Positions 1 to 64,000 of a DNA stretch of 64,000 bases are shown here, in pieces. The DNA lies in contig CAVJSS010000003.1 of NCBI GenBank assembly GCA_963652335.1, positions 786 to 64,785 on the forward strand, in the 5' to 3' direction. How positions within the stretch are numbered: the first letter of the stretch is position 1; the number at the start of each line of letters is the position of its first letter. Made by a program: the position numbers and the translations under genes. The notes beneath the pieces are model-generated. The model saw only the letters and a program-made list of their open reading frames with translations, made no database searches and was not told the origin of the DNA. This DNA is from an uncultured Eubacteriales bacterium. Lineage in GTDB: Bacteria > Bacillota_I > Bacilli_A > RFN20 > CAG-826.

Positions 1-2246
1 AGAAAGCTTGGTCTTGGAAAGACGAATATGCTTCCATCATCCATTCCCAATGGGCTTCTTTGGGTTTGTCGGTGGATTATAGCAGGGAACGTTTCACCTT
101 GGATCCTGGATTGAACGAAGCCGTGAAGAAAGTCTTCGTCACCCTATATAACGAGGGCCTTTTGTATAAAGGAGAGAAGATCATCAACTGGGATCCGGTC
201 CTAAAGACCGCCCTTTCCAACATCGAAGTAATCCATAAAGACGACAAAGGGGAATTCTTCTATTTCGCCTATGACGTAAAAGGAAGCGACGAGAAACTCA
301 TCGTCGCCACGACCCGTCCGGAAACGATGTTTGGGGATACGGCCATATTCGTAAACCCAAAAGACGAAAGATATAAGCATCTCATCGGCAAAAAAGCCAT
401 AAACCCAGCAAACGGGGACTTGCTCCCGATATTAGGAGATGGTTACGTCGATATTTCTTTTGGGACCGGGGCGATGAAATGCACGCCGGCCCACGATCCA
501 AATGACTTCAATTTAGCCAAAAAATATGGGTTCCCATTCATCAAGGTTTTGGACGAAAGCGCCCATATGAACGAATTGGCCGGGAAATACAAAGGGAAGG
601 ACCGTTATGAATGCCGGAAAGCCTTGGTTAAGGAAATAAAAGAAAACGGGCATTTGATAAAAATAGAGGAAATAGTCCATTCCGTCGGCCATTCCGAAAG
701 AAGCGATGCGGTGGTGGAACCGATGTTATCGGCCCAATGGTTCGTCAAAATGAAGCCGCTGGCAGAGAAGGTGTTAGCCACCCAAAAAAGCAAAAACAAA
801 GTCAGTTTCCTCCCTAAGCGTTTCGAAAACGTCTTGATCAGATGGATGAAAAACGTCGAAGATTGGTGCGTTTCCCGCCAATTATGGTGGGGGCATAGGA
901 TTCCAGCTTATTACAATAAGGAAACCGGGGAGATGATAGTCTCTTTGGATAAGCCGGATATGAATGAATACGTCCAAGACGAAGATGTTTTGGACACTTG
1001 GTTCTCTTCGGCTTTATGGCCTTTCGCCACCTTAGGTTGGCCAAATACCGATTCCGAAGACTACAAGCGTTATTTCCCGACCTCCGTTTTGGTGACGGGG
1101 TATGACATCATCTTCTTTTGGGTCAGCAGGATGATCTTCGATTCTTTGCATTTCACCGACCAAGTCCCATTCAAGAAAGTCGTCATCCACGGCCTTATCA
1201 GGGACCCACAAGGAAGGAAGATGTCCAAGTCATTGGGAAATGGGGTCGATCCGATCGATGTCATCGCCAAATATGGCGTTGATGCCTTAAGATTGTTCAT
1301 CACCACCTCTTCCTCCCCTGGATTGGATATGCGCTATAGCGAAGAAAAGATACAAGCCGCCGAGAATTATCTGAACAAGATATGGAATTCCACCCGTTAT
1401 GTCGAAGGAATCTTGGGCGAAGGGTTCATCCCAGAAGATCTTGAATCCCTTTCTTTGTCTCCTTTGGATAAGGGGATCTTGGACCGTTACATGCGAATGC
1501 TAAAGAAAGTCACTTCCAAGATGGAGGCTTTCGAATTCGGACAGGCTTCCACCTATCTTTATGACTTCGTCTATGACGATTTCTGCTCATCATATCTTGA
1601 AATGAGCAAAGTGGCCTTATTGGAAGGCGGAGAGATAGAAAAAGCCACCAAAAACGTCTTGTTCTATCTAATGAGGAACATAATCTTATTGGTCTATCCT
1701 TACGCCCCATTCGTCGCGGAAGAGATGTATCTTTCCTTGCCGAAGCATTTGGAATCCGTTTGTTTGGAATCCTATCCGGAATATGATTCTTCTTTCTTAT
1801 CCAAAAAGGGGAATGAGACATTGAGATTGTTGGAAAAGATGATCAAGGACGTAAGAAATTACAAATCTTCCAATTCTTTGGCCCCAAACGCCCCGGTAAG
1901 ATTGACCATCTCCCCAAAAGCCCCATTCAAGGGATTCGAGAAATACCTCTCAAGGTTCGCCTTCGCTAAGGAAATAAGCTATTCCAAAGAAGCCAAAGCC
2001 AATTCTTTCCTTTATCCTTCCTATTCCTTGGAAGTCGAAGAAGACATCGATATCGAAGAATTGAAAATAAAGCTTTCCAACGAAGAAAAACGTCTTTTGT
2101 CCGAAATCGATCGTTCCAAAAAGATGTTGTCCAACCAAGGTTTCATAAACAAAGCCCCGAAAGAAAAGATCTCCTTGGAAGAAGACAAATTGAAGAAAAA
2201 CGAAGCCTTGCTAGCCTCTTTGAAAGAGAAATTATCCAGTCTTTAA
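1..2246 (+). CDS. valS: valyl-tRNA synthetase, 5' end cut by window edge
   Basis: The reading frame is open from base 3 (KAWSWKDEYASIIHSQWASLGLSVDYSRERFTLD). It has the class I aaRS KMSKS motif (RKMSKSLGN) and a C-terminal coiled-coil tail typical of ValRS. Confidence 0.95.
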   Translation, partial: KAWSWKDEYASIIHSQWASLGLSVDYSRERFTLDPGLNEAVKKVFVTLYNEGLLYKGEKIINWDPVLKTALSNIEVIHKDDKGEFFYFAYDVKGSDEKLIVATTRPETMFGDTAIFVNPKDERYKHLIGKKAINPANGDLLPILGDGYVDISFGTGAMKCTPAHDPNDFNLAKKYGFPFIKVLDESAHMNELAGKYKGKDRYECRKALVKEIKENGHLIKIEEIVHSVGHSERSDAVVEPMLSAQWFVKMKPLAEKVLATQKSKNKVSFLPKRFENVLIRWMKNVEDWCVSRQLWWGHRIPAYYNKETGEMIVSLDKPDMNEYVQDEDVLDTWFSSALWPFATLGWPNTDSEDYKRYFPTSVLVTGYDIIFFWVSRMIFDSLHFTDQVPFKKVVIHGLIRDPQGRKMSKSLGNGVDPIDVIAKYGVDALRLFITTSSSPGLDMRYSEEKIQAAENYLNKIWNSTRYVEGILGEGFIPEDLESLSLSPLDKGILDRYMRMLKKVTSKMEAFEFGQASTYLYDFVYDDFCSSYLEMSKVALLEGGEIEKATKNVLFYLMRNIILLVYPYAPFVAEEMYLSLPKHLESVCLESYPEYDSSFLSKKGNETLRLLEKMIKDVRNYKSSNSLAPNAPVRLTISPKAPFKGFEKYLSRFAFAKEISYSKEAKANSFLYPSYSLEVEEDIDIEELKIKLSNEEKRLLSEIDRSKKMLSNQGFINKAPKEKISLEEDKLKKNEALLASLKEKLSSL

Positions 2247-2292
2247 GTAAAACGGCCTTTTGATTGGTTATATCTAATCAGGAGGTCTTTTT

Positions 2293-2475
2293 ATGATAGG
2301 AGTCAGATTAAGCGAAGAAAGCCTAAGGAAAACCGTTCCGGGAGAAGCATTGACCTTAGCGGCCGTTTTGGCCATCATGGCCATCGCCGTTGTGGCGGTG
2401 GTTTGTTATAAGATGTTCACCTCGGAGTCAGGGACGACCAAATTGCCAGGAGGATGGCAATTCACCTGGAAATGA
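2293..2475 (+). CDS. small hypothetical membrane protein (60 aa, one TM helix)
   Basis: A strong SD (AGGAGG, 2281-2286) lies 6 nt before the ATG. The hydrophobic core is LTLAAVLAIMAIAVVAVVCY. Its stop overlaps the radC ATG as ATGA (2472-2475). Confidence 0.5.
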   Translation: MIGVRLSEESLRKTVPGEALTLAAVLAIMAIAVVAVVCYKMFTSESGTTKLPGGWQFTWK

Positions 2476-3146
2476 TCAAAATCAAAGAGCTGCCCAAAGA
2501 GGAAAGGCCCAGGGAAAAGGCTTTGCTTTATGGAATCGATTCGTTAAATAACAGAGAACTTTTGGCTATCCTTTTAAGGACCGGATACCAAGGCAATTCC
2601 GCCTTGGGGATAGCCGATTCCCTATTGGCTAATTTCTCTTCGTTAAGCAATATATTGAACGCCTCTCCGGCCGAGCTTAGCCAAATCAAAGGCATTTCCA
2701 AAACGAAATCGTTGGAATTATTAGCTATAGGCGTTTTGTCGAAAAGGGCTGAAAAAGAGACGTTCAAAAAGTTTTCGTCTTCGAAAGAAATATACGAAAG
2801 TTATAAGGAAAGATATAGGAATCAAGACAAGGAAGAGATAATTTTGCTTAGCTTCAATCGGGGGAAAACCTTATTGTCCGAGCACATTATGTCTTTCAAC
2901 AACCAATCGTTTTCTTCTCTTTCGGTCCCCAAAACCTTAGCGAAAGCATTAAAAGACAACGCAAGCGGATTCGTTTTGATCCATAACCATCCATCCGGCT
3001 TGCCTTTGCCTTCAAAGGAAGACATCATTTTTACAAATTCTTTGAAGGAAGCCGCAAGCAATGTCCATCTTTCTTTTTTGGACCATATAATCATCGGAAG
3101 GGATTCGTATTATTCTTTCCAAGAAGAAGGATTGTTTGACAAATAA
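2472..3146 (+). CDS. radC: RadC-family JAMM protein
   Basis: N-terminus MIKIKELPKEERPREKALLYG, a helix-hairpin-helix region, and the JAMM motif HNHPSG. I prefer the 2472 start (ATGA coupling with the upstream sORF) over the track start at 2454. Confidence 0.9.
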   Translation: MIKIKELPKEERPREKALLYGIDSLNNRELLAILLRTGYQGNSALGIADSLLANFSSLSNILNASPAELSQIKGISKTKSLELLAIGVLSKRAEKETFKKFSSSKEIYESYKERYRNQDKEEIILLSFNRGKTLLSEHIMSFNNQSFSSLSVPKTLAKALKDNASGFVLIHNHPSGLPLPSKEDIIFTNSLKEAASNVHLSFLDHIIIGRDSYYSFQEEGLFDK

Positions 3147-3224
3147 ATAAAATACATGTTCTTTGGAAACTTAATTAGGAGTCATTATCGTAGGCCAGAG
3201 ACGAAATTATATATAAATATAAAC

Positions 3225-3253
3225 TTGCCAAAAAGCCGTTTCGGCAATATAGT
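3225..3253 (+). promoter_or_regulatory. sigma-70 type promoter for rplU operon
   Basis: TTGCCA (3225-3230), exactly 17 nt of spacer, then TATAGT (3248-3253). It lies about 115 nt upstream of rplU. Confidence 0.6.
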
Positions 3254-3259
3254 TTACAC

Positions 3260-3367
3260 GTTGTCGCCCCCGCTTTGGGGCTACAACCGCTTCGTTCCAG
3301 CACCTAACAACGTCATTGACGTGGCTGTCATGAGCGAGTCATTAGCACCAAATAGGAGGAACAAAAC
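3260..3367 (+). promoter_or_regulatory. structured 5' leader of rplU-prp-rpmA (candidate L21-leader type autoregulatory element)
   Basis: An untranslated leader of about 105 nt sits between the promoter and the SD (AGGAGG, 3354-3359). It contains the hairpin GCCCC-CGCTTT-GGGGC (3266-3281). Bacillota are known to carry an L21 leader at this position. The structure was not verified against a covariance model. Confidence 0.4.
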
Positions 3368-3676
3368 ATGTACGCTATCGTGGAAACCGGCGGCAAGCAG
3401 GTCAAAGTCGCAATCGGCGATAAGATCTACGTCGAAAAGCTCGACGTCGAAGCCGGAAACGAAGTCACCCTCAGCAAGGTTCTCTTTATCGGAGGCGAAA
3501 AGACAATCGTCGGAAATCCTTATGTCGAAGGAGCCGAAGTCGTCGCCAAGGTCGAGAAGCAAGGCAGAGGCGAGAAGATCCGCATCTACAAGTACAAGTC
3601 CAAGGCCAACGAAAGAAAGACCAAAGGTCATCGTCAGCCATATACTTGCTTGGTCATCAAAGAAATCAAAGCCTAA
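3368..3676 (+). CDS. rplU: 50S ribosomal protein L21
   Basis: [14 protein letters not shown]... is the canonical L21 N-terminus; 102 aa. Confidence 0.97.
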
Positions 3677-3978
3677 TGATCAAAGTCGAAGTCACCTATA
3701 GGGATGGATCCATAACCTCGATCGTCTGCAAGGGACATGCCGGGTCGGCCGAACATGGGCACGATCTGGTCTGCGCTTCGGTAAGCGCCATCTTGCTAGG
3801 CGGAATGAGGGCCTTGGATCAAAAGAACTTCAGTTTCAAGGAATCGAGCGGATTCGGCAGCATTAGCTGCTTATCTCTCCCAAGCAAAAGGGATCAGGCG
3901 GTCTTAGAGACCATTATGACCCAAATTCAATGCGTCGCAGCTTCTTATCCGAAGCTTGTGGCCTTAGAAAGGAAGTAA
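3676..3978 (+). CDS. prp: ribosomal-processing cysteine protease Prp (YsxB)
   Basis: MIKVEV...[22 protein letters not shown] carries the conserved His/Cys region. The start overlaps the rplU stop (TAATG). It sits between rplU and rpmA, as in Bacillota. Confidence 0.9.
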
Positions 3979-3982
3979 CATC

Positions 3983-4270
3983 ATGAAATTCATCATCGAT
4001 CTTCAGTTATTTGCCTCGAAAAAGGGTGTTTCCAGCACTAAGAACGGCCGTGATTCGGCCGGTCGTCGTTTAGGCGCCAAGGTCGGGGACGGGCAATTCG
4101 TCACCGCCGGCAGCATCATCTATCGTCAACGCGGCACCAAAATGCACGCTGGCACCAACGCCAAAATCGGTGGGGATGATACCGTTTTTGCCTTAATCGA
4201 TGGCATCGTCAGATTCGAGCGCGATGGACGTTCAGGGAAAAAAGTTTCCGTCTACCCTGTCGCCGACTAA
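3983..4270 (+). CDS. rpmA: 50S ribosomal protein L27 with N-terminal Prp-cleaved extension
   Basis: [25 protein letters not shown]: the Bacillota-type propeptide ends in LQLF/ASKKG and is followed by the L27 core. Confidence 0.97.
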
Positions 4271-4285
4271 CAGCCAGATGATACG

Positions 4286-4315
4286 ACGGCTCCATGTTGG
4301 AGCCGTTTTTCTATT
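4286..4315 (+). terminator. rho-independent terminator after rpmA
   Basis: Perfect 9-bp stem ACGGCTCCA / TGGAGCCGT (4286-4294 and 4298-4306) with loop TGT, followed by TTTTT. Confidence 0.8.
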
Positions 4316-4333
4316 TTTTCATAACTTCAACGT

Positions 4334-4339
4334 TATAAT
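4334..4339 (+). promoter_or_regulatory. -10 box placed for a leaderless transcript of the GT2 gene
   Basis: TATAAT (4334-4339), 6 nt (ATACCC), then ATG at 4346. There is no SD. The -35 region is poor. Confidence 0.45.
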
Positions 4340-4345
4340 ATACCC

Positions 4346-5074
4346 ATGAGACTTTCGATTGTTTTGCCGAATAGGAACCAAAGCGAACGCTTGTTCCGGC
4401 ATATGAAGGAAGAACTTTTCCCTTATTTCGATAAACTGGGATTCGATTACGAATGCATAATCGTGGTCAACAATTCAAATGAAGAAAACGAAAATCTGGC
4501 CACGGAAGCCAAATCTTATCTGCCTAACAACGTCCGTTTCTTGGAATATGACCCGAACAGAGGCAAAGGAAGGGCGATAAAAAGGGGGATCGAAGCCGCG
4601 AAAGGGGATTATGTCCTATTCATGGACGCGGATTTCGCGACCGACCTCCATTGCATGGATCCTTATTGGGACAAACTCGATGAGCAAGACTGCATCGTCG
4701 GATCCAGGCATATGAAAGGATCCGTCATCGTCAACAAAGCCCCTTTCATAAGAAGGGTGATGAGCTTTGGGTCCAAAACCTTGATCCGTTGGATGTTCCA
4801 TATAAAGGTCCACGATACCCAATGCGGTTTCAAGCTCTTTGAGAGAGAAGTGGCCCAAAAGATGATAAAAAAGCAGATAACGTCGGAATTCGCCTTCGAT
4901 TTGGAATACCTTTATTATCTGAAATTGAACGATCGCAAATACATCGAGATCCCGGTTCGTTGGACCGACGATCCCGATTCGACCATCAAATCACCGATAA
5001 AAACCGCTTGGGCTTTTTATAAGGACATGGTCAAAATAAAGAAAAACAAGAAAAACTACAAGGAGGGGGAATGA
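4346..5074 (+). CDS. family 2 glycosyltransferase (polyprenyl-phosphate sugar transferase-like)
   Basis: MRLSIVLPNRNQ..., the DAD motif (FMDADFATD) and GT-A fold signatures; 242 aa. Confidence 0.85.
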   Translation: MRLSIVLPNRNQSERLFRHMKEELFPYFDKLGFDYECIIVVNNSNEENENLATEAKSYLPNNVRFLEYDPNRGKGRAIKRGIEAAKGDYVLFMDADFATDLHCMDPYWDKLDEQDCIVGSRHMKGSVIVNKAPFIRRVMSFGSKTLIRWMFHIKVHDTQCGFKLFEREVAQKMIKKQITSEFAFDLEYLYYLKLNDRKYIEIPVRWTDDPDSTIKSPIKTAWAFYKDMVKIKKNKKNYKEGE

Positions 5075-6348
5075 TGCTTATCGACCGTTGCGTGATTGAG
5101 ATTCGAAGCGGAAAAGGCGGCGATGGCTGCATTTCTTTCCTGCATGATAAAAACGGCGAATTCGGCGGACCTGACGGCGGGAACGGCGGCAGAGGCGGAT
5201 CGATTTATTTCATCGGCAAAAAGAATCTGAATACCCTATACAATTTCCGTCATTCGAGAACCATAATCGCCATGGATGGAGGGAACGGCAACAAAAAGCA
5301 GATGAGCGGCAGAGCCGGATTGGATGTCACGGTCGAAGTCCCTGTGGGAACGGTCATAAGCGATGCCAGCACGAACAAAATCCTCGCCGACATAAAAGAA
5401 GCCGATATCCCAGTCCTTCTGGCGGAAGGCGGAAGGGGAGGCAAAGGCAACGCTTGCTATAAATCCTCCAGACAGCGCGCTCCTCGCATCGGGGAAAACG
5501 GCTTCCCAGGGCAAAGGAAAAGATTGATTTTGGAACTCAAAATGGTCGCGGATGCCGGGATAATCGGCTTTCCATCAGTAGGGAAATCGACCTTTTTGAA
5601 CATTTCCACCAAGGCCAACGTCCAAACCGCTGATTACCCATTCACCACCATCTCCCCGAATTTGGGGGTGGTCGTCATGAAAGATGGGGAATCGTTCGTT
5701 TTGGCCGATATGCCTGGCCTTATCGAAGGGGCCCACGAAGGGAAAGGATTAGGCATCGCTTTCTTGCGCCATATCGAAAGGACTAGGGTTTTGATCCATA
5801 TGGTCTCGATGGAAGAAGGAAGGGACGCCTATGCCGATTATTTGGCGATCAACGAAGAACTGAAAGGCTATGGGGCCGATTTGGAAAAACGCCCCCAAGT
5901 CGTCGTCGCTTCCAAAATGGATGAAGATGGCGCGAAAGAAAGGAAAGCCGAATTCGACAAAAAACTCGGATTCGAATCCTTTGGGGTATCTGCTTATACC
6001 CATGAAGGATTGGAGGCCATATTGGAAAAAACCCGTCATCTGGTCAATACGACCGACCAATTCCCGCTCAAAGGGATGGAGAAGGCCGAAACGATGAAAA
6101 TATACGATGCCCACAAGGAAAAGAAGGATGCGTTCGAAGTATTGCATCCGGATTTGAGGCATTGGGAAATCGTCGGAGACGACGTCTTGCTAAAAGTTTC
6201 TTTGATCAATACGAAACAAGAAGAAGGCATGGAACGCTTGATCCGTTATCTCCAAAAAATCGGAATCGAAGAAGCCTTAAGGAAGAAAGGAATCAAAGAA
6301 GGAGACCAAGTCAAAGTCGGCTCCTTCCATTTCACTTATTCTGAATGA
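5071..6348 (+). CDS. obg: GTPase Obg/CgtA
   Basis: Glycine-rich Obg fold (GGDGCISF, GGPDGGNGGRGGS), G1 motif GFPSVGKST, and a C-terminal OCT domain. Confidence 0.96.
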   Translation: MMLIDRCVIEIRSGKGGDGCISFLHDKNGEFGGPDGGNGGRGGSIYFIGKKNLNTLYNFRHSRTIIAMDGGNGNKKQMSGRAGLDVTVEVPVGTVISDASTNKILADIKEADIPVLLAEGGRGGKGNACYKSSRQRAPRIGENGFPGQRKRLILELKMVADAGIIGFPSVGKSTFLNISTKANVQTADYPFTTISPNLGVVVMKDGESFVLADMPGLIEGAHEGKGLGIAFLRHIERTRVLIHMVSMEEGRDAYADYLAINEELKGYGADLEKRPQVVVASKMDEDGAKERKAEFDKKLGFESFGVSAYTHEGLEAILEKTRHLVNTTDQFPLKGMEKAETMKIYDAHKEKKDAFEVLHPDLRHWEIVGDDVLLKVSLINTKQEEGMERLIRYLQKIGIEEALRKKGIKEGDQVKVGSFHFTYSE

Positions 6349-6449
6349 CACGAAAGGAGGGAGAGGAAAAGAGCTATCTCAAAGCCTTGGCTCTGTCGCT
6401 TGGCGCCTTGCTTAGCCTAGCCATCGCCTTACTATGCCTTTTCTTATAG
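6345..6449 (+). CDS. candidate 34-aa single-TM small protein
   Basis: Not in the ORF track (<60 aa). ATG at 6345 overlaps the obg stop (ATGA). Translation: MTRKEGEEKSYLKALALSLGALLSLAIALLCLFL. The stop (TAG, 6447-6449) lies 4 nt before the SD-less ruvA ATG. Confidence 0.35.
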   Translation: MTRKEGEEKSYLKALALSLGALLSLAIALLCLFL

Positions 6450-6453
6450 ATCC

Positions 6454-7017
6454 ATGATTTATTCGTTGACTGGGAAAATAATCCATAAAGCCAAAGATTC
6501 GGTGGTGATCGACGTTCATGACGTGGCCTATGAATGCTTGGTTTCCCGAAGCGAGGATTTCGCCTATTCGGAAAACGTCACCATCTTCACTTACGAAGTG
6601 ATAAACGAAAGCGAGCATTATCTCGCCGGTTTTTCGACCCTTTTGGAAAAAGAGGCCTTCGAATCGCTTATTGGGGTAAAAGGCATCGGGCCAAAGACCG
6701 CCTTGAATGCCTTATCCGGCACTACCGCCGACGATTTGTTCAAAGCCATCCAATCCAATAATACCGCTTATCTGAAAAAGCTGCCTGGCATCGGGCCTAA
6801 AGCGGCCGCCCAGATCATTTTGGACCTCAAAGGCCATCTATCCGAAAACGGAGGGAAAGCCGATCCGAAGCAATATGACGAAGTGAGAGACGCTTTGAAG
6901 TCATTGGGCTTTAAGGTCAAAGAGATCGACGATGCTTTATCCTCCATAAGCGACCCGACGTTGGATTCCGAAGGATTGCTTAGGGAAACATTGAAGAAAC
7001 TGAGGAAGAAACAATGA
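6454..7017 (+). CDS. ruvA: Holliday junction DNA helicase subunit RuvA
   Basis: Two HhH motifs ([10 protein letters not shown] and LPGIGPKAA) and a C-terminal domain III; overlaps ruvB by 4 nt. Confidence 0.95.
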
Positions 7018-8024
7018 GCAAAAAGAGGATATTGGACGCTTCCTTAAGCCAAGAGGATTTGGATTCCGAACTCACATTGCGTCCCAAAACGCTTAACGAA
7101 TACGTCGGTCAAAGCGAGCTTAAGGCCAATCTCAGAATCTTTTTGGGCGCCGCCAAAAAAAGGGAAGAAGCTTTGGACCACGTATTGCTTTATGGACCTC
7201 CGGGCTTAGGGAAGACGACGATGGCCTATGTCATCGCCAACGAAATGGGAGGCTCGGTCAAAACGATCAACGGACCTTCGATAGAAAAGCCCGGCGATTT
7301 AGCCGCGGTTTTGTCCGAAATCGAGCCAGGAGACGTCCTTTTCATCGATGAGATTCATCGTTTGCCAAGGGTAGTGGAAGAAGTCCTTTATGGCGCCATG
7401 GAGGATTTCAAATTGTCCATTATGGTAAATAGGGATGGCGGAAGCAAGGCTTTGGAACTGCCTCTCCCTCCATTCACGCTGGTTGGGGCGACAACAAGAG
7501 CCGGTGACCTTTCCAATGCCTTAAGAAGCCGTTTCGGGATCTCGGCCAAGATCGATTTCTATACCCCGGAAGAGCTAGCCAAGATAATCGGAAGGACATC
7601 CAAAGTCCTCCAAACCAAAATCAGCCCAGAAGCCGCCAAAATCATCGCCGAACGTTCAAGGGGGACCCCGAGAATCGCCAATAGATTGTTCAAAAGGGTC
7701 AGGGACTTCGCCAATTACGAAGAAAAGGAAAGCATCGACAAAGACTTGACTTTGAAGGCGCTGAACGCCTTAAAGATCGACGAGCTTGGATTGGATGACG
7801 TCGATATCCGTTACCTTAAGACGGTGATCCAAAGATTCCATGGAGGGCCGGTGGGGCTAGAATCAATCGCTGCCTCCATTGGGGAGGAAATCGCCAATTT
7901 GGAAGACGTCTATGAGCCATATTTGGTGATGATAGGATTGATAAACAGGACCCCGAGGGGGCGCGTCGCGACTTCGAAAGCCTACGAACACCTCAAATCG
8001 CCATATCAGACCACCCTCTTTTAG
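7014..8024 (+). CDS. ruvB: Holliday junction DNA helicase RuvB
   Basis: Walker [10 protein letters not shown], Walker B FIDEIH, and [10 protein letters not shown]; 336 aa. Confidence 0.97.
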
Positions 8025-8149
8025 AGGGTATATCTCAAATAAGGTTTGCCTAACGCGCATATACGATGTATGCTTATGACTGCATTGCTGCGCGTTTTTG
8101 CATTATGTGCATATGCGTGCGAAGGCAATATCAGGAGGATTCTCCCAAA

Positions 8150-10846
8150 ATGCGTCGTAAAATCGGATATATCTTATTCTCAAGCGCCATCCTTTTAGGG
8201 GTCGGCGCCTTATTGGGGCCAACTATCTTGAACCTCAATCCGGATATCTCTTACGGATCCGGCAAGGATTTGGTCTTCAAGATCTCGGAAGCGGGATCGA
8301 CATACAAAGGCGTCACGGCTGACAAATACGTGAATGACGATGGAACCGCCGTCGATTTGGTCGGCGAGGAATTCGAAGCCCGCTTGGAAGAATGGGGGAC
8401 CGAAGCCGAAGTCATCAAAGAAGCCCCGGACACCATCCGCGTCAGGGTCCGCTCCCAAAAAGAAGAGGTAGAATATACCTATCTTCAGAATTATCTTTCT
8501 TTCTCTGGCGGATCCCTTTCCGTCGGAGCTTCCCTCGATACCCACGAAGATTACGACTACAAAGACAGTTTCACCACGATGTTCGATGACCAAACGGCCC
8601 GTTTGGAATACGTCACCGTCACCAATGGCGAGGTCCCAGCGGTGGTCATCCCCGTCAATGAGACCGGAGACACGGGAGACTTTGGGAACCTCATCAAATT
8701 CTGCCAAAACAACAACCATTCCGCGGACTCCGACAAAGAAGAGGAAGAATCCATCTGCTATCTGACCGTTTGGTCTCATAAACAAGAAGGCGATACCTAT
8801 GCCAAAGCGACCGCGACCGGCGATGATGGCGATGCCAACATGGCCCGCCGTTTGATCTTTGCGGAAGATGCCAATTACGCTTGGTACGATACCGATGACG
8901 AGGATAAGAAATATACCGAATTCCAACTCATCCCTTCTTCTTCCGCTTTGACCGAAAACGGATTCGATCCGTCGAAAGCCTCGGAAGCTTATATGGCCGC
9001 CAACTATTTCAAGCTTCTCTTCAATGCCTCAAGCTATGAGGACATCGGAGAAGGATACGATATCACCTATGCTTTCTCGACTGACGTCGAGGCCACGGCC
9101 GAAAAGCTCATCAACATCGGCGATTGGGCCATGCATCCGGCCTTCAACACGACTTTGATCGCCTCCTTGGTGGCCATGGCCTTCTTGATTGCCTTATTGG
9201 TCGCCTATTACCGAATGGGGTCGTTGGCCATCCTCTCCTCGATGGGATTCACCTTGATGGCGGAATTGCTTCTCTATTCGGCGTTCGGTGCCCAATTTGG
9301 GATCGGAACCTTGTTCGGATTGTTGGTCTCGATGTTGGTAAGCGCCTTTGGCGGAATGTATTATTTCTCCAAATTCAAAGAACAGCTCTATCAAGGACGT
9401 TCGACGAAGAAAGCCCATCAAGAGGCTGCGAAACGCAGCTTATTCCCGACTTTGGATCTTTCGATCGTCGGGATAATCATCGGCGTCTGCGTCTATGGAT
9501 TCGTTCCTTCCGTCGCCGGCAAAGCCGGATTGATGCTGGTTTTGGGATCCTTCTTCTCAGCTGTCTATAACCTTATCGTTTTGCGCTTGCATGCCGCCTT
9601 ATTGGCCAATTCCAATTCGGTTGCGGCCAAGCCAAGTTCGATCTATAACGTCGATCCTGCCAATATCCCTAACTTGGCCAATGAAGAAAAGCCTTCTTAT
9701 TTCGGTGCTTTCTCTTCCAAAGACACCACCAAAGCCTTCAAACCGACCGCTATCGTAGCCGGCGTATTGGCTTTGGCCTCAATGGTCGGATTGATCGTTT
9801 TCTCTTCAACCAGCAGCATCTTCAATTATTCGACCCAATATGACAATAACACCGTCTCAGTGGTCGAATACCGCGCCCCTCAGAATTCCTTGCTCATCGT
9901 TTCAAACGAAACCCAATTCCAAGCCCAGATTTTGGACAGTATCACCTTGAATGGCGAAAAACTTCCGACCGATTCGATCAAATTGGAAGAATCGACCATC
10001 TATCTTTCCGACGAAGAAGAAACGATCGACGTCGATTATTACACCATCAACTGGACCAATTATTATCCAGATGACGAAAATTACGAATTCGTGGTCGCGA
10101 TCTCCGGAACCTCGAATACCTATTCGAATCTAAGAGACGCCTTGACCGCCGCGGTCGATGGCGTTTTGCCAAGCGAAGACACGCACGTCACGGTTTCCAA
10201 TACCGTTGGCATCGGCGGAACGCCTTCAGTTGGTGCGGTTTGGCTTGGAGTCGGAGTCGGATTGGCTATCACGGCCGTTTACCTCTCCTTCCGCTACAAA
10301 TTCTCCCGCGGCTTCACTTTGACCGTTTTGGCCGCTGGCGCAGCCTTATTGACCAGCGGGTTCTATGCCTTGACCAGAATCACCGTCCCAGCTATATCGG
10401 CTTTGGCCCCGATGGGGGTTGCGGTATTCGCCGTGGCTATCGGGTTGTTCATCCTGTCCAAAGAAAAAGAGCTTTATCGCGATTCGAGGGAAAAAGACAA
10501 AGACAACATCGAATTCCGTTCGATGTGCCTAAAATCGGCTACCAGCCAATCTTTGGAGCAGATCATCATGTTGGCGTTCCTAGGAATCGGCGCTCCGCTT
10601 ATCTATCTTGGATTAAGCGTCGAATCCTGGGCTTATCTCCATTTGGCTACATTGGTTGGAATCGTCTTTGCGACCATCATGGTCATCGCTTTGCTCTCTT
10701 CGACTTCGATCTATCTTTCCAAGGGACTCAAGGCTTTGCGTCTCTCCCTTAAGCCGATCAAAAAGGAAACGAACAAGGACCAAGGTTCCAACAAAAAGAA
10801 AGGATCCGAACCGGAAGAAGCCACTTTCATTGGCATCAACGACTAA
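8150..10846 (+). CDS. secDF: fused protein-export membrane protein SecDF with enlarged extracytoplasmic domain
   Basis: Start chosen at ATG 8150 (MRRKIGYILFSS...), 11 nt after the SD AGGAGG (8133-8138). There are two six-helix RND-like TM bundles separated by large soluble loops. It sits between ruvB and recJ, as in B. subtilis. Confidence 0.85.
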   Translation: MRRKIGYILFSSAILLGVGALLGPTILNLNPDISYGSGKDLVFKISEAGSTYKGVTADKYVNDDGTAVDLVGEEFEARLEEWGTEAEVIKEAPDTIRVRVRSQKEEVEYTYLQNYLSFSGGSLSVGASLDTHEDYDYKDSFTTMFDDQTARLEYVTVTNGEVPAVVIPVNETGDTGDFGNLIKFCQNNNHSADSDKEEEESICYLTVWSHKQEGDTYAKATATGDDGDANMARRLIFAEDANYAWYDTDDEDKKYTEFQLIPSSSALTENGFDPSKASEAYMAANYFKLLFNASSYEDIGEGYDITYAFSTDVEATAEKLINIGDWAMHPAFNTTLIASLVAMAFLIALLVAYYRMGSLAILSSMGFTLMAELLLYSAFGAQFGIGTLFGLLVSMLVSAFGGMYYFSKFKEQLYQGRSTKKAHQEAAKRSLFPTLDLSIVGIIIGVCVYGFVPSVAGKAGLMLVLGSFFSAVYNLIVLRLHAALLANSNSVAAKPSSIYNVDPANIPNLANEEKPSYFGAFSSKDTTKAFKPTAIVAGVLALASMVGLIVFSSTSSIFNYSTQYDNNTVSVVEYRAPQNSLLIVSNETQFQAQILDSITLNGEKLPTDSIKLEESTIYLSDEEETIDVDYYTINWTNYYPDDENYEFVVAISGTSNTYSNLRDALTAAVDGVLPSEDTHVTVSNTVGIGGTPSVGAVWLGVGVGLAITAVYLSFRYKFSRGFTLTVLAAGAALLTSGFYALTRITVPAISALAPMGVAVFAVAIGLFILSKEKELYRDSREKDKDNIEFRSMCLKSATSQSLEQIIMLAFLGIGAPLIYLGLSVESWAYLHLATLVGIVFATIMVIALLSSTSIYLSKGLKALRLSLKPIKKETNKDQGSNKKKGSEPEEATFIGIND

Positions 10847-12393
10847 TGGATTTCTTTCACAAATTATTAAATTTCTTTCACCTTGACGAAGAAGGGTACG
10901 CCGAATTTTCGGCGCCCTTTTCTTTTTCTAAGATCCCCTCCATTTCTTCCTTTGGTTGCGTTAAGAAAGCCATAAAGCGCTTAGAGAAAGCCAAAGAAGG
11001 AAACGAGAACGTCTTAATCTATGGCGATTACGATTGCGATGGGGTGATGGCAGCCTCGATAATGAAAATAGCCTTGAAAGAATTCGGAATCGAGGCAAAA
11101 GCCTATCTCCCTTCAAGATATCTGGACGGATATGGGCTAATTAAAGAAAACGTCAAGAAAATCATCAAATCCTATTCTTTGATCATAACGGTCGACAATG
11201 GGGTTACGGCCAATGAGGCAATCGATGTCGCTTATGAGAATAACGTCGATGTCATCGTTCTCGATCACCATTCTTATGATAAGGAACCGGATCATGTCGT
11301 CTCTTTGATCCACCCGATGACAGTTGGCTTGTCATCCCCTTCTATCTCCGCCGGATTCCTCTCTTATCTTTTTTCCGTCTCGTTGCTTCAAAGACATGAT
11401 TCCTATTTGGAGACTTTGGGCGCGACTTCTTTGATATCGGATGCGATGGAGATAGTTTCCTATAACCGCAACGCGGTGGGCTTGGCTTTGAAGATAATGG
11501 AAGAAGATGGCAATATCGCCTTTTCTCGGCTTTCGAAGAACAATCGGCTGACCTTGGAATCCCTTTCGATGCAAATAATTCCGACCATCAATTCCATAGG
11601 CCGGATGAACCTAGGGAGCAAAATAAACCGTTTGATTAAATATTTCACCGATCCGAACGGAGATGATGCCTTTTTGATCGCCGACTGGATGTCGGACGTA
11701 AACAAGCAAAGGAAGGATCTTGTGAGCAAAACGGCTTCTTCCCTTGTTTTCGAGGATTCTTCCCCTTCCATCCTTTTTAAATCCAATCTGCCGGAAGGCA
11801 TCAACGGCCTTTTGGCCAACAAGATATTGGACAAAGCCAAAAAACCGGTTGGGGTCTATTCCCCTTCCGAAAGGACGAAAGGGGTTTTGGTTGGTTCTCT
11901 AAGAAGCAAAGAAGGCTGCCCATTGACCGATTTCATGAATGAGATGAAGCCTATTCTTCTAACCGGTGGCGGGCACGCTTATGCATCCGGTTTCTCTTTG
12001 AAGGAAGAAGATTTCAACACCTTCAAAGATTCTTTCCTAATCTATTGCCTTTCCAATCCATTCAAAGAAGAAAAGAAAGAAACCATCGAACTTTCTTTAG
12101 ATGAAATCAACCAAGACAATTACCTGATCCTCAAGTCTTTCGGACCTTTCGGGCAAGGCCATAAGGCCCCGTTGTTCTCTCTTAGGTTTGAGGCAGATAG
12201 GCTGTTTTTCTCTCCGGATGGGAAAAGACTTCAGACTTATATCGCCCCAAACGTTAGGATATTCTCCTTCAAATATCCAAAGGAAAGCGTCCCTTCAAGC
12301 GGGGAATTGATCCTTGTCTTTGAGATGAACGAGAACGAATTCAAAGGCAGGAAGACGATTTCGGCCGATGTAAGTGATATCATCGTCGCTTAA
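10846..12393 (+). CDS. recJ: DHH/DHHA1 single-stranded-DNA exonuclease RecJ-like
   Basis: DHH motifs (YGDYDCDGV, TVDNG, VLDHH) and DHHA1 GGGHAYASG. The TAATG overlaps the secDF stop. Synteny is secDF-recJ-relA. Confidence 0.85.
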   Translation: MDFFHKLLNFFHLDEEGYAEFSAPFSFSKIPSISSFGCVKKAIKRLEKAKEGNENVLIYGDYDCDGVMAASIMKIALKEFGIEAKAYLPSRYLDGYGLIKENVKKIIKSYSLIITVDNGVTANEAIDVAYENNVDVIVLDHHSYDKEPDHVVSLIHPMTVGLSSPSISAGFLSYLFSVSLLQRHDSYLETLGATSLISDAMEIVSYNRNAVGLALKIMEEDGNIAFSRLSKNNRLTLESLSMQIIPTINSIGRMNLGSKINRLIKYFTDPNGDDAFLIADWMSDVNKQRKDLVSKTASSLVFEDSSPSILFKSNLPEGINGLLANKILDKAKKPVGVYSPSERTKGVLVGSLRSKEGCPLTDFMNEMKPILLTGGGHAYASGFSLKEEDFNTFKDSFLIYCLSNPFKEEKKETIELSLDEINQDNYLILKSFGPFGQGHKAPLFSLRFEADRLFFSPDGKRLQTYIAPNVRIFSFKYPKESVPSSGELILVFEMNENEFKGRKTISADVSDIIVA

Positions 12394-12422
12394 ATAGTTG
12401 GCTTTGTTCATGCGTGCAGGCG

Positions 12423-12428
12423 TATAAT
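12423..12428 (+). promoter_or_regulatory. -10 box positioned for leaderless relA mRNA
   Basis: TATAAT (12423-12428), 6 nt (TGACGC), then ATG at 12435. No SD. Only a weak -35 (TTGGCT, 19-nt spacer). Confidence 0.45.
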
Positions 12429-12434
12429 TGACGC

Positions 12435-14648
12435 ATGGGCGAGAACGCGAACAAAGAAACATCGATCCTTAACGGCGGCTATCAGATGCATACTTATTTG
12501 GATGTCGAAGCCGTTTTTTCGCTATATATCAACGATCCGAAGAACAAAAAACTGATCAAAGACGCTTACGAATTGGCCGCCGAGAAGCACAAAGGACAAT
12601 ATCGGAAATCCGGAGAGGCCTATATCCAGCACCCGATCGAAGTTGCCTATATTTTGGCTTCTTTGCAAGCCGGTCCCGCCACCATCGCGGCCGGTTTCCT
12701 CCACGACGTAGTCGAAGACACGGACGAAACAATCGACGAAATCAAAGAGAAATTTGGCGAAGAAGTCGCATTTTTGGTCGATTCTTTGACCAAAATCCAA
12801 CGAATGAAGCTATCGCATCGAACCGAAGCCGATTTCGAAGCGGAAGACCATAAGAAGATCTTTTTGGGGATGGCAAAGGACGTTCGCGTCATCATCATCA
12901 AATTGGCGGATAGGCTTCATAACATGCGGACCCTTTCCTCTTTGAAACCCGATCGGCAAAAAGCCTTGGCCAAAGAGACTTTGGAAGTTTTTGCCCCTAT
13001 CGCCCATCGATTGGGGATGTATGCCATCCAATCCGAATTGGAAGAGCTTAGCCTAAAATACCTCGAACCAGAAAAATACGAGATGATATCGAAGCTGTTA
13101 TCCGAATCCAGCGAGAATTGCAAAGAATCGTTGGACGCTTTGAAAAAAAGGATCGCCGATATCCTATTCCAAAGAAAGATACCATTCAGGATCGAATCCA
13201 GGGTCAAATCGATTTATTCGATATACCGCAAAATGTATACAAAAGGAAAGAAATTCGAGGAAATATACGACATCTTGGCAGTCAGGGTCATCACCGAAAC
13301 GGTCCTTAATTGCTATGAGATATTGGGAATAATCCATGCGATTTACAAGCCTGTTCCGGGACGTTTCAAAGACTATATCGCCATGCCTAAGCCAAACATG
13401 TACCAGTCTTTGCATACGACCATCCTCGCAGGGGACGGAAATGTCTATGAGATCCAAATAAGGACCGAAGAGATGGACAAGATATCCGAAACCGGAGTCG
13501 CCGCCCATTGGAAATACAAAGAAGGCGGATACAACGCCAAAGAAGAGCAAAAAGACATCGAAGAAAAGCTCCATTGGTTCAGGGACTTGGTCTCGACTGG
13601 GGAAGAAACCAACGACGCCAAATCCTATATGAACGCCTTATCCAACGACGTTTTCAACGCCAACGTCTACGTTTTCACCCCATTGGGAAAAGTGATAGAC
13701 CTTCCCCAAGGCGGAACGATTTTGGACTTTGCCTACAAAATCCATACCAAAATCGGCGATTCGGCGACGGGGGCGATCGTAAACGGCAATTTCGTGCCGC
13801 TTAATCATCAGTTGAAAACAGGCGATGTCTGCGAGATAAAAACCTCAAAGACATCGTCCGGTCCCAACGCCTCCTGGCTCGATTACGTGGTCACCAATTC
13901 GGCCAAATCCCATATCAAGCGTTACCTAAATGCCAAAATGGATCAAATCAACGCCGCGGAATTATCCAAAAAAGGCAAAGAAGCGATGTTAGAGGCCGCC
14001 AAATCCTGTGGCATAGAAGAAGGCGAATTGGAAGAGGCTTTGACCAAAAAAGCTTTGCCAGAATACCATTTTGATAGCCTCGAATCGTTATATAAGGCCA
14101 TAAACGCCAAAAACCCAACCCCATCGGCAGTCCTTGGCTTATTGGGATACAAAAGGAAACCGACTTTGCCAAAAGCCATCAAGCAAGGGCCGAAAAAAGA
14201 TGACAAAAACCCGGTTTACGTGCACGGTATCGACAATTTGGCCATCACTTTGGGCAAATGCTGCTCCCCATTGCCAGGGGATAAGATAGTCGGATACATA
14301 ACCAAAGGGAAAGGATTGACCGTCCATCGCCCGGAATGCCATAACATAATCGGGCAGGAAAACAGATGCGTTGAGGTCTATTGGAAAGAAGACTTAGGAG
14401 GGCAAACCTTCCCAGCCCAAATCCAAATCCAAGCCATCGATCGGCCATCCCTTATCGCCGACGTCCTTATGGTCATGTCTTCCAAAGGCGTGCCGGTAAA
14501 GGACGTGAGAGGAAAGCTCATAAACAACACCAACACCGCCGACATATCGGTAACGGTATTCGTCAAAAACGCAGCCGCGATCGATGAATTGTTCGGAGCG
14601 ATAACCACGATCGCCGGAGTCTGCAAAATATCAAGAATCAACCATTAG
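12435..14648 (+). CDS. relA: bifunctional (p)ppGpp synthetase/hydrolase Rel
   Basis: HD hydrolase domain (HPIEVA...HDVVEDT), synthetase domain (YKPVPGRFKDYIAMPKPNMYQSLHT), and TGS and ACT domains. An alternative internal start exists at 12483 (MHTYLD). Confidence 0.95.
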   Translation: MGENANKETSILNGGYQMHTYLDVEAVFSLYINDPKNKKLIKDAYELAAEKHKGQYRKSGEAYIQHPIEVAYILASLQAGPATIAAGFLHDVVEDTDETIDEIKEKFGEEVAFLVDSLTKIQRMKLSHRTEADFEAEDHKKIFLGMAKDVRVIIIKLADRLHNMRTLSSLKPDRQKALAKETLEVFAPIAHRLGMYAIQSELEELSLKYLEPEKYEMISKLLSESSENCKESLDALKKRIADILFQRKIPFRIESRVKSIYSIYRKMYTKGKKFEEIYDILAVRVITETVLNCYEILGIIHAIYKPVPGRFKDYIAMPKPNMYQSLHTTILAGDGNVYEIQIRTEEMDKISETGVAAHWKYKEGGYNAKEEQKDIEEKLHWFRDLVSTGEETNDAKSYMNALSNDVFNANVYVFTPLGKVIDLPQGGTILDFAYKIHTKIGDSATGAIVNGNFVPLNHQLKTGDVCEIKTSKTSSGPNASWLDYVVTNSAKSHIKRYLNAKMDQINAAELSKKGKEAMLEAAKSCGIEEGELEEALTKKALPEYHFDSLESLYKAINAKNPTPSAVLGLLGYKRKPTLPKAIKQGPKKDDKNPVYVHGIDNLAITLGKCCSPLPGDKIVGYITKGKGLTVHRPECHNIIGQENRCVEVYWKEDLGGQTFPAQIQIQAIDRPSLIADVLMVMSSKGVPVKDVRGKLINNTNTADISVTVFVKNAAAIDELFGAITTIAGVCKISRINH

Positions 14649-14658
14649 GAGGAATGTT

Positions 14659-15975
14659 ATGAACCCATCGCCAGTCAAAGGAACCCACGATTTGTACGCT
14701 TTGGACGCCTCAAAGAACAGGTATGTGAGGGAAATATTCAAAAGCTTAGCCAATTTATATGACTTTCACGAACTCAATCTGCCGATTTTGGAATACACCG
14801 AGGTCTTCCAAAGGGGGACCGGGGAATCCTCCGATATCGTAAGGAAGGAAATGTATACTTTCTTGGACAAGGGAAACAGATCAGTTACCCTCCGCCCGGA
14901 ATTCACCGCCGGAGTAATGCGTTCCATCGTCAGCAACAAACTATATGCGACCGAGGATCTTCCGATCAAGATATTCTATGAAGGGCCGGCCTTCCGTTAC
15001 GAAAGGCCGCAGCTTGGGAGATATCGCCAATTCACCCAATTCGGGGTCGAATCCATTGGGATAGACACCGCCGAAGCCGATGCCGAAGCAATCGTTTTGG
15101 CGGCTCAATCCTTCAATATGCTGGGATTCGATAACATCTCGATCAAAATAAACACCTTGGGCGACGAGGAATCAAGGAACGCTTATAGGGAGGCTTTGAA
15201 GGAATATTTTTCGAAGCACATCGATGAAATGTGCCCTGATTGCCATGAAAGGATCAATCTGAATCCATTGCGCATGTTGGATTGCAAAGTCGAACGCGAC
15301 CAAGAAATCGCCAAAGGGGCGCCCAAAATCAAAGATTACCTTTCCATTGAGAGCGAAGAACGTTTCCATAAGACCTTGAGTATCCTCGCAAATTTGGAGA
15401 TCGATTACGAAGTCGATGACAATTTGGTCAGAGGATTGGATTATTATTCGGAAGTCGTGTTCGAAATCCACGTCCAAAGCGAATCCGGACAGGATTATGG
15501 CGCTTTATGCGGCGGTGGGCATTACAACAATCTGATGAAACAATTCGGTGGGCCGGATATGGCAGGCGTCGGATTCGCGATAGGAGTCGAAAGAATCGTC
15601 GCTTTGATGGAAGAAATGGACCTTTTCCCGGATTTGGACGAAGGAATCGACATTTATGTGATGCCGGTTGGCGAAGAGATGATCGATGACGCGTTTATGG
15701 TGGCGACTTGGCTTAGATTAAACGGCTTTAAGACCGAGACGGCGCTGACGCCATTGAAATTGGGATCGATGTTCAAAAAGGCGGCCAAAAGAAACGCCAA
15801 ATACGCCGTCATCATCGGCCAAGACGAATACGAAAGAGGCGTTTGTCAATTGAAAGATCTTTCCAAAGCCGAACAAAAAGAAGTGAATCTCGACGATCTC
15901 GTCGATGAGATCGATGCCCTTTTCGAAGAAAGCGTCGGAGAAGAATCAGAAAGAGAAGGGGAAGAAAAATGCTAA
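14659..15975 (+). CDS. hisS: histidyl-tRNA synthetase
   Basis: Class II motifs (LRPEFTA, FRYERPQ.GRYRQF, GGGHYNNL), an anticodon-binding domain, and an SD (AGGAGG) upstream. Confidence 0.96.
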   Translation: MNPSPVKGTHDLYALDASKNRYVREIFKSLANLYDFHELNLPILEYTEVFQRGTGESSDIVRKEMYTFLDKGNRSVTLRPEFTAGVMRSIVSNKLYATEDLPIKIFYEGPAFRYERPQLGRYRQFTQFGVESIGIDTAEADAEAIVLAAQSFNMLGFDNISIKINTLGDEESRNAYREALKEYFSKHIDEMCPDCHERINLNPLRMLDCKVERDQEIAKGAPKIKDYLSIESEERFHKTLSILANLEIDYEVDDNLVRGLDYYSEVVFEIHVQSESGQDYGALCGGGHYNNLMKQFGGPDMAGVGFAIGVERIVALMEEMDLFPDLDEGIDIYVMPVGEEMIDDAFMVATWLRLNGFKTETALTPLKLGSMFKKAAKRNAKYAVIIGQDEYERGVCQLKDLSKAEQKEVNLDDLVDEIDALFEESVGEESEREGEEKC

Positions 15976-17708
15976 GAACCATAAATAACGGCGAATTGCG
16001 TTTAGCTAACGTCGGAGAAGAAGTCGAATTGGTCGGATGGGTCGCCAAAACGCGCAAATTAGGAGGGTTGACCTTCATCGATTTGAGAGACACTACCGGA
16101 ATAATCCAGCTTATCGTCAACGATGATGCGAAAATACCTGACGTCAGAAACGAATATGTCATAAACGTCAAGGGAACGGTCAGAAAGAAAGAAAGCCCAA
16201 ACCCGAAACTCGAAACCGGGGAAGTCGAAGTCAAAGTCAAATCGATCACGGTCATAAACAAGGCCATAACCACTCCGTTCATCATCGCCGATGACACGGA
16301 TGCTTTGGAAGACACCCGCTTGCAGTATCGTTATCTCGATATCCGCCGCCCAATCGTTCAAAAAAGGCTTCGCACCAAAGCCAAAATCATGAAGATAACC
16401 AGGGATTATTTCGACTCTTTGGGCTTTACCGAAATCGAAACCCCGATCTTGAATTTGGCCACTCCGGAGGGGGCTAGGGACTATTTGGTCCCAAGCAGGG
16501 TCAAGAACGGATCCTTCTACGCCTTGCCCCAATCGCCTCAACTCTTCAAACAGCTTTTGATGGTCGGTGGAATCGAACGTTATTACCAAATCGCCCGTTG
16601 TTTCAGAGACGAGGATCTCCGCGCCGATAGACAACCCGAATTCTCGCAGATCGACGTCGAGACTTCCTTCTTAAGCCAAGATGAAATCTTGGAATTGGCC
16701 GAAAAATTACTAAAAAGATACTTCGAAGAAATCCTTGGCGTCGATATCAAGCTCCCATTGAGAAGAATGAAATTCTGGGACGCGATGGATGACTATGGAT
16801 CCGATAAGCCAGACACCCGCTACGATCTTAAGCTTAAGGATGTCACTCCAATCATGAAGAAGACGGTCTTTGAAGGATTCAAAGAGACCCCTTATATCAA
16901 AGCGATCGTCATCCCGAACTACGCCGATAAGGCCAGCAGGAAGGTTTTGGATTCGTTGGTTTCGGAAGCCAAGAAATTCAAAGTCAATGGCTTGGCGGCT
17001 TTCAAATACGTCGGTGGCGAATTGGAATCTTCCTTCCTTAAATTCATGGATAAAGAAACCAAAGAAGAATTGATAGAATCTTTGGGTTTGAAGGAAAACG
17101 ATTATGTTTTGATCGGAGCGCACAAAGAAAGGCGTGCCGTTTGCTTCGCTTTAGGGGCGATTCGAACCAAGATCGCTAAGGAATTGGGCTTGGTCAAAGA
17201 TGGTACCTACGACCTTCTTTGGATCGTCGATTTCCCGATGTTCGATCCGGTGGAAGGGGAGGAAGGCGTCTATAGCGCCGAACATCATCCATTCACCCGC
17301 CCGCGCGATGAGGACTTGCCATTGTTGGATAGCGATCCGGAATCCGTTTTGGCCTACGCTTACGACATCGTCATCAACGGCTATGAGGCCGGCGGAGGGA
17401 CGTTGCGTATCTACGATCATGACATCCAATGGAAGATCTTCCGTCTTTTGGGCCTTTCCGAAGAGGACGTGGCCAAGAAATTCGGCTGGTTCGTCGATGC
17501 GTTCCGCTATGGCGTGCCACCTCATGGAGGGTTTGCCTTGGGATTGGATAGGCTGACCATGATCCTTACCGGAACCGATAACATCAGAGACGTCATCGCC
17601 TTCCCGAAGAATCTGCAAGCCAGCGACCCAATGAGCCACGCTCCGGCAAAGGTTTCCAAAGACCAACTTGATATTTTAGGCATCGAATTAAGGGAAGATC
17701 TGCGTTGA
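15969..17708 (+). CDS. aspS: aspartyl-tRNA synthetase
   Basis: OB-fold N-terminus, FYALPQSPQLFKQLLM, QIARCFRDEDLRADRQPEF, GGGTLRI, and GLDRL; overlaps hisS by 7 nt. Confidence 0.97.
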   Translation: MLRTINNGELRLANVGEEVELVGWVAKTRKLGGLTFIDLRDTTGIIQLIVNDDAKIPDVRNEYVINVKGTVRKKESPNPKLETGEVEVKVKSITVINKAITTPFIIADDTDALEDTRLQYRYLDIRRPIVQKRLRTKAKIMKITRDYFDSLGFTEIETPILNLATPEGARDYLVPSRVKNGSFYALPQSPQLFKQLLMVGGIERYYQIARCFRDEDLRADRQPEFSQIDVETSFLSQDEILELAEKLLKRYFEEILGVDIKLPLRRMKFWDAMDDYGSDKPDTRYDLKLKDVTPIMKKTVFEGFKETPYIKAIVIPNYADKASRKVLDSLVSEAKKFKVNGLAAFKYVGGELESSFLKFMDKETKEELIESLGLKENDYVLIGAHKERRAVCFALGAIRTKIAKELGLVKDGTYDLLWIVDFPMFDPVEGEEGVYSAEHHPFTRPRDEDLPLLDSDPESVLAYAYDIVINGYEAGGGTLRIYDHDIQWKIFRLLGLSEEDVAKKFGWFVDAFRYGVPPHGGFALGLDRLTMILTGTDNIRDVIAFPKNLQASDPMSHAPAKVSKDQLDILGIELREDLR

Positions 17709-17735
17709 TAAAAAAGAACATTTGGAGGTAAAAAT

Positions 17736-19709
17736 ATGTCTAAGGAATTCGATAAGATCGACGAAAAAGCGATCGCAACATTAAGAGCGTTGATAATCGA
17801 TGAGGTCAACAAAGCCAATTCGGGGCACCCTGGGATGGCTTTGGACGTCGCCCCGTTCCTTTATTTGCTTTATCGGAATCATTTGATAGCCGACCCTTCA
17901 GATCCAAATTGGTTCAATAGGGATAGATTCATTTTATCGTCCGGGCATATTTCGGATGCTTTGTACGCGATCCTCCATTTGGCGGGATATGACGTTAGCA
18001 TCGACGATTTGAAGGCATTCCGCCAATTCGGGGGCAAAACGCCCGGCCACCCAGAAGTGGGAGTCACTCCTGGAGTAGACGTTTCCGGCGGGCCTTTGGG
18101 GATGGGGTTAGCCCAATCCATCGGCTTTGCGATGGCCGAAGCCCATATCGCCGCTTCCTATGTCGATGGGGAAAAGCTTTGCAGCCATAAGACCTATTGC
18201 CTTTGCGGCGATGGGTGTTTGGAAGAAGGCGTTTCCCAAGAAGCCATCTCCTTGGCCGGCATCCAAAAGCTCAACAACCTCATTTTGGTTTATGATGCGA
18301 ACGGCTCGACTTTGGATGGACCAACCTCCAATTCGATGAAAGAGAACGTCGCTTTGCGTTTCGAATCAGCCAACTGGGACACTTACGAAGTGATGGACGG
18401 AAACGACCTGGAAGCTTTGAGCAAAGCTTTGAATAAAGCCAAAGAATCCAAAGAAAAGCCATCTGTCATCATCGTCCATTCCGTTATCGGCTACGGGACC
18501 AAGCTAGCCGGCAGCAACAAAGCCCATGGTTCGCCTCTGGGCGAAGAGATGGGGAATGAGGCCAAAGCCTTCTATGGGTATGATTTGCCTCCATTTACCG
18601 TCGAGCAAGAAATCTATGACCGCTTGAAGGAAACGTTCGCTTTGCGTGGCAAAAAAGCCCATGAAGCCTATGAAAACGGCTTAAAAGAATATGAAAAAGA
18701 ACATAAGGGGGAATATGAGAGATTCCTTAGCGCATTGAATCCTGACATGGATGGGCTTTTGAAAGGATTCGTCCCAAATGAATTCAAAACGGACGCCTCG
18801 AGGAATTCTTCCGGAAGGATAGTGGCCAAATTGGGGGATTTCGTCCCATTTAGCTTCGGTGGTTCGGCCGATGTGGCCGGATCCGTCAAAACGGCGATCC
18901 CAAACGATCCGTCTTTTTCCAAAGAACATAGAGAAGCAAGGAACATGAATTTCGGCATCCGCGAATTCGCGATGGCCTCGATCCAAAACGGGATGTTGCT
19001 CCATAAGGGAGTCAGAACCTACGTCGGATCCTTCTTGGTCTTCTCGGATTACATGAAATCGGCGATCCGCATGTCGGCTTTGGAAGAAGTCCCGGCCATC
19101 TATCTTTTCTCCCACGATTCAATCGCGGTTGGGGAGGATGGGCCGACGCATGAGCCTATCGAACACATCCAAGCTTTGCGCGACATCCCTAATTCGGTGG
19201 TCATCCGCCCAGCGGACGAAAGGGAAACCTACGCCGCTTGGATTTCGGCTTTAAAAAGCGAAAAGACCCCGACTTCCATCATTTTAAGCAGGCAGAATCT
19301 TCCTTCGTTGGATAATTCATCGATCGAAAAAACCCTTAAAGGCGGATATATCTTAGACAAAAACGATAAAGCGACTTATCAATTGCTGGCTTCTGGATCG
19401 GAAGTCTCTTTGGCCAAAGAAGTCAGAAACATCCTAATAAAAGAAGGAATCGAATTGGAAATCGTTTCTATCCCAAGCATCAATCTGTTCTTGAAACAAG
19501 ATAAGGAATACCAAGATTCCGTTCTTCGTTTGCCTAAGGAAAAGAGAATCGCTTTGGAGATGGGAGTCCCAAGCGGTTGGTACCGTTTCGCCGATAATGT
19601 CTATGGAATCGAAAGATTCGGCGCTTCGGCCCCGATGAAGGATCTCATCAAGCATTATGGCTTTGAGCCGGAAACGGTCGCTTCCTTTGTCAGAAACATC
19701 GTCAAATAA
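17736..19709 (+). CDS. tkt: transketolase
   Basis: TPP-binding motifs (SGHPGMALD, GDGCLEEG), GEDGPTHEP, and an SD (GGAGG) upstream; 657 aa. Confidence 0.96.
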   Translation: MSKEFDKIDEKAIATLRALIIDEVNKANSGHPGMALDVAPFLYLLYRNHLIADPSDPNWFNRDRFILSSGHISDALYAILHLAGYDVSIDDLKAFRQFGGKTPGHPEVGVTPGVDVSGGPLGMGLAQSIGFAMAEAHIAASYVDGEKLCSHKTYCLCGDGCLEEGVSQEAISLAGIQKLNNLILVYDANGSTLDGPTSNSMKENVALRFESANWDTYEVMDGNDLEALSKALNKAKESKEKPSVIIVHSVIGYGTKLAGSNKAHGSPLGEEMGNEAKAFYGYDLPPFTVEQEIYDRLKETFALRGKKAHEAYENGLKEYEKEHKGEYERFLSALNPDMDGLLKGFVPNEFKTDASRNSSGRIVAKLGDFVPFSFGGSADVAGSVKTAIPNDPSFSKEHREARNMNFGIREFAMASIQNGMLLHKGVRTYVGSFLVFSDYMKSAIRMSALEEVPAIYLFSHDSIAVGEDGPTHEPIEHIQALRDIPNSVVIRPADERETYAAWISALKSEKTPTSIILSRQNLPSLDNSSIEKTLKGGYILDKNDKATYQLLASGSEVSLAKEVRNILIKEGIELEIVSIPSINLFLKQDKEYQDSVLRLPKEKRIALEMGVPSGWYRFADNVYGIERFGASAPMKDLIKHYGFEPETVASFVRNIVK

Positions 19710-19728
19710 ACCTTTTGAGAGGAAAACT

Positions 19729-20073
19729 ATGAAAAGTGGCTACGTAGCGATAAACAACTATAACCGCAAAGGAGAGATCGGCATCTCCCGTTTGTGTTTG
19801 GAAAAGATCGTCAAAAGGACGGTCGATAGCGTCCCGGGCGCCAAATTGGACGTCAAAAGCCGGAAGAAATGGCTTTTCGACTGGGACGAGAAAATGAGCA
19901 TCGTCATCCATAAAAACGAGCAGGTCGAAGTCTTTTTGAAAGTCGTCATCAAAAGCGACACCAACGTCCAAAACGTCTGCCTTAACATCCAGCAGGAAGT
20001 GACTTCTGCCATTGCTTTGATGTGCGAGACGGTCCCATTGAAAGTCTCTATCAAGGTCGTCGGCATCAGATAA
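19729..20073 (+). CDS. Asp23/Gls24 family envelope-stress protein (YqhY-like)
   Basis: Start at ATG 19729 (MKSGYVAINNY...GISRLCLEKIV) after GAGAGGAAAA. Its position directly upstream of nusB matches B. subtilis yqhY. Confidence 0.8.
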   Translation: MKSGYVAINNYNRKGEIGISRLCLEKIVKRTVDSVPGAKLDVKSRKKWLFDWDEKMSIVIHKNEQVEVFLKVVIKSDTNVQNVCLNIQQEVTSAIALMCETVPLKVSIKVVGIR

Positions 20074-20135
20074 GCCTTCCTCCTTAATAAGGAGATGTGA
20101 TAAGATAAGCGCCGGAAAAAACGGCATTGAGGAAA

Positions 20136-20549
20136 ATGAAAGATTATTCGAGAAACAAAATCCAGGAACTGAGCGCCATAGCCCTTTACGATGTCCTCAC
20201 CTATAGCCACATGGGGGAGGAGGTCGACGTAAAGGAGATTTTGGAAAACGTTTTCGATATGCCTTTCTCCGATATCCCATTGTTCGCCAAAGAAATAATC
20301 GTCAATTTCATCCGTTACCAAGACGAAGAGATCGAATTGATCCAAAAGAACATGAAGAATTGGACCTTCGATCGGTTGAATAGGGTGGAACAAGCCATTC
20401 TTTTGCTTTCTTTGACCAATTATTACCATCGCGATGAAAAGACCGACAAAAAGGTCATAATCTCGATCGCTTTGGAATTGGCGCATAAATATTTGGATGA
20501 TGGACGTTACAAATTCATCAACGCCATTTTGGATAACATATTGCGATAA
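20136..20549 (+). CDS. nusB: transcription antitermination factor NusB
   Basis: MKDYSRNKIQELSAIALYDVL..., NusB fold length. A TTG at 20127 is an alternative start. Confidence 0.88.
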   Translation: MKDYSRNKIQELSAIALYDVLTYSHMGEEVDVKEILENVFDMPFSDIPLFAKEIIVNFIRYQDEEIELIQKNMKNWTFDRLNRVEQAILLLSLTNYYHRDEKTDKKVIISIALELAHKYLDDGRYKFINAILDNILR

Positions 20550-21760
20550 TGATCGAGCCAAAACGTCCCTTTTACAGCGTCACCGACATCAATCTCTTGG
20601 CCAAAGGGATCTTAGAAAGGGTCCCTGAACTCAATTTCGTTTCGGTCAGAGGGGAGATATCCTCTTATAAAGAATACCCAAGCGCCGTCTATTTCGATAT
20701 CAAGGATCAAAAATCGACCCTTACCTGCGTTATGTGGGGGAGTTATGCCAATAGAATGACCTTTAAGCCCAAAGTTGGCGATGAAGTCATCGTTTTTGGC
20801 TCGGTTTCCCTCTATGCCCAAAAAGGCAGATACCAATTCAACGCGATGTCTTTGTCTCTCTTTGGCCAAGGGGAGGCCTTATTAGCCTTAAAAGCACTCA
20901 AAGAGAAGCTTCAAAAAGAAGGCTTGTTCGATCAAGAAAGAAAGAAAAAGATACCTCCTTTCCCTTCTTCCGTTGGAATAGTGGTTGGGAAGGATTCCGC
21001 CGCCGAGGCGGATCTTAAAACCAACATCCTTAGACGCTGGCCGATAGCTAAGCTCCATATCTATCACGCCTTGGTCCAAGGGAAAAACGCCGCCGAAGAC
21101 ATCGTCAAAGCTTTGAAAAAGGCCTCGGAAGATAAGCTGGATACCTTGATTTTGGCTAGAGGCGGGGGATCCAACGACGATTTGGATGCCTTCAACGACG
21201 AAAGGGTCGTTAGGGCTTTCGCGGCCGTTATGATCCCGAAAATCGCCGCAGTGGGGCATGAGATAGATTTCACCTTGGTCGATTATGCGGCAGATAAAAG
21301 AGTATCCACCCCAACCGGGGCCGCCGAAGCCGCAACGCCAGACCAAAACGAGATTTATATGAATTTATTGGACACCGGATCTTCGCTTGTTTCCTATATG
21401 AAGGGGCGGATTCAAAAAGAAGAAGCCAGATTGTCTTCGTTGGCCAATCGGGCGATATTCTTAAGTCCGGCATCGATGTATCAAAAAGGGGAAGAAAAGC
21501 TTTCATCCTTTGAAAAAAGGCTGGAATTGTCCTTCAAAACCATCTTGCTTAAAAAAGAAGGCAAGTTGGATGCTTTGGAATCCAAATTAAACGGCTTAGA
21601 TCATCATAAACTCTTAAAAAGAGGATATTCCTTGGTCTATGACGATAAAGGGAATATCGTTAAGTCGGTAAAAGACGTGGAAGTCGGATCGAAGATCGTG
21701 ACTCATTTGAAAGATGGAAAGATCACCTCGGTGGTCGAAGGAGACGAATATGGAGAATAA
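20549..21760 (+). CDS. xseA: exodeoxyribonuclease VII large subunit
   Basis: OB-fold N-terminus (VSVRGEISSYKEYPSAVYFDIKD), the ARGGGS motif, and a coiled-coil C-terminus. The TAATG overlaps nusB. Confidence 0.95.
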   Translation: MIEPKRPFYSVTDINLLAKGILERVPELNFVSVRGEISSYKEYPSAVYFDIKDQKSTLTCVMWGSYANRMTFKPKVGDEVIVFGSVSLYAQKGRYQFNAMSLSLFGQGEALLALKALKEKLQKEGLFDQERKKKIPPFPSSVGIVVGKDSAAEADLKTNILRRWPIAKLHIYHALVQGKNAAEDIVKALKKASEDKLDTLILARGGGSNDDLDAFNDERVVRAFAAVMIPKIAAVGHEIDFTLVDYAADKRVSTPTGAAEAATPDQNEIYMNLLDTGSSLVSYMKGRIQKEEARLSSLANRAIFLSPASMYQKGEEKLSSFEKRLELSFKTILLKKEGKLDALESKLNGLDHHKLLKRGYSLVYDDKGNIVKSVKDVEVGSKIVTHLKDGKITSVVEGDEYGE

Positions 21761-21941
21761 GATCGATTTCGAAAAGGAATTGGCCCGTTTGGAGGAAATC
21801 GTCGATAAGATCGAATCCGGGGTTATTCCTTTAGAAGAAAGCATTTCCCTTTTCGAGGAAGGTCAAAAGATCATCGCCTCTTTGAAAGGGGCGTTGGAAG
21901 ACGCCAAAGCCGCCATTGAAAAATACACGGCGGAAAAATAA
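21750..21941 (+). CDS. xseB: exodeoxyribonuclease VII small subunit
   Basis: MENKIDFEKELARLEEIVDKIESG..PLEESI..FEEG is canonical XseB; overlaps the xseA end by 11 nt. Confidence 0.93.
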   Translation: MENKIDFEKELARLEEIVDKIESGVIPLEESISLFEEGQKIIASLKGALEDAKAAIEKYTAEK

Positions 21942-22172
21942 AACCATCGGCCTTTTTAATTGTCCGGTATCGTTTTGATGGCAAACGACCAGAAAATAGC
22001 GTTTCATGATTTTTCGGCAATTTCGTTGCTCATCAAACAATATGGCTCCATCCCCAATGAATCAGAGACTGGTTTTGCCACTTGTTCGGAGATGTGCGTT
22101 TTACGTAAAAGTCGCGCATTCTTAATGCATTTTCCTTTATATCCCCTGATTTGGTTAACATAATATATTCGT

Positions 22173-23375
22173 ATGGCCAAGATCATCATGCATATCGATT
22201 TAAATGCCTTCTTCGCTTCGGCTGAGCAGTTAAGAGACCCATCAACAAAAGGGAAACCTCTGGCAGTGGGCGGTTATGGATACAGGGCAGTCATCTCGAC
22301 CGCCTCTTACGAAGCCCGCAAATACGGCGTTCATTCGGCTCAGCCCACCTATCAAGCCTTGAAACTGTGCCCAAATCTCATCCTTAAGCCGGTAGATTTC
22401 AGATATTATGGGATCTTGTCAAATTCGTTCTTCGCTTATTTGGAGAAATATTCCCGTTTGGTAGAGCCGGTTTCCATCGATGAGGGATTCGTCGATATGA
22501 CTGCGCGCCTAAAGAACGAGAAAGACCCGATGTCGGTCTTAAATGAAATCCAACAAGGCTTATTGAAAGATATCGGCTTGCCATGTTCCATTGGCGTCGG
22601 TCCGAACAAATTCTTGGCCAAGATGGCTTCCGATATGAAAAAGCCGATGGGTATCACCATCCTAAGGAGAAAAGACCTTGAAGCCAAATTATATCCGCTT
22701 CCTATCGAGGATTTCTTTGGCATTGGGAAGCAATCGTCGGCCAGATTGAAAGAGAGATTCTCCATCGAAACCATCGGTGATTTGAAGAAAATGACCGATA
22801 AAGACGATCGCGAATTGATCAAATTCTTCGGCAAACAATATGAATGCATCAAGCAACATGTCAATGGCTATGGCGATGATGTGGTGGACCCCTCTCCAAG
22901 AGATCCGAAATCGATTGGAAGAAGCATCACCCTTTCTTCCGACACCGACGATCTCGAAGAGATATACGCCGTCTTCGAATCGATGGCCCATGAAATCATT
23001 TGCGAATTGAGCAAATACAAGAAAGCCTCCAAAACGGTGGATGTCACTCTCAGGGATCCGGATTTCGTGACCAAATCCAAATCTATGACCTATAAAGAAC
23101 CGATAAAGACCGAAAAAGAGCTATTGGAGGCCGCCAAAAGCATCTACAAAGCCAATTTCGGCAACAAAATGGTACGTTTGGTGGGTTTGACCCTCCAAAA
23201 TCTCTATGATCCGAAACAAGAAGCCATCCAAATGTCGTTTTGGAATTATTCGGATTACGAAGAAGGCGATAAAACGCGTCTTATCATCTCCAAGATGAAC
23301 CAATTGATGGAGAAAAAATACGATAAGCCTTTGTTAATGCGAGGCAGCGAGGCAAAGAAAAATGGAGATAAGTAA
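22173..23375 (+). CDS. dinB: DNA polymerase IV (Y-family)
   Basis: MHIDLNAFFASAEQ, SIDEGFVDMT, and the little-finger domain. There is no SD; CATAAT lies at 22159-22164, 8 nt upstream of the ATG. Confidence 0.95.
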   Translation: MAKIIMHIDLNAFFASAEQLRDPSTKGKPLAVGGYGYRAVISTASYEARKYGVHSAQPTYQALKLCPNLILKPVDFRYYGILSNSFFAYLEKYSRLVEPVSIDEGFVDMTARLKNEKDPMSVLNEIQQGLLKDIGLPCSIGVGPNKFLAKMASDMKKPMGITILRRKDLEAKLYPLPIEDFFGIGKQSSARLKERFSIETIGDLKKMTDKDDRELIKFFGKQYECIKQHVNGYGDDVVDPSPRDPKSIGRSITLSSDTDDLEEIYAVFESMAHEIICELSKYKKASKTVDVTLRDPDFVTKSKSMTYKEPIKTEKELLEAAKSIYKANFGNKMVRLVGLTLQNLYDPKQEAIQMSFWNYSDYEEGDKTRLIISKMNQLMEKKYDKPLLMRGSEAKKNGDK

Positions 23376-24243
23376 GGCAGAAGAGCTCTATTGGCAATAT
23401 CTCCGCGTGGAGAAAGGCCTTGGGGCGATGACCATTAAGGATTATAAGGAAGATTTGACCCTCTTTTTCCGCGAATTCCCAGACATAGCCGACACTTCCG
23501 ATTTGAAAATCATCTATATAACCGACTTTATGACGGTACAATCGGAAGCCGGATTGTCGGCGCCCACCATCTTAAGAAGGTTGTCCGCTACCAGGAATTT
23601 TTTCTTGTTCCTCTCTAGCGAGAAAATCATCGATTTGGATATTCCTAAGCTAAAAGGGCCGAAACTGCCGAAGAAATTGCCTCTGGTTATGACCGAAGAA
23701 GAGGTCGATGACCTTTTGGAAGCCCCGGATATGAGCAAAAAAGGCGGGATCAGGGATCGGGCGATGTTGGAGGTTATGTATTCCTCTGGCTTACGCGTCT
23801 CCGAATTGGTTTCGTTGAAACTGAAGCAAATCGATTTTGAGAACGGGACCATAACGATAATCGGAAAAGGGAACAAGCAACGTTCCATCCCTATCGGGGA
23901 ATTCGCCATGGAATATCTAAGCAAATATATCGATGAGGTCCGTTCCAAAAGCCGTTTCAGAAAGAGCAATTATGTCTTCCTAAACAAAAATGGCGAGCCG
24001 ATAAGCCGCATTTATTTTTGGAAGCAGATAAAAGCCTACGCCGAAAAAGCCGGCATCGACAAAGACATAAGCCCCCACACCTTAAGGCATTGCTTTGCCA
24101 CCCATTTATTGGAAAACGGGGCAGATTTGAGGATGGTACAGGAGATGCTTGGCCATTCCAACATCGCCACCACCCAGATTTATACGCATGTTTCTAGCAA
24201 ACGTATCATGAGCGCCTATGATAAATACGGGTTGCGCAAATAA
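23362..24243 (+). CDS. xerD: tyrosine site-specific recombinase XerD-type
   Basis: The R..H-R-H..Y catalytic set is present (GLRVSEL, HTLRHCFATHLLENGADLRMVQEMLGHSNIATTQIYTHV). It sits upstream of deoB, like B. subtilis ripX, and 1.6 kb from the dif-like site. Confidence 0.85.
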   Translation: MEISKAEELYWQYLRVEKGLGAMTIKDYKEDLTLFFREFPDIADTSDLKIIYITDFMTVQSEAGLSAPTILRRLSATRNFFLFLSSEKIIDLDIPKLKGPKLPKKLPLVMTEEEVDDLLEAPDMSKKGGIRDRAMLEVMYSSGLRVSELVSLKLKQIDFENGTITIIGKGNKQRSIPIGEFAMEYLSKYIDEVRSKSRFRKSNYVFLNKNGEPISRIYFWKQIKAYAEKAGIDKDISPHTLRHCFATHLLENGADLRMVQEMLGHSNIATTQIYTHVSSKRIMSAYDKYGLRK

Positions 24244-24284
24244 AAGAAAAACCCATAACGATTGATTCTAGGAGGAAAAACAAA

Positions 24285-25487
24285 ATGGCCAAACGTTTCA
24301 AAAGGATATTCTTGATAATCGCCGACTCTGCCGGCATCGGTGAGGGGCCAGACGCCGCTAAATTCGGTGACGTCGGATCGAATACCTGGGTCCACGCCGC
24401 CGAATCTGTCGGAGGAATCAATTGCCCAACTATGGAAATGATGGGAATCGGAGAATTGGCGGGCATAAAGGGCATTAAGCCTATCCGCGACCACCCAAAC
24501 AGCTATGTTATGTGTTGCCAAGAGAAATCCAACGGCAAAGACACGATGACCGGGCATTGGGAGATGATGGGGGTGGAGACCAAAGTCCCATTCAAGACCT
24601 TCACCGACACCGGGTTTCCAAAAGAGTTGATCGATGAATTGGAAAAAAGAACCGGTCATAAAGTGATTGGCAATTACGCCGCATCGGGAACCGAAATATT
24701 GAAGCGATTAGGCGAAGAGCAATGCAAGGAAAATTCCCTTATCGTATATACTTCCAGCGATTCGGTCCTTCAAATATGCGGACATGAAGAAGTCTTGGGA
24801 CTAAATGAATTGTATCGTTGCTGCGAAATCGCCCGCGAATTGTGCATGAAACCGGAATGGAGAGTCGGACGCGTGATTGCCCGTCCATATGTCGGGACCG
24901 ATAGAACCAACTTCAAAAGAACCCCGCATAGGCACGACTACGCCTTGAAACCACCTGTCGAGACTGATATGAACGTCTTGATGGATAATGGATATATGAC
25001 TAGCTGCGTTGGCAAGATAAGGGATATCTTCGATGGATATGGCGTCACCAAAACCGTTTCCACGATTTCAAACGAAGATGGGATGGATAAGACCATAGAT
25101 CAGCTCAAAAACGAAGATTGGGAAGGATTGTGCTTCGTCAATTTAGTCGAATTCGATTCCGAATATGGACATAGGAGAAATCCAGTGGGGTATGCAAGAG
25201 CTTTGGAAGCTTTCGATAAACGCATCAAAGAATTTATCGAAAACATGAAAGAAGATGATTTGCTTCTAATCTCGGCGGATCACGGAAATGACCCAACCTT
25301 CAAAGGAACTGACCATACCAGGGAAAAGATTCCTTTGCTAGCGTATTCCCCATCATATAAAAACGGGAAGAGGCTGGATAATAGGCTTAGCTTCGGAGAC
25401 ATTGGAGCGACCCTATTGGATAATTTCAATCTTAAAAAACCAAGCAATCTGATTGGGACCGCAATTGATGAATTGATAAAAGACTAA
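24285..25487 (+). CDS. deoB: phosphopentomutase
   Basis: MAKRFKRIFLIIADSAGIGE..., the metal-binding DHGNDPT motif, and an SD (AGGAGG) upstream; 400 aa. Confidence 0.95.
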   Translation: MAKRFKRIFLIIADSAGIGEGPDAAKFGDVGSNTWVHAAESVGGINCPTMEMMGIGELAGIKGIKPIRDHPNSYVMCCQEKSNGKDTMTGHWEMMGVETKVPFKTFTDTGFPKELIDELEKRTGHKVIGNYAASGTEILKRLGEEQCKENSLIVYTSSDSVLQICGHEEVLGLNELYRCCEIARELCMKPEWRVGRVIARPYVGTDRTNFKRTPHRHDYALKPPVETDMNVLMDNGYMTSCVGKIRDIFDGYGVTKTVSTISNEDGMDKTIDQLKNEDWEGLCFVNLVEFDSEYGHRRNPVGYARALEAFDKRIKEFIENMKEDDLLLISADHGNDPTFKGTDHTREKIPLLAYSPSYKNGKRLDNRLSFGDIGATLLDNFNLKKPSNLIGTAIDELIKD

Positions 25488-25503
25488 GAAAAAATCAATC
25501 AAG

Positions 25504-25535
25504 AAAAGCAACGTCAAAAGCGTTGTCTTTTTTTG
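25504..25535 (+). terminator. rho-independent terminator after deoB
   Basis: AAAAGCAACG-TCAAAAG-CGTTG(T)CTTTTTTT: a stem with one bulge followed by a T7 run. Confidence 0.7.
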
Positions 25536-25722
25536 ATTTAGATATAGCAATGAAAACAAGCGGTAGGCTTTAAATTGCCGTTTTAATTCCGATAGAACAA
25601 TAAATAAATGAGACATCGAAACATGGCTAAATTCGTCAGTTTCGAGAAATAGATAAAATATATATAACAACGATAAAAATGGCTAAAAAGGAGCGAAAAT
25701 ACCTGTTTTCAAAAATTGTTGC

Positions 25723-25742
25723 TAGTAGTTTATTAGTAGTTT
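25723..25742 (+). repeat. tandem TAGTAGTTT motif (2 copies, 11-bp period)
   Basis: TAGTAGTTTAT-TAGTAGTTT. An inverted copy (AAACTACTACTA) lies at 25927-25938. Further copies lie in other intergenic regions, at 33102-33110 (+) and 43113-43121 (-). Confidence 0.6.
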
Positions 25743-25750
25743 AGAAAATT

Positions 25751-25790
25751 GCTCTGATCTATGTGGAAAACCGGGCTCTGATAATGTGGA
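25751..25790 (+). repeat. imperfect direct repeat GCTCTGAT(N1-2)ATGTGGA x2
   Basis: GCTCTGATCTATGTGGA (25751-25767) and GCTCTGATAATGTGGA (25775-25790). Each contains TGTGGA, which resembles the complement of a DnaA-box core. Confidence 0.6.
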
Positions 25791-25843
25791 CTAGTCTAAC
25801 ATATGTATATCATCTTTAGTATTTGTCGGCTCTTTTTTCTTCT

Positions 25844-25871
25844 TGTTAACATAATGGTCATTATGCGAAGT
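25844..25871. other. dif: candidate dif site (XerC/D chromosome dimer resolution site)
   Basis: TGTTAACATAA-TGGTCA-TTATGCGAAGT has 11-6-11 architecture with the inverted core CATAA-N6-TTATG. Its reverse complement, ACTTCGCATAATGACCATTATGTTAACA, matches 20/28 positions of E. coli dif and 19/28 of B. subtilis dif (reference sequences recalled from memory). It lies in the convergence zone of the two gene-orientation blocks. Confidence 0.6.
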
Positions 25872-26061
25872 GCCTCTTTTCGAAGATTTTACGGTGTGTA
25901 AAAGCAATATGTTTCATTAGGATCAAAAACTACTACTAGAAAAATTGGCCAAAATTTCTTTTTAGTGCGATTGAAAAACAAAAATTTATTTGTTCAAAAA
26001 GCTCGGTTTTATTTTTGCTTAATCAATGAATTCACTATCAATCTCTATTTTGCTTAAGCAT

Positions 26062-26088
26062 AAGAAAAGCCTCGGTTTTATCCGAGGC
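26062..26088 (-). terminator. rho-independent terminator after rsfS
   Basis: On the - strand: GCCTCGG-ATAAAA-CCGAGGC followed by TTTTCTT. Confidence 0.75.
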
Positions 26089-26109
26089 CTATACAGCTTT
26101 AACATTTAT

Positions 26110-26445
26110 CTATCTATTCTTGTTGACGATTTCGATTAAGCGTTCCAATAAGATTTCTTTTCTCTTTTCTTCAGTGAATAGATGGATGACGACTTCGTTG
26201 GCATCCACGATGACCCAGCCTGATTCTGGCTTGCCATCGATTTTCCTAACTGGCTCGTTTTCCTTTAGATAAGCTTCGTCAAGTTGATCGGCTAAGGCGC
26301 CAAGATGGCGGATGTTGCCGGCTGTCGCAATGATGTAATAGTCGGCAAATGGATTAAGATTTTTAACATTTATTATCGATAAGTCTTCAGCCTTGTGCTC
26401 ATTTAGGCACTTCACTGCGACATTCACTTTTCTCGGATAGGCCAT
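26110..26445 (-). CDS. rsfS: ribosome silencing factor RsfS (YbeB/iojap)
   Basis: KAEDLSIINVKNLNPFADYYIIATAGNIRHLGALAD..GWVIVDANEVVIHLF is the canonical RsfS core. Confidence 0.93.
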   Translation of the reverse strand: MAYPRKVNVAVKCLNEHKAEDLSIINVKNLNPFADYYIIATAGNIRHLGALADQLDEAYLKENEPVRKIDGKPESGWVIVDANEVVIHLFTEEKRKEILLERLIEIVNKNR

Positions 26446-26446
26446 T

Positions 26447-27556
26447 TTATTTGTTTCCTCCTAAATAATATGAGAAGCATTCTTCGCTTAACGAAACCGA
26501 ATCTAGGTTCCCACCGCTTTTCCCTTTTAAGAATTCGTAGTTGGCTTTCAATACGGCAAGGAATCCGAATTCGATGTCCCTAAGGCACAGCTTTATGTAT
26601 TTGGATGAATCCCAGCCTCTTAGCGGGTCGATCTTATCGGCCGCATAGATGATTTTGGATAATTCATCCATATTGGCTGCCCCTAGGCAATGAACCCGTA
26701 TGGCATTCAATATCTCCTTGTCTTTGATGAAGAATTCATTTTTGGCGATATATGCTCCTACAAATTGATGATAAGCCCATTTGGGGTATTTATCCAAGCC
26801 CTCTAGCATTCTGATGGCTTCTTCATCAGAGATTTCCTTCCCTATGTCATGGAGAATCCCGGCGATATAGGCCCTTCCTGGGTTTGGGAGATTGTTGGAT
26901 AAGGCAATCTGATAGGAAAGCTTGGCGACGCTTAAGGAATGCTTAAGACGTTTGTTGGAAACATAGGCTTTGATTTTGTCTACGTAATACAAGGAATGCC
27001 CGCCGATATAATCCAAAACGCCTATCGGGGCATCGATATGGCTAAGCGATCTTATTTTCGAAGAAGAGACTTCCCCGGCATTGAGATCGCCTAAATAAGT
27101 CATATCGAATTTGGCGATGTTCTCCTCGAGGTTTATATATCCATCGCGGGAAACGAAATAGATCTTGGCCTTCTCCTTAATATAATAAGGCTCATGCCAC
27201 TTATCGAACAATTCGACTTGGTCTCCGCCGATCAATAGGCAAAGATCGTAAAATGGGTATTTCTTTTCGAATTCTTTGATGGTGTCAGAAGTATAGGTTT
27301 CCTTATCTCCCTTCCTATCCATTTCGATCGTGGAGATGCTGAAGCGGGGATCGTTTTCCTCTTTCAAAGCGATTTCTAGCATCGAAAGGCGATCTGAATC
27401 GGAAGTCATCGTCTCTTTCCACCTAGGTTTGGCGGTCGGGATGAAAACGACGTCCGCGTTTAGCCTATTCGACGCTTCTTTGGCGATTTTCAGATGCCCG
27501 TTATGGATGGGGTCGAAAGCCCCGCCGTAAAGAATCAGCCTTTTTCTCATTTTCAT
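26447..27556 (-). CDS. nadD: fusion of nicotinate-nucleotide adenylyltransferase NadD and HD-domain YqeK
   Basis: The N-terminal half has GGAFDPIHNGHL (HxGH) and an SSSKIR-like ISSTxxR motif. The C-terminal half has HSLSV...AGILHDIGKE (HD). In B. subtilis these are two adjacent genes. Confidence 0.9.
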   Translation of the reverse strand: MKMRKRLILYGGAFDPIHNGHLKIAKEASNRLNADVVFIPTAKPRWKETMTSDSDRLSMLEIALKEENDPRFSISTIEMDRKGDKETYTSDTIKEFEKKYPFYDLCLLIGGDQVELFDKWHEPYYIKEKAKIYFVSRDGYINLEENIAKFDMTYLGDLNAGEVSSSKIRSLSHIDAPIGVLDYIGGHSLYYVDKIKAYVSNKRLKHSLSVAKLSYQIALSNNLPNPGRAYIAGILHDIGKEISDEEAIRMLEGLDKYPKWAYHQFVGAYIAKNEFFIKDKEILNAIRVHCLGAANMDELSKIIYAADKIDPLRGWDSSKYIKLCLRDIEFGFLAVLKANYEFLKGKSGGNLDSVSLSEECFSYYLGGNK

Positions 27557-27849
27557 TCCTTTGAAGGCAAAACGATTTTCGGTTCTTTCTCGTTTCTTTT
27601 ATATAACGTTACGATCCTTCCGATCGTCGAGACGCGTGTCGATCCGGTTTTCGAAGCCAAAAGGTCGCCGACTTCGTTTTTGCTGAGTTCGGAATTGCTC
27701 AATATCTTGATTTTGATCAATTCGTGGGCGGTCAAAGACGCGTTTATGGCTTTGATCAGATTTTTATCGATTTCGCCTTTGCCGATATTGATGGAAGGCG
27801 TCAAACCATTGGCTAGGCTTTTAAGATAGGCGATGTTTTTCGGTTTCAT
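27553..27849 (-). CDS. yhbY: CRM-domain RNA-binding protein YhbY/YqeI
   Basis: MKPKNIAYLKSLANGLTPSINIGKGEID. Start at 27849, preceded by GGAGGGA, with an ATGA overlap on the yqeG stop. Confidence 0.9.
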   Translation of the reverse strand: MKPKNIAYLKSLANGLTPSINIGKGEIDKNLIKAINASLTAHELIKIKILSNSELSKNEVGDLLASKTGSTRVSTIGRIVTLYKRNEKEPKIVLPSKE

Positions 27850-28370
27850 TTCATGTCCCTCCATTCGGGAACGGATTTCTCTTCTTTGATTATCTTTCTC
27901 ACTTTGATGTCTTTTTTGCGGTTATGGTAGGTCCAAAAGGTCTCTTTTTCCGAGATTATCTCGCATAAAACGGCTTTGAATCCGGCTTTTTTGGCGCATT
28001 CGATGTCAGTGAACATCTGATCGCCGATAAAGACGACTTCGTTTGGCTCATATCCAAGATTCCTTATGAATTTCGTTATCCTATAAATATGGGGTTTCAT
28101 GGCCAAGCCTAAATACGGGGCGCTTAGATAAGCGGAGAATTTCTTCACCCTGCTTATTATAGCGTTGGAGACGATCGCGACATCCAAACCGGATTCCTTT
28201 AAGGAATTCACCCAATCGATCGCCTCTTTGGGAGGGATTTTGCTTTGGGCTTTGGCTAAGGTGTTGTCCAAATCGCAAAGAATCAATCTGCAATTGAGCT
28301 TTTTAAAGAATTCTGGAGGGATGTCGGTCGGACGGAGACAATGGCAGTCCGGGAGATATTTTATTTTCAT
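27846..28370 (-). CDS. yqeG: YqeG-family HAD-IIIA phosphatase
   Basis: LILCDLDNTL (DxDxT), VSNA, and GDQMFTDI; first gene of the yqeG...rsfS cluster, as in B. subtilis. Confidence 0.9.
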   Translation of the reverse strand: MKIKYLPDCHCLRPTDIPPEFFKKLNCRLILCDLDNTLAKAQSKIPPKEAIDWVNSLKESGLDVAIVSNAIISRVKKFSAYLSAPYLGLAMKPHIYRITKFIRNLGYEPNEVVFIGDQMFTDIECAKKAGFKAVLCEIISEKETFWTYHNRKKDIKVRKIIKEEKSVPEWRDMK

Positions 28371-30979
28371 TGCCCATCCCCCTCATCGAATAAGGAAATC
28401 TGCTCGAAATTGGCTTTGCTGGCTTCTTCAGGTTCCGCGGCTTCGATGATTTCTTCGTTTTCTGTCTTTTCTTCCTTTGGCAATTCGTGCGAAACGAAAT
28501 CGGAAGTTATATAAAGATCGTCGAGTTTGGAAACGGCCACGATCCTGTCTTTGGATTTGAAGCCCGTTGCCATTTTGGCGTATTTCTCGCTGGGAGTCAG
28601 ATAAAAATCCTCGAATTTGGCGTCGTAGTTCTCGTTGTTATTGAGGATGCAAAGAATGGTGTAAGGGGCTTCTTTGTCGCCGACTTTGTCTAGATAAATC
28701 AAGCGATGCTGTTCGGATTTGAACATGTTGTAAACCAATCTTGCCCTATTTAGCCTATTCCCTTTTTCGATCGTTTTCTCCGGATCGATGACCCTTAGAT
28801 GGGCTCTATCGGTCAAAAGCATGACCTTGCCTTTCTCCTCTGGGGCAAAAGCGACCAATCCGGCCATCTCGTCCCCTTTGAAGGAACCGGCCTTGACGCC
28901 GTTCGTCCTAGGGTTGGTCAACGGGATGTCGTTTTCGTTATAGAAAGAGGCATATCCCAAAGAAGACATTATGAAGAGATTCGAATTGCCGGAGGTGACC
29001 GTAATATCCACCAACATGTCATTAGGCGACATCCTTATGATACCTAGGGCCTTGTTATGGCGTTTGGCCATAAGCAAAGATAGTTGAATTCGCTTTATCG
29101 ACCCTTTCTTGGTCAACAAGACGACATAGAGGTCTGATCTGAATTTCCTTAAGGCGAAGGCTTTGATGATCTTTTCTCCCGGCCCCATCGCTATCAATGA
29201 CGATATATGGCCGCCGATGTCATTCCATTTGGCTTCTTTTATTTCGTTTATGGAAAGATAGGAATAATTCCCGGATTCGGTGAAGAAAACGACGTAATCC
29301 TTGGTGGTGGCCAAGCCTTTGAAGACGATCACGTCCGTTGGCTTGGTGCCTGGCAAAACACCGTTATGGCCGCCGGATCCCTTATACGATTTGATGCTGC
29401 AACGTTTGATATAGCCATCTCTGGTGATGACGACATAGCAATCCTCTTTGACGATCAAATCCCTTTGGTCGACCGAAAGATCGCCGATCTCGTCTTCTTT
29501 GATCAGCGTCCTTCTCTCGTCGCCATAGCGTTTCGTTATCTCTTTGAGATCCGAGATGATGACGTTCTCGATAAGAGTTTTGTCCGAAAGGAGGCTATTT
29601 AGATACTCGACTTCCTTGCTAAGCTGATCCCTTTCGTTTTCCAAAATGATGACGTCGGTATGGGAAAGCTTATAAAGGGGCATCATCACGATCGCTTCGG
29701 CTTGAGGCTCGCTAAAACCGAATGCCTGACTGATGTTCTTTTTGGAATCGGCTTTGTCAACGGATTTTTTGATTATCTCCACCACTTCGTTAAGGATGGA
29801 AACGGCTTTGATCAAGCCTAAGACTATTTCAAGCCTCGCTTTGTCTTTTTTTAGAAGATAGCGGCTTCTTCTGCTTATGACGTCCAATTGATGGGAAATG
29901 TAGCAATCGGCATAGCTGCAAAGATCCATCAATTTCGGCCTTTGGTCGACTATGGCCACCATGTTGGCGGAATAAGACGTCATGAGGTTCGTTTTGCTCA
30001 TCAAGAATTTGAGGATGGCCTCTGGCTTGGCGTCTTTCCTCAAATCGATGGCGATGCGGAGGCCGCTTTTGTCTGTCTCATCCCTTACTTCTTCGATCCC
30101 AACGACGGCCTTATCGTGTCTTAGTTTGTCGATTTGGCCAACCAATTGGGCTTTATTTACCCCGTAAGGGATTTCCGAAACGATTATCTGGGTCAGTCCG
30201 TCTTCTTCGACGATTTCGGCTTTGGACATGATGGAGATCCTTCCTTTGCCTGTCTCATACATCTGCTTTAGGCCTTCCGAAGCATGGATTATGCCTCCGG
30301 TAGGGAAATCCGGTCCTGGGACGTATTCCATCAAATCGGAAACGGAACATTTAGGATGCCTGATCCGGTAGATAATGGCTTGGGAGATCTCTTTGAGGTT
30401 ATGTGGCGGTATCTCGGTCGCCAATCCAACCGCTATTCCGGAACTGCCGTTGGCGAACAAATTGGGGAATCTGGCTGGCAAAACGCCTGGTTCCAAGGAA
30501 GAATCGTCGTATGTCAAAGCCATATCGACCGTATCCATTTCGATATCGCGGACCAATTCGTTGCTTATCGCCGATAGCCTGGCTTCCGTATAACGTGGGG
30601 CGGCTGGATCGTCTCCATCCATCGAGCCGTTGTTGCCTTGGAATTGGACCAAAGGGTAACGGAGCCGCCAATCTTGGCTAAGGTGGGCCAAAGCGTCATA
30701 GATGGAAGCGTCGCCGTGAGGATGGTATTTGCCCATGACGTCGCCGACGATATGGGCGCTTTTCTTGGTTGGGTGATCGAAAGTGTTATTGGTATCCCAC
30801 ATGTCATAGACTATGCGGCGTTGGACTGGCTTAAGGCCATCTCTGGCATCCGGTATGGCGCGTTCTTGGATGACGTCCTTGGCGTAAATCCCGAATCTGT
30901 CGCCCATCAATTCGTCCAAGGATGAATCAAGGATATCTTCGATGACGTTTTCTTCGATCGTCTGTTTCTTTTTCGCCAT
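28367..30979 (-). CDS. parC: DNA topoisomerase IV subunit A
   Basis: MGDRFGIYAKDVIQERAIPDARDGLKPVQRRIVY, the active-site AAPRYTEARLS, and GNNGSMDGD. These ParC-type signatures resemble Bacillota ParC more than GyrA. It is coupled downstream of parE. Confidence 0.88.
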   Translation of the reverse strand: MAKKKQTIEENVIEDILDSSLDELMGDRFGIYAKDVIQERAIPDARDGLKPVQRRIVYDMWDTNNTFDHPTKKSAHIVGDVMGKYHPHGDASIYDALAHLSQDWRLRYPLVQFQGNNGSMDGDDPAAPRYTEARLSAISNELVRDIEMDTVDMALTYDDSSLEPGVLPARFPNLFANGSSGIAVGLATEIPPHNLKEISQAIIYRIRHPKCSVSDLMEYVPGPDFPTGGIIHASEGLKQMYETGKGRISIMSKAEIVEEDGLTQIIVSEIPYGVNKAQLVGQIDKLRHDKAVVGIEEVRDETDKSGLRIAIDLRKDAKPEAILKFLMSKTNLMTSYSANMVAIVDQRPKLMDLCSYADCYISHQLDVISRRSRYLLKKDKARLEIVLGLIKAVSILNEVVEIIKKSVDKADSKKNISQAFGFSEPQAEAIVMMPLYKLSHTDVIILENERDQLSKEVEYLNSLLSDKTLIENVIISDLKEITKRYGDERRTLIKEDEIGDLSVDQRDLIVKEDCYVVITRDGYIKRCSIKSYKGSGGHNGVLPGTKPTDVIVFKGLATTKDYVVFFTESGNYSYLSINEIKEAKWNDIGGHISSLIAMGPGEKIIKAFALRKFRSDLYVVLLTKKGSIKRIQLSLLMAKRHNKALGIIRMSPNDMLVDITVTSGNSNLFIMSSLGYASFYNENDIPLTNPRTNGVKAGSFKGDEMAGLVAFAPEEKGKVMLLTDRAHLRVIDPEKTIEKGNRLNRARLVYNMFKSEQHRLIYLDKVGDKEAPYTILCILNNNENYDAKFEDFYLTPSEKYAKMATGFKSKDRIVAVSKLDDLYITSDFVSHELPKEEKTENEEIIEAAEPEEASKANFEQISLFDEGDGQ

Positions 30980-32970
30980 TACTTAACCCCCTTTACTTCC
31001 TTTATGAACGAATCTTCTTCGTTGAAGACTATGTTTTCTTCGATCCATGAACGGCGCAAAGAAGGATCCTTGCCCATTAGGATCGAGATTCTCTTTTCGA
31101 CTACCAAAGGGTCTTGGATATCAACCCTTAATAGCCTTCTGGTTTTCTTGTTCATCGTCGTCGAGGCCAATTGGTCGGCGTTCATTTCGCCTAAGCCCTT
31201 GTAGCGGTTTATGCCATAACCGGCCCCGATTTGAGCTTTGGCTTCATCGAGCTTGTTGTCATCCCAAACGTAGACGAATTTCTTTGGGTCGGATTTCTTA
31301 TAGACGCGATAAAGAGGCGGGCAGGCGATATAAACCATCCCGTTATCGATAAGGGGCTTCATGTAATTGTAAAAGAAAGTCAAAAGCAACGTTTGGATGT
31401 GGGCACCATCGACGTCAGCATCGGTCATGATGATGATTTTCCCGTATTTCGATTCGTTGACATCGAAGTTTTGACCGACTCCGGCGCCTATGGTTTGGAT
31501 CAAGGTCGCGAATTCGACGTTGGCTAACATCCTTTCCATCGTGACCGAATCGGTGTTAAGCGGCTTACCCCTTAAAGGCAAAATGGCTTGATGAAGCCTA
31601 TCCCTGCCGTTTTTGGCCGAGCCTCCTGCCGAATTGCCTTCGACGATGAAGAGCTCGTTGTTTTTGTAATCCTTGGATTGGGCCGAGGCCAATTTATCCG
31701 AGATGACGACGTCGTTTTGCTTCTTTTTGTTGCCGCGGGCTTCTTCCCTGGCTCTCCTTGCAGCGTCCCTGGCGTTTTTGGATGCTTGGCATTTTTTTAT
31801 GAGGTCCAAGCCGAAATCCTTATGTTCCATAAGGTAATAGGTGAAATGCTCGGTGATGAATTGCGAACAGGCCGGCAAGGCGGCTGGCGTTCCCAATTTC
31901 CCTTTGGTTTGGCCTTCGTATTCGGTTAGCGATTCCGGCATTTTGATCGATAAAACGCAGGTCAGTCCTTCTCTTAGGTCGGTCCCGTCTATCCTTTGGT
32001 TTTCTTTGATTAAGCCGTTTTCGATTCCCCAATCGTTCAAAGCTTTGGTAAGCCCCATTTTCAATCCGTCTTCATGGGTTCCGCCGCCGGCGGTCCTGAC
32101 GCTGTTTGCATAGCTTAGGATATGCTCGTTGTAATCCTGGGAGCACCATTGAAGGGCGCATTCGATCCTGATTTGCGAATTATTGTCGGTGAAATCGATG
32201 ATATCGCTTAATGGGTTCTTGTTTTGGTTAAGGGTCGCAACGTATTCCCTTAAGCCGTTTTCGTAATAGAATTCGTGAGATAGCGAAGTGCGTTCGTCTT
32301 TGAGGATGAAATGGACTTTCTTGGCCAAAAAAGAGGATTCTTGGAGATGATTATAGATTGTATCCCACTTGAATTCCGTGGTCGTGAAAATGGAAGGATC
32401 TGGCTTAAAACGGACGCTGGAGCCGTGTTTATTGGTTTTCCCTACGATTTCCAAAGGCGTTTTCAAAGTTCCGCCGTTGACGAAAGAGATCCTATAGATC
32501 GATCCGTTGCGGTAAACGGTGACTTCAAGCCATTCTGATAAGGCGTTGGTGACAGTCGCGCCCATCCCGTGAAGTCCGGCCGAAGTCGAATAGGATTTCG
32601 AATTGAATTTGCCGCCGGCATGAAGGGCGGTGAAAATAAGCTGGACGGCCGGAATCCCGGTTTGCTGATGTAGATCGATCGGCAATCCTCGTCCTTCGTC
32701 GTCCACCTGAACGGATCCGTCTTTGTGGATCGTCACGGTTATTTTGTTCCCATAGCCGTTTACGGCTTCGTCGATGGAGTTGTCGACTATTTCCCAAACC
32801 AAATGATGGAGGCCAGTGCTATTGGTCGAGCCAATGTAGACGCCGGGACGTTTCCTGATTCCTTCTAGTTCGCTTAAAACTTCGATGTTATCGGCGGTAT
32901 ATCCTTGCGCAGCTTTCAAGACATCCCTTTCGGTTTGGGCCATATTGTTGTTGTCTAGTTCGTTGCTCAT
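30979..32970 (-). CDS. parE: DNA topoisomerase IV subunit B
   Basis: GHKL ATPase (GLHHLVWEIVDNSIDE), TOPRIM (EGNSAGGSA, IMTDADVDGAHI), and PLYR. The assignment to ParE rather than GyrB rests on pairing with the ParC-like partner. Confidence 0.85.
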   Translation of the reverse strand: MSNELDNNNMAQTERDVLKAAQGYTADNIEVLSELEGIRKRPGVYIGSTNSTGLHHLVWEIVDNSIDEAVNGYGNKITVTIHKDGSVQVDDEGRGLPIDLHQQTGIPAVQLIFTALHAGGKFNSKSYSTSAGLHGMGATVTNALSEWLEVTVYRNGSIYRISFVNGGTLKTPLEIVGKTNKHGSSVRFKPDPSIFTTTEFKWDTIYNHLQESSFLAKKVHFILKDERTSLSHEFYYENGLREYVATLNQNKNPLSDIIDFTDNNSQIRIECALQWCSQDYNEHILSYANSVRTAGGGTHEDGLKMGLTKALNDWGIENGLIKENQRIDGTDLREGLTCVLSIKMPESLTEYEGQTKGKLGTPAALPACSQFITEHFTYYLMEHKDFGLDLIKKCQASKNARDAARRAREEARGNKKKQNDVVISDKLASAQSKDYKNNELFIVEGNSAGGSAKNGRDRLHQAILPLRGKPLNTDSVTMERMLANVEFATLIQTIGAGVGQNFDVNESKYGKIIIMTDADVDGAHIQTLLLTFFYNYMKPLIDNGMVYIACPPLYRVYKKSDPKKFVYVWDDNKLDEAKAQIGAGYGINRYKGLGEMNADQLASTTMNKKTRRLLRVDIQDPLVVEKRISILMGKDPSLRRSWIEENIVFNEEDSFIKEVKGVK

Positions 32971-32976
32971 GGGATT

Positions 32977-32985
32977 ATTATTACA
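32977..32985 (-). promoter_or_regulatory. extended -10 (TGTAATAAT) positioned for leaderless parE mRNA
   Basis: The - strand reads TATTATGTAATAATAATCCC-ATG. TGT-AATAAT is followed by 6 nt and then the ATG at 32970. No SD. Confidence 0.4.
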
Positions 32986-33017
32986 TAATAAAGCCTCGAA
33001 AACAAAATTTTTTAAGG

Positions 33018-33050
33018 ATTCATCGGATGAATATTCACCTTAAAAGGTGA
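33018..33050. promoter_or_regulatory. two adjacent short-loop palindromes upstream of parE (candidate operator sites)
   Basis: ATTCATC-G-GATGAAT (33018-33032) and TCACCTT-AA-AAGGTGA (33035-33050). The loops are too short for RNA hairpins. They lie 48-80 nt upstream of the parE ATG. Confidence 0.4.
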
Positions 33051-33162
33051 AAACAACCTTTTCCGCAATCGGATGCCAAAGTGGTCGACATTAATGTTTT
33101 TTAGTAGTTTTCTAGTAAGATTATCGCATATGTATATATCTAAAGATATATAAAGTTGATGA

Positions 33163-33193
33163 GAAAAAAGAGGCGTGATGTTTTCGCCTCTTT
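33163..33193 (-). terminator. rho-independent terminator after yneF
   Basis: On the - strand: AAGAGGCG-9 nt loop-CGCCTCTT followed by a TTTTTTCT run. Confidence 0.75.
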
Positions 33194-33210
33194 CGTTTTC
33201 GTTGTTTTCC

Positions 33211-33453
33211 CTACATTTGGGAGTTCATGTTCTTCATGATGGCGCGGATGTCGGATTCCTTTGGTTTCCTTCCCATCTGGGCATACATCATGCGGATCAT
33301 CTTCTCGTTGATCGGAGGATTCTTCTTAAGTTGGGATTTGAATAAGGCTTTGGCTCCGAAGAAGCCGGCGATCAAGCCAACTACCAAGAAGGCGATGGCG
33401 ATGCCGAACCAACGGCCGTCCCATCCGAATTCGGTTGTCGCTAAAAGATTCAT
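33211..33453 (-). CDS. yneF: UPF0154 membrane protein YneF
   Basis: One TM helix followed by LKKNPPINEKMIRMMYAQMGRKP, the hallmark of the YneF family. Confidence 0.88.
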   Translation of the reverse strand: MNLLATTEFGWDGRWFGIAIAFLVVGLIAGFFGAKALFKSQLKKNPPINEKMIRMMYAQMGRKPKESDIRAIMKNMNSQM

Positions 33454-33458
33454 CTAAA

Positions 33459-34016
33459 TTAAGCCCTTCCGTCGTATTTTCCGGTTGAAGTATCGACTAA
33501 GATCTTATCTCCTTCATTGATGAAGAGGGGGACTTTGATGACCATTCCAGTCTCAAGGGTGGCGTCTTTGGATCCGCCGTTGGAAATGGTGTCTCCGCGT
33601 ACTCCTGGCTCAGTCTCGGTGACGGTCATCGCGACTTTGGCTGGGAGGATGATGCCGATCAATTCGCCTTCGAAGGTATTGATCATGACTTCGAGGTTAG
33701 GAACGAGGTATTTGGCTTCGTTCTCCAAAAGGGCGTGTGGGATTTCCATTTGCTCATAGGTCTTTGGATCCATGAAGCAATAAGTGATGCCGGAATCATA
33801 GAGATATTGTGAAGCAGCTTTGTCCAAGCGGGCTTCGGTTACATCGTAACCGGAGTTGCGGGCCAATTCGGTGATGGCGCCGGTTCTGACGTTTTGGACT
33901 TTGACTTTCGCGACCATCTTTCTCATCGCGGTCTTGTTAAGAAGGATATCGATGCAGCGATAAAGGACGCCTTCATCGATGAAATAGTTTCCTGGGCGTA
34001 ATTCAGTGACGTTCAT
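33459..34016 (-). CDS. efp: elongation factor P
   Basis: ELRPGNYF...VKVQNVRTG; three OB-like domains; 185 aa. Confidence 0.96.
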   Translation of the reverse strand: MNVTELRPGNYFIDEGVLYRCIDILLNKTAMRKMVAKVKVQNVRTGAITELARNSGYDVTEARLDKAASQYLYDSGITYCFMDPKTYEQMEIPHALLENEAKYLVPNLEVMINTFEGELIGIILPAKVAMTVTETEPGVRGDTISNGGSKDATLETGMVIKVPLFINEGDKILVDTSTGKYDGRA

Positions 34017-34095
34017 TGTTTTGATTCTCCATTAATTAAGCAAAAAGCAATAGTATTCTACATTCATTTCTTTCTTAAGAAAAGTGCGTTGTTTC

Positions 34096-34707
34096 CTAAG
34101 ATAAGTACGGATTGAGCCTTTTTTCGGTTCCGATATCCGAACTTGACTCATGTCCAGGATAGATTTTGGTCTCATCCGGGAGCTTTCTAAGCTTGGATAA
34201 TGACGATCCCATCTGTTTTATGTTCCCACCGGGCAAATCGCTTCTGCCTACGGATAGATGAAACAAGGTATCTCCGGTGAAGAGAACCTTTTCCTTTTCG
34301 AAATAGAAGCAGACGCTTCCTGGGGTATGGAACGGGGTGTGGATCGTTTTTATCCGATATCCGCCGATATTTATCGTTTCGTTGTCTCCCAAAAGATGGG
34401 CCTCATAGCCTTCGATCTTCAATCCTTTAAGCAGATTGTATCGATCATCCGTGAGATATCCGACATCGGCTTCATGAATGAAAACGGGAGCTTTATGGGT
34501 CAAGCTGGCAAGTCCGTATATGTGGTCGTAATGGCCATGGGTCAAAAGATAAGCCAAAACGGTTCCGCCATGGTGCTTATCGATATAGCGGTCCAAGCAA
34601 TGGTTTTCGTTGCTGCCTGGATCTATCACCAAACAAGGCTCGCCTTCTTCCCCCACTATGTATGTATTGGCGAAATACATCGATTCGAATGGCTTGCTTA
34701 TTTTCAT
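34096..34707 (-). CDS. MBL-fold metallo-hydrolase (glyoxalase II-like)
   Basis: The THGHYDH motif, later His/Asp ligands (HTPGS, GDTLF, PGHE); 203 aa. Confidence 0.85.
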   Translation of the reverse strand: MKISKPFESMYFANTYIVGEEGEPCLVIDPGSNENHCLDRYIDKHHGGTVLAYLLTHGHYDHIYGLASLTHKAPVFIHEADVGYLTDDRYNLLKGLKIEGYEAHLLGDNETINIGGYRIKTIHTPFHTPGSVCFYFEKEKVLFTGDTLFHLSVGRSDLPGGNIKQMGSSLSKLRKLPDETKIYPGHESSSDIGTEKRLNPYLS

Positions 34708-34743
34708 GCTAATACCCTAAAACAAAAATAAGACCAAGAGGCC

Positions 34744-34914
34744 TTATTTGAGTTTCTTGATTTCTTTATGAACCGTCATCTTGCGGCAACGGCTGCAGAA
34801 CTTCTTGATTTCCATTTTGTCTGGATGGGTTCTCTTGTTGCGAGTGCCAAGATAGTTATGTTCGCCGCATTCGCTGCAAGCGAGGATGATTTCATCGCGT
34901 TTACTGGTTGCCAT
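34744..34914 (-). CDS. rpmG: 50S ribosomal protein L33
   Basis: Not in the ORF track (56 aa). The - strand translation is [56 protein letters not shown], with the zinc-ribbon CxxC...CxxC pattern of L33. Confidence 0.9.
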
Positions 34915-35001
34915 AGTTAATCACTTCTTTCTTTGAGCGTTGCTACTTTATCATAACGAAATGACTTTATCTAGATTTTCTTTATTTTGCTAAGGCAATA
35001 G

Positions 35002-36108
35002 ATGCCACAAAATGATGAAAATGCTAGGAAAGATAGATTCTTTCGTTCAAAATTAGTCAGCATGAAAAGAGAAAACACCAAAAAAATCAAGCTAGGGAAC
35101 ATCCAAATCGGAGGGCAAAACAAAGTCCTTATCCAAAGCATGTGTTCGATTAAGACCGAAAGGGTCGATGAGATCGTTTCGGAAATAAGCGAATGCGTTG
35201 CATTGGGAGCCGACATCATGCGGGTTTCCGTGATGGATGAGGAAGATGCTTTGGCTTTGAAAGAGATAATGCCTCGCATCTCTTGTCCGTTGGTTGCGGA
35301 TATCCATTTCGATCCGAGATTGGCTTTGCTTTCGCTAGATAGCGGCGTTTCGGCCATAAGGCTTAACCCCGGCAACATCAAAAAGAAGGAAGACATAGTC
35401 AAGATCGCTTCCGAATGCAAAGAGAGGGGCATCCCTATAAGGATCGGGGTCAACGCCGGCTCATTGGATGAAACGGCAGAAGGTTCGACTTTGGCCGAAA
35501 AATTGGTCAGCTCCGCCAAAAAGGAAGCCAAAATCCTAGAAGACATCGGCTTTTATGACATCGTTATCTCTTTGAAGGCATCTTCGGTCAAGGATACGAT
35601 AGAAGCTTACGAAATGGCTGCCGAAGAATTCGGTTATCCATTGCATTTGGGTTTGACCGAAGCTGGACCGAAGGATATTGGGTTAATAAGGAGCGCGGCC
35701 GCTTTGTCCCCGCTTCTCCTAGAAGGGATAGGAGACACGATCCGGATCTCTTTGAGCGATTCTCCGGAAGAGGAGATAAAAGCCGCCAAAAGGCTTCTTA
35801 TCGATTTGGGGCTCGCTTGGGGCCCCCGGTTGATATCTTGCCCAACATGTGGGCGGACCCAAGTCGATTTGCTTCCGTTAGCGAAGATCGTCCAAGAATA
35901 CCTGGAAGGCAATCCGATAGACAAGACGATCGCCATAATGGGCTGCCCGGTCAATGGGATTAAGGAAGCCAAGGACGCCGATATTGGGGTAGCTGGGGCG
36001 AAAGACAGCTGGACTTTATTTGAAAAAGGCAAGCCAATAAGAACAATACCAAATAACGAGATCGTTGAACAATTCTTAAAAGAATTGGAATTACTGAAAA
36101 ACGACTAA
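35002..36108 (+). CDS. ispG: 4-hydroxy-3-methylbut-2-enyl diphosphate synthase (MEP pathway)
   Basis: IQIGGQNKVLIQSM, RINPGN, and SCPTCGRTQVDL cluster ligands. A possible alternative start is at 35062. Confidence 0.93.
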   Translation: MPQNDENARKDRFFRSKLVSMKRENTKKIKLGNIQIGGQNKVLIQSMCSIKTERVDEIVSEISECVALGADIMRVSVMDEEDALALKEIMPRISCPLVADIHFDPRLALLSLDSGVSAIRLNPGNIKKKEDIVKIASECKERGIPIRIGVNAGSLDETAEGSTLAEKLVSSAKKEAKILEDIGFYDIVISLKASSVKDTIEAYEMAAEEFGYPLHLGLTEAGPKDIGLIRSAAALSPLLLEGIGDTIRISLSDSPEEEIKAAKRLLIDLGLAWGPRLISCPTCGRTQVDLLPLAKIVQEYLEGNPIDKTIAIMGCPVNGIKEAKDADIGVAGAKDSWTLFEKGKPIRTIPNNEIVEQFLKELELLKND

Positions 36109-36111
36109 AAT

Positions 36112-36138
36112 AAAACGCGGTCATTCGGATCGCGTTTT
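36112..36138. terminator. bidirectional terminator between convergent ispG and helicase genes
   Basis: AAAACGCG-11 nt loop-CGCGTTTT, with A/T runs on both sides. Confidence 0.7.
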
Positions 36139-36143
36139 TCTTG

Positions 36144-37523
36144 TCATTCATCGTTTGCGTCTTTGGCTGCTTTGCGGAAATTCTCTTCCAATTGCCTTCT
36201 GACCGACCTTTGGATGGCCTTTCTTTTGTATTTATGCTTCACCTGATCGATGGCGAAATCCCTCTTTCTCTTATAGCCAGGCTTGACTTTGTCGGTTCTG
36301 GTTTTGGCTTTGGCGATCTTGATCTCTTTCTTTTCCTCTTCGGATTCGAAAGCCTTTTTCTTGGTGAATTTGGTTTTCTTGTTCAATCCCACCGGATCTT
36401 CTTTCAAAATCCCGTTTTTGAAGATGTAGAAATCGAATTTGACTCCTTGCTCCAACAACTGTTTTGGCAATGAAAGCGAGTCATCATCGTAGAAAACCCA
36501 GCTATCGCCTTTCTTGTCGAAACGGCCGGTTCTTCCTGCCCTATGATGATAGAATTCCAAATCGGAAGGCAAATCCAAACTGATTACGTCGGTGACGTTA
36601 GCTATATCCATCCCGCGGCTCAATAGATCGGAGGCGATTATTATCGATTCTTTGTTGGCTTTGATGTCGCGCAGGGCTTTTTTCCTTTCCCTCTCGGTCA
36701 AGGAACCGGTGAAATAGATGGCGTCCATCCCGTTTTCCTTCAGATACTTATAAGCCGCATCCACCGTTTCCTTTTTGGAAGCGAAGACGATGCAAAGATA
36801 TGGTTTTCTTAGCTTTAGGAATTCAAACAAAGCTTGCTTTGGGTCGGAATGTTTTATATCCAAAAGATGATGGCTGACCAAAGAGGAGGTCTCGGTATCC
36901 TCGGCCTCGAATCGGAAATCGGTCGAAACGAAATGCCTTATCTCGTCTTTGAGGGATTGCTTCAAGGTTGCAGAGAAAACCAAAATCTGAGGTTCCCTCA
37001 TCTCCGTTTGGAACAAAGCTTCGATATCTTCGAAATATCCCATCTCAAGCAACATATCAGCCTCATCCAAAACGACTGTTCTGACATTGCTTAGGTTAAG
37101 CGAGTGTTTATCGACCAAAAGGTCTTTCAATCTTCCTGGCGTGCCGATGACGATATGAGGAGGGATCGAGAGCCCTTCTTCGTTTTGGGAGACGTCGGTT
37201 TCGCTGGTAAGAAGCCTTATTTTGAGCTTCGGATAGAAACGGACGAAGGCCTTGGCGAATTCGTATATTTGCCTGGAAAGTTCCCTACTTGGGGCGATGA
37301 TGATGCTTTGGGTGCGAGGGAGGCTGACATCGGTTTTCTCGATGATAGGTATCAAATAAGCGTGGGTTTTCCCGCTTCCGGTCGCCGATTGGGCAAGGAT
37401 CGACTTGCCTTTCAAGGCCTTTGGGATGACGTTCGTTTGGACAGGAGATGGCGAAACATAGCCCAGTTTGTTTAAGGCATTGACCATTTGATTTGAGAGG
37501 GAAAACGCTGAAAAAGTTGCCAT
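36144..37523 (-). CDS. DEAD-box ATP-dependent RNA helicase (CshB-like) with basic C-terminal tail
   Basis: Q motif (SPSPVQ), motif I AQSATGSGKTHAY, DEAD, SAT, HRAGRTGR. Start set at ATG 37523 (MATFSAFSLSNQ...); the upstream track extension is implausible. Confidence 0.92.
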   Translation of the reverse strand: MATFSAFSLSNQMVNALNKLGYVSPSPVQTNVIPKALKGKSILAQSATGSGKTHAYLIPIIEKTDVSLPRTQSIIIAPSRELSRQIYEFAKAFVRFYPKLKIRLLTSETDVSQNEEGLSIPPHIVIGTPGRLKDLLVDKHSLNLSNVRTVVLDEADMLLEMGYFEDIEALFQTEMREPQILVFSATLKQSLKDEIRHFVSTDFRFEAEDTETSSLVSHHLLDIKHSDPKQALFEFLKLRKPYLCIVFASKKETVDAAYKYLKENGMDAIYFTGSLTERERKKALRDIKANKESIIIASDLLSRGMDIANVTDVISLDLPSDLEFYHHRAGRTGRFDKKGDSWVFYDDDSLSLPKQLLEQGVKFDFYIFKNGILKEDPVGLNKKTKFTKKKAFESEEEKKEIKIAKAKTRTDKVKPGYKRKRDFAIDQVKHKYKRKAIQRSVRRQLEENFRKAAKDANDE

Positions 37524-37533
37524 AATCGGGGTA

Positions 37534-37562
37534 ATTATAGGCGAAAAGAGGGAAACTGGCAA
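37534..37562 (-). promoter_or_regulatory. consensus sigma-70 promoter giving (near-)leaderless helicase mRNA
   Basis: The - strand reads TTGCCA (37562-37557), a 17-nt spacer, TATAAT (37539-37534), 10 nt, then ATG at 37523. No SD. Confidence 0.7.
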
Positions 37563-37572
37563 CGCGTAGGCG

Positions 37573-37578
37573 TATAAT
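37573..37578 (+). promoter_or_regulatory. -10 box positioned for leaderless ispH mRNA
   Basis: TATAAT (37573-37578), 7 nt, then ATG at 37586 (MEIVSFDPRGFCSGV). The -35 is poor. It is back-to-back with the helicase promoter. Confidence 0.45.
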
Positions 37579-37585
37579 GGGAGGC

Positions 37586-38431
37586 ATGGAAATCGTCTCA
37601 TTCGATCCAAGAGGTTTTTGTAGCGGAGTCCTTAAGGCATTTTCCTTGGCCAAAAAGGCGAGAGAGGAGCATAAAGGGTCTCCGATTTATTTGGTTGGGT
37701 CGTTGGTCCATAACGAAAGGGCCATGAGGCCATTGTACGGCGATGGGTTTGTTCTTTTAAACGAGAAGGATGGACCGCTATGCAAACAGATGGAAGAGAT
37801 TCCAAATGGGTCCATCGTTCTTTATTCCGCCCATGGTCATGATAAGGAAAGCTACGATGAAATCGCCAAAAAGAAGGGTTTCATCGTCTATGATGCCTCT
37901 TGTGAGCATATCGTTTCGAACTTAGAGAAAATGAAAAAAGCGAATGGGTCTATAGCCTTCGTGGTCGATAGAAGGCATTTGGAAGCGAAAGCGGCCTCTT
38001 CATTGAAAAACGTGACCATAATCGATCCGAAGGATCCGTCCTTTGGCTATTTCGATTACGTCATATCCCAGACTTCTTTGGATGAAGAAACCTTTTCCTC
38101 TATCGAAAACGGATTAAGGGAGATAAATCCCCGTCTCGTTTCCCTTGATGGCAGATGCCCTTCGACGAAATATAGGCAAATGAATGCGATCAAAGCCCCG
38201 AATGACATCGATTTGTTCATCATCATAGGCTCAAAAGATTCATCCAATGCCAAACGTTTGGCTCATTTGGTTAAAAAATACCACGAAAATTCCGATGTCA
38301 TCCAGGTTTTGGATTCTGACGAATTGAAAAAATACGATCTTTCGAAATATGAAAAAACCGCCTTGCTGTCGGGTGCTAGTTCCCCTAAGGCGGCATATGA
38401 AGAGATACAAGGATATCTGAAAAGCCTCTAG
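37586..38431 (+). CDS. ispH: 4-hydroxy-3-methylbut-2-enyl diphosphate reductase
   Basis: PRGFCSGV, VHNE, SAHG, and GSKDSSNAKRL motifs. Start at 37586 is preferred over 37577. Confidence 0.92.
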   Translation: MEIVSFDPRGFCSGVLKAFSLAKKAREEHKGSPIYLVGSLVHNERAMRPLYGDGFVLLNEKDGPLCKQMEEIPNGSIVLYSAHGHDKESYDEIAKKKGFIVYDASCEHIVSNLEKMKKANGSIAFVVDRRHLEAKAASSLKNVTIIDPKDPSFGYFDYVISQTSLDEETFSSIENGLREINPRLVSLDGRCPSTKYRQMNAIKAPNDIDLFIIIGSKDSSNAKRLAHLVKKYHENSDVIQVLDSDELKKYDLSKYEKTALLSGASSPKAAYEEIQGYLKSL

Positions 38432-39192
38432 ATAACCTCTGGCAATCTTTCGTGATCGATTTTCTTTATTTCAAGCGTCTTATCGAACGAAAGGAGGATC
38501 CTTTCCATTTGATCCATGAAGACATGCTCGATCTCGTGGGGGAAATCAAGATAGTCGTAATGATTCAAGACGATCTCCCTGCGGCAATGGTGCGGGGCGT
38601 CGCCAGAGATATAGATGTCATATCCTTCGTTCATGGCGTTTATGTATTTCCTAGATCCGCCGCCGCCGATGATAGCGACGCTTTCGATCGTTTTCTTGCC
38701 TTCGTTTATAAGCAAGCCGTAATCGACTTTGAAGGCTTTTTTGGCTTTTTTGGCGAAAGCGTGGATCTCCATCGGCTCTTTCAAACGCCCTCCGCGGGCC
38801 ATAGGGGCCGTAAGAAGGGGCTTTACGTCTTCTAATCCAAGCAGGGCCGCCAAAGCGTCATTCATCCCGTCTTTTCCCAAATCGAAGTTGGTATGATAGC
38901 TCATGATCGGAATATCAAGTTTGGTCATCTTCTCGTATAAGGCTTTTTTGATTGGATCATGTTCCAAGACGTTTTTCAGTTTCCCGAAGATGAACGGATG
39001 ATGGGTGATTATCAAATCTGGTTCGAATTCCAAAACGGCAGGAAGGACTTCGTCGTCAAAATCCAAACATAGTAGTATTTTGGTAGTTTCTTCTTTGAAG
39101 GACCCGACTTGAAGACCTGGATGATCATAGGGTTCGGCGGTCCTTTTTGGGAATTTGTCGCCTAATTTCTTAATCAATGATCTGGTTTTCAT
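38428..39192 (-). CDS. Nif3-family dinuclear metal centre protein (YqfO)
   Basis: DPGLQVG, ITHHPFIF, and GDAPHH motifs; located downstream of trmK, as in B. subtilis yqfN-yqfO. Confidence 0.88.
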   Translation of the reverse strand: MKTRSLIKKLGDKFPKRTAEPYDHPGLQVGSFKEETTKILLCLDFDDEVLPAVLEFEPDLIITHHPFIFGKLKNVLEHDPIKKALYEKMTKLDIPIMSYHTNFDLGKDGMNDALAALLGLEDVKPLLTAPMARGGRLKEPMEIHAFAKKAKKAFKVDYGLLINEGKKTIESVAIIGGGGSRKYINAMNEGYDIYISGDAPHHCRREIVLNHYDYLDFPHEIEHVFMDQMERILLSFDKTLEIKKIDHERLPEVI

Positions 39193-39862
39193 TTTGCATT
39201 TCCTCCAATAAGCTCAAAGCCTCTTTTACTTCTTCTTTTCTCTTTGTTGGGATGTCTTTTCTTAAGAGTTCTTCGTATTGCTTTTTCTTTTCCGATATGA
39301 ACCTTTTTAGATCCTTTTCTTCTTTTTGGCAGATTTTCGGGCCAAAAAGAAGCTCGGACTTGTCATAGACGATATCCTCATCCGTCTTTTTTAGTTTCCA
39401 AACGGAATAGAAAACATCGTCTTCATAAAAGAAATAGCCTTCTTCGACTTTGTAGCCAAGCCTAGCCGCGGTTAACAAAACGATATCCCATTCCGAATGG
39501 GCGTCGATTATCAAAGTGTCGACATTGGCTAGCTTTTCTTTATGTTCGTTTAGAATGGAAGAGATCAGTCTCCCTCCCATCCCGGCGATTATGACTTCGT
39601 TGATTTTATGATCGAGATCCTCTAAGCCGGAAGAAAAGGAAAGGCTGACCTTTTCTCTGTCTCCAACGTTTTCTTCCACCGCCTTTGCCAATCTTGAAAA
39701 CGGGCTTTTTTTGTTTTCGATGGCTTCGATATAGGAAACGATTCCTTCATTGGCCAAATAAATGGTCAAAAGGCCATGGTCTGCGCCGACGTCTGCCACA
39801 TAAGCGCCTTTATCTACGTAAGAGGCGACCTTAGATAGGCGTAGAGAGAGGCTTTTCATCAT
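39170..39862 (-). CDS. trmK: tRNA (adenine22-N1)-methyltransferase TrmK
   Basis: [24 protein letters not shown], the SAM-binding N-terminus typical of TrmK/YqfN; follows sigA. Confidence 0.88.
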
Positions 39863-41250
39863 TTTCCATGGGTATCAGGGCCGGAGAAATTGACCACTTC
39901 GCGATAATCGCCAAGTTTTTTGACTCTGGTTGGATGGCGAAGCTTCCTTATGGCTTTGGCTTCGATTTGGCGGATACGTTCGCGGGTTACGCCGAATTCC
40001 TGACCGACTTCTTCCAAAGTCCTTGGACGGTTGTCGTCCAAGCCATAGCGGAGCCTTAAGACGCGTTCCTCGCGTTCGGTAAGGTCCTTCATGATTTCGT
40101 ATAATTCGTCTTTGAGCAAGGATTTGGTCGTGTATTCTTCCGGGGATTGGGCTGATTTGTCTTCGATGAAATCTCCCAAATGGGAATCGTCTTCTTCGCC
40201 TATAGGGGTTTCCAAAGAGACCGGCTCAAGGGCGATGCGTTGGATTTCTCTGATGCGTTCCGGGGACAATGCGCCATCCATCCTTTCGGAGATTTCTTCC
40301 GCGGTCGGGTCCCTTCCCAATTCTTGGACAAGGGTTCTCTGGACCCTGGTCATCTTGTTGATCGTCTCGACCATATGGACCGGGATACGGATGGTCCTGG
40401 CTTGGTCGGCGATGGCGCGGGTTATGGCTTGCCTAATCCACCAAGTGGCGTAGGTAGAGAATTTGAATCCTTTGGTGTAATCGAATTTTTCCACCGCTTT
40501 GATAAGACCCATGTTCCCTTCTTGGATAAGATCGAGGAAATGCATTCCACGTCCGACGTAATGCTTGGCGATGGAGATTACCAAACGGAGGTTGGCGGTG
40601 ATGAGTTCCTTTTTGGCTTCTTCGTCCCCTTCCGCGATGCGTTTGGCCAATTCCGTTTCTTGCTGAGCGGTCAAAAGATCGACTTTGCCGATTTCCCTAA
40701 GGTACATTTTGACGGAGTCGTTCACTTTGACTTCGCCTGGCTGGATTTTGGAAAAATCGTCGATTTCGGCGATTTCTTCGCTTTCTTTGTCGTCTAAATC
40801 GATATCGTCGTCTCCCAAATCGTCTTCACTTAGGGAATCCTCTGAGAATTCGACGTTGTCTAAGTCGGGTTCATCTTCGTCTTCGGAGATGACTTTGATG
40901 TTGTTTTCGGAAAAGAAGGCGATCAATTGCTCGACGTCGTCGTCTGACATATCGAATTTGGAAGTGGCTTCCAAGAGTTCTTCTTGGTCGATCGAGCCGT
41001 TGGCTTTTCCTTTTTTGAGGAATTCTTTCTTTAGCTTATCGAACAATTCCAATTCTTCGGTATCTTCGCTTGGATCGAAAGAGACGTCGATATCTTCGGT
41101 TTCTTCTTCGCTTTCCTTGGCTTTTTTAACTTCCTTTTTAGGCGTTTCCTTTTTGGTTGGAGCCTTTTTTTCGGCTGTTTTCTTTTCGCTCGCCTTTTTG
41201 GAGGCGGTTTTCTTTTCTTCGGTGGTTTCTTTCGCTTTCTTGATGGCCAT
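39859..41250 (-). CDS. sigA: primary RNA polymerase sigma factor with long Lys/Glu/Asp-rich N-terminal extension
   Basis: Regions 1.2-4.2 are fully conserved ([72 protein letters not shown]). Confidence 0.97.
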
Positions 41251-41262
41251 GTTGTCCCCTTT

Positions 41263-43065
41263 CTAGTCGTTGTTTCCCTTTTTGATGTGGCGTTTATCCA
41301 ACGCTTTTTTATAGATTTCGGCTTGTTCGGCTTTGGATTTGCCTAGCAATTCCTTCTCTAACGTCGCTTTTTCGTATTTTTTGTCTTTTTCCGCTTTGAT
41401 GGTCCTAGCCAAAGCTTCGATATTCTCCAAAGAGAACGGCGGATAGCTGTTTTCGTCGGAGATCATCGTGGCCAATGAGCTTAGTTCGTCCGCGTTGTCG
41501 AATTCGCTGGATTCGATGTCGCTAAGAAGCAAGGATATCTCGATGTCGGCGTTCCTTTTGTTCTCGTATTCGATGACGAAGTTGGCGATGGTTTGATAGG
41601 TTTCGTTGTAGAAACTATCGATCGATGTCTTGAAGAATTCCACCGCCTCGCGGTTATGGAGCATGTAATAGAGCATCTGCTTCTCGGCGAAGTCCAAACG
41701 GCCTTTGTTTTCCCTTTTAAGCCGCCTGTAGCTCGTTTTTGGGGTTACGCAATATTCTTCTGCGTCTTCCCTATTCTCTGTCGAATTGGCCTCTCTCCTG
41801 ATCAATGAGGCCTCATATCCGGTTATCCTTGAAAGCTTGGCGATGTTGTTTTCCTTCTCAAGTCCTGGGGGGATGTTAGAAAGATAAGGGATGAAATACC
41901 TTAGGACCTTTTCCCTATCTTCTTTTGAAGATAATTGCTTGACGTTAAGGTAATAATTCAGCTGGAAGTCGAATGGATCGGTCAGATTGTTCATCATTTG
42001 GATCAAAACGTCTTTCCCTGATTCTTGGAGGATGTCGTCAGGATCCCTTAGATCATTCGGATTGAGGACGATCCTGAAAGGGATGTCTGCTTTGGATAGT
42101 TTTTGGATCATTTTCATCATCCCTGTTTGCCCGGCGGCGTCTCCATCGAGGCAAAGCCGTACTTCGGCACGGAGGAAACGGAGCATTTTGATATGTTCAT
42201 CGCTTAGATTGGTCCCCATTAAGGCCACGGCTGAGCGGATTCCGGCCTTAGATAGGGCGATGACGTCCATGAACCCCTCCAAAACGTAGATATAGCCATC
42301 GTGCCTGGCTATTTCTTTGGCGATGTCATAGTTATAGAGGACCTCGCTTTTATGGAAGATGCGGGTTTCGGGGGAATTGACGTATTTGCTGCTTCCGTCA
42401 TCCCTTATTCTGCGAGCCGAGAAGCCGACGACTTGGCCGTCTTTGTCTTTGAGTGGGAAGATGAGCCTTCCGGCGTTGGAATCGGCCGTGCCGTTGGCTT
42501 TGACCAAAGCGATCCCGATGTCTTCGATGGATTTCAGCGAATGGCCCTTGGCTTGAAGGTATTGGATCGTCTTTTCCCCATCAAGGAGAGAATAGCCGAT
42601 GCCAAAGGCATTGGCGGTAGTTTCATCGATGTTTCTTTTAAAAAGATATTCTTTTGCTTCTTGCCCCTCTTTGGTCGATAAGCCATAAAGGTAGAACAAT
42701 TGAAGGTCGTTGATGCATTTATAAAGGGGCACCAGATCGGCGTCCACTTTCTTTTCATGGCGTTCGCTTATCAATCTTGGATCGTCATAGCCGATGATCG
42801 AAGCCAATTTCCTTACGGCTTCGTCAAAGGAGATCTTTTCGTATTTTTGGACGAAGGTCAAAGCGTTCCCGCCGGCTCCGCATGAGAAGCATTTGTAAAT
42901 TTGCTTCTCTTTGGAGATGTTCAAGGATGGGTTTTTATCGTCGTGGAATGGACAGATAGCCAAATAAGAACGGCCTTTTTGAATGACTTGGATATAGGAG
43001 GAAATTACGCTTACGATGTCGCTGCTTTTAAGCAAATCATCGATCAAATCTCTTGAATATGGCAT
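41263..43065 (-). CDS. dnaG: DNA primase
   Basis: Zinc ribbon CPFHDDKNPSLNIS..FKCFSCG, and TOPRIM (VLEGFMDV, LCLDGDAAG); 600 aa; SD GGAGG. Confidence 0.96.
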   Translation of the reverse strand: MPYSRDLIDDLLKSSDIVSVISSYIQVIQKGRSYLAICPFHDDKNPSLNISKEKQIYKCFSCGAGGNALTFVQKYEKISFDEAVRKLASIIGYDDPRLISERHEKKVDADLVPLYKCINDLQLFYLYGLSTKEGQEAKEYLFKRNIDETTANAFGIGYSLLDGEKTIQYLQAKGHSLKSIEDIGIALVKANGTADSNAGRLIFPLKDKDGQVVGFSARRIRDDGSSKYVNSPETRIFHKSEVLYNYDIAKEIARHDGYIYVLEGFMDVIALSKAGIRSAVALMGTNLSDEHIKMLRFLRAEVRLCLDGDAAGQTGMMKMIQKLSKADIPFRIVLNPNDLRDPDDILQESGKDVLIQMMNNLTDPFDFQLNYYLNVKQLSSKEDREKVLRYFIPYLSNIPPGLEKENNIAKLSRITGYEASLIRREANSTENREDAEEYCVTPKTSYRRLKRENKGRLDFAEKQMLYYMLHNREAVEFFKTSIDSFYNETYQTIANFVIEYENKRNADIEISLLLSDIESSEFDNADELSSLATMISDENSYPPFSLENIEALARTIKAEKDKKYEKATLEKELLGKSKAEQAEIYKKALDKRHIKKGNND

Positions 43066-43080
43066 TTTTCCTCCTTTCTT

Positions 43081-43102
43081 CCATATTAATAAATTAATAT
43101 GG
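43081..43102. promoter_or_regulatory. 22-bp AT-rich palindrome immediately upstream of dnaG RBS
   Basis: CCATATTAAT-AA-ATTAATATGG has perfect 10-bp arms and lies 6 nt beyond the dnaG SD. Function unknown (operator, processing site or weak hairpin). Confidence 0.35.
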
Positions 43103-43130
43103 CTTTTACTATAAAACTACTAATGGCTAT

Positions 43131-44510
43131 TTACATGAAACATTTGACGCCAAAGTAATCGACAAGTTCGGTTATAGACATCCTGATTTGCTTCATCGTG
43201 TCTCTGTCGCGAACAGTGACGGTTTGGTCTTCGATGGTTTGGAAGTCCACCGTCACGCAATATGGGGTGCCGATTTCGTCTTGGCGGCGATAGCGTTTCC
43301 CAATCGATCCTGTGACGTCATAGGTGCAAGATAGGCGTTTGTTTAAGATGTTAAGGACTTCCGAAGCCTTGCTTTCCAATTTCTTTGACAAAGGAAGGAT
43401 AGCCACCTTATATGGGGCGAGCCCCGGAGCAAGGTGCATGACGGTACGGACGTCTCCGCCTTCAAGGGTTTCTTCGTCATATGAATCCACCATGGTCATA
43501 AGCATCAGCCTATCCAAACCCATCGATGGTTCGATGACGTATGGAAGGTATCTTTCGTTGGTTTCTGGATCGAAATAAGTGAGATCTTGCTTGGAATATT
43601 CTTGATGGCGGCCCAAATCGTAATCGGTGCGATCGGCAACGCCTAGGATTTCGCCCCAGCCCAAGGTCGGAAAATCGTATTCGACGTCGGTCGTGGCTTT
43701 GGAATAGAAAGCCAATTCGGCGGCCTCGTGATCTCTGAAACGGAGGTTTTCTTCTTTGATTCCTAAAGATTCGACGAATTTGAGGCAGAATTTCTTCCAA
43801 TAGGCAAACCATTCCAAATCGGTTCCAGGTTTACAGAAGAATTCCATCTCAAGCTGTTCGAATTCGCGGGTGCGGAAAGTGAAATTGCCCGGCGTGATCT
43901 CGTTTCTGAATGATTTTCCGGCATTGCAGATCCCGAAAGGGAGTTTCTTTCTTGAGGCACGTTGGACGGCTTTGAAGTTGGTGAAAACCCCTTGGGCGGT
44001 CTCTGGGCGGAGATACACCACCGATGAATTGTCTTCCGTGACGCCAATATGGGTTTTGAACATCATGTTGAATTTGCGGATCGGAGTGAAATCGCTTTTG
44101 CCGCAATTGGGGCATTTGACTTCATGGGCATGGATGAATTTATCCATCTCTTCGAAGGTCATTCCTTCGACGTCGGCATCCGGATATTGGCTTTCGATCA
44201 GGCTATCGGCGCGATGGCGGGCATGGCAGGCTTTGCAATCGCACATCGGATCGTTGAAAGTGGAAACATGGCCAGTAGCCTCCCAAACTTTCGGATTCAT
44301 GAGGATTGCGGCGTCGATTCCGACGTTGGTCGGGGATTCTTGGACGAATTTCTTCCACCATAAGGCTTTGAGGTTCTTTTTTAGTTCAGAACCCAAAGGG
44401 CCGTAGTCCCAAGTGTTGGCCAAGCCGCCGTAAATGGCGCTGCCAGGAAAGACATAACCGGTGTTTTGAAGATGCTGGGTGATTTTTTCGAAATCGAATT
44501 TATTAGGCAT
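43131..44510 (-). CDS. glyQS: glycyl-tRNA synthetase (single-chain GlyQS type)
   Basis: Start at 44510 (MPNKFDFEKITQHLQNTGYVFPGSAIYGG), 6 nt after GAGGA. Class II motifs are present (FRNEITPGNFTFRTREFEQ). Confidence 0.95.
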   Translation of the reverse strand: MPNKFDFEKITQHLQNTGYVFPGSAIYGGLANTWDYGPLGSELKKNLKALWWKKFVQESPTNVGIDAAILMNPKVWEATGHVSTFNDPMCDCKACHARHRADSLIESQYPDADVEGMTFEEMDKFIHAHEVKCPNCGKSDFTPIRKFNMMFKTHIGVTEDNSSVVYLRPETAQGVFTNFKAVQRASRKKLPFGICNAGKSFRNEITPGNFTFRTREFEQLEMEFFCKPGTDLEWFAYWKKFCLKFVESLGIKEENLRFRDHEAAELAFYSKATTDVEYDFPTLGWGEILGVADRTDYDLGRHQEYSKQDLTYFDPETNERYLPYVIEPSMGLDRLMLMTMVDSYDEETLEGGDVRTVMHLAPGLAPYKVAILPLSKKLESKASEVLNILNKRLSCTYDVTGSIGKRYRRQDEIGTPYCVTVDFQTIEDQTVTVRDRDTMKQIRMSITELVDYFGVKCFM

Positions 44511-44524
44511 ATGGATTTCCTCAA

Positions 44525-44548
44525 TAAAAAAAGTCCAACTTTTTGGAC
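44525..44548 (-). terminator. hairpin plus T-run downstream of recO
   Basis: On the - strand: GTCCAA-AAAG-TTGGAC followed by TTTTTTTA. It lies 52 nt after the recO stop and just upstream of the glyQS RBS. Confidence 0.5.
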
Positions 44549-44553
44549 GCATT

Positions 44554-44583
44554 ATTTTAATGGCTTTGAATATGAAATGTCAA
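44554..44583 (-). promoter_or_regulatory. candidate glyQS promoter
   Basis: On the - strand: TTGACA (44583-44578), an 18-nt spacer, then TAAAAT (44559-44554). The predicted TSS falls inside the upstream arm of the recO terminator hairpin. Confidence 0.5.
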
Positions 44584-44599
44584 CCCTATATAAGTTAAG

Positions 44600-45331
44600 T
44601 CAGCAACGTTCCAACATTAATGTTGACTTGAGTTTGACGTTGGTTAGGTTCTCGATGTAAGAGGCTAGCTGGCATATCAAGGCTATCGATTCGTCTTTGT
44701 TAAAAGAAACGCGACCGAAATCTTCCAAAGGGAATAAGAAAGCGTATCTCAATATCTTTAACATCCTTCCGCCGATCCTAATGGTGTTCGAATCGGCATA
44801 TCCTTCCGATACGAAGCCGCCTTCTTTGTAATTTACCCCAACGATGTTTTTCTTGTTTCCGGAGATGACGCATCTATCGACTTCCAAGCCATAGCCCATT
44901 ATGGCCAATAATTTGGCGAAATATAGAAAACACGCCGAATATATCGGATATCCTTCGTTTATTTCCTTTATCGCTTTGTCAAGATAAGGGAAGGCTTTGA
45001 TAGCGTCTTCTTCGCTTAATAGCCGTGAATTGATCTCAGAAAGGAAGGAAAGGCAGCTCATCCAAAGGAGGTCGTCTTTTTCTTTTAAGGCAAAAAGGGG
45101 CTTGCCTTCCGAAAGATAAAGGCTGTTTCCGTCTATCGAAGAAAAGAGGGAGAACCTTGAATAAGCGAATATTTGGCAAGATGAGGCGTTTTTGCTGTTT
45201 GTCTTTTTTATCCCTCTGGCCAAAAAGGAAAACAATCCTTCTTCTCCTATGCAAGCAACCATGGCGTCGTTTTCTTTATAAGGAGAGATGTGAAGAACGT
45301 ATCCTTCTTTCTGAATAAGCTCCTTTCTCAT
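44600..45331 (-). CDS. recO: DNA repair protein RecO
   Basis: OB-fold N-terminus (GYVLHISPYKENDAMV); length and position after era fit RecO. The sequence is divergent. Confidence 0.8.
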   Translation of the reverse strand: MRKELIQKEGYVLHISPYKENDAMVACIGEEGLFSFLARGIKKTNSKNASSCQIFAYSRFSLFSSIDGNSLYLSEGKPLFALKEKDDLLWMSCLSFLSEINSRLLSEEDAIKAFPYLDKAIKEINEGYPIYSACFLYFAKLLAIMGYGLEVDRCVISGNKKNIVGVNYKEGGFVSEGYADSNTIRIGGRMLKILRYAFLFPLEDFGRVSFNKDESIALICQLASYIENLTNVKLKSTLMLERC

Positions 45332-46212
45332 CTATCTTTGCTATAGCCAAAAGCTTTGAGCCTATCGCTTTTTTGCCTCCAATCGGCGGCTTGTCGGACT
45401 TCGATTCTAAGATCGATGTGCTTATGGAGGCGTTTCTCCAAATCGCGTCTGGCTGTCATCGAGATCTTTTTGATCATCTCCCCGCCTTTCCCGACCACGA
45501 TTCCGATTTGGCTTTTCTTTTCGACCCAAATCGTGGCTTCGATATATATCTCTTTGGCTTTTTCGTTCAATGAATCGATGGTGACCGCGGCTTGATGCGG
45601 CACTTCGTCGGAAAGGAAATGGAGCATTTCGTAACGAATAGTTTCTTTGACGTCGAAAGCCACCCCTTTGTCGGTCAAGGTACCTTCTTTATAATACATC
45701 GGCCCTTCCGGGAGATATTTGGCCACCGCTTCTTTGACGTCTTTCAATCCGAAATTGGTCAAGGCGGACATTTGGATTATCTCCTTGTTCGGGAATTCCT
45801 CGTGCAATTCGCTAAGCAAGGCTTCCATTTTCGGGGCCGTGGCCAAATCGATTTTGTTGACCAAAATCAAAAAAGGGCAATTGAGTTTCAAGGCTTTGAG
45901 GGTCTTGAAAGATGGATCGTCTTCCTCAAAATTGTCGGCGGAAATCATGAAAAGGCAGATATCGGCGTCCCCTAAGGAAGAACGGGCTTCTTTGTTCATG
46001 AATTTGTCCAAAGCCGCTTCGCCTTCGAAAAGGCCTGGAGTATCGATGAAAACCATCTGATAGTCCTTTTCGGTCAAAACGCCGATGATGTTATCCCTGG
46101 TGGTTTGGGGTTTTGGGGAAACGATCGAGACCTTATGGGACAAAATAGCATTCAAAAAAGTCGATTTGCCGACGTTTGGTCGGCCTAAGATGGCTACGAA
46201 TCCGCTTTTCAT
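45328..46212 (-). CDS. era: GTPase Era
   Basis: Start at 46212 (MKSGFVAILGRPNVGKSTFLN) with an ATGA overlap on the cdd stop. G motifs (DTPG, NKID) and a KH domain. Confidence 0.95.
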   Translation of the reverse strand: MKSGFVAILGRPNVGKSTFLNAILSHKVSIVSPKPQTTRDNIIGVLTEKDYQMVFIDTPGLFEGEAALDKFMNKEARSSLGDADICLFMISADNFEEDDPSFKTLKALKLNCPFLILVNKIDLATAPKMEALLSELHEEFPNKEIIQMSALTNFGLKDVKEAVAKYLPEGPMYYKEGTLTDKGVAFDVKETIRYEMLHFLSDEVPHQAAVTIDSLNEKAKEIYIEATIWVEKKSQIGIVVGKGGEMIKKISMTARRDLEKRLHKHIDLRIEVRQAADWRQKSDRLKAFGYSKDR

Positions 46213-46613
46213 TTGATCAAATCCTTTTTGCCGAAAGCGAAAGGCAGAATCCCTTCGATGTTCGTTTCTTTGACGTCGCCTTTCAAATTGGCTAGATAGA
46301 TTTTGGCATTTGGGTCCAAAAGCTCGCTGATGACTTGGCGGCAAGCCCCGCAAGGAGCGCAGACGTCATCCGTATCGGCGATGATGGCGATAGATATGAT
46401 ATCCCCCGCCTTAACGCCGTTCATCATGGCGTTGGCGATGGCGTTTCTTTCGGCGCACAAAGAAAGGGGATAAGATGAATTTTCCACGTTCCCGCCTTTG
46501 AAGATCCTTCCGTCTTTCGATAAAACGGCTGCCCCTACGGCAAAATGGCTATAAGGTGAATAGGAAAGGGAGCGGGCATCTTTGGCGGCTTCAATCAAGG
46601 TCGATTCGTTCAT
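46209..46613 (-). CDS. cdd: cytidine deaminase
   Basis: Start at 46613 (MNESTLIEAAK...). Motifs: YSPYSHFAVGAA, CAERNAI, and PCGACRQ zinc ligands. Confidence 0.93.
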   Translation of the reverse strand: MNESTLIEAAKDARSLSYSPYSHFAVGAAVLSKDGRIFKGGNVENSSYPLSLCAERNAIANAMMNGVKAGDIISIAIIADTDDVCAPCGACRQVISELLDPNAKIYLANLKGDVKETNIEGILPFAFGKKDLIK

Positions 46614-47067
46614 TCGATACTTCCTCCAATATCTTATCTTGAAGAGAGAACATCGCGATCTCATCTTCCTTTTTCATATGATCGTATCCCAATAGGTGCA
46701 ATAAGCCATGGGTGAAAAGGAAACTTAATTCCCTATAAAGGGTGTTGCCGATTTCCTTAGCCTGCCTTTGAGCCTGAGGGACGGATATCAGGATTTCCCC
46801 TAGCATCTTTTCGATGTTCGGATCGTTTATTCGATGAGTTGGGTCTTTATCGTCGTTGAAGGCGAAGGATATCACGTCCGTCACCCTATCGACCCCACGA
46901 TAATCTTTGTTTATCCGATGGATCGTTTCATCGTCGACGAAGCTGACGTCGACTTCGTAATTGTCTTTGACGTCAAGATGTTTGAAGGTCGCTGCCAAAA
47001 TATCTTGGTAGCGTTTTTCCATCACGTCGAATTTCGCATCGCAAGCGTTAGAAAAAACAAGTTCCAT
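46591..47067 (-). CDS. ybeY: rRNA maturation endoribonuclease YbeY
   Basis: The HGLLHLLGYDH metal-binding motif; 158 aa. Confidence 0.94.
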   Translation of the reverse strand: MELVFSNACDAKFDVMEKRYQDILAATFKHLDVKDNYEVDVSFVDDETIHRINKDYRGVDRVTDVISFAFNDDKDPTHRINDPNIEKMLGEILISVPQAQRQAKEIGNTLYRELSFLFTHGLLHLLGYDHMKKEDEIAMFSLQDKILEEVSNERIDLD

Positions 47068-47102
47068 GGCTTAACTTTAACATAAAGTTAGCCTTAAAGC
47101 CA

Positions 47103-48296
47103 TCAATCGCGTGGTTTGAAGATATATTCTCTGAAATAAAGCTCGTTCATCTCCCTTTCTTTCTTGGAGAATACATAATCGAAAATCTCGGCGCCGCCCT
47201 TTTCGATCAAAAGCAAAGCGAAAAGATGGAAAAGATAGAAATTGAGGGAAGCTTCGTTGGACATTAAGCTTGGGAACAAAGAGAAAGCGGCCGTGACGAA
47301 AGTCAATATCCCTCTTTCCAATAACATCGTTTTCCCGTATTTGTCAGCATCCTTGCTCAAGGAAAAAAGAAGTTGCTTGGCTTCCTCTTCTTTTTCAGAC
47401 TGGAATAGCATCCCCTCTTCTTTCCTCATCCTTTTGCCTTTTAGAGAAAAATATCGATGGAATAAGAGCTTTTCTCCGCACAATAAGGCTAAAACCCCAC
47501 CTAAGGAGATAAAGAAAGAAGGAGTGTTTAAGCCAACTATCACGCTTAAAAGGACGATGGTTCCGATTTTGGAGACCACCGATGCCGTATCGGCGAAGAG
47601 ATTCTTTTTGAAGGCGTTGAACCTCTCATAATTGATTTTAAGGCGGTTTGGGTCTTTATCATAAACAGACAAGAGATATCGCTTGTCGAAAGAACGGATG
47701 GAACAAAGGATGAAAATCCTTCTTCCTTCTTCCAAAAGGAGATATAGACCTAAACAAGTAAGGCTTAGCCATAAAGGGGCTTTATCAAGAAGGGCAAGGC
47801 CGAAAGCCAAACATATTTCCGATACGAATAAGAATGCATCGGAAAGGATTTCCTTCCATAAAGGGACGATTCTTTTGGCTTTAGGGGGCTTTGACACGTG
47901 ATATTGTTCCATTATTCCCCAAAGTCCGCTCCACAAGGATAAAAAGGATTCTTTCTTTAGATGGGTCTCTCCTTTCGCCGGATCAAGATAGGTCACCGTT
48001 TCCTTTTCTATTTCGGTGACCACCACCATATGGATTCCTTCTTCTTCGTTTAACAAAGCCAAAAAAGGGCCTTCCTTCTCGAAGGGATAGGAGAATTTCT
48101 CCTTTTCCGATTCAAAGAACCTGAGATCGAATCCGAAAGAAGACATTTCTTCTTCCAAGGTCTTCAAAGAATAGGGAGGATGAGCGGAGAAAGCGATGTT
48201 CTTCCAACCTCTCTTTTTGGTTTTTAGATAAGCCAATGTCCTTAAAGATGACAAAGCGCAGCTATGTTCGTCGAATTGATAGGAGATCTTAGACAT
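47103..48296 (-). CDS. C39-like cysteine peptidase domain fused to multi-pass membrane domain, no ABC ATPase domain
   Basis: Start at ATG 48296 (MSKISYQFDEHSCALSSL), 5 nt after GGAGG. Q-x5-C, GIHMVVV and YLDP resemble the C39 Gln/Cys/His/Asp set. About 5 hydrophobic helices follow. No Walker motifs. Confidence 0.6.
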   Translation of the reverse strand: MSKISYQFDEHSCALSSLRTLAYLKTKKRGWKNIAFSAHPPYSLKTLEEEMSSFGFDLRFFESEKEKFSYPFEKEGPFLALLNEEEGIHMVVVTEIEKETVTYLDPAKGETHLKKESFLSLWSGLWGIMEQYHVSKPPKAKRIVPLWKEILSDAFLFVSEICLAFGLALLDKAPLWLSLTCLGLYLLLEEGRRIFILCSIRSFDKRYLLSVYDKDPNRLKINYERFNAFKKNLFADTASVVSKIGTIVLLSVIVGLNTPSFFISLGGVLALLCGEKLLFHRYFSLKGKRMRKEEGMLFQSEKEEEAKQLLFSLSKDADKYGKTMLLERGILTFVTAAFSLFPSLMSNEASLNFYLFHLFALLLIEKGGAEIFDYVFSKKEREMNELYFREYIFKPRD

Positions 48297-48298
48297 GT

Positions 48299-48334
48299 TT
48301 CCCTCCAATACCTTTTAGAGACAAATGGAGGGAA
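48299..48334 (-). promoter_or_regulatory. hairpin sequestering the SD of the C39-domain gene
   Basis: On the - strand RNA: UUCCCUCC (48334-48327), a 20-nt loop, then GGAGGGAA (48306-48299). It is a perfect 8-bp stem that includes the SD. Confidence 0.4.
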
Positions 48335-48343
48335 TTTACCTAT

Positions 48344-48996
48344 TTATTCTTCTTTTTCTTCTATTTTATGATGGGAAGAAACCTCGAAATGGTATTTGAC
48401 GATGCCTAAATCGATCTTGAAATAAGGGCCACCGAGGTTCTTTAAGATGACTCTGCCGTTTTTGAGTTCGAAAAAGAATTTTTGCTGGTTAAGGGCAGTT
48501 GGGGCCAAACCTGCGGCTATGACGCCCTTCATGAACCAATCGCATTCTTCATCGGCCTTATAAAGTCGGGAAATGTCTTTGCTTTTATGAGGGAAGCCAC
48601 CATTTTTACCATATCCCAAAGAAATGACGATCAAAAGTTTTTTCCTTTTTCAAAAGCGGCTTCCGTCTTTCCGTGCGTTAAGGCGACCCAACAGGTGTTA
48701 AGGCCTATTTCTTGGCACTTTAGGACCAGCTTTTCGCCATAATATCCGGCTTTTTCTTGATCCCTTTTATTTCCCACGATGCAGATGTAGTTGGCGACGT
48801 TTTCGAATTTGCCATAACGGGCCAAAATGGAAGAAAAGCATTTAGGCTCATCGAAAAAGACTTGGAAGGAGAGGCCGCTTTCAAAGCCGATTTCGTTGGC
48901 CAAGGATCTTATCTCTTCCTTCTTTTCTTCTTCGATTGGCTCTGATTTATATTGCCTGACGCTATGGCGTTCTTTCATCAATTCGATGATATCCAT
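48344..48996 (-). pseudogene. nitroreductase-family gene interrupted by a 1-nt frameshift in a homopolymer
   Basis: The two track ORFs (48631-49038 and 48344-48634) are the N- and C-halves of one nitroreductase (MDIIELMKERHSVRQY... / ...LIVISLGYGK...NQQKF). Adding one A to the - strand A6 run (+ strand T6, 48638-48643) gives the continuous ...AFEKGKKLLIVISLGYGK. Confidence 0.7.
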
Positions 48997-49049
48997 GATG
49001 TTTCCCTTTCTTTTGAAACATAAATAGTCAAAGACCAAAAATCATCTTG

Positions 49050-49232
49050 TTATCCAATGACTTTCCAATAGCCTATTTTATTGGTTCCAATCCTCTCGAT
49101 AAAGCCTTTTTCAGACAATGATACGAACACTCTCGATATGGTTCTTCTCAATATTCCAAGTTTAGCAACCAACGTATCGTAGGAAATGCTTGGGGCATTG
49201 TTCAGCTCTAGCGATGCATTTTTCGTTATCAT
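49050..49232 (-). pseudogene. 3' remnant of a wHTH/ATPase-type regulator gene (C-terminal winged-helix only)
   Basis: ISYDTLVAKLGILRRTISRVFVSLSEKGFIERIGTNKIGYWKV is a typical C-terminal wHTH. The upstream sequence to about 49350 reads as out-of-frame pieces (FHLKDNVIYFDIEHGKQ) with stops. Confidence 0.5.
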
Positions 49233-49646
49233 TTAATTCATTGGGAAGATTTTTGCCATTTACGTGATAAAAATCTTGTCCCATCAACTTTGCTTTCCAT
49301 GTTCAATGTCGAAATAAATGACATTGTCTTTCAAATGAAAGATCGTGCCACTTTTGTGCCACTTTTTTGCGGCACGATTGTTTTTCAAAGAATGCTGATA
49401 GTAAAATAATTAAGCAATTATCGAACTAATTTTTGATTGCAATAGCAAAAACGAACGCTGAAGATCGTACCAAGTTATTTAAACTATCAATCGATTTGAA
49501 TAACGTCTTTTCGCAATTTGATCCGCAGAAGGATTCGCCATTCGCCCAGCAAAGAACATAGTAACCAACTTCTTTTATCGAATTCAGCAATGAATGGGTT
49601 TTGGATCTTCGATGGTTTTTCTTTTTATAAAAAGAAATATGGCGAT

Positions 49647-50267
49647 TTATCCCTTTTTGATCTCCCGACGTCCGTTTCTGTTAGATTCTTTTCTTTCTAT
49701 TATTCCATTATCTTTCAATCTGTTGATTATTCTCATGACGGCCGATCTATGCTTGCTGGTTTTCATAGCCAATTCTTTGGTGGCAACATTTGCGTTTTCA
49801 GCGATTGAATCGCATATGTTTTTCTATATCGGAGAATTTTGCAGTCTCGCTTTTCTCATTGAACTCGCTTTTGTAAAATGGGATGGTCACGGTTATTGCC
49901 GACGTGCCGAAACGATAGGCTTCTACGCCGTATTACTTTACGACTTTCGGTGCGCCGTGCCCGGTTTACTCGACGATATGGCATTGAAGGAAGATTTTTG
50001 TTAGCTCTTCGTTCACTAGATGCGTTTTTCTCATAAGGAATTCGTCTTTCGTCATCCCGTTTGGCATCGTGTCGCAGGAAATGATTTCCAGCCTATCGTC
50101 AAGCCAATATATCTTAGGTGGGATCCTATCGACCCATTTATTATGGACGATAGCGTTGATCCGTGCCTCTCTGAAGGCATCCCCATCGAACGTTTTTCTC
50201 GTTTTATCATTTTCGAGGTATCGACATAGGCTTGGATTAAGAAATCATGATGTGGTTCATAAAGCAA
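49647..50267 (-). pseudogene. decayed, N-terminally truncated paralogue of the same regulator family
   Basis: A single - strand frame reads IYWLDDRLEIISCDTMPNGMTKDEFLMRKTHLVNEELTKIFLQCHIVE*TGHGAPKVVK*YGVEAYRF...VTIPFYKSEF, with in-frame TAA stops at 49966-49968 and 49933-49935. After a frame change it ends in a wHTH (ATKELAMKTSKHRSAVMRIINRLKDNGIIERK). The family assignment is by resemblance only. Confidence 0.5.
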
Positions 50268-50293
50268 ATAAAAAAAATCCCGATGGACGGGAT
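50268..50293 (-). terminator. rho-independent terminator after rpsU
   Basis: On the - strand: ATCCCG-TCCAT-CGGGAT followed by a T8 run. Confidence 0.8.
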
Positions 50294-50300
50294 TAGTTGA

Positions 50301-50477
50301 TTACCACTTCTTGCGGCGGGCCATTTCGCTCTTGCGTTTGCGCTTTAAGCCAGTCTTCAGATAGTATTCGCGTTTGCGAGCTTCCATGAGAATGCCGGAT
50401 TTGTTGACGCTGCGTTTGAAGCGGCGTAACGCTTCATCGAGAGATTCGCCTTCGTGGACGACGGTTTTGACGATCAT
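50301..50477 (-). CDS. rpsU: 30S ribosomal protein S21
   Basis: Not in the ORF track (58 aa): [67 protein letters not shown] lies 6 nt upstream. Confidence 0.92.
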
Positions 50478-50548
50478 TTCTACTCACCTCGCTTTCTGAA
50501 CGTTAGGTATTCTACACAAGAAAACGCCTTATATAAAGAAAATTAGGA

Positions 50549-50554
50549 TATAAT
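50549..50554 (+). promoter_or_regulatory. -10 box positioned for (near-)leaderless GT2 transcript
   Basis: TATAAT (50549-50554), 9 nt, then ATG at 50564. There is no SD within normal spacing. Confidence 0.4.
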
Positions 50555-50563
50555 CTTTGCAAT

Positions 50564-51514
50564 ATGGGCCAAAAACCGTTTCTGAGCGTCATAATCCCCG
50601 TTTATTCAGGGGAGAAATATTTCGAAAGATGCTTGTCTTCTTTGCTTAAGCAGGAATGCGATGAAGATTATGAGATCGTCCTTTCGATCAATCTGGATGC
50701 GGAAGAGGGATGCAAAAGATTGTGCGAAGAGGCATTGAAAAAGGACCCTCATTTCGTTTCGATAACGATGAAAGAAGGCAATCTAGCCAAGATGATATGC
50801 AGATTGGAGGGGGTTAGGTTCTCCAAAGGGGAATATGTCACCTTCGTTGACAATGACGATTATTATTCTTCTTCCAAAGCGATCGAGAATATCATCAAAG
50901 AAATAAAGAAACATAAGACGGATATCACCGTCTTTCCTTATTATCATTCGAAACACGATAAAGAAAGATTGGCCTTCGCCCAGAATTTCAAAGAGAAGGT
51001 CTTAAGCAAAGAAGAGGCCTTCGATAAATTGAACAAGGATTTTTCCATGCCCCATTTTCTTTGGAACAAGGCTTTCAAAAGGGAATTGTTCGATTCTCCT
51101 TTGATGGTCTTTTCTAAAAAAGAGGATATGTTCGAAGATTGCGTTTTGTCTTCTTCTTTGTTTTTGGCTGCGTCTAGCTTCTATCGTTCTTCTTATCCTT
51201 ATTATTGTTATCGGATCGATAATCCTAATGCAGATACAAGGATAAAAAGGATAGATAGGGCTTTTTATCGTTTATCCGTATATGCATCGGAAAGAGCGTA
51301 TTTGGAGAAATACCATCCTGTATATCTAAAGTATTGGAAGAAAGCGTACCACCGGCACGTTTCTTTCGTTATCTATGATTCCATGTGCGACATGAAACAT
51401 GGAAAGGGGCGGTTGCTCCATAATCTAAGGCAGTTAAATAAATTGCATAAGAAGAAGTGCGATTTAAAATGGTTGGATTGTTATGAGGTGGTAAAGAGGA
51501 CGGTTGAGGGGTAG
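50564..51514 (+). CDS. family 2 glycosyltransferase
   Basis: FLSVIIPVYSGEKYFERCLSSLLKQ and the DNDD motif; 316 aa. Confidence 0.85.
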   Translation: MGQKPFLSVIIPVYSGEKYFERCLSSLLKQECDEDYEIVLSINLDAEEGCKRLCEEALKKDPHFVSITMKEGNLAKMICRLEGVRFSKGEYVTFVDNDDYYSSSKAIENIIKEIKKHKTDITVFPYYHSKHDKERLAFAQNFKEKVLSKEEAFDKLNKDFSMPHFLWNKAFKRELFDSPLMVFSKKEDMFEDCVLSSSLFLAASSFYRSSYPYYCYRIDNPNADTRIKRIDRAFYRLSVYASERAYLEKYHPVYLKYWKKAYHRHVSFVIYDSMCDMKHGKGRLLHNLRQLNKLHKKKCDLKWLDCYEVVKRTVEG

Positions 51515-51602
51515 ATAGGCAACTGTTGGGTGGCTTTTCGTGTAGGAAGTTGGATATAATTAGGCAGACAAACAGCATATCGCCAGTGCGGGTTAAACAG
51601 TT

Positions 51603-54281
51603 TTAAACTGCTGTTCGAATATAATTAAAGCTTATTTCACACCCAAAGACAGTAAACGATAGAGTTCCGGATTGTGTTTCGTTCGCAATACTCTTGAAAA
51701 TAACAGTTTGAACAACGTACTTGACATTGCTAACCTTCTTATAAATCGCTTTTGCAGAATCGAATTTTAATTCAGATCCCTTCTCCAAATTGATGCTATA
51801 GTTATCTCTAATCAGCGGCACCTTATTTTTATCGGCCATTTGAACGTCGTAATAAATTACTATGCTCACAGTCGTAGCAGGGTAACTGCCGGATTTTTCA
51901 ACCTTTATTGTGTTACTGCTTTTATCAAAAACAACAAAATTGTTTGTAGTAACGGACACACTGAGGGAGTGCACAATTATTGTGTTATCGAGATATGCGA
52001 CTGCAATAATTTCTTCATTCTTCTTAAATCTGGCTTTTACTTTAACTGTTCCGGCTACACTTCCCGGAGTTACAACCCCTTTTTCGCTAATGAAAGCAAC
52101 TACTTCTCCTTCACTAGGATCTTGATACTTCAATTCGTATTCAGAAGCGCTAATTTTTTCTTGAATAGCCTTTTGACTATCGACGATTTCAAAAGACACC
52201 GTATAGTCAGTGACGGATTCACCATTTCTCTTTAATGATGGCGTAATCTTTGCCTCGGAATAAACGTCAGTATCAACATAGGCTATCTCATACGTATCGG
52301 CCGTGATACTAGCTTCATAATCTGTTTGTATTTTGCTCGCAACGAAAGTGCCACTTGTTTCAACGTCCCCAGCTGTCCCATCGCTTTTAGTGAAATTCGC
52401 CTCGCAAGTAACGGTGTATTCAATGTCTTCAACTCCATCATTCGCCGGAGTAGTCAGCGTTATAGTTTGCCCTGTGGTTGAACTCAACGATGCGCCATCA
52501 GGACAAGACCAACTATAAGTAATGCTGTCATCGGAACTTAAAGATGGTGAAGGGAAACAGTTGGCCGTTATTGTGAAAGTCCCTTGTTCTCCTGGATCGG
52601 ATTGGGTATCTCCTTCTTTAACCGAAAGGGAGACTTCGTAAATGTCGGTGACCCAGTGCTTGCTGGACGAAACATAGTATCCGACATGCATTGGCGAAAC
52701 CATATTCGAGTCACTTCCTACATATCCGCCTGATGTCATAGTAAAGCTATAAAAACTGCTTTTGTCAGCACTAACTTCGTACGCCGTTACAAATTTTTTT
52801 TCAAATGTTAACGTCGCAGTCGCATCGCTGGTGTTGGTACTAACGAAACCGCCGAATTCTGTTACTGACAGCGATCCATTCACTATCAAAATTCCATCAG
52901 AATTCATCTTTTCATAAGCGATGGACCCATCTTCTCCGTTTATGTCTGCAGCCTCTCCAGTTCCTGAATTATATTTGCTTTGATCATATTTGGCGTAATT
53001 GACCAATCCTGGGCAAGAGAAAGAAACCGATTCGCCAATGACAAGACGTGCGCCAGGCAAAATTTTTATGCTTTGCTCCGCTGAAGCGACTTTGGCTTCC
53101 TTGCCGTTTTCAGATTTGTTCAATTGCACATCGTAGTAACAAGATATTGGAAAATAACACGATGTGGTTGTTATCGAAAGACCTACAACTGTAAGCGATA
53201 ATGAATTGACATTGAAAGAGCCGTAAAAATTCAGATAATTTTTAGGGATTACGCCATTGGTCAAATCGCTTGTTCCATTATTGGCTTCAAACGTAAAAAA
53301 CGAGGTAACCGAAAAATTGTCCTGAGGGTCAATCAATCCGCCCTCGCCAATAATTGAGACTTCGCAACGATTGGACTGATTTGGCGTGTTTGTGTGAAGG
53401 TCCGGGATTCCAGTAAACGTAGCGGATCCTTCATATTTGGTCAAAGTATTGACGAAGGATGGAAAATAAAAACGATTAAATGGCGAACCGGTAAAACCAT
53501 TCACTTTATATGTGGTGACACTATCAGTATACAATTTAGAAAAAGCCGTGCCTCCACGATGTTCCACCACAACGAATGGGGCGTATGTCGTTGAACCAGC
53601 CGCATTGATGATATGAGGATCGGCGGTTTCTTTCGTATCTTCGCCTACAACATACCCGAAATTGACGAATTTGCCATTGTTTTGGATTTTAGCGCCGGAG
53701 GATAAAACCATCTTGGCGCATGTGGTTACGAAGCCGGCGACATTGCCGCCGCCTGTTCCGTTTTGGATTCCGCCGATAAGCAAAGTGCCGTTATTCGTGA
53801 TCGTAACGTTTTTATCCACCGTTACCGTCGAAGTGACATTGGAGCAATTGTTATAGACGTTAGCTAATTTATTTTGAGTGGCAATGCTATCGTAAGCCAT
53901 CGTGCTTTCCATCGTGCCGTCTGCTATGGTTCTATACAAAACGCCGCTTTCGGAAACGGATGAATAAGGAAGTATCAATGTGTCTTCTTTGCTTATCGTG
54001 CAGTCTTTGGCTATCGTTGGATTCGTGCCTGGAATGACGTAAATGACGTCTGCTGTCGTTTTATTTGAATTGGCTGTATCCAAAGCCTTTTCGATGCTGG
54101 TGTAATAAATATCCGTTGTTTCGTTATAGCAGACAACTTTATTGGCTATGGAAGAGATGCCTATGCTAATGCCTTTCGTGTTGTTGTCGGTTAGATAGGA
54201 TCCTACCCCTATAGTGAAAGTAGTGGCAATAACGCCAAATCCGGCCAAAAGGATTTTCGATAGCCTTCTATTATGCTTCAT
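51603..54281 (-). CDS. large uncharacterised surface protein, N-terminal signal-anchor, Gly/Asn/Thr-rich beta-rich region plus Ig-like C-terminal modules
   Basis: 892 aa. N-terminus MKHNRRLSKILLAGFGVIATTFTIGVGS (one TM helix, no lipobox Cys). Repetitive beta-strand-like segments (NGTLLIGGIQNGTGGGNVAGF). No LPXTG or C-terminal TM helix. SD AAGGAAA. The start overlaps the upstream gene by 11 nt. Confidence 0.8.
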   Translation of the reverse strand: MKHNRRLSKILLAGFGVIATTFTIGVGSYLTDNNTKGISIGISSIANKVVCYNETTDIYYTSIEKALDTANSNKTTADVIYVIPGTNPTIAKDCTISKEDTLILPYSSVSESGVLYRTIADGTMESTMAYDSIATQNKLANVYNNCSNVTSTVTVDKNVTITNNGTLLIGGIQNGTGGGNVAGFVTTCAKMVLSSGAKIQNNGKFVNFGYVVGEDTKETADPHIINAAGSTTYAPFVVVEHRGGTAFSKLYTDSVTTYKVNGFTGSPFNRFYFPSFVNTLTKYEGSATFTGIPDLHTNTPNQSNRCEVSIIGEGGLIDPQDNFSVTSFFTFEANNGTSDLTNGVIPKNYLNFYGSFNVNSLSLTVVGLSITTTSCYFPISCYYDVQLNKSENGKEAKVASAEQSIKILPGARLVIGESVSFSCPGLVNYAKYDQSKYNSGTGEAADINGEDGSIAYEKMNSDGILIVNGSLSVTEFGGFVSTNTSDATATLTFEKKFVTAYEVSADKSSFYSFTMTSGGYVGSDSNMVSPMHVGYYVSSSKHWVTDIYEVSLSVKEGDTQSDPGEQGTFTITANCFPSPSLSSDDSITYSWSCPDGASLSSTTGQTITLTTPANDGVEDIEYTVTCEANFTKSDGTAGDVETSGTFVASKIQTDYEASITADTYEIAYVDTDVYSEAKITPSLKRNGESVTDYTVSFEIVDSQKAIQEKISASEYELKYQDPSEGEVVAFISEKGVVTPGSVAGTVKVKARFKKNEEIIAVAYLDNTIIVHSLSVSVTTNNFVVFDKSSNTIKVEKSGSYPATTVSIVIYYDVQMADKNKVPLIRDNYSINLEKGSELKFDSAKAIYKKVSNVKYVVQTVIFKSIANETQSGTLSFTVFGCEISFNYIRTAV

Positions 54282-54899
54282 TGCTTGTTTCCTTTGTTGG
54301 CCTTATTCCTTCGACGTTGAAGGAAACGCTTAGATCCTTATCGGCGAAAGTTCCGATGCCAACGTCATCAACTTTGGTCTTTATGGAATATGCCAGTCCC
54401 AATTTGGTTTCCGATTCAGTGGGATCTATCGTCAAAGACAAGGTATTTTGCTTGGAATTTTCGGAAGCGACGGTTCCTATCGTGCAGCCTTTGATATTCG
54501 TGATCGATAATGAATCTATATACTGAAGGAAACCGGCATCGCTTGGAGTCAATGTCGTTTTCATCGTGAATACGTTATCCGAATCAAGATAGGAAAATGA
54601 CGAAAGATATTCGTTGTTGATGGTAAGCGACACGGATATCAAAGGATCGCTGTCAACGATCCCTTCTTTTCCAAGTTTGAATGTTTTTATGGATACTTCT
54701 TCGAAAATATCGACCTTTTTTATTCCGGCGGCGTTGATTGCCACTTGATTTGAAAAGGAAGGCGAATTGATCACTATCCAAGAAGCGAAGCCGACGCTAG
54801 CTAGCGATATGGCACCTAAAAGTAAAGTCCCCCCCCAATTTTGATCACTTTGGTCGTTCTGCTATCGCTATTGCCGTTATGCAACTTCTTTTCTTTCAT
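54271..54899 (-). CDS. small anchored surface protein gene split by G8 tract (N-terminal 27-codon ORF out of frame with 185-codon body)
   Basis: From ATG 54899 the frame reads MKEKKLHNGNSDSRTTKVIKIGGG and then hits TAG after the G8 run. The body frame reads TLLLGAISLASVGFASWIVINSPSFSNQ... to the stop at 54271. G9 or G6 would give one protein of about 209 aa with an N-terminal TM anchor. The track ORF (54271-54774) starts at an internal GTG. Confidence 0.65.
54829..54836 (-). repeat. poly-G(8) homopolymer inside coding sequence
   Basis: The + strand has CCCCCCCC at 54829-54836. It is the only G/C run of 7 or more that I noticed in the 64 kb. Confidence 0.9.
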
Positions 54900-55186
54900 G
54901 CACGTTTAGTATAACGCCGCAACAGGTTGTTACAATGTTTTTTGAATTGGCCGTTTTCGCTAAGGGAAAGAAAACAAGCGTTTTTTATCCTGGCGGTTAT
55001 CTCCTTTTGAGTGACTAATTTATGAATATGTCTGAGGCATATCGATTCGTTTGTCCCAAAATGAGAAAACGAGCGCATTATCTCGGCATCGACGGACGTG
55101 GCTGTTTTGATTTTGCAATAGGCATCATTTGCTAGGTCCTTAACGATGCTTCTAATGCCTGTTGGCGTGCCAAAATCATGAATCAA
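54896..55186 (-). CDS. hypothetical protein, possible sigma-70 region-4-like HTH; possibly a 5'-truncated remnant
   Basis: Its stop overlaps the next gene's ATG (ATGA at 54896-54899). The segment ESICLRHIHKLVTQKEITARIKNACFLSLSENGQFKKHCNNLL loosely resembles sigma region 4. There is only a TTG start, no clear SD, and the frame closes 6 codons upstream. Confidence 0.35.
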   Translation of the reverse strand: MIHDFGTPTGIRSIVKDLANDAYCKIKTATSVDAEIMRSFSHFGTNESICLRHIHKLVTQKEITARIKNACFLSLSENGQFKKHCNNLLRRYTKRA

Positions 55187-55286
55187 AGGAACATTTTTTC
55201 CACTTTAATCGGCAAATCCAAGAATTGGTTGAGCAACGCTAACGTTGATGGCTTGCACTCGGATTCGTGCTTAGAATCATACGGAT

Positions 55287-55388
55287 ACTTTTCGTATTAT
55301 GCATGTTTTATACATTTATTACTTGTCGTATTATGCATGTTTTTTAACATTTTTACTTTTAGTATTATGTATTTTCCTATACAATCCA
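55287..55388 (+). repeat. three tandem copies of a 34-bp unit
   Basis: Units: ACTTTTCGTATTATGCATGTTTTATACATTTATT / ACTTGTCGTATTATGCATGTTTTTTAACATTTTT / ACTTTTAGTATTATGTATTTTCCTATACAATCCA. Each carries TATTAT (+ strand); units 1-2 also carry CATAAT (- strand) as -10-like hexamers. Confidence 0.85.
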
Positions 55389-55411
55389 TTTATGCAGGAG
55401 AGGGCTTTCGA

Positions 55412-56776
55412 ATGTTGGAATTAAAAAGAAAAATTTATGGCTCATTGTTAAATTGGAAAGAAAATTTCAGCGATGATTCCGCATTGCTGATCGAAGGGGC
55501 AAGGCGTATAGGAAAATCAACGATCGTAGAAAAATTCGCAAAAGAAAATTATGAATCATATGTCATTATCGACTGGGCTATCGCAAGCCAAAGGATGAAA
55601 AACAATTTCAACGACAATCTGAATGATTTGGATCTGTTTTTCCAAAATATCTCATTGGAATATAACGTTGAATTGCATAAAGGCAAAACCCTGATCGTCT
55701 TTGATGAGGTACAGAAATTTCCCAAAGCCAGAGAGGCTATCAAATATTTGGTCAAAGACGGAAGATATAGCTATATTGAAACCGGCTCTTTGATTTCCAT
55801 TAAGGAAAATGTCGAAAATATAGTAATACCATCCGAAGAGATGAAAATAAAAATGCATCCATTGGACTTCGAGGAGTTTTTAATGGCCGCAAATGAGGAA
55901 ATCCTGCTTGAACGCATAAAGAAATGCGCTTCAGAAAAAGTGCCTTTGAATGATTTTTCGCATAAAAAAGCGATGAGAAGATTCAAAGAATATCTTCTTG
56001 TCGGCGGCATGCCGCAGAGCATCGTTGCTTATTTTGAAAATAATGGAGATTTCAGCAAGGCCGACATAGAAAAAAGGAAAATACTCGATCTATATCGAGA
56101 TGACATCAACAAAGCCCAAAAAAAATACAATTCCAAAGTCTCTGCCTTGTTTGAAAACATACCCGGTTATTTATCGAAGCACGATAAGAAAGTCATATTA
56201 TCGAAGATTGATGATAATCCTAGATTTTCCAAATATGATGGCTCATTATTTTGGCTATCCGATTCCATGATTTGCAATTTATGTTATAAATGCACCGATC
56301 CAAACGTAGGTTTCGCTCTGAATAAAGATGATTCTTCCGTAAAATGCTATATGGGAGACACAGGACTATTGGTAAGCCTCGCGTTCTCAGAAAACGAAAT
56401 CGTATCCAACAAATTGTATAAGTCGATCATCAATGGCAAGTTGTCTTTGAATGAAGGCATGCTATACGAAAACGCTATTGCGCAAATGATCGCATCGACA
56501 AATAGAAAATTATATTTTTACTCGCATTATGATTATGATGCGAAGAAAAACGATATAGAAATCGACTTTATGATTTCGAATGATTCGAAAACCAATCTGA
56601 AAGTCTATCCGATTGAGGTGAAATCAAGCAAAAACTACACAACCGTATCGTATGACAAATTCAAAAAACGATTTGGAAAAAGAATCGCTGAATCTTATAT
56701 CGTTCATCCAAAACAATTTTCAAAAGACGAATCCGGATATAAAGTTCCGCCATATATGTTTCCTTTTATGATATAG
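55412..56776 (+). CDS. AAA-family ATPase with C-terminal DUF4143-like domain
   Basis: Start at 55412 (MLELKRKIYGSLLNWKENFSDDSALLIEGARRIGKSTIV, Walker A) after GGAGAGGG. Walker B is LIVFDEVQ. The upstream 78 codons of the track ORF cover the tandem repeats and are rejected. Confidence 0.85.
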   Translation: MLELKRKIYGSLLNWKENFSDDSALLIEGARRIGKSTIVEKFAKENYESYVIIDWAIASQRMKNNFNDNLNDLDLFFQNISLEYNVELHKGKTLIVFDEVQKFPKAREAIKYLVKDGRYSYIETGSLISIKENVENIVIPSEEMKIKMHPLDFEEFLMAANEEILLERIKKCASEKVPLNDFSHKKAMRRFKEYLLVGGMPQSIVAYFENNGDFSKADIEKRKILDLYRDDINKAQKKYNSKVSALFENIPGYLSKHDKKVILSKIDDNPRFSKYDGSLFWLSDSMICNLCYKCTDPNVGFALNKDDSSVKCYMGDTGLLVSLAFSENEIVSNKLYKSIINGKLSLNEGMLYENAIAQMIASTNRKLYFYSHYDYDAKKNDIEIDFMISNDSKTNLKVYPIEVKSSKNYTTVSYDKFKKRFGKRIAESYIVHPKQFSKDESGYKVPPYMFPFMI

Positions 56777-57126
56777 GGCTTTTGTGTGTATGCCTAAAAG
56801 ATAGCCAGGTAGTGAGGCTTTAAGAAAAGGGAATGTGGACAAAAAACTGGACTATTTTTCAATATGACGTCCAAAATTCCTTTCTCTTATCAGCCATGCT
56901 TTTGGCACCTAACGATTCCTTGCGTTCGTTGTCATCTTCTTTTGTTTCGCGTCGTTTGAAATAGAACATTTGAATATCTTGCATTTGCAAAAATTCGGTT
57001 TTTTGATTCAGCCTAAAGCTTTTATAGAGGGCTTGCGATAGGTCTGTGTTTCAAACTGAAACAAATTGGGAAAAAGACCTTGGAAGAGGTTTTCTCTTCT
57101 TTGCCAGATAGTGCTTTCAATATCTG

Positions 57127-58146
57127 TTAGGCTTTCTTTTTTTGCTCATTGATGGCCTTAAGATAGATTTTTTCTAGTTCGATCCCGATTTTCTCGATCG
57201 ATCTGTCTTCAGCCACTTTATAGGCGGCATCCAATATCTTTGGGTCTCCGCCTTCGTTTAAAAGCCTATTTAGTTCTTTTGCGAAATCATCGTTGTTTTC
57301 GCCCATCCGGCAATGGATGTCTTTCTTTAGCCATGGGTTGAAGGTATCGATGTTTCTAACTAGCAACGGGCATCTTGAGGCCAAAGCCTCCAAGACGACT
57401 ATCCCTTCGTTTTCTTCATAGCTTGGGAAAAACATGCAAGAAGCGGCAAGATATGCCCCTTGGATCAATCTCCCATCGACGTATCCTGGCAAAATGACGT
57501 TGTCTGGCTTATGCCTATTGGCTTTATGGACTTCGTTGGACATGACGATTTTTTGAAGGTCGCCGAACCAGAAGAATTTGACGTTTGGGAAATTCTTAGC
57601 CACTTCCATGAAATCGACGTAGCCTTTCCTAACGAAGGGGAAGCCGACGCCCATCACGAATTTCTCATCTTTTTTGAGATTGAATTCATTTCTGAAATCA
57701 TCGACCTTTTTCTGATCGTAGGCGTATTCGTTTAGATCGATTCCGTTGGAGATCGCAACCACATCGTCACAAAGATGGTAATTGTCGATGTTCCTTTTGC
57801 TATGTGGGGTTGGGGTTATGATGGTTATCGCATTCCCATACATCCTTTTTATCTGGCAAGCGAAAATCGGCTCGATTGCCTTATAGCCCAAAAAGCTTTC
57901 TTTGAAGTCTTCGATGGTGGAATGGCCATGGACTATGACCGGTATCCTTTTTTTAAGGCAATGCTTCAAAAGATGATAGGAATGGCTCCCATAAGTGTTT
58001 ATATGAGCCAGATCGTAATCGTCTTTCGGATCATAGGTCACTTCGATCCCTCTGGATCTCAAGGCCGATGTTTGGTGCTTTCTGGCTCTTCCGATCCCAC
58101 TGGTTTTAAGGGCGTTATGGAATTCGAAATAAAGCAGGACCTTCAT
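57127..58146 (-). CDS. family 4 (GT-B) glycosyltransferase, probable glycolipid/diacylglycerol glycosyltransferase
   Basis: N-terminus TSGIGRARKH and the C-terminal EX7E-like motif PSYEENEGIVVLEALA; 339 aa. Confidence 0.8.
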   Translation of the reverse strand: MKVLLYFEFHNALKTSGIGRARKHQTSALRSRGIEVTYDPKDDYDLAHINTYGSHSYHLLKHCLKKRIPVIVHGHSTIEDFKESFLGYKAIEPIFACQIKRMYGNAITIITPTPHSKRNIDNYHLCDDVVAISNGIDLNEYAYDQKKVDDFRNEFNLKKDEKFVMGVGFPFVRKGYVDFMEVAKNFPNVKFFWFGDLQKIVMSNEVHKANRHKPDNVILPGYVDGRLIQGAYLAASCMFFPSYEENEGIVVLEALASRCPLLVRNIDTFNPWLKKDIHCRMGENNDDFAKELNRLLNEGGDPKILDAAYKVAEDRSIEKIGIELEKIYLKAINEQKKKA

Positions 58147-58793
58147 TCTTTTTCGCCTTTGACGATGTCGATTGATTTGGAGGCGCCGATTCTGGAAGCG
58201 CCGGCGTCTATCAAGGCTTTGGCTTCTTCATAGCTATGGATTCCGCCGGAGGCTTTGACTCCCTTGTCTTTTCCCACCGCTTCGCGCATGATCTTTATGT
58301 CTTCGGCTTTGGCGCCGCCTTTTCCAAAGCCCGTCGAGGTCTTGACGAAATCGGCGTTGCCTCTCATCGCGGCCAATGATGATTCCTTTATTTCGTCTTT
58401 GGTCAGAAAGCAGGTTTCCAAAATGACTTTCAGCAAACGTCCGTCACAAGCTTCTTTGACGGCTCTGACTTCGTTTTCGATATATTTCCAATCGTGTTCT
58501 TTGGCCATGGCAACGTTTTGGACCATGTCGATCTCATCAGCTCCGTTTAAGACGGCTTCATGGGCTTCGTAGGCTTTGGTCGAAACGGTATTCGCGCCCA
58601 ATGGGAAGCCGATGACCGTGCAGACTTTGACTGAGCTGCCTTTAAGCGATTCCTTGCATAAGGAAACGTAGGCAGGATTGACGCAGACGGAGGCGAATCC
58701 GTATTCTTTTGCTTCTAAGCAGATCCTTTTTACGTCTTCTATTTTGGCATCCGGGTTAAGGATGGTATGATCGATCATTTTGGCTATGTTCAT
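58143..58793 (-). CDS. deoC: deoxyribose-phosphate aldolase
   Basis: MIDHTILNPDA, FVKTSTGF (Schiff-base Lys), VKASGGI. Confidence 0.95.
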   Translation of the reverse strand: MNIAKMIDHTILNPDAKIEDVKRICLEAKEYGFASVCVNPAYVSLCKESLKGSSVKVCTVIGFPLGANTVSTKAYEAHEAVLNGADEIDMVQNVAMAKEHDWKYIENEVRAVKEACDGRLLKVILETCFLTKDEIKESSLAAMRGNADFVKTSTGFGKGGAKAEDIKIMREAVGKDKGVKASGGIHSYEEAKALIDAGASRIGASKSIDIVKGEKE

Positions 58794-58829
58794 GTTATTT
58801 ACCTCTTTTTGGATATTTTACCTTTCTTT

Positions 58830-58858
58830 TCGAAAAGAAAAAGGGAACTAAGTCCCTT
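58830..58858 (-). terminator. rho-independent terminator after rpmF
   Basis: On the - strand: AAGGGA-CTTAGT-TCCCTT followed by TTTTCTTTT. Confidence 0.7.
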
Positions 58859-58863
58859 ATATC

Positions 58864-59055
58864 TTATTCGGCGTCTTTCTTTTTTAGATGAAGGATGTCT
58901 TTGCCTTTGTAATAACCGCAGGCTGGGCAAACGGTATGGGCTTCGATCATTTCGCCGCAATGTGGGCAAGCGACCTTTCCGCTGACCACCAATTTCCAAT
59001 GGGTGCGGCGGGTTCTCTTGCGGGTTTTGCTGTTGCGTCTTTGTTGGACTGCCAT
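58864..59055 (-). CDS. rpmF: 50S ribosomal protein L32
   Basis: [22 protein letters not shown]... with the CPHCG...CPACG zinc ribbon. Confidence 0.95.
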
Positions 59056-59082
59056 AATGATTTTCTCCTAGGGACGTTGGTA

Positions 59083-59110
59083 ATTATACCTTAGGGGAAA
59101 CGATAGTCAA
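59083..59110 (-). promoter_or_regulatory. sigma-70 promoter for rpmF
   Basis: On the - strand: TTGACT (59110-59105), a 16-nt spacer, TATAAT (59088-59083), followed by a leader of about 22 nt with the SD AGGAG. Confidence 0.65.
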
Positions 59111-59143
59111 TTCATGTTCATACAATGTCAAAATTATAATTCA

Positions 59144-59159
59144 ATAACATCGATGTTAT
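59144..59159. promoter_or_regulatory. perfect 16-bp palindrome between mtaB and rpmF
   Basis: ATAACATC|GATGTTAT has no loop, so it is more likely a protein-binding site than a terminator. It shares the CATC/GATG core with the palindrome at 33018-33032. Confidence 0.35.
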
Positions 59160-59185
59160 CTTATATAGGTTGTCAAGTTCGCTTA

Positions 59186-60466
59186 TTAATCAGCGGCGGT
59201 TTCCTTTTTGTATTCCACTTCCAAAAGCTCGCCATGGAGGGAACGGCCGCTTTCTATTCGGACCTTAAGGTAATTGGAAGTATGGCCGTAGGCGATTCTC
59301 TTGTCCTTATCATAATCTTCGAAAAGGACTTCCAGAGTCTTTCCATAAAATCTTTTTTCGTATCCTTCCCTTGATTCCTTGGAAAGTTTCAAAAGGCGAT
59401 GGACCCTTTCTTTTTTGATTGAAGGATCGACTTGGTTTTTTTGGGCTGCGGCCCAGGTTCCTTTTCTTGAAGAGAACGGGAAGACATGGATTTCGGCGAA
59501 GCGGGCTTTTTGGCAGAACGATAAGGTTTCTTGGAATTCCTCTTCGCTTTCTCCTGGGAAGCCGACTATTATGTCGGTCGTTATGGCTATATCGGGCCTT
59601 ATGGATCTTATTTTGTCCAATAAAGCCAAGAACGATGAGGTGTCATATTTTCTTCTCATCCTTTTCAAAACCGTCGAAGAACCGGATTGGAGAGGAATAT
59701 GGAGATGGGATGCGATCTGAGGATAATCCTTGAGCAAAGAGAGAAATTCATCGTTGTCGATCTCGCTTTCTTCGATGGAGGAGATGCGGAGCCTTTTTAA
59801 AGTGGGCACCGCATTCAAGATATCCTTTATCAGTTCGGCGACGTTGGATTTTGGGGTCAGATCCGCTCCATAATGGCCGATATGGATGCCGGTCAGGATT
59901 ATTTCCTTATAGCCTTTTCCGACCAAATCCTTGGCTTCTTGAATCACCGATTCTTTGTCTCTGGAGCGGGAATTGCCCCTTAAGGACGGGATTATGCAGT
60001 AAGAGCAGAAATTGTCGCATCCGTCTTGGACTTTCAAATATGCCCTGGTCATGTCGAAATTGAAGACGGTGCCCAATTCTTCGTATTTTTCATGGCGGAC
60101 GCTGGGCTTGACCAAGACTATTTTTTCTTTGTTTTCCAAAAACGAATGCCAAGCGGATATCGCATCGTTCCTATTGGACGTGCCTAAGACGATATCGGCT
60201 CCGAAAGATAGGCATTCCGATGCGGCTGATTCGCTATAGCAGCCCATGACCAACAAACAAGCATGTTGGTTTTCCCTTCTGAAGCGGCGGATATGTTGCC
60301 TGGATTTTTGATCGGCTTGGCCGGTTACGGAGCAAGTGTTAAGGATGATCAAATCGGCCTCATTGAGGGGAGATTCGATGTGGCCTTCTTCTTTTAAGGC
60401 CTTTATGAGGGCGGCCACTTCGTAGGAATTCACTTTGCAGCCTAATGAATGGGTGAAATATCTCAT
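59186..60466 (-). CDS. mtaB: tRNA threonylcarbamoyladenosine methylthiotransferase MtaB (YqeV)
   Basis: UPF0004 N-terminus (LGCKVNSYE), radical SAM CDNFCSYC, a TRAM-like C-terminus, and synteny rsmE-mtaB. Confidence 0.9.
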   Translation of the reverse strand: MRYFTHSLGCKVNSYEVAALIKALKEEGHIESPLNEADLIILNTCSVTGQADQKSRQHIRRFRRENQHACLLVMGCYSESAASECLSFGADIVLGTSNRNDAISAWHSFLENKEKIVLVKPSVRHEKYEELGTVFNFDMTRAYLKVQDGCDNFCSYCIIPSLRGNSRSRDKESVIQEAKDLVGKGYKEIILTGIHIGHYGADLTPKSNVAELIKDILNAVPTLKRLRISSIEESEIDNDEFLSLLKDYPQIASHLHIPLQSGSSTVLKRMRRKYDTSSFLALLDKIRSIRPDIAITTDIIVGFPGESEEEFQETLSFCQKARFAEIHVFPFSSRKGTWAAAQKNQVDPSIKKERVHRLLKLSKESREGYEKRFYGKTLEVLFEDYDKDKRIAYGHTSNYLKVRIESGRSLHGELLEVEYKKETAAD

Positions 60467-61170
60467 TGTTCGAATTTGGATGAATAGATGGCTGAGGCGG
60501 CTATGGCGGCCGTTTCGGCCCTCAATATCCTTCTCCCTAACGATACGGGCTTAAAGCCGTTATCCATAAGATATTTAGCTTCCGCTTCCGAGAATCCTCC
60601 TTCTGGCCCGATGACCAATAAAGTGTCGGAAGTTAATTCTTCTTTCAATGGCTTCCCTTCTATAGCCACCGCTTCATAGGCGAAGAGCTTGGTTTTGTTT
60701 TCGAGTTTGCTTAGGTCTTTGAGATTGATTATCTTGGATAAAGAGGGGACTTTGTTCCTTCTGCATTGCTCAGCGGCGTTTTTCAATATCTTAAGATACC
60801 TCTCTTTTTTGCTTTCTTTGTCTTTTTCCTTGGAGAAACGGATTATGGTCCTATCGGAAACATAAGGGATAAAGGAAGATACGCCTAATTCGGTGCCTTT
60901 TTGAAGGATCAATTCATCATGTCCTCCCTTTAAAAGGGCAAAGGCCAAAGAAAGGCTGCCGTCAAGTTCGCGGTCTTCGTCGAGTTCGTTTATTATCTCA
61001 ACCATGAAAGGTTCCAATGAAGACAATCTGACCGCGTATATCCTGTTTTCGTAGACGGCTTCGAATTCTTTTCCTATCTTAAGCCTCATCACGTCTTTGA
61101 TATGATGGATCGTATCCAAAGAAAAAAGAAGGGTGTCTCCTTTCTTTCCGCTAGCTAGATAATGGGCCAT
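60463..61170 (-). CDS. rsmE: 16S rRNA (uracil1498-N3)-methyltransferase
   Basis: PUA-like N-terminus and the SPOUT C-terminus LLVIGPEGGFSEAE...LGRRILRAETAA. Confidence 0.93.
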   Translation of the reverse strand: MAHYLASGKKGDTLLFSLDTIHHIKDVMRLKIGKEFEAVYENRIYAVRLSSLEPFMVEIINELDEDRELDGSLSLAFALLKGGHDELILQKGTELGVSSFIPYVSDRTIIRFSKEKDKESKKERYLKILKNAAEQCRRNKVPSLSKIINLKDLSKLENKTKLFAYEAVAIEGKPLKEELTSDTLLVIGPEGGFSEAEAKYLMDNGFKPVSLGRRILRAETAAIAASAIYSSKFEQ

Positions 61171-61592
61171 TAACGGAGATATTCCCCTTCTCCGTCTTTG
61201 AAGACGTGGCTTTTGGCGATATAGATGCCATAGATGTTATAAACGATATACAAAAGAACGATCGGGATGATGATGGAATAAACCCAAACGAAGGCAGTCA
61301 GCAAAGCGCCCGCCAATAAGAGCAATAAGGTGATAGAGAGGCAAATGATGGCTTTTTTGGTTTCTTTAAGATAGAAGAAAGCGGCTCCGAAAGGGCCTAA
61401 AAGGCAAGAAAAAAGAACAGCGGCCTTCTTGGACTTGGAACGATATAGCTCTTGGTTCTCTTTGGTGAGGATAACTTGGGTTATGTTCTGGGTCTTATAG
61501 TCCGGATCGATCGGATTGACCCCGCCGCAATAAGGGCAAAGGTCATAATCTTGTTTGGAAATGGTTCTATCGCAGTATTTGCATTTCGGCAT
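61170..61592 (-). CDS. zinc-ribbon plus TM2-domain membrane protein
   Basis: CKYCDRT...CPYCGG at the N-terminus. The TM2-like segment is KKAAVLFSCLLGPFGAAFFYLKETKKAII, followed by further TM helices. Confidence 0.7.
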   Translation of the reverse strand: MPKCKYCDRTISKQDYDLCPYCGGVNPIDPDYKTQNITQVILTKENQELYRSKSKKAAVLFSCLLGPFGAAFFYLKETKKAIICLSITLLLLLAGALLTAFVWVYSIIIPIVLLYIVYNIYGIYIAKSHVFKDGEGEYLR

Positions 61593-61593
61593 A

Positions 61594-62046
61594 TCAGTAA
61601 TTCACCTTGTCCTTGATGGAAGAATATTCTTTGTATAATTCCAAGCATTCGCTCCGATTCAATTCGGTGACGAAGCTCAGTTTGTCGTTGAGTCTTTTGT
61701 AAAAGACATCGTCCCTAAAGCCGATGTTATCGGTGTCTTTGACGTTGCAGCCATAATAGACCTTGTCGATATTGGCCCATAAGATGGCTCCTAGACACAT
61801 CGGGCAAGGCTCGCCGGTAGTATATAGTTCGGTGTTTGAAAGATCGAAGCTGCCTATGTTTTTCGAAGCGTCCCTTATGGCCATCATCTCGCCATGGCAG
61901 GTTGGGTCGTTCCTTTTTACGACCTCGTTATGCCCGCGTCCGATGATGATTCCGTTTTTGACGATGATGGAGCCAAAAGGCCCTCCTTCTCCGTTACGGA
62001 TGCCTTTTTCGGCCTCTTTGATCGCTTCCAACATGAATTCGTTCAT
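61594..62046 (-). CDS. CDA-fold nucleoside/guanine deaminase (GuaD-like)
   Basis: Start at 62046 (MNEFMLEAIKEA). GGPFGSIIVKNG, HGEMMAI and PCPMCLGA zinc motifs resemble B. subtilis GuaD. Confidence 0.8.
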   Translation of the reverse strand: MNEFMLEAIKEAEKGIRNGEGGPFGSIIVKNGIIIGRGHNEVVKRNDPTCHGEMMAIRDASKNIGSFDLSNTELYTTGEPCPMCLGAILWANIDKVYYGCNVKDTDNIGFRDDVFYKRLNDKLSFVTELNRSECLELYKEYSSIKDKVNY

Positions 62047-62100
62047 AATCTTTACCCGATATTTATGGTAGCAAAGCAAAAGGGGTCGAAGGTAGAGAAT

Positions 62101-63219
62101 TTATTTTTTTCTTCCAAAGAAGGAAGATTTTTTCCCGTCTTCGTTCTTAAATTGCCTTAAAAGCTCTTTTTGGGTTTGGCTTAAATTGGTCGGGGTCCTG
62201 ACTTTGATATGGAGGTATTCGTTCCCAGGTTTCCCGTTCCTGAGGTCTTTTATGCCTCTTTCCTTCAAACGGATGATTTGATCTGGTTGGGTGCCTTCCG
62301 GGATGGTGACGTTGACGTCGCCATAAACGGTCGGAACGACGATTTCGGTCCCTAAGGCACAGTCGACGAAGGAAAGGCTGACATTCACGTGGATATCGTT
62401 CCCGTCTCTTAGGAAAGTCTTATCGTCGGCGATTCTGATTTCGACGTAAAGGTCGCCGTTTGGGCCGCCGTTATATCCTCTGCCGCCTTTTCCTTGGACG
62501 CGGATTTGCTGGCCGGAATTGATGCCGGCTGGGATTTTTACTTCGAGGTTCTTTTTGATTCGGCTATATCCAGCCCCGTTGCAGGTATGGCATTTTTCTC
62601 TGATGGTTTTGCCTACCCCATTGCATCTTGGGCAGGTTTGTTCGCTTTCCATCATCCCAAAGAGGGTTTGTTGCCTGGCTTTGACCGTTCCTCTCCCTCC
62701 GCATTGAGGGCAGGTTATGAAATCTGATGGGTTTTCGGCTCCGGTCCCGCCGCAATGTGGGCATGGCTCGTCATAAGCGGCGTTTACGGTGATGGTCGTG
62801 CCTTTGACCGCGTCCATGAAATTGATCTTGACGCGATAAAGAGTGTCTTCGCCTTTGCGGGGACCGCTTGAGGATTGGCGGCTTCTTCCGCCCCCAAAGA
62901 AAGATGAGAAAATGTCGTTGAGATCCATCCCATCCATTCCTCCCATGTTGCCGAAACCGTTAGCGAAAGGATTGCCTCCGGCACCGGCTCCGTTTTCGGA
63001 GAAAGCATCTGGTCCGAATCTATCGTATTGAGCGCGTTTGTTATCATCGTAGAGGACATCATAAGCTTCCTGGATCTCTTCGAATCTCTTCGGGGCATCC
63101 GGGTCTTTGTTCACGTCTGGGTGATATTTCTTGGCTAGTTTCCTATAGGCGGATTTGATTTCGTCCTTGGTCGCGTTTTTGTTTATGCCAAGGACTTCGT
63201 AATAATCTTTTTTAGCCAT
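62101..63219 (-). CDS. dnaJ: chaperone DnaJ
   Basis: J domain (KDYYEVLGI...YHPD), a G/F region, and four CxxCxGxG zinc repeats. Confidence 0.97.
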   Translation of the reverse strand: MAKKDYYEVLGINKNATKDEIKSAYRKLAKKYHPDVNKDPDAPKRFEEIQEAYDVLYDDNKRAQYDRFGPDAFSENGAGAGGNPFANGFGNMGGMDGMDLNDIFSSFFGGGRSRQSSSGPRKGEDTLYRVKINFMDAVKGTTITVNAAYDEPCPHCGGTGAENPSDFITCPQCGGRGTVKARQQTLFGMMESEQTCPRCNGVGKTIREKCHTCNGAGYSRIKKNLEVKIPAGINSGQQIRVQGKGGRGYNGGPNGDLYVEIRIADDKTFLRDGNDIHVNVSLSFVDCALGTEIVVPTVYGDVNVTIPEGTQPDQIIRLKERGIKDLRNGKPGNEYLHIKVRTPTNLSQTQKELLRQFKNEDGKKSSFFGRKK

Positions 63220-63287
63220 GTTTGGTCCTCCTTATTCAAGAAGGAAAGAGGGCAGTGCCCTCTCTCCTTTGGATGTTATTGATCTTA

Positions 63288-64000
63288 TTAGGATTTATGG
63301 TCGGTGAAATCGGCATCGACGACGTCATCGGATTTGGTATCGGAAGCGGTTGAAGAATCGGATGGATTGCCTTGGGCTTGCTGGCTTTGATAGGCAGCGG
63401 CCGCGGCGTCTTCCAATCTTCCGACGATCTCGCGGAGCTTTTCGATGTCGTTGGTTTCGATGGCGCCTTGGGCTTCGTCGCGGAGTTTGGTCATCTGTTC
63501 CTTTTGATCGGCTGGGATGCTGTCTCCTTTTTCGACCAATGTGCGGTTGATCTCATCGACGTAGGTTTGGGCTTTGTTCTTGACTTCGATGTCGCCTTTT
63601 CTCTTTTCGTCGGCTTCTTTGTTTTCCTCGGCTTCTTTGACCATGCGGTCGATGTCGGCTTTGGAGAGTCCGTTGGAGCCGGAGATGGTGATGTTCTGTT
63701 CTTGGTTGGAATCAAGATCTTTGGCGGAGACCTTCACGATGCCGTTCACGTCGATCGAGAATGTCACTTCGATCCTTGGTTGGCCTTTTCTGGCTGGTTT
63801 GATGCCAGAAAGGGTGAAGTGGCCTAAGAGTTTGTTGTCATGAGCCATAGGACGTTCGCCTTGATAGACCATGATGTCCACCGCTGGCTGATCGTCTTGG
63901 GCCGTGGAGAAGATTTGGCTCTTGGTGGTTGGGATGGTGGTGTTCCTTGGAATCAATGGGGTCATCACGCCGCCTAAGGTTTCGATGCCTAAGGTAAGCG
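63288..64000 (-). CDS. dnaK: chaperone DnaK, C-terminal part only (continues beyond window)
   Basis: The substrate-binding and lid domains are present ([34 protein letters not shown]). The frame stays open to base 64000. Confidence 0.96.

Follow-up and report, generated by a model that had tools for sequence, protein, structure and literature searches.

The window that we analysed, a stretch of 64,000 nucleotides from an uncultured gut bacterium of the Bacilli, carries a run of eight G inside a small gene on the minus strand. We consider it very likely that this run is a hypermutable homopolymer, a contingency locus through which a two-gene surface cassette undergoes slipped-strand phase variation. 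A sequence-only reading of the window had proposed that homopolymer slippage switches a surface-protein gene ON and OFF, and the presence of the tract in orthologues from other gut metagenomes, with lengths varying from 7 to 10, backs this proposal. The slippage mechanism itself is classical; what is new is its occurrence in this gene family and in these uncultured bacteria.

Slipped-strand mispairing at replication would add G's to the tract or remove them, so that the small gene would shift reversibly among three states, one in frame (G6, G9 or G12) and two out of frame. In the in-frame state, translation from the 5'-proximal AUG would yield a protein whose charged N-region and hydrophobic helix would direct it to or through the membrane, and whose beta-sandwich domain would be exposed. 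Out of frame, as in the assembly, translation would stop after 27 codons with no rescue start for the helix, and the small protein would be absent. The abutting 892-aa beta-helix/Ig-like protein would probably be reduced as well, through lost translational coupling or polarity; alternatively, it might be left without its small-protein partner.

Reading frames and putative promoter of the small gene

The small gene (54271..54899, minus strand) begins at ATG 54899-54897 and is out of frame as assembled. The tract (54829..54836, minus strand) occupies codons 22-24, and the G8, or OFF, frame ends at codon 28 with a premature TAG (54816..54818, minus strand); up to this stop (54818-54816) it reads MKEKKLHNGNSDSRTTKVIKIGGGLYF. 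According to frame translation the product has 27 aa with G8, 209 aa with G9 and 208 aa with G6, the in-frame lengths for this gene being 6, 9 and 12. With G9 or G6 the protein continues as ...IGGGTLLLGAISLASVGFASWIVINSPSF..., and a change in length of ±1 toggles between the full-length and the truncated protein. The sequence-only reading had traced the frame correctly from ATG 54899 through the G8 run to the TAG, except that it counted five codons to the stop, where there are four after the tract-ending GGA. Its expectation that one G more or two G's fewer would give a protein of about 209 aa agrees with our translations, as does its remark that the remaining frame has no start of its own except an internal GTG. 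From its stop at 54864-54862 to GTG 54774, the next start, the downstream frame holds no ATG, GTG or TTG. Hence, the OFF phase cannot make a helix-bearing product. That the G run acts as a Shine-Dalgarno element for an internal start was likewise rejected, since there is no start codon from the tract to GTG 54774.

A promoter-like site, TTGTAA-16 nt-TATACT (54908..54935, minus strand; a consensus match only), precedes the small gene. The ATG follows 8 nt after the end of its -10 box, with no Shine-Dalgarno sequence in between, and the mRNA is therefore predicted to be leaderless or near-leaderless. In most orthologous loci a -10-like box, often TGnTAnnnT, is found 6-9 nt before the ATG. This region had earlier been taken for an upstream ORF of 96 aa with a TTG start (54896..55186, minus strand), coupled to the small gene by an ATGA overlap. 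We do not regard it as a gene: it has no Pfam match, it overlaps the start of the divergent AAA_14/DUF4143 gene (55178-56776, plus strand), an indel of 1 nt against L002, a near-identical locus, breaks its frame, and it holds the promoter-like site of the small gene. The stretch is a divergent promoter region, intergenic between the cassette and AAA_14/DUF4143.

The two proteins of the cassette

With G9 the small protein consists of a Lys/Arg-rich N-region, a hydrophobic helix of 20 residues ending in VGFASW and an ectodomain of about 150 aa; the tract encodes the Gly-Gly-Gly between the charged N-region and the helix. The ectodomain is predicted to be an all-beta beta-sandwich (AF2, pLDDT 86). 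The only matches in a fold search with it were weak ones to cohesin- or pilin-like beta-sandwiches (best E 2e-3, TM 0.33-0.45), and we assign it to no fold family. The protein has no match in Pfam, NCBIfam or PHROG, and a literature search for the GFSSW-type motif gave nothing relevant. Its family comprises about 296 clusters at 50% identity. Family members include MAGs labelled Erysipelotrichaceae or "Mollicutes".

The large gene (892 aa; 51603..54281, minus strand) starts 11 nt inside the end of the small gene (54271), an overlap that the sequence-only reading had described accurately. Its product carries a hydrophobic helix at the N-terminus, a beta-helix region at about aa 50-500 that is conserved, and tandem Ig-like domains at about aa 510-890. 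The AF2 model (pLDDT 73) shows Ig-like adhesin-type fold matches, and the fold searches are dominated by generic tandem Ig-like domains. No family was found for it in Pfam, NCBIfam or PHROGs, none of its 58 homologues is named, and the exact 892-aa protein has no match in the contig index. Relative to L002 its C-terminal 190 aa are swapped. The cassette as a whole is accessory and sits in differing genomic contexts across loci.

The large gene has a Shine-Dalgarno-like sequence of its own at every locus (AAGGAA precedes its start in the window), which makes the phenotypic reach of the switch uncertain; the tract may gate the 892-aa protein. It had been suggested that tract length could gate the whole downstream operon; this "operon" is one gene with its own Shine-Dalgarno-like sequence.

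The N-terminal hydrophobic helix together with the predicted beta-sandwich, beta-helix and Ig-like folds points to a surface location. To this extent the earlier label "surface protein" is sustained as an inference, but not as a family assignment. Neither window protein matches the type IV pilin N-terminal domain (TIGR02532/PF07963; G|FxxxE-type motif). Two distant homologues of the large protein, P0035 and P0041, do carry TIGR02532 (28.5-28.6 bits vs a cut-off of 16.3). Elsewhere, then, a related ectodomain can be pilin-borne, but the window cassette does not belong to the pilin-like proteins. An origin as a phage tail fibre or in a prophage was rejected, as the window proteins have no PHROG match and no IMG/VR relative; matches in BFVD are to generic Ig-like domains only.

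Conservation and length variation of the tract

The window contains 33 G/C runs of length 5, one of length 6 (G6 at 41867-41872), none of length 7 and one of length 8, which bears out the remark in the sequence-only reading that this is the sole long G/C run. The G8 run alone is not significant, because a dinucleotide shuffle yields 2.4 such runs per window. The real sequence, however, strongly avoids G/C runs: only 2 of at least 6 nt are observed vs 24.6 expected under a first-order Markov model, a 12-fold depletion. Against this background the G8 run stands out. All G/C runs of at least 7 nt in the 163 kb of fetched loci are located at the tract site of the small gene. Three observations indicate selection on the tract at the DNA level. 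GGG accounts for 24% of the Gly codons of the source genome, and three consecutive GGG codons are expected at about 1.4%; runs of G8-G10 are kept in loci of only 28-33% G+C; and the in-frame length varies by lineage (8, 9 or 10), yet the run is kept.

Every close orthologue, and more distant ones as well, has the tract at the corresponding codon position. Eleven tract-bearing loci from different assemblies have an uninterrupted G7-G10 run at this position, 10 of them out of frame and 1 in frame. Where the in-frame lengths are 6 or 9, we find G8 (the window and L003) or G7 (L001 and L002). The run is G10 in L004 (in frame at 9 or 12) and in the second cassette of L025 (in frame at 9), G8 in L022-24 (7 or 10), and G9 in L006 (7 or 10) and in L007 and L026 (8 or 11). 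L005 is the in-frame copy, with G9 and a gene-caller product of 218 aa. L004 (G10) and L005 (G9) come from two samples and are 99.7% identical over 12.9 kb; between the window (G8) and L002 (G7) dS of the small genes is 0.007. The sequence-only reading had looked to orthologues for a homopolymer at this position: it is there, 7-10 nt long, and differs in length even between near-identical strains. All four loci with an interrupted or recoded run have the gene in frame (GGGTGGGGG in L008, GGGGGAGGG in L009, GGAGGGGGG in L028 and GGAGGAGGC in the first cassette of L025).

Both frame segments are open at all loci. Between L004 and L006, both OFF, the restored frame has a dN/dS of 0.10 (dS 0.29, 218 codons), a ratio that indicates purifying selection even between two OFF copies. 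The count of 10 OFF copies in 11, in a sample partly ascertained via truncated proteins, is compatible with a chance expectation of one-third ON (P about 0.08-0.2); the excess could also reflect a bias shared among assemblies. Some database proteins start exactly at the tract (MGG..., MSGGG..., MRGG...), and these are what gene callers make of OFF-phase copies. The exact DNA pattern around the tract has no match in GTDB genomes and a single chance match, to the unrelated L027, in JGI contigs; a family search of GTDB genomes and JGI metagenomes with a two-sequence alignment gave no relatives. The pattern search thus yielded no further strains of the species.

One could argue that the true tract always has an in-frame length and that homopolymer miscalls mimic frameshifts. 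Poly-G is a weak spot of several sequencing chemistries, and the window holds a second homopolymer frameshift: as the sequence-only reading had cautioned, an A6 run at 48643-48638 splits a nitroreductase gene, and A7 restores ...EKGKKLLIVISLGYG... as in homologues. Nevertheless, we think a sequencing or assembly artefact unlikely, and the general worry about homopolymer errors carries little weight. About 48 of the window's other ORFs align with their Pfam domains over the full length, although the window has more than 100 A/T runs of 6-8 nt (90 of length 6, 13 of length 7 and 3 of length 8). Out-of-frame lengths recur in 10 or more independent assemblies that different assemblers produced (Spades_*, NODE_*, k141_* and Logan contigs), they deviate in both directions by up to 2 nt, and interrupted tracts are always in frame.

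It is more improbable still that the small gene is a fixed pseudogene, permanently inactivated in the lineage, with the G run merely the site of the lesion. The prevalence of out-of-frame copies and the varied contexts of an accessory cassette would fit such a decay. What speaks against it is the low dN/dS between two OFF copies, together with the absence of a second lesion from any OFF copy: all of them retain the start codon, the charged N-region and an unbroken downstream frame of about 185 codons. In addition, L005, the near-clonal partner of L004, is ON. We give just as little credence to recoding, that is, RNA-polymerase slippage or ribosomal frameshifting on a run of fixed length, which would make the tract an expression attenuator and not a heritable switch. 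By sequence logic a -1 ribosomal slip on G_GGG_GGG of G8 would yield the exact G9 product, and transcript slippage is possible at long homopolymers. However, the shift would have to be -1 in the window and L003 and +1 or -2 in L001, L002, L004, L007, L022 and L026, the tract is followed by no stimulatory structure (the downstream 89 nt fold at -17.9 kcal/mol, z = -0.34), and DNA length itself differs between near-identical strains. A programmed ribosomal frameshift site was rejected on the same direction and folding results. Some leakiness from recoding may be superimposed on the DNA switch, without taking its place.

Beyond slipped-strand phase variation of the cassette, a more speculative possibility, which we hold only tentatively, is that the tract controls a hitherto undescribed surface system of two proteins, with layered antigenic and adhesive variation, in uncultured gut Bacilli. 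The two partners would have an unusual N-terminal signal in common (charged residues, then a hydrophobic helix, then [IV]G[FY]S[SN]W), and display or assembly of the large beta-helix/Ig-like adhesin would depend on the small beta-sandwich protein. The poly-G switch would be kept at the boundary between N-region and helix across the family of about 300 clusters, would be repeatedly "locked ON" by point interruptions, and would be combined with swapping of the adhesin's C-terminal tip.

Known phase-variable systems and significance

One close parallel is found in Neisseria meningitidis. In the surface receptor genes hmbR and hpuAB and in the wider Neisseria phasome, the length of a poly-G run in the ORF switches translation ON or OFF, and the state varies among isolates (PMC3786947; PMC5084427; PMC5953494). 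The window cassette shares with hmbR and hpuAB a homopolymeric G run inside the reading frame whose length changes toggle translation. Neisseria, however, are cultured Gram-negative pathogens with measured switching rates and known functions, whereas here we deal with uncultured gut Bacilli, with proteins of no described family and with switching read from metagenome assemblies only. The phasomes of Campylobacter and Helicobacter (PhasomeIt; H. canadensis; H. pylori sabA) include surface or glycan genes with G/C tracts of about 8-10 close to their 5' end; across species these are conserved as tracts, and in genome sequences they are often OFF (PMC6321876, PMC2823697, PMC2715451). Our tract resembles them in length, position, conservation as a tract and frequent OFF state. 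Their genomes carry dozens of tracts each, whereas ours is the sole tract across the 64 kb of the window and the 163 kb of related loci.

Homopolymers also switch surface lipoprotein and adhesin genes in Mycoplasma. A flagellar gene of Paenibacillus has a hypermutable hotspot (PMC9941203), and a homopolymer indel is described at Spy1336/R28 of S. pyogenes (PMC7098570). What these cases have in common with ours is that related lineages toggle surface structures by short-repeat indels. Their tracts are mostly poly-A/T or intergenic; ours, unlike them, is a coding poly-G set precisely where the N-region of an export signal meets its hydrophobic core, and its conservation extends over a protein family of about 300 clusters.

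Phase variation by homopolymer slippage is textbook knowledge in a handful of cultured pathogens. To our knowledge, it is hardly documented in uncultured gut commensals of the Gram-positive type, where invertible promoters draw most attention. Our results suggest that a conserved contingency locus can be detected from metagenome assemblies alone, by a tract at the same codon with lengths of 7-10, near-clonal ON/OFF differences and "locked" interrupted alleles. Because gene callers systematically truncate or split such small genes at the tract, where several database entries begin, MAG annotation under-reports them. The locus also flags an unannotated family of about 300 clusters and its adhesin-like partner family as variable surface structures, and both are candidates for interaction with the host, with phages or with the immune system.

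The poly-G tract and its reading frames

The small gene of the cassette (54271-54899, minus strand) starts at ATG 54899 and enters a run of eight G at 54836-54829. Translation through this run gives MKEKKLHNGNSDSRTTKVIKIGGGLYF and terminates at TAG 54818-54816; past the tract, the other frame reads TLLLGAISLASVGFASWIVINSPSF... up to TAA 54273-54271. Our analysis thus bears out the split ORF described in the sequence-only reading, and also the tract lengths proposed to repair it: one additional G or two fewer yield a single protein (209 aa with G9, 208 aa with G6). From the stop at 54864-54862 up to GTG 54774, the downstream frame contains no ATG, GTG or TTG, hence the assembled G8 state cannot give a protein that retains the N-terminal hydrophobic helix.

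The claim that the window holds no other long G/C run was likewise correct: our census counts 33 runs of 5 nt, a single 6-nt run, no 7-nt run and this one of 8 nt. By itself a G8 is not significant, since dinucleotide shuffling produces 2.4 such runs per window. The window is strongly depleted of G/C runs, with two of length 6 or more versus 24.6 expected under a first-order Markov model, which makes the G8 an outlier against its own background.

Tract length in related loci

A first homology search with the small protein returned one non-self match (P0002, 50% identity). Its contig, L001, has the same two-gene layout and a G7 at the same codon, likewise out of frame. For the large protein 58 homologues were found, and every contig fetched for the closest of these carries the small gene with a poly-G tract at the same place. 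At this codon position the tract varies between G7 and G10. It is out of frame (OFF, small protein truncated) in the window and L003 (G8) and in L001 and L002 (G7), where 6 or 9 G would be in frame, as well as in L004 (G10; in-frame 9, 12), L006 (G9; 7, 10) and L007 (G9; 8, 11). Only L005 (G9; in-frame 9) is ON, and it is called as a 218-aa protein. The more distant members are OFF, namely L022-24 from three samples (G8; 7, 10), L026 (G9; 8, 11) and the second tandem cassette of L025 (G10; 9). L004 and L005 come from two samples and are 99.7% identical over 12.9 kb, yet their tracts differ. Similarly, the small genes of the window and L002 differ by one G at a dS of 0.007.

L004 and L005 differ elsewhere, too: in an intergenic poly-T (T14 at L004 773-786, T20 in L005 beside a scaffold gap), in a 1-nt indel (GGGAAAGAAATT/GGGAAAAAATT, L004 363) at the start of an HTH_23 gene, and in ten SNPs clustered within 290 nt upstream of the small gene.

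Of the Gly codons in the window genes 24% are GGG, which puts the expectation for three consecutive GGG at about 1.4%. G8-G10 runs are kept even in loci of 28-33% G+C, and all G/C runs of at least 7 in the 163 kb of fetched DNA are this tract. The in-frame length varies by lineage (8, 9 or 10), but the run is retained, which argues that the repeat is maintained in its own right, beyond a Gly3 linker.

One could argue that the apparent frameshifts are assembly errors. The sequence-only reading had raised this alternative on account of the only other broken gene in the window, a TM1586-type nitroreductase (48344-49038, minus strand) with a -1 frameshift at A6 (48643-48638). This frameshift does exist; with A7 the conserved ...EKGKKLLIVISLGYG... 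is regained, as in Lachnospiraceae homologues (64-69% identity). Because its nearest homologues are from Lachnospiraceae and not from sister MAGs, the gene looks like an acquired accessory gene, either a pseudogene or one with a single consensus error. With two frameshifts among about 50 genes and more than 100 A/T runs of 6-8 intact, however, the assembly does not look homopolymer-error-prone. Poly-G also recurs at the same codon across loci and differs within the L004/L005 pair, and assembly error is thus unlikely.

It is also unlikely that the small gene is a fixed pseudogene: comparing the restored frames of two OFF copies, L004 and L006, gives a dN/dS of 0.10 at a dS of 0.29, and no second lesion was found in any OFF copy. 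Recoding by transcript or ribosome slippage is an improbable main route, since the loci would require differing shift directions and no structure lies 3' of the tract (z = -0.34), though some such slippage on top of a DNA switch is possible. We are fairly confident that this is a genuine ON/OFF site with a hypermutable tract. Slippage within the G run during replication would toggle translation of the small protein, a proposal of the sequence-only reading that gains support from same-codon tracts of varying length, including those of the near-identical L004 and L005. The window locus shows all sequence-testable defining features of a poly-G ORF switch and would work like those of Neisseria, Campylobacter and Helicobacter (PMC3786947, PMC6321876, PMC2715451).

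The two proteins and their expression

Neither protein has a match in Pfam, NCBIfam or PHROGs. Calling them surface proteins is a reasonable inference and not a family assignment. The small ectodomain is modelled as an all-beta sandwich (pLDDT 86) with weak cohesin- or pilin-like fold matches only. In the large-protein model (pLDDT 73), a conserved beta-helix region spans about aa 50-500; the tandem Ig-like domains after it match adhesin-type Ig arrays. Small proteins and most large-protein homologues share an N-terminal pattern in which basic residues precede a hydrophobic helix (about 18 residues) and then [IV]G[FY]S[SN]W. The window small protein has VGFASW here (54795-54778; compare the N-termini of homologues P0004-P0059 and P0061-P0251), and the window large protein IGVGSYL. 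In two distant large-protein homologues, a true type IV pilin N-terminus takes the place of this pattern. We found no family model for the pattern and no description of it in a literature search; possibly it is a signal for export or processing that is specific to the lineage.

In 50-aa blocks, identity between the large proteins of the window and L002 is 92-100% over aa 1-700 and 30-51% over aa 701-892 (window 51606-52181); the adjoining small gene is 99% identical. The fall in identity after aa 700 indicates that the C-terminal tip domain was exchanged by recombination, a second layer of variation.

Translational coupling to an upstream ORF through an ATGA overlap (54896-55186, TTG start, 96 aa) had also been proposed, but we judge this ORF to be a non-gene. 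It has no match in a Pfam search, overlaps the start of a divergent AAA_14/DUF4143 gene at 55178, and loses its frame to a 1-nt indel in L002, a locus of otherwise 95% identity. Inside it, at 54935-54908, TTGTAA-16-TATACT resembles a promoter, with the end of the -10 box 8 nt 5' of the small-gene ATG. Most orthologous loci have a -10-like box, frequently TGnTAnnnT, 6-9 nt 5' of the ATG and lack a Shine-Dalgarno sequence before it; from these consensus matches we infer that the mRNA is probably leaderless or near-leaderless. The proposed 11-nt overlap with the 892-aa large gene (54281-51603, minus strand) stands, but the supposed downstream operon is one gene, as the next, a family-2 glycosyltransferase gene (50564-51514), is convergent. 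Across all loci the two genes overlap by up to 11 nt or lie up to 13 nt apart. The effect of the tract on the large gene is uncertain, because the genes abut tightly but every large gene has its own Shine-Dalgarno sequence.

An AAA_14/DUF4143 ATPase gene lies beside or near the cassette in three otherwise differing contexts (window 55178-56776, plus strand; L001 6145-7555; L025 2989-4257). The association may be real or due to chance.

The wider cassette family

The small gene is in frame in each of the four cassettes with an interrupted or recoded run, namely those of L008 (GGGTGGGGG) and L009 (GGGGGAGGG), whose large protein is the same, that of L028 (GGAGGGGGG) and, in L025, the first one (GGAGGAGGC). 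The last allele shows that the protein, too, tolerates or favours Gly3. Some members (L018, L020, L021) lack the Gly motif altogether. A profile search of 1.8 billion representatives returned 296 small-protein family clusters. Among 147 representatives classified, 53 have GG or GGG at the boundary of the charged N-region and the helix, five start at the tract (MGG..., MSGGG..., MRGG...) and several more start within the helix. Starts of both kinds are the expected gene-caller output for OFF-phase copies, and boundary variants such as GWGG, AWG and GIG look like point-interrupted tracts.

Three loci deserve separate mention. L025 (8001-12262) holds two tandem paralogous cassettes in one MAG, with duplicated promoter regions; the first encodes Gly3 in non-slippery form, and downstream of the second, with G10 at 11710-11719, lie an Lgt-family gene and the gene for a 1040-aa protein. 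In L020 (about 2417-2440; a 23% G+C 'Mollicutes bacterium' MAG) codon 3 of the small gene is TGA (MN*KRNKK) where related L021 has AGA; this is a nonsense mutation or else hints that TGA has been reassigned in the lineage. In L008 (1-12577; an Erysipelotrichaceae-labelled MAG) the cassette is the last in a run of about nine same-strand genes without Pfam matches; two large serine recombinase genes a few genes downstream suggest that a mobile element carries this copy.

Judged by gene content, the window is ordinary bacterial chromosome, with Pfam models matched end to end by ValRS, Obg, RuvB, RecJ, RelA/SpoT, HisRS, AspRS, transketolase, ExoVII, DinB, a ParC/ParE-type topoisomerase, DnaG, sigma-70, Era, RecO, EF-P, IspG, IspH and DnaJ. 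Its Obg is 92-93% identical to that of several MAGs. Family members occur in MAGs labelled Erysipelotrichaceae, Mollicutes, Bacillales or Bacilli, and no relatives of the cassette proteins were found on viral contigs. The proposed mechanism is classical, but the protein family, from uncultured gut Bacilli, is undescribed. What is noteworthy is that the probable switch is conserved family-wide at the boundary of a putative export signal, in a two-protein cassette that is unannotated.
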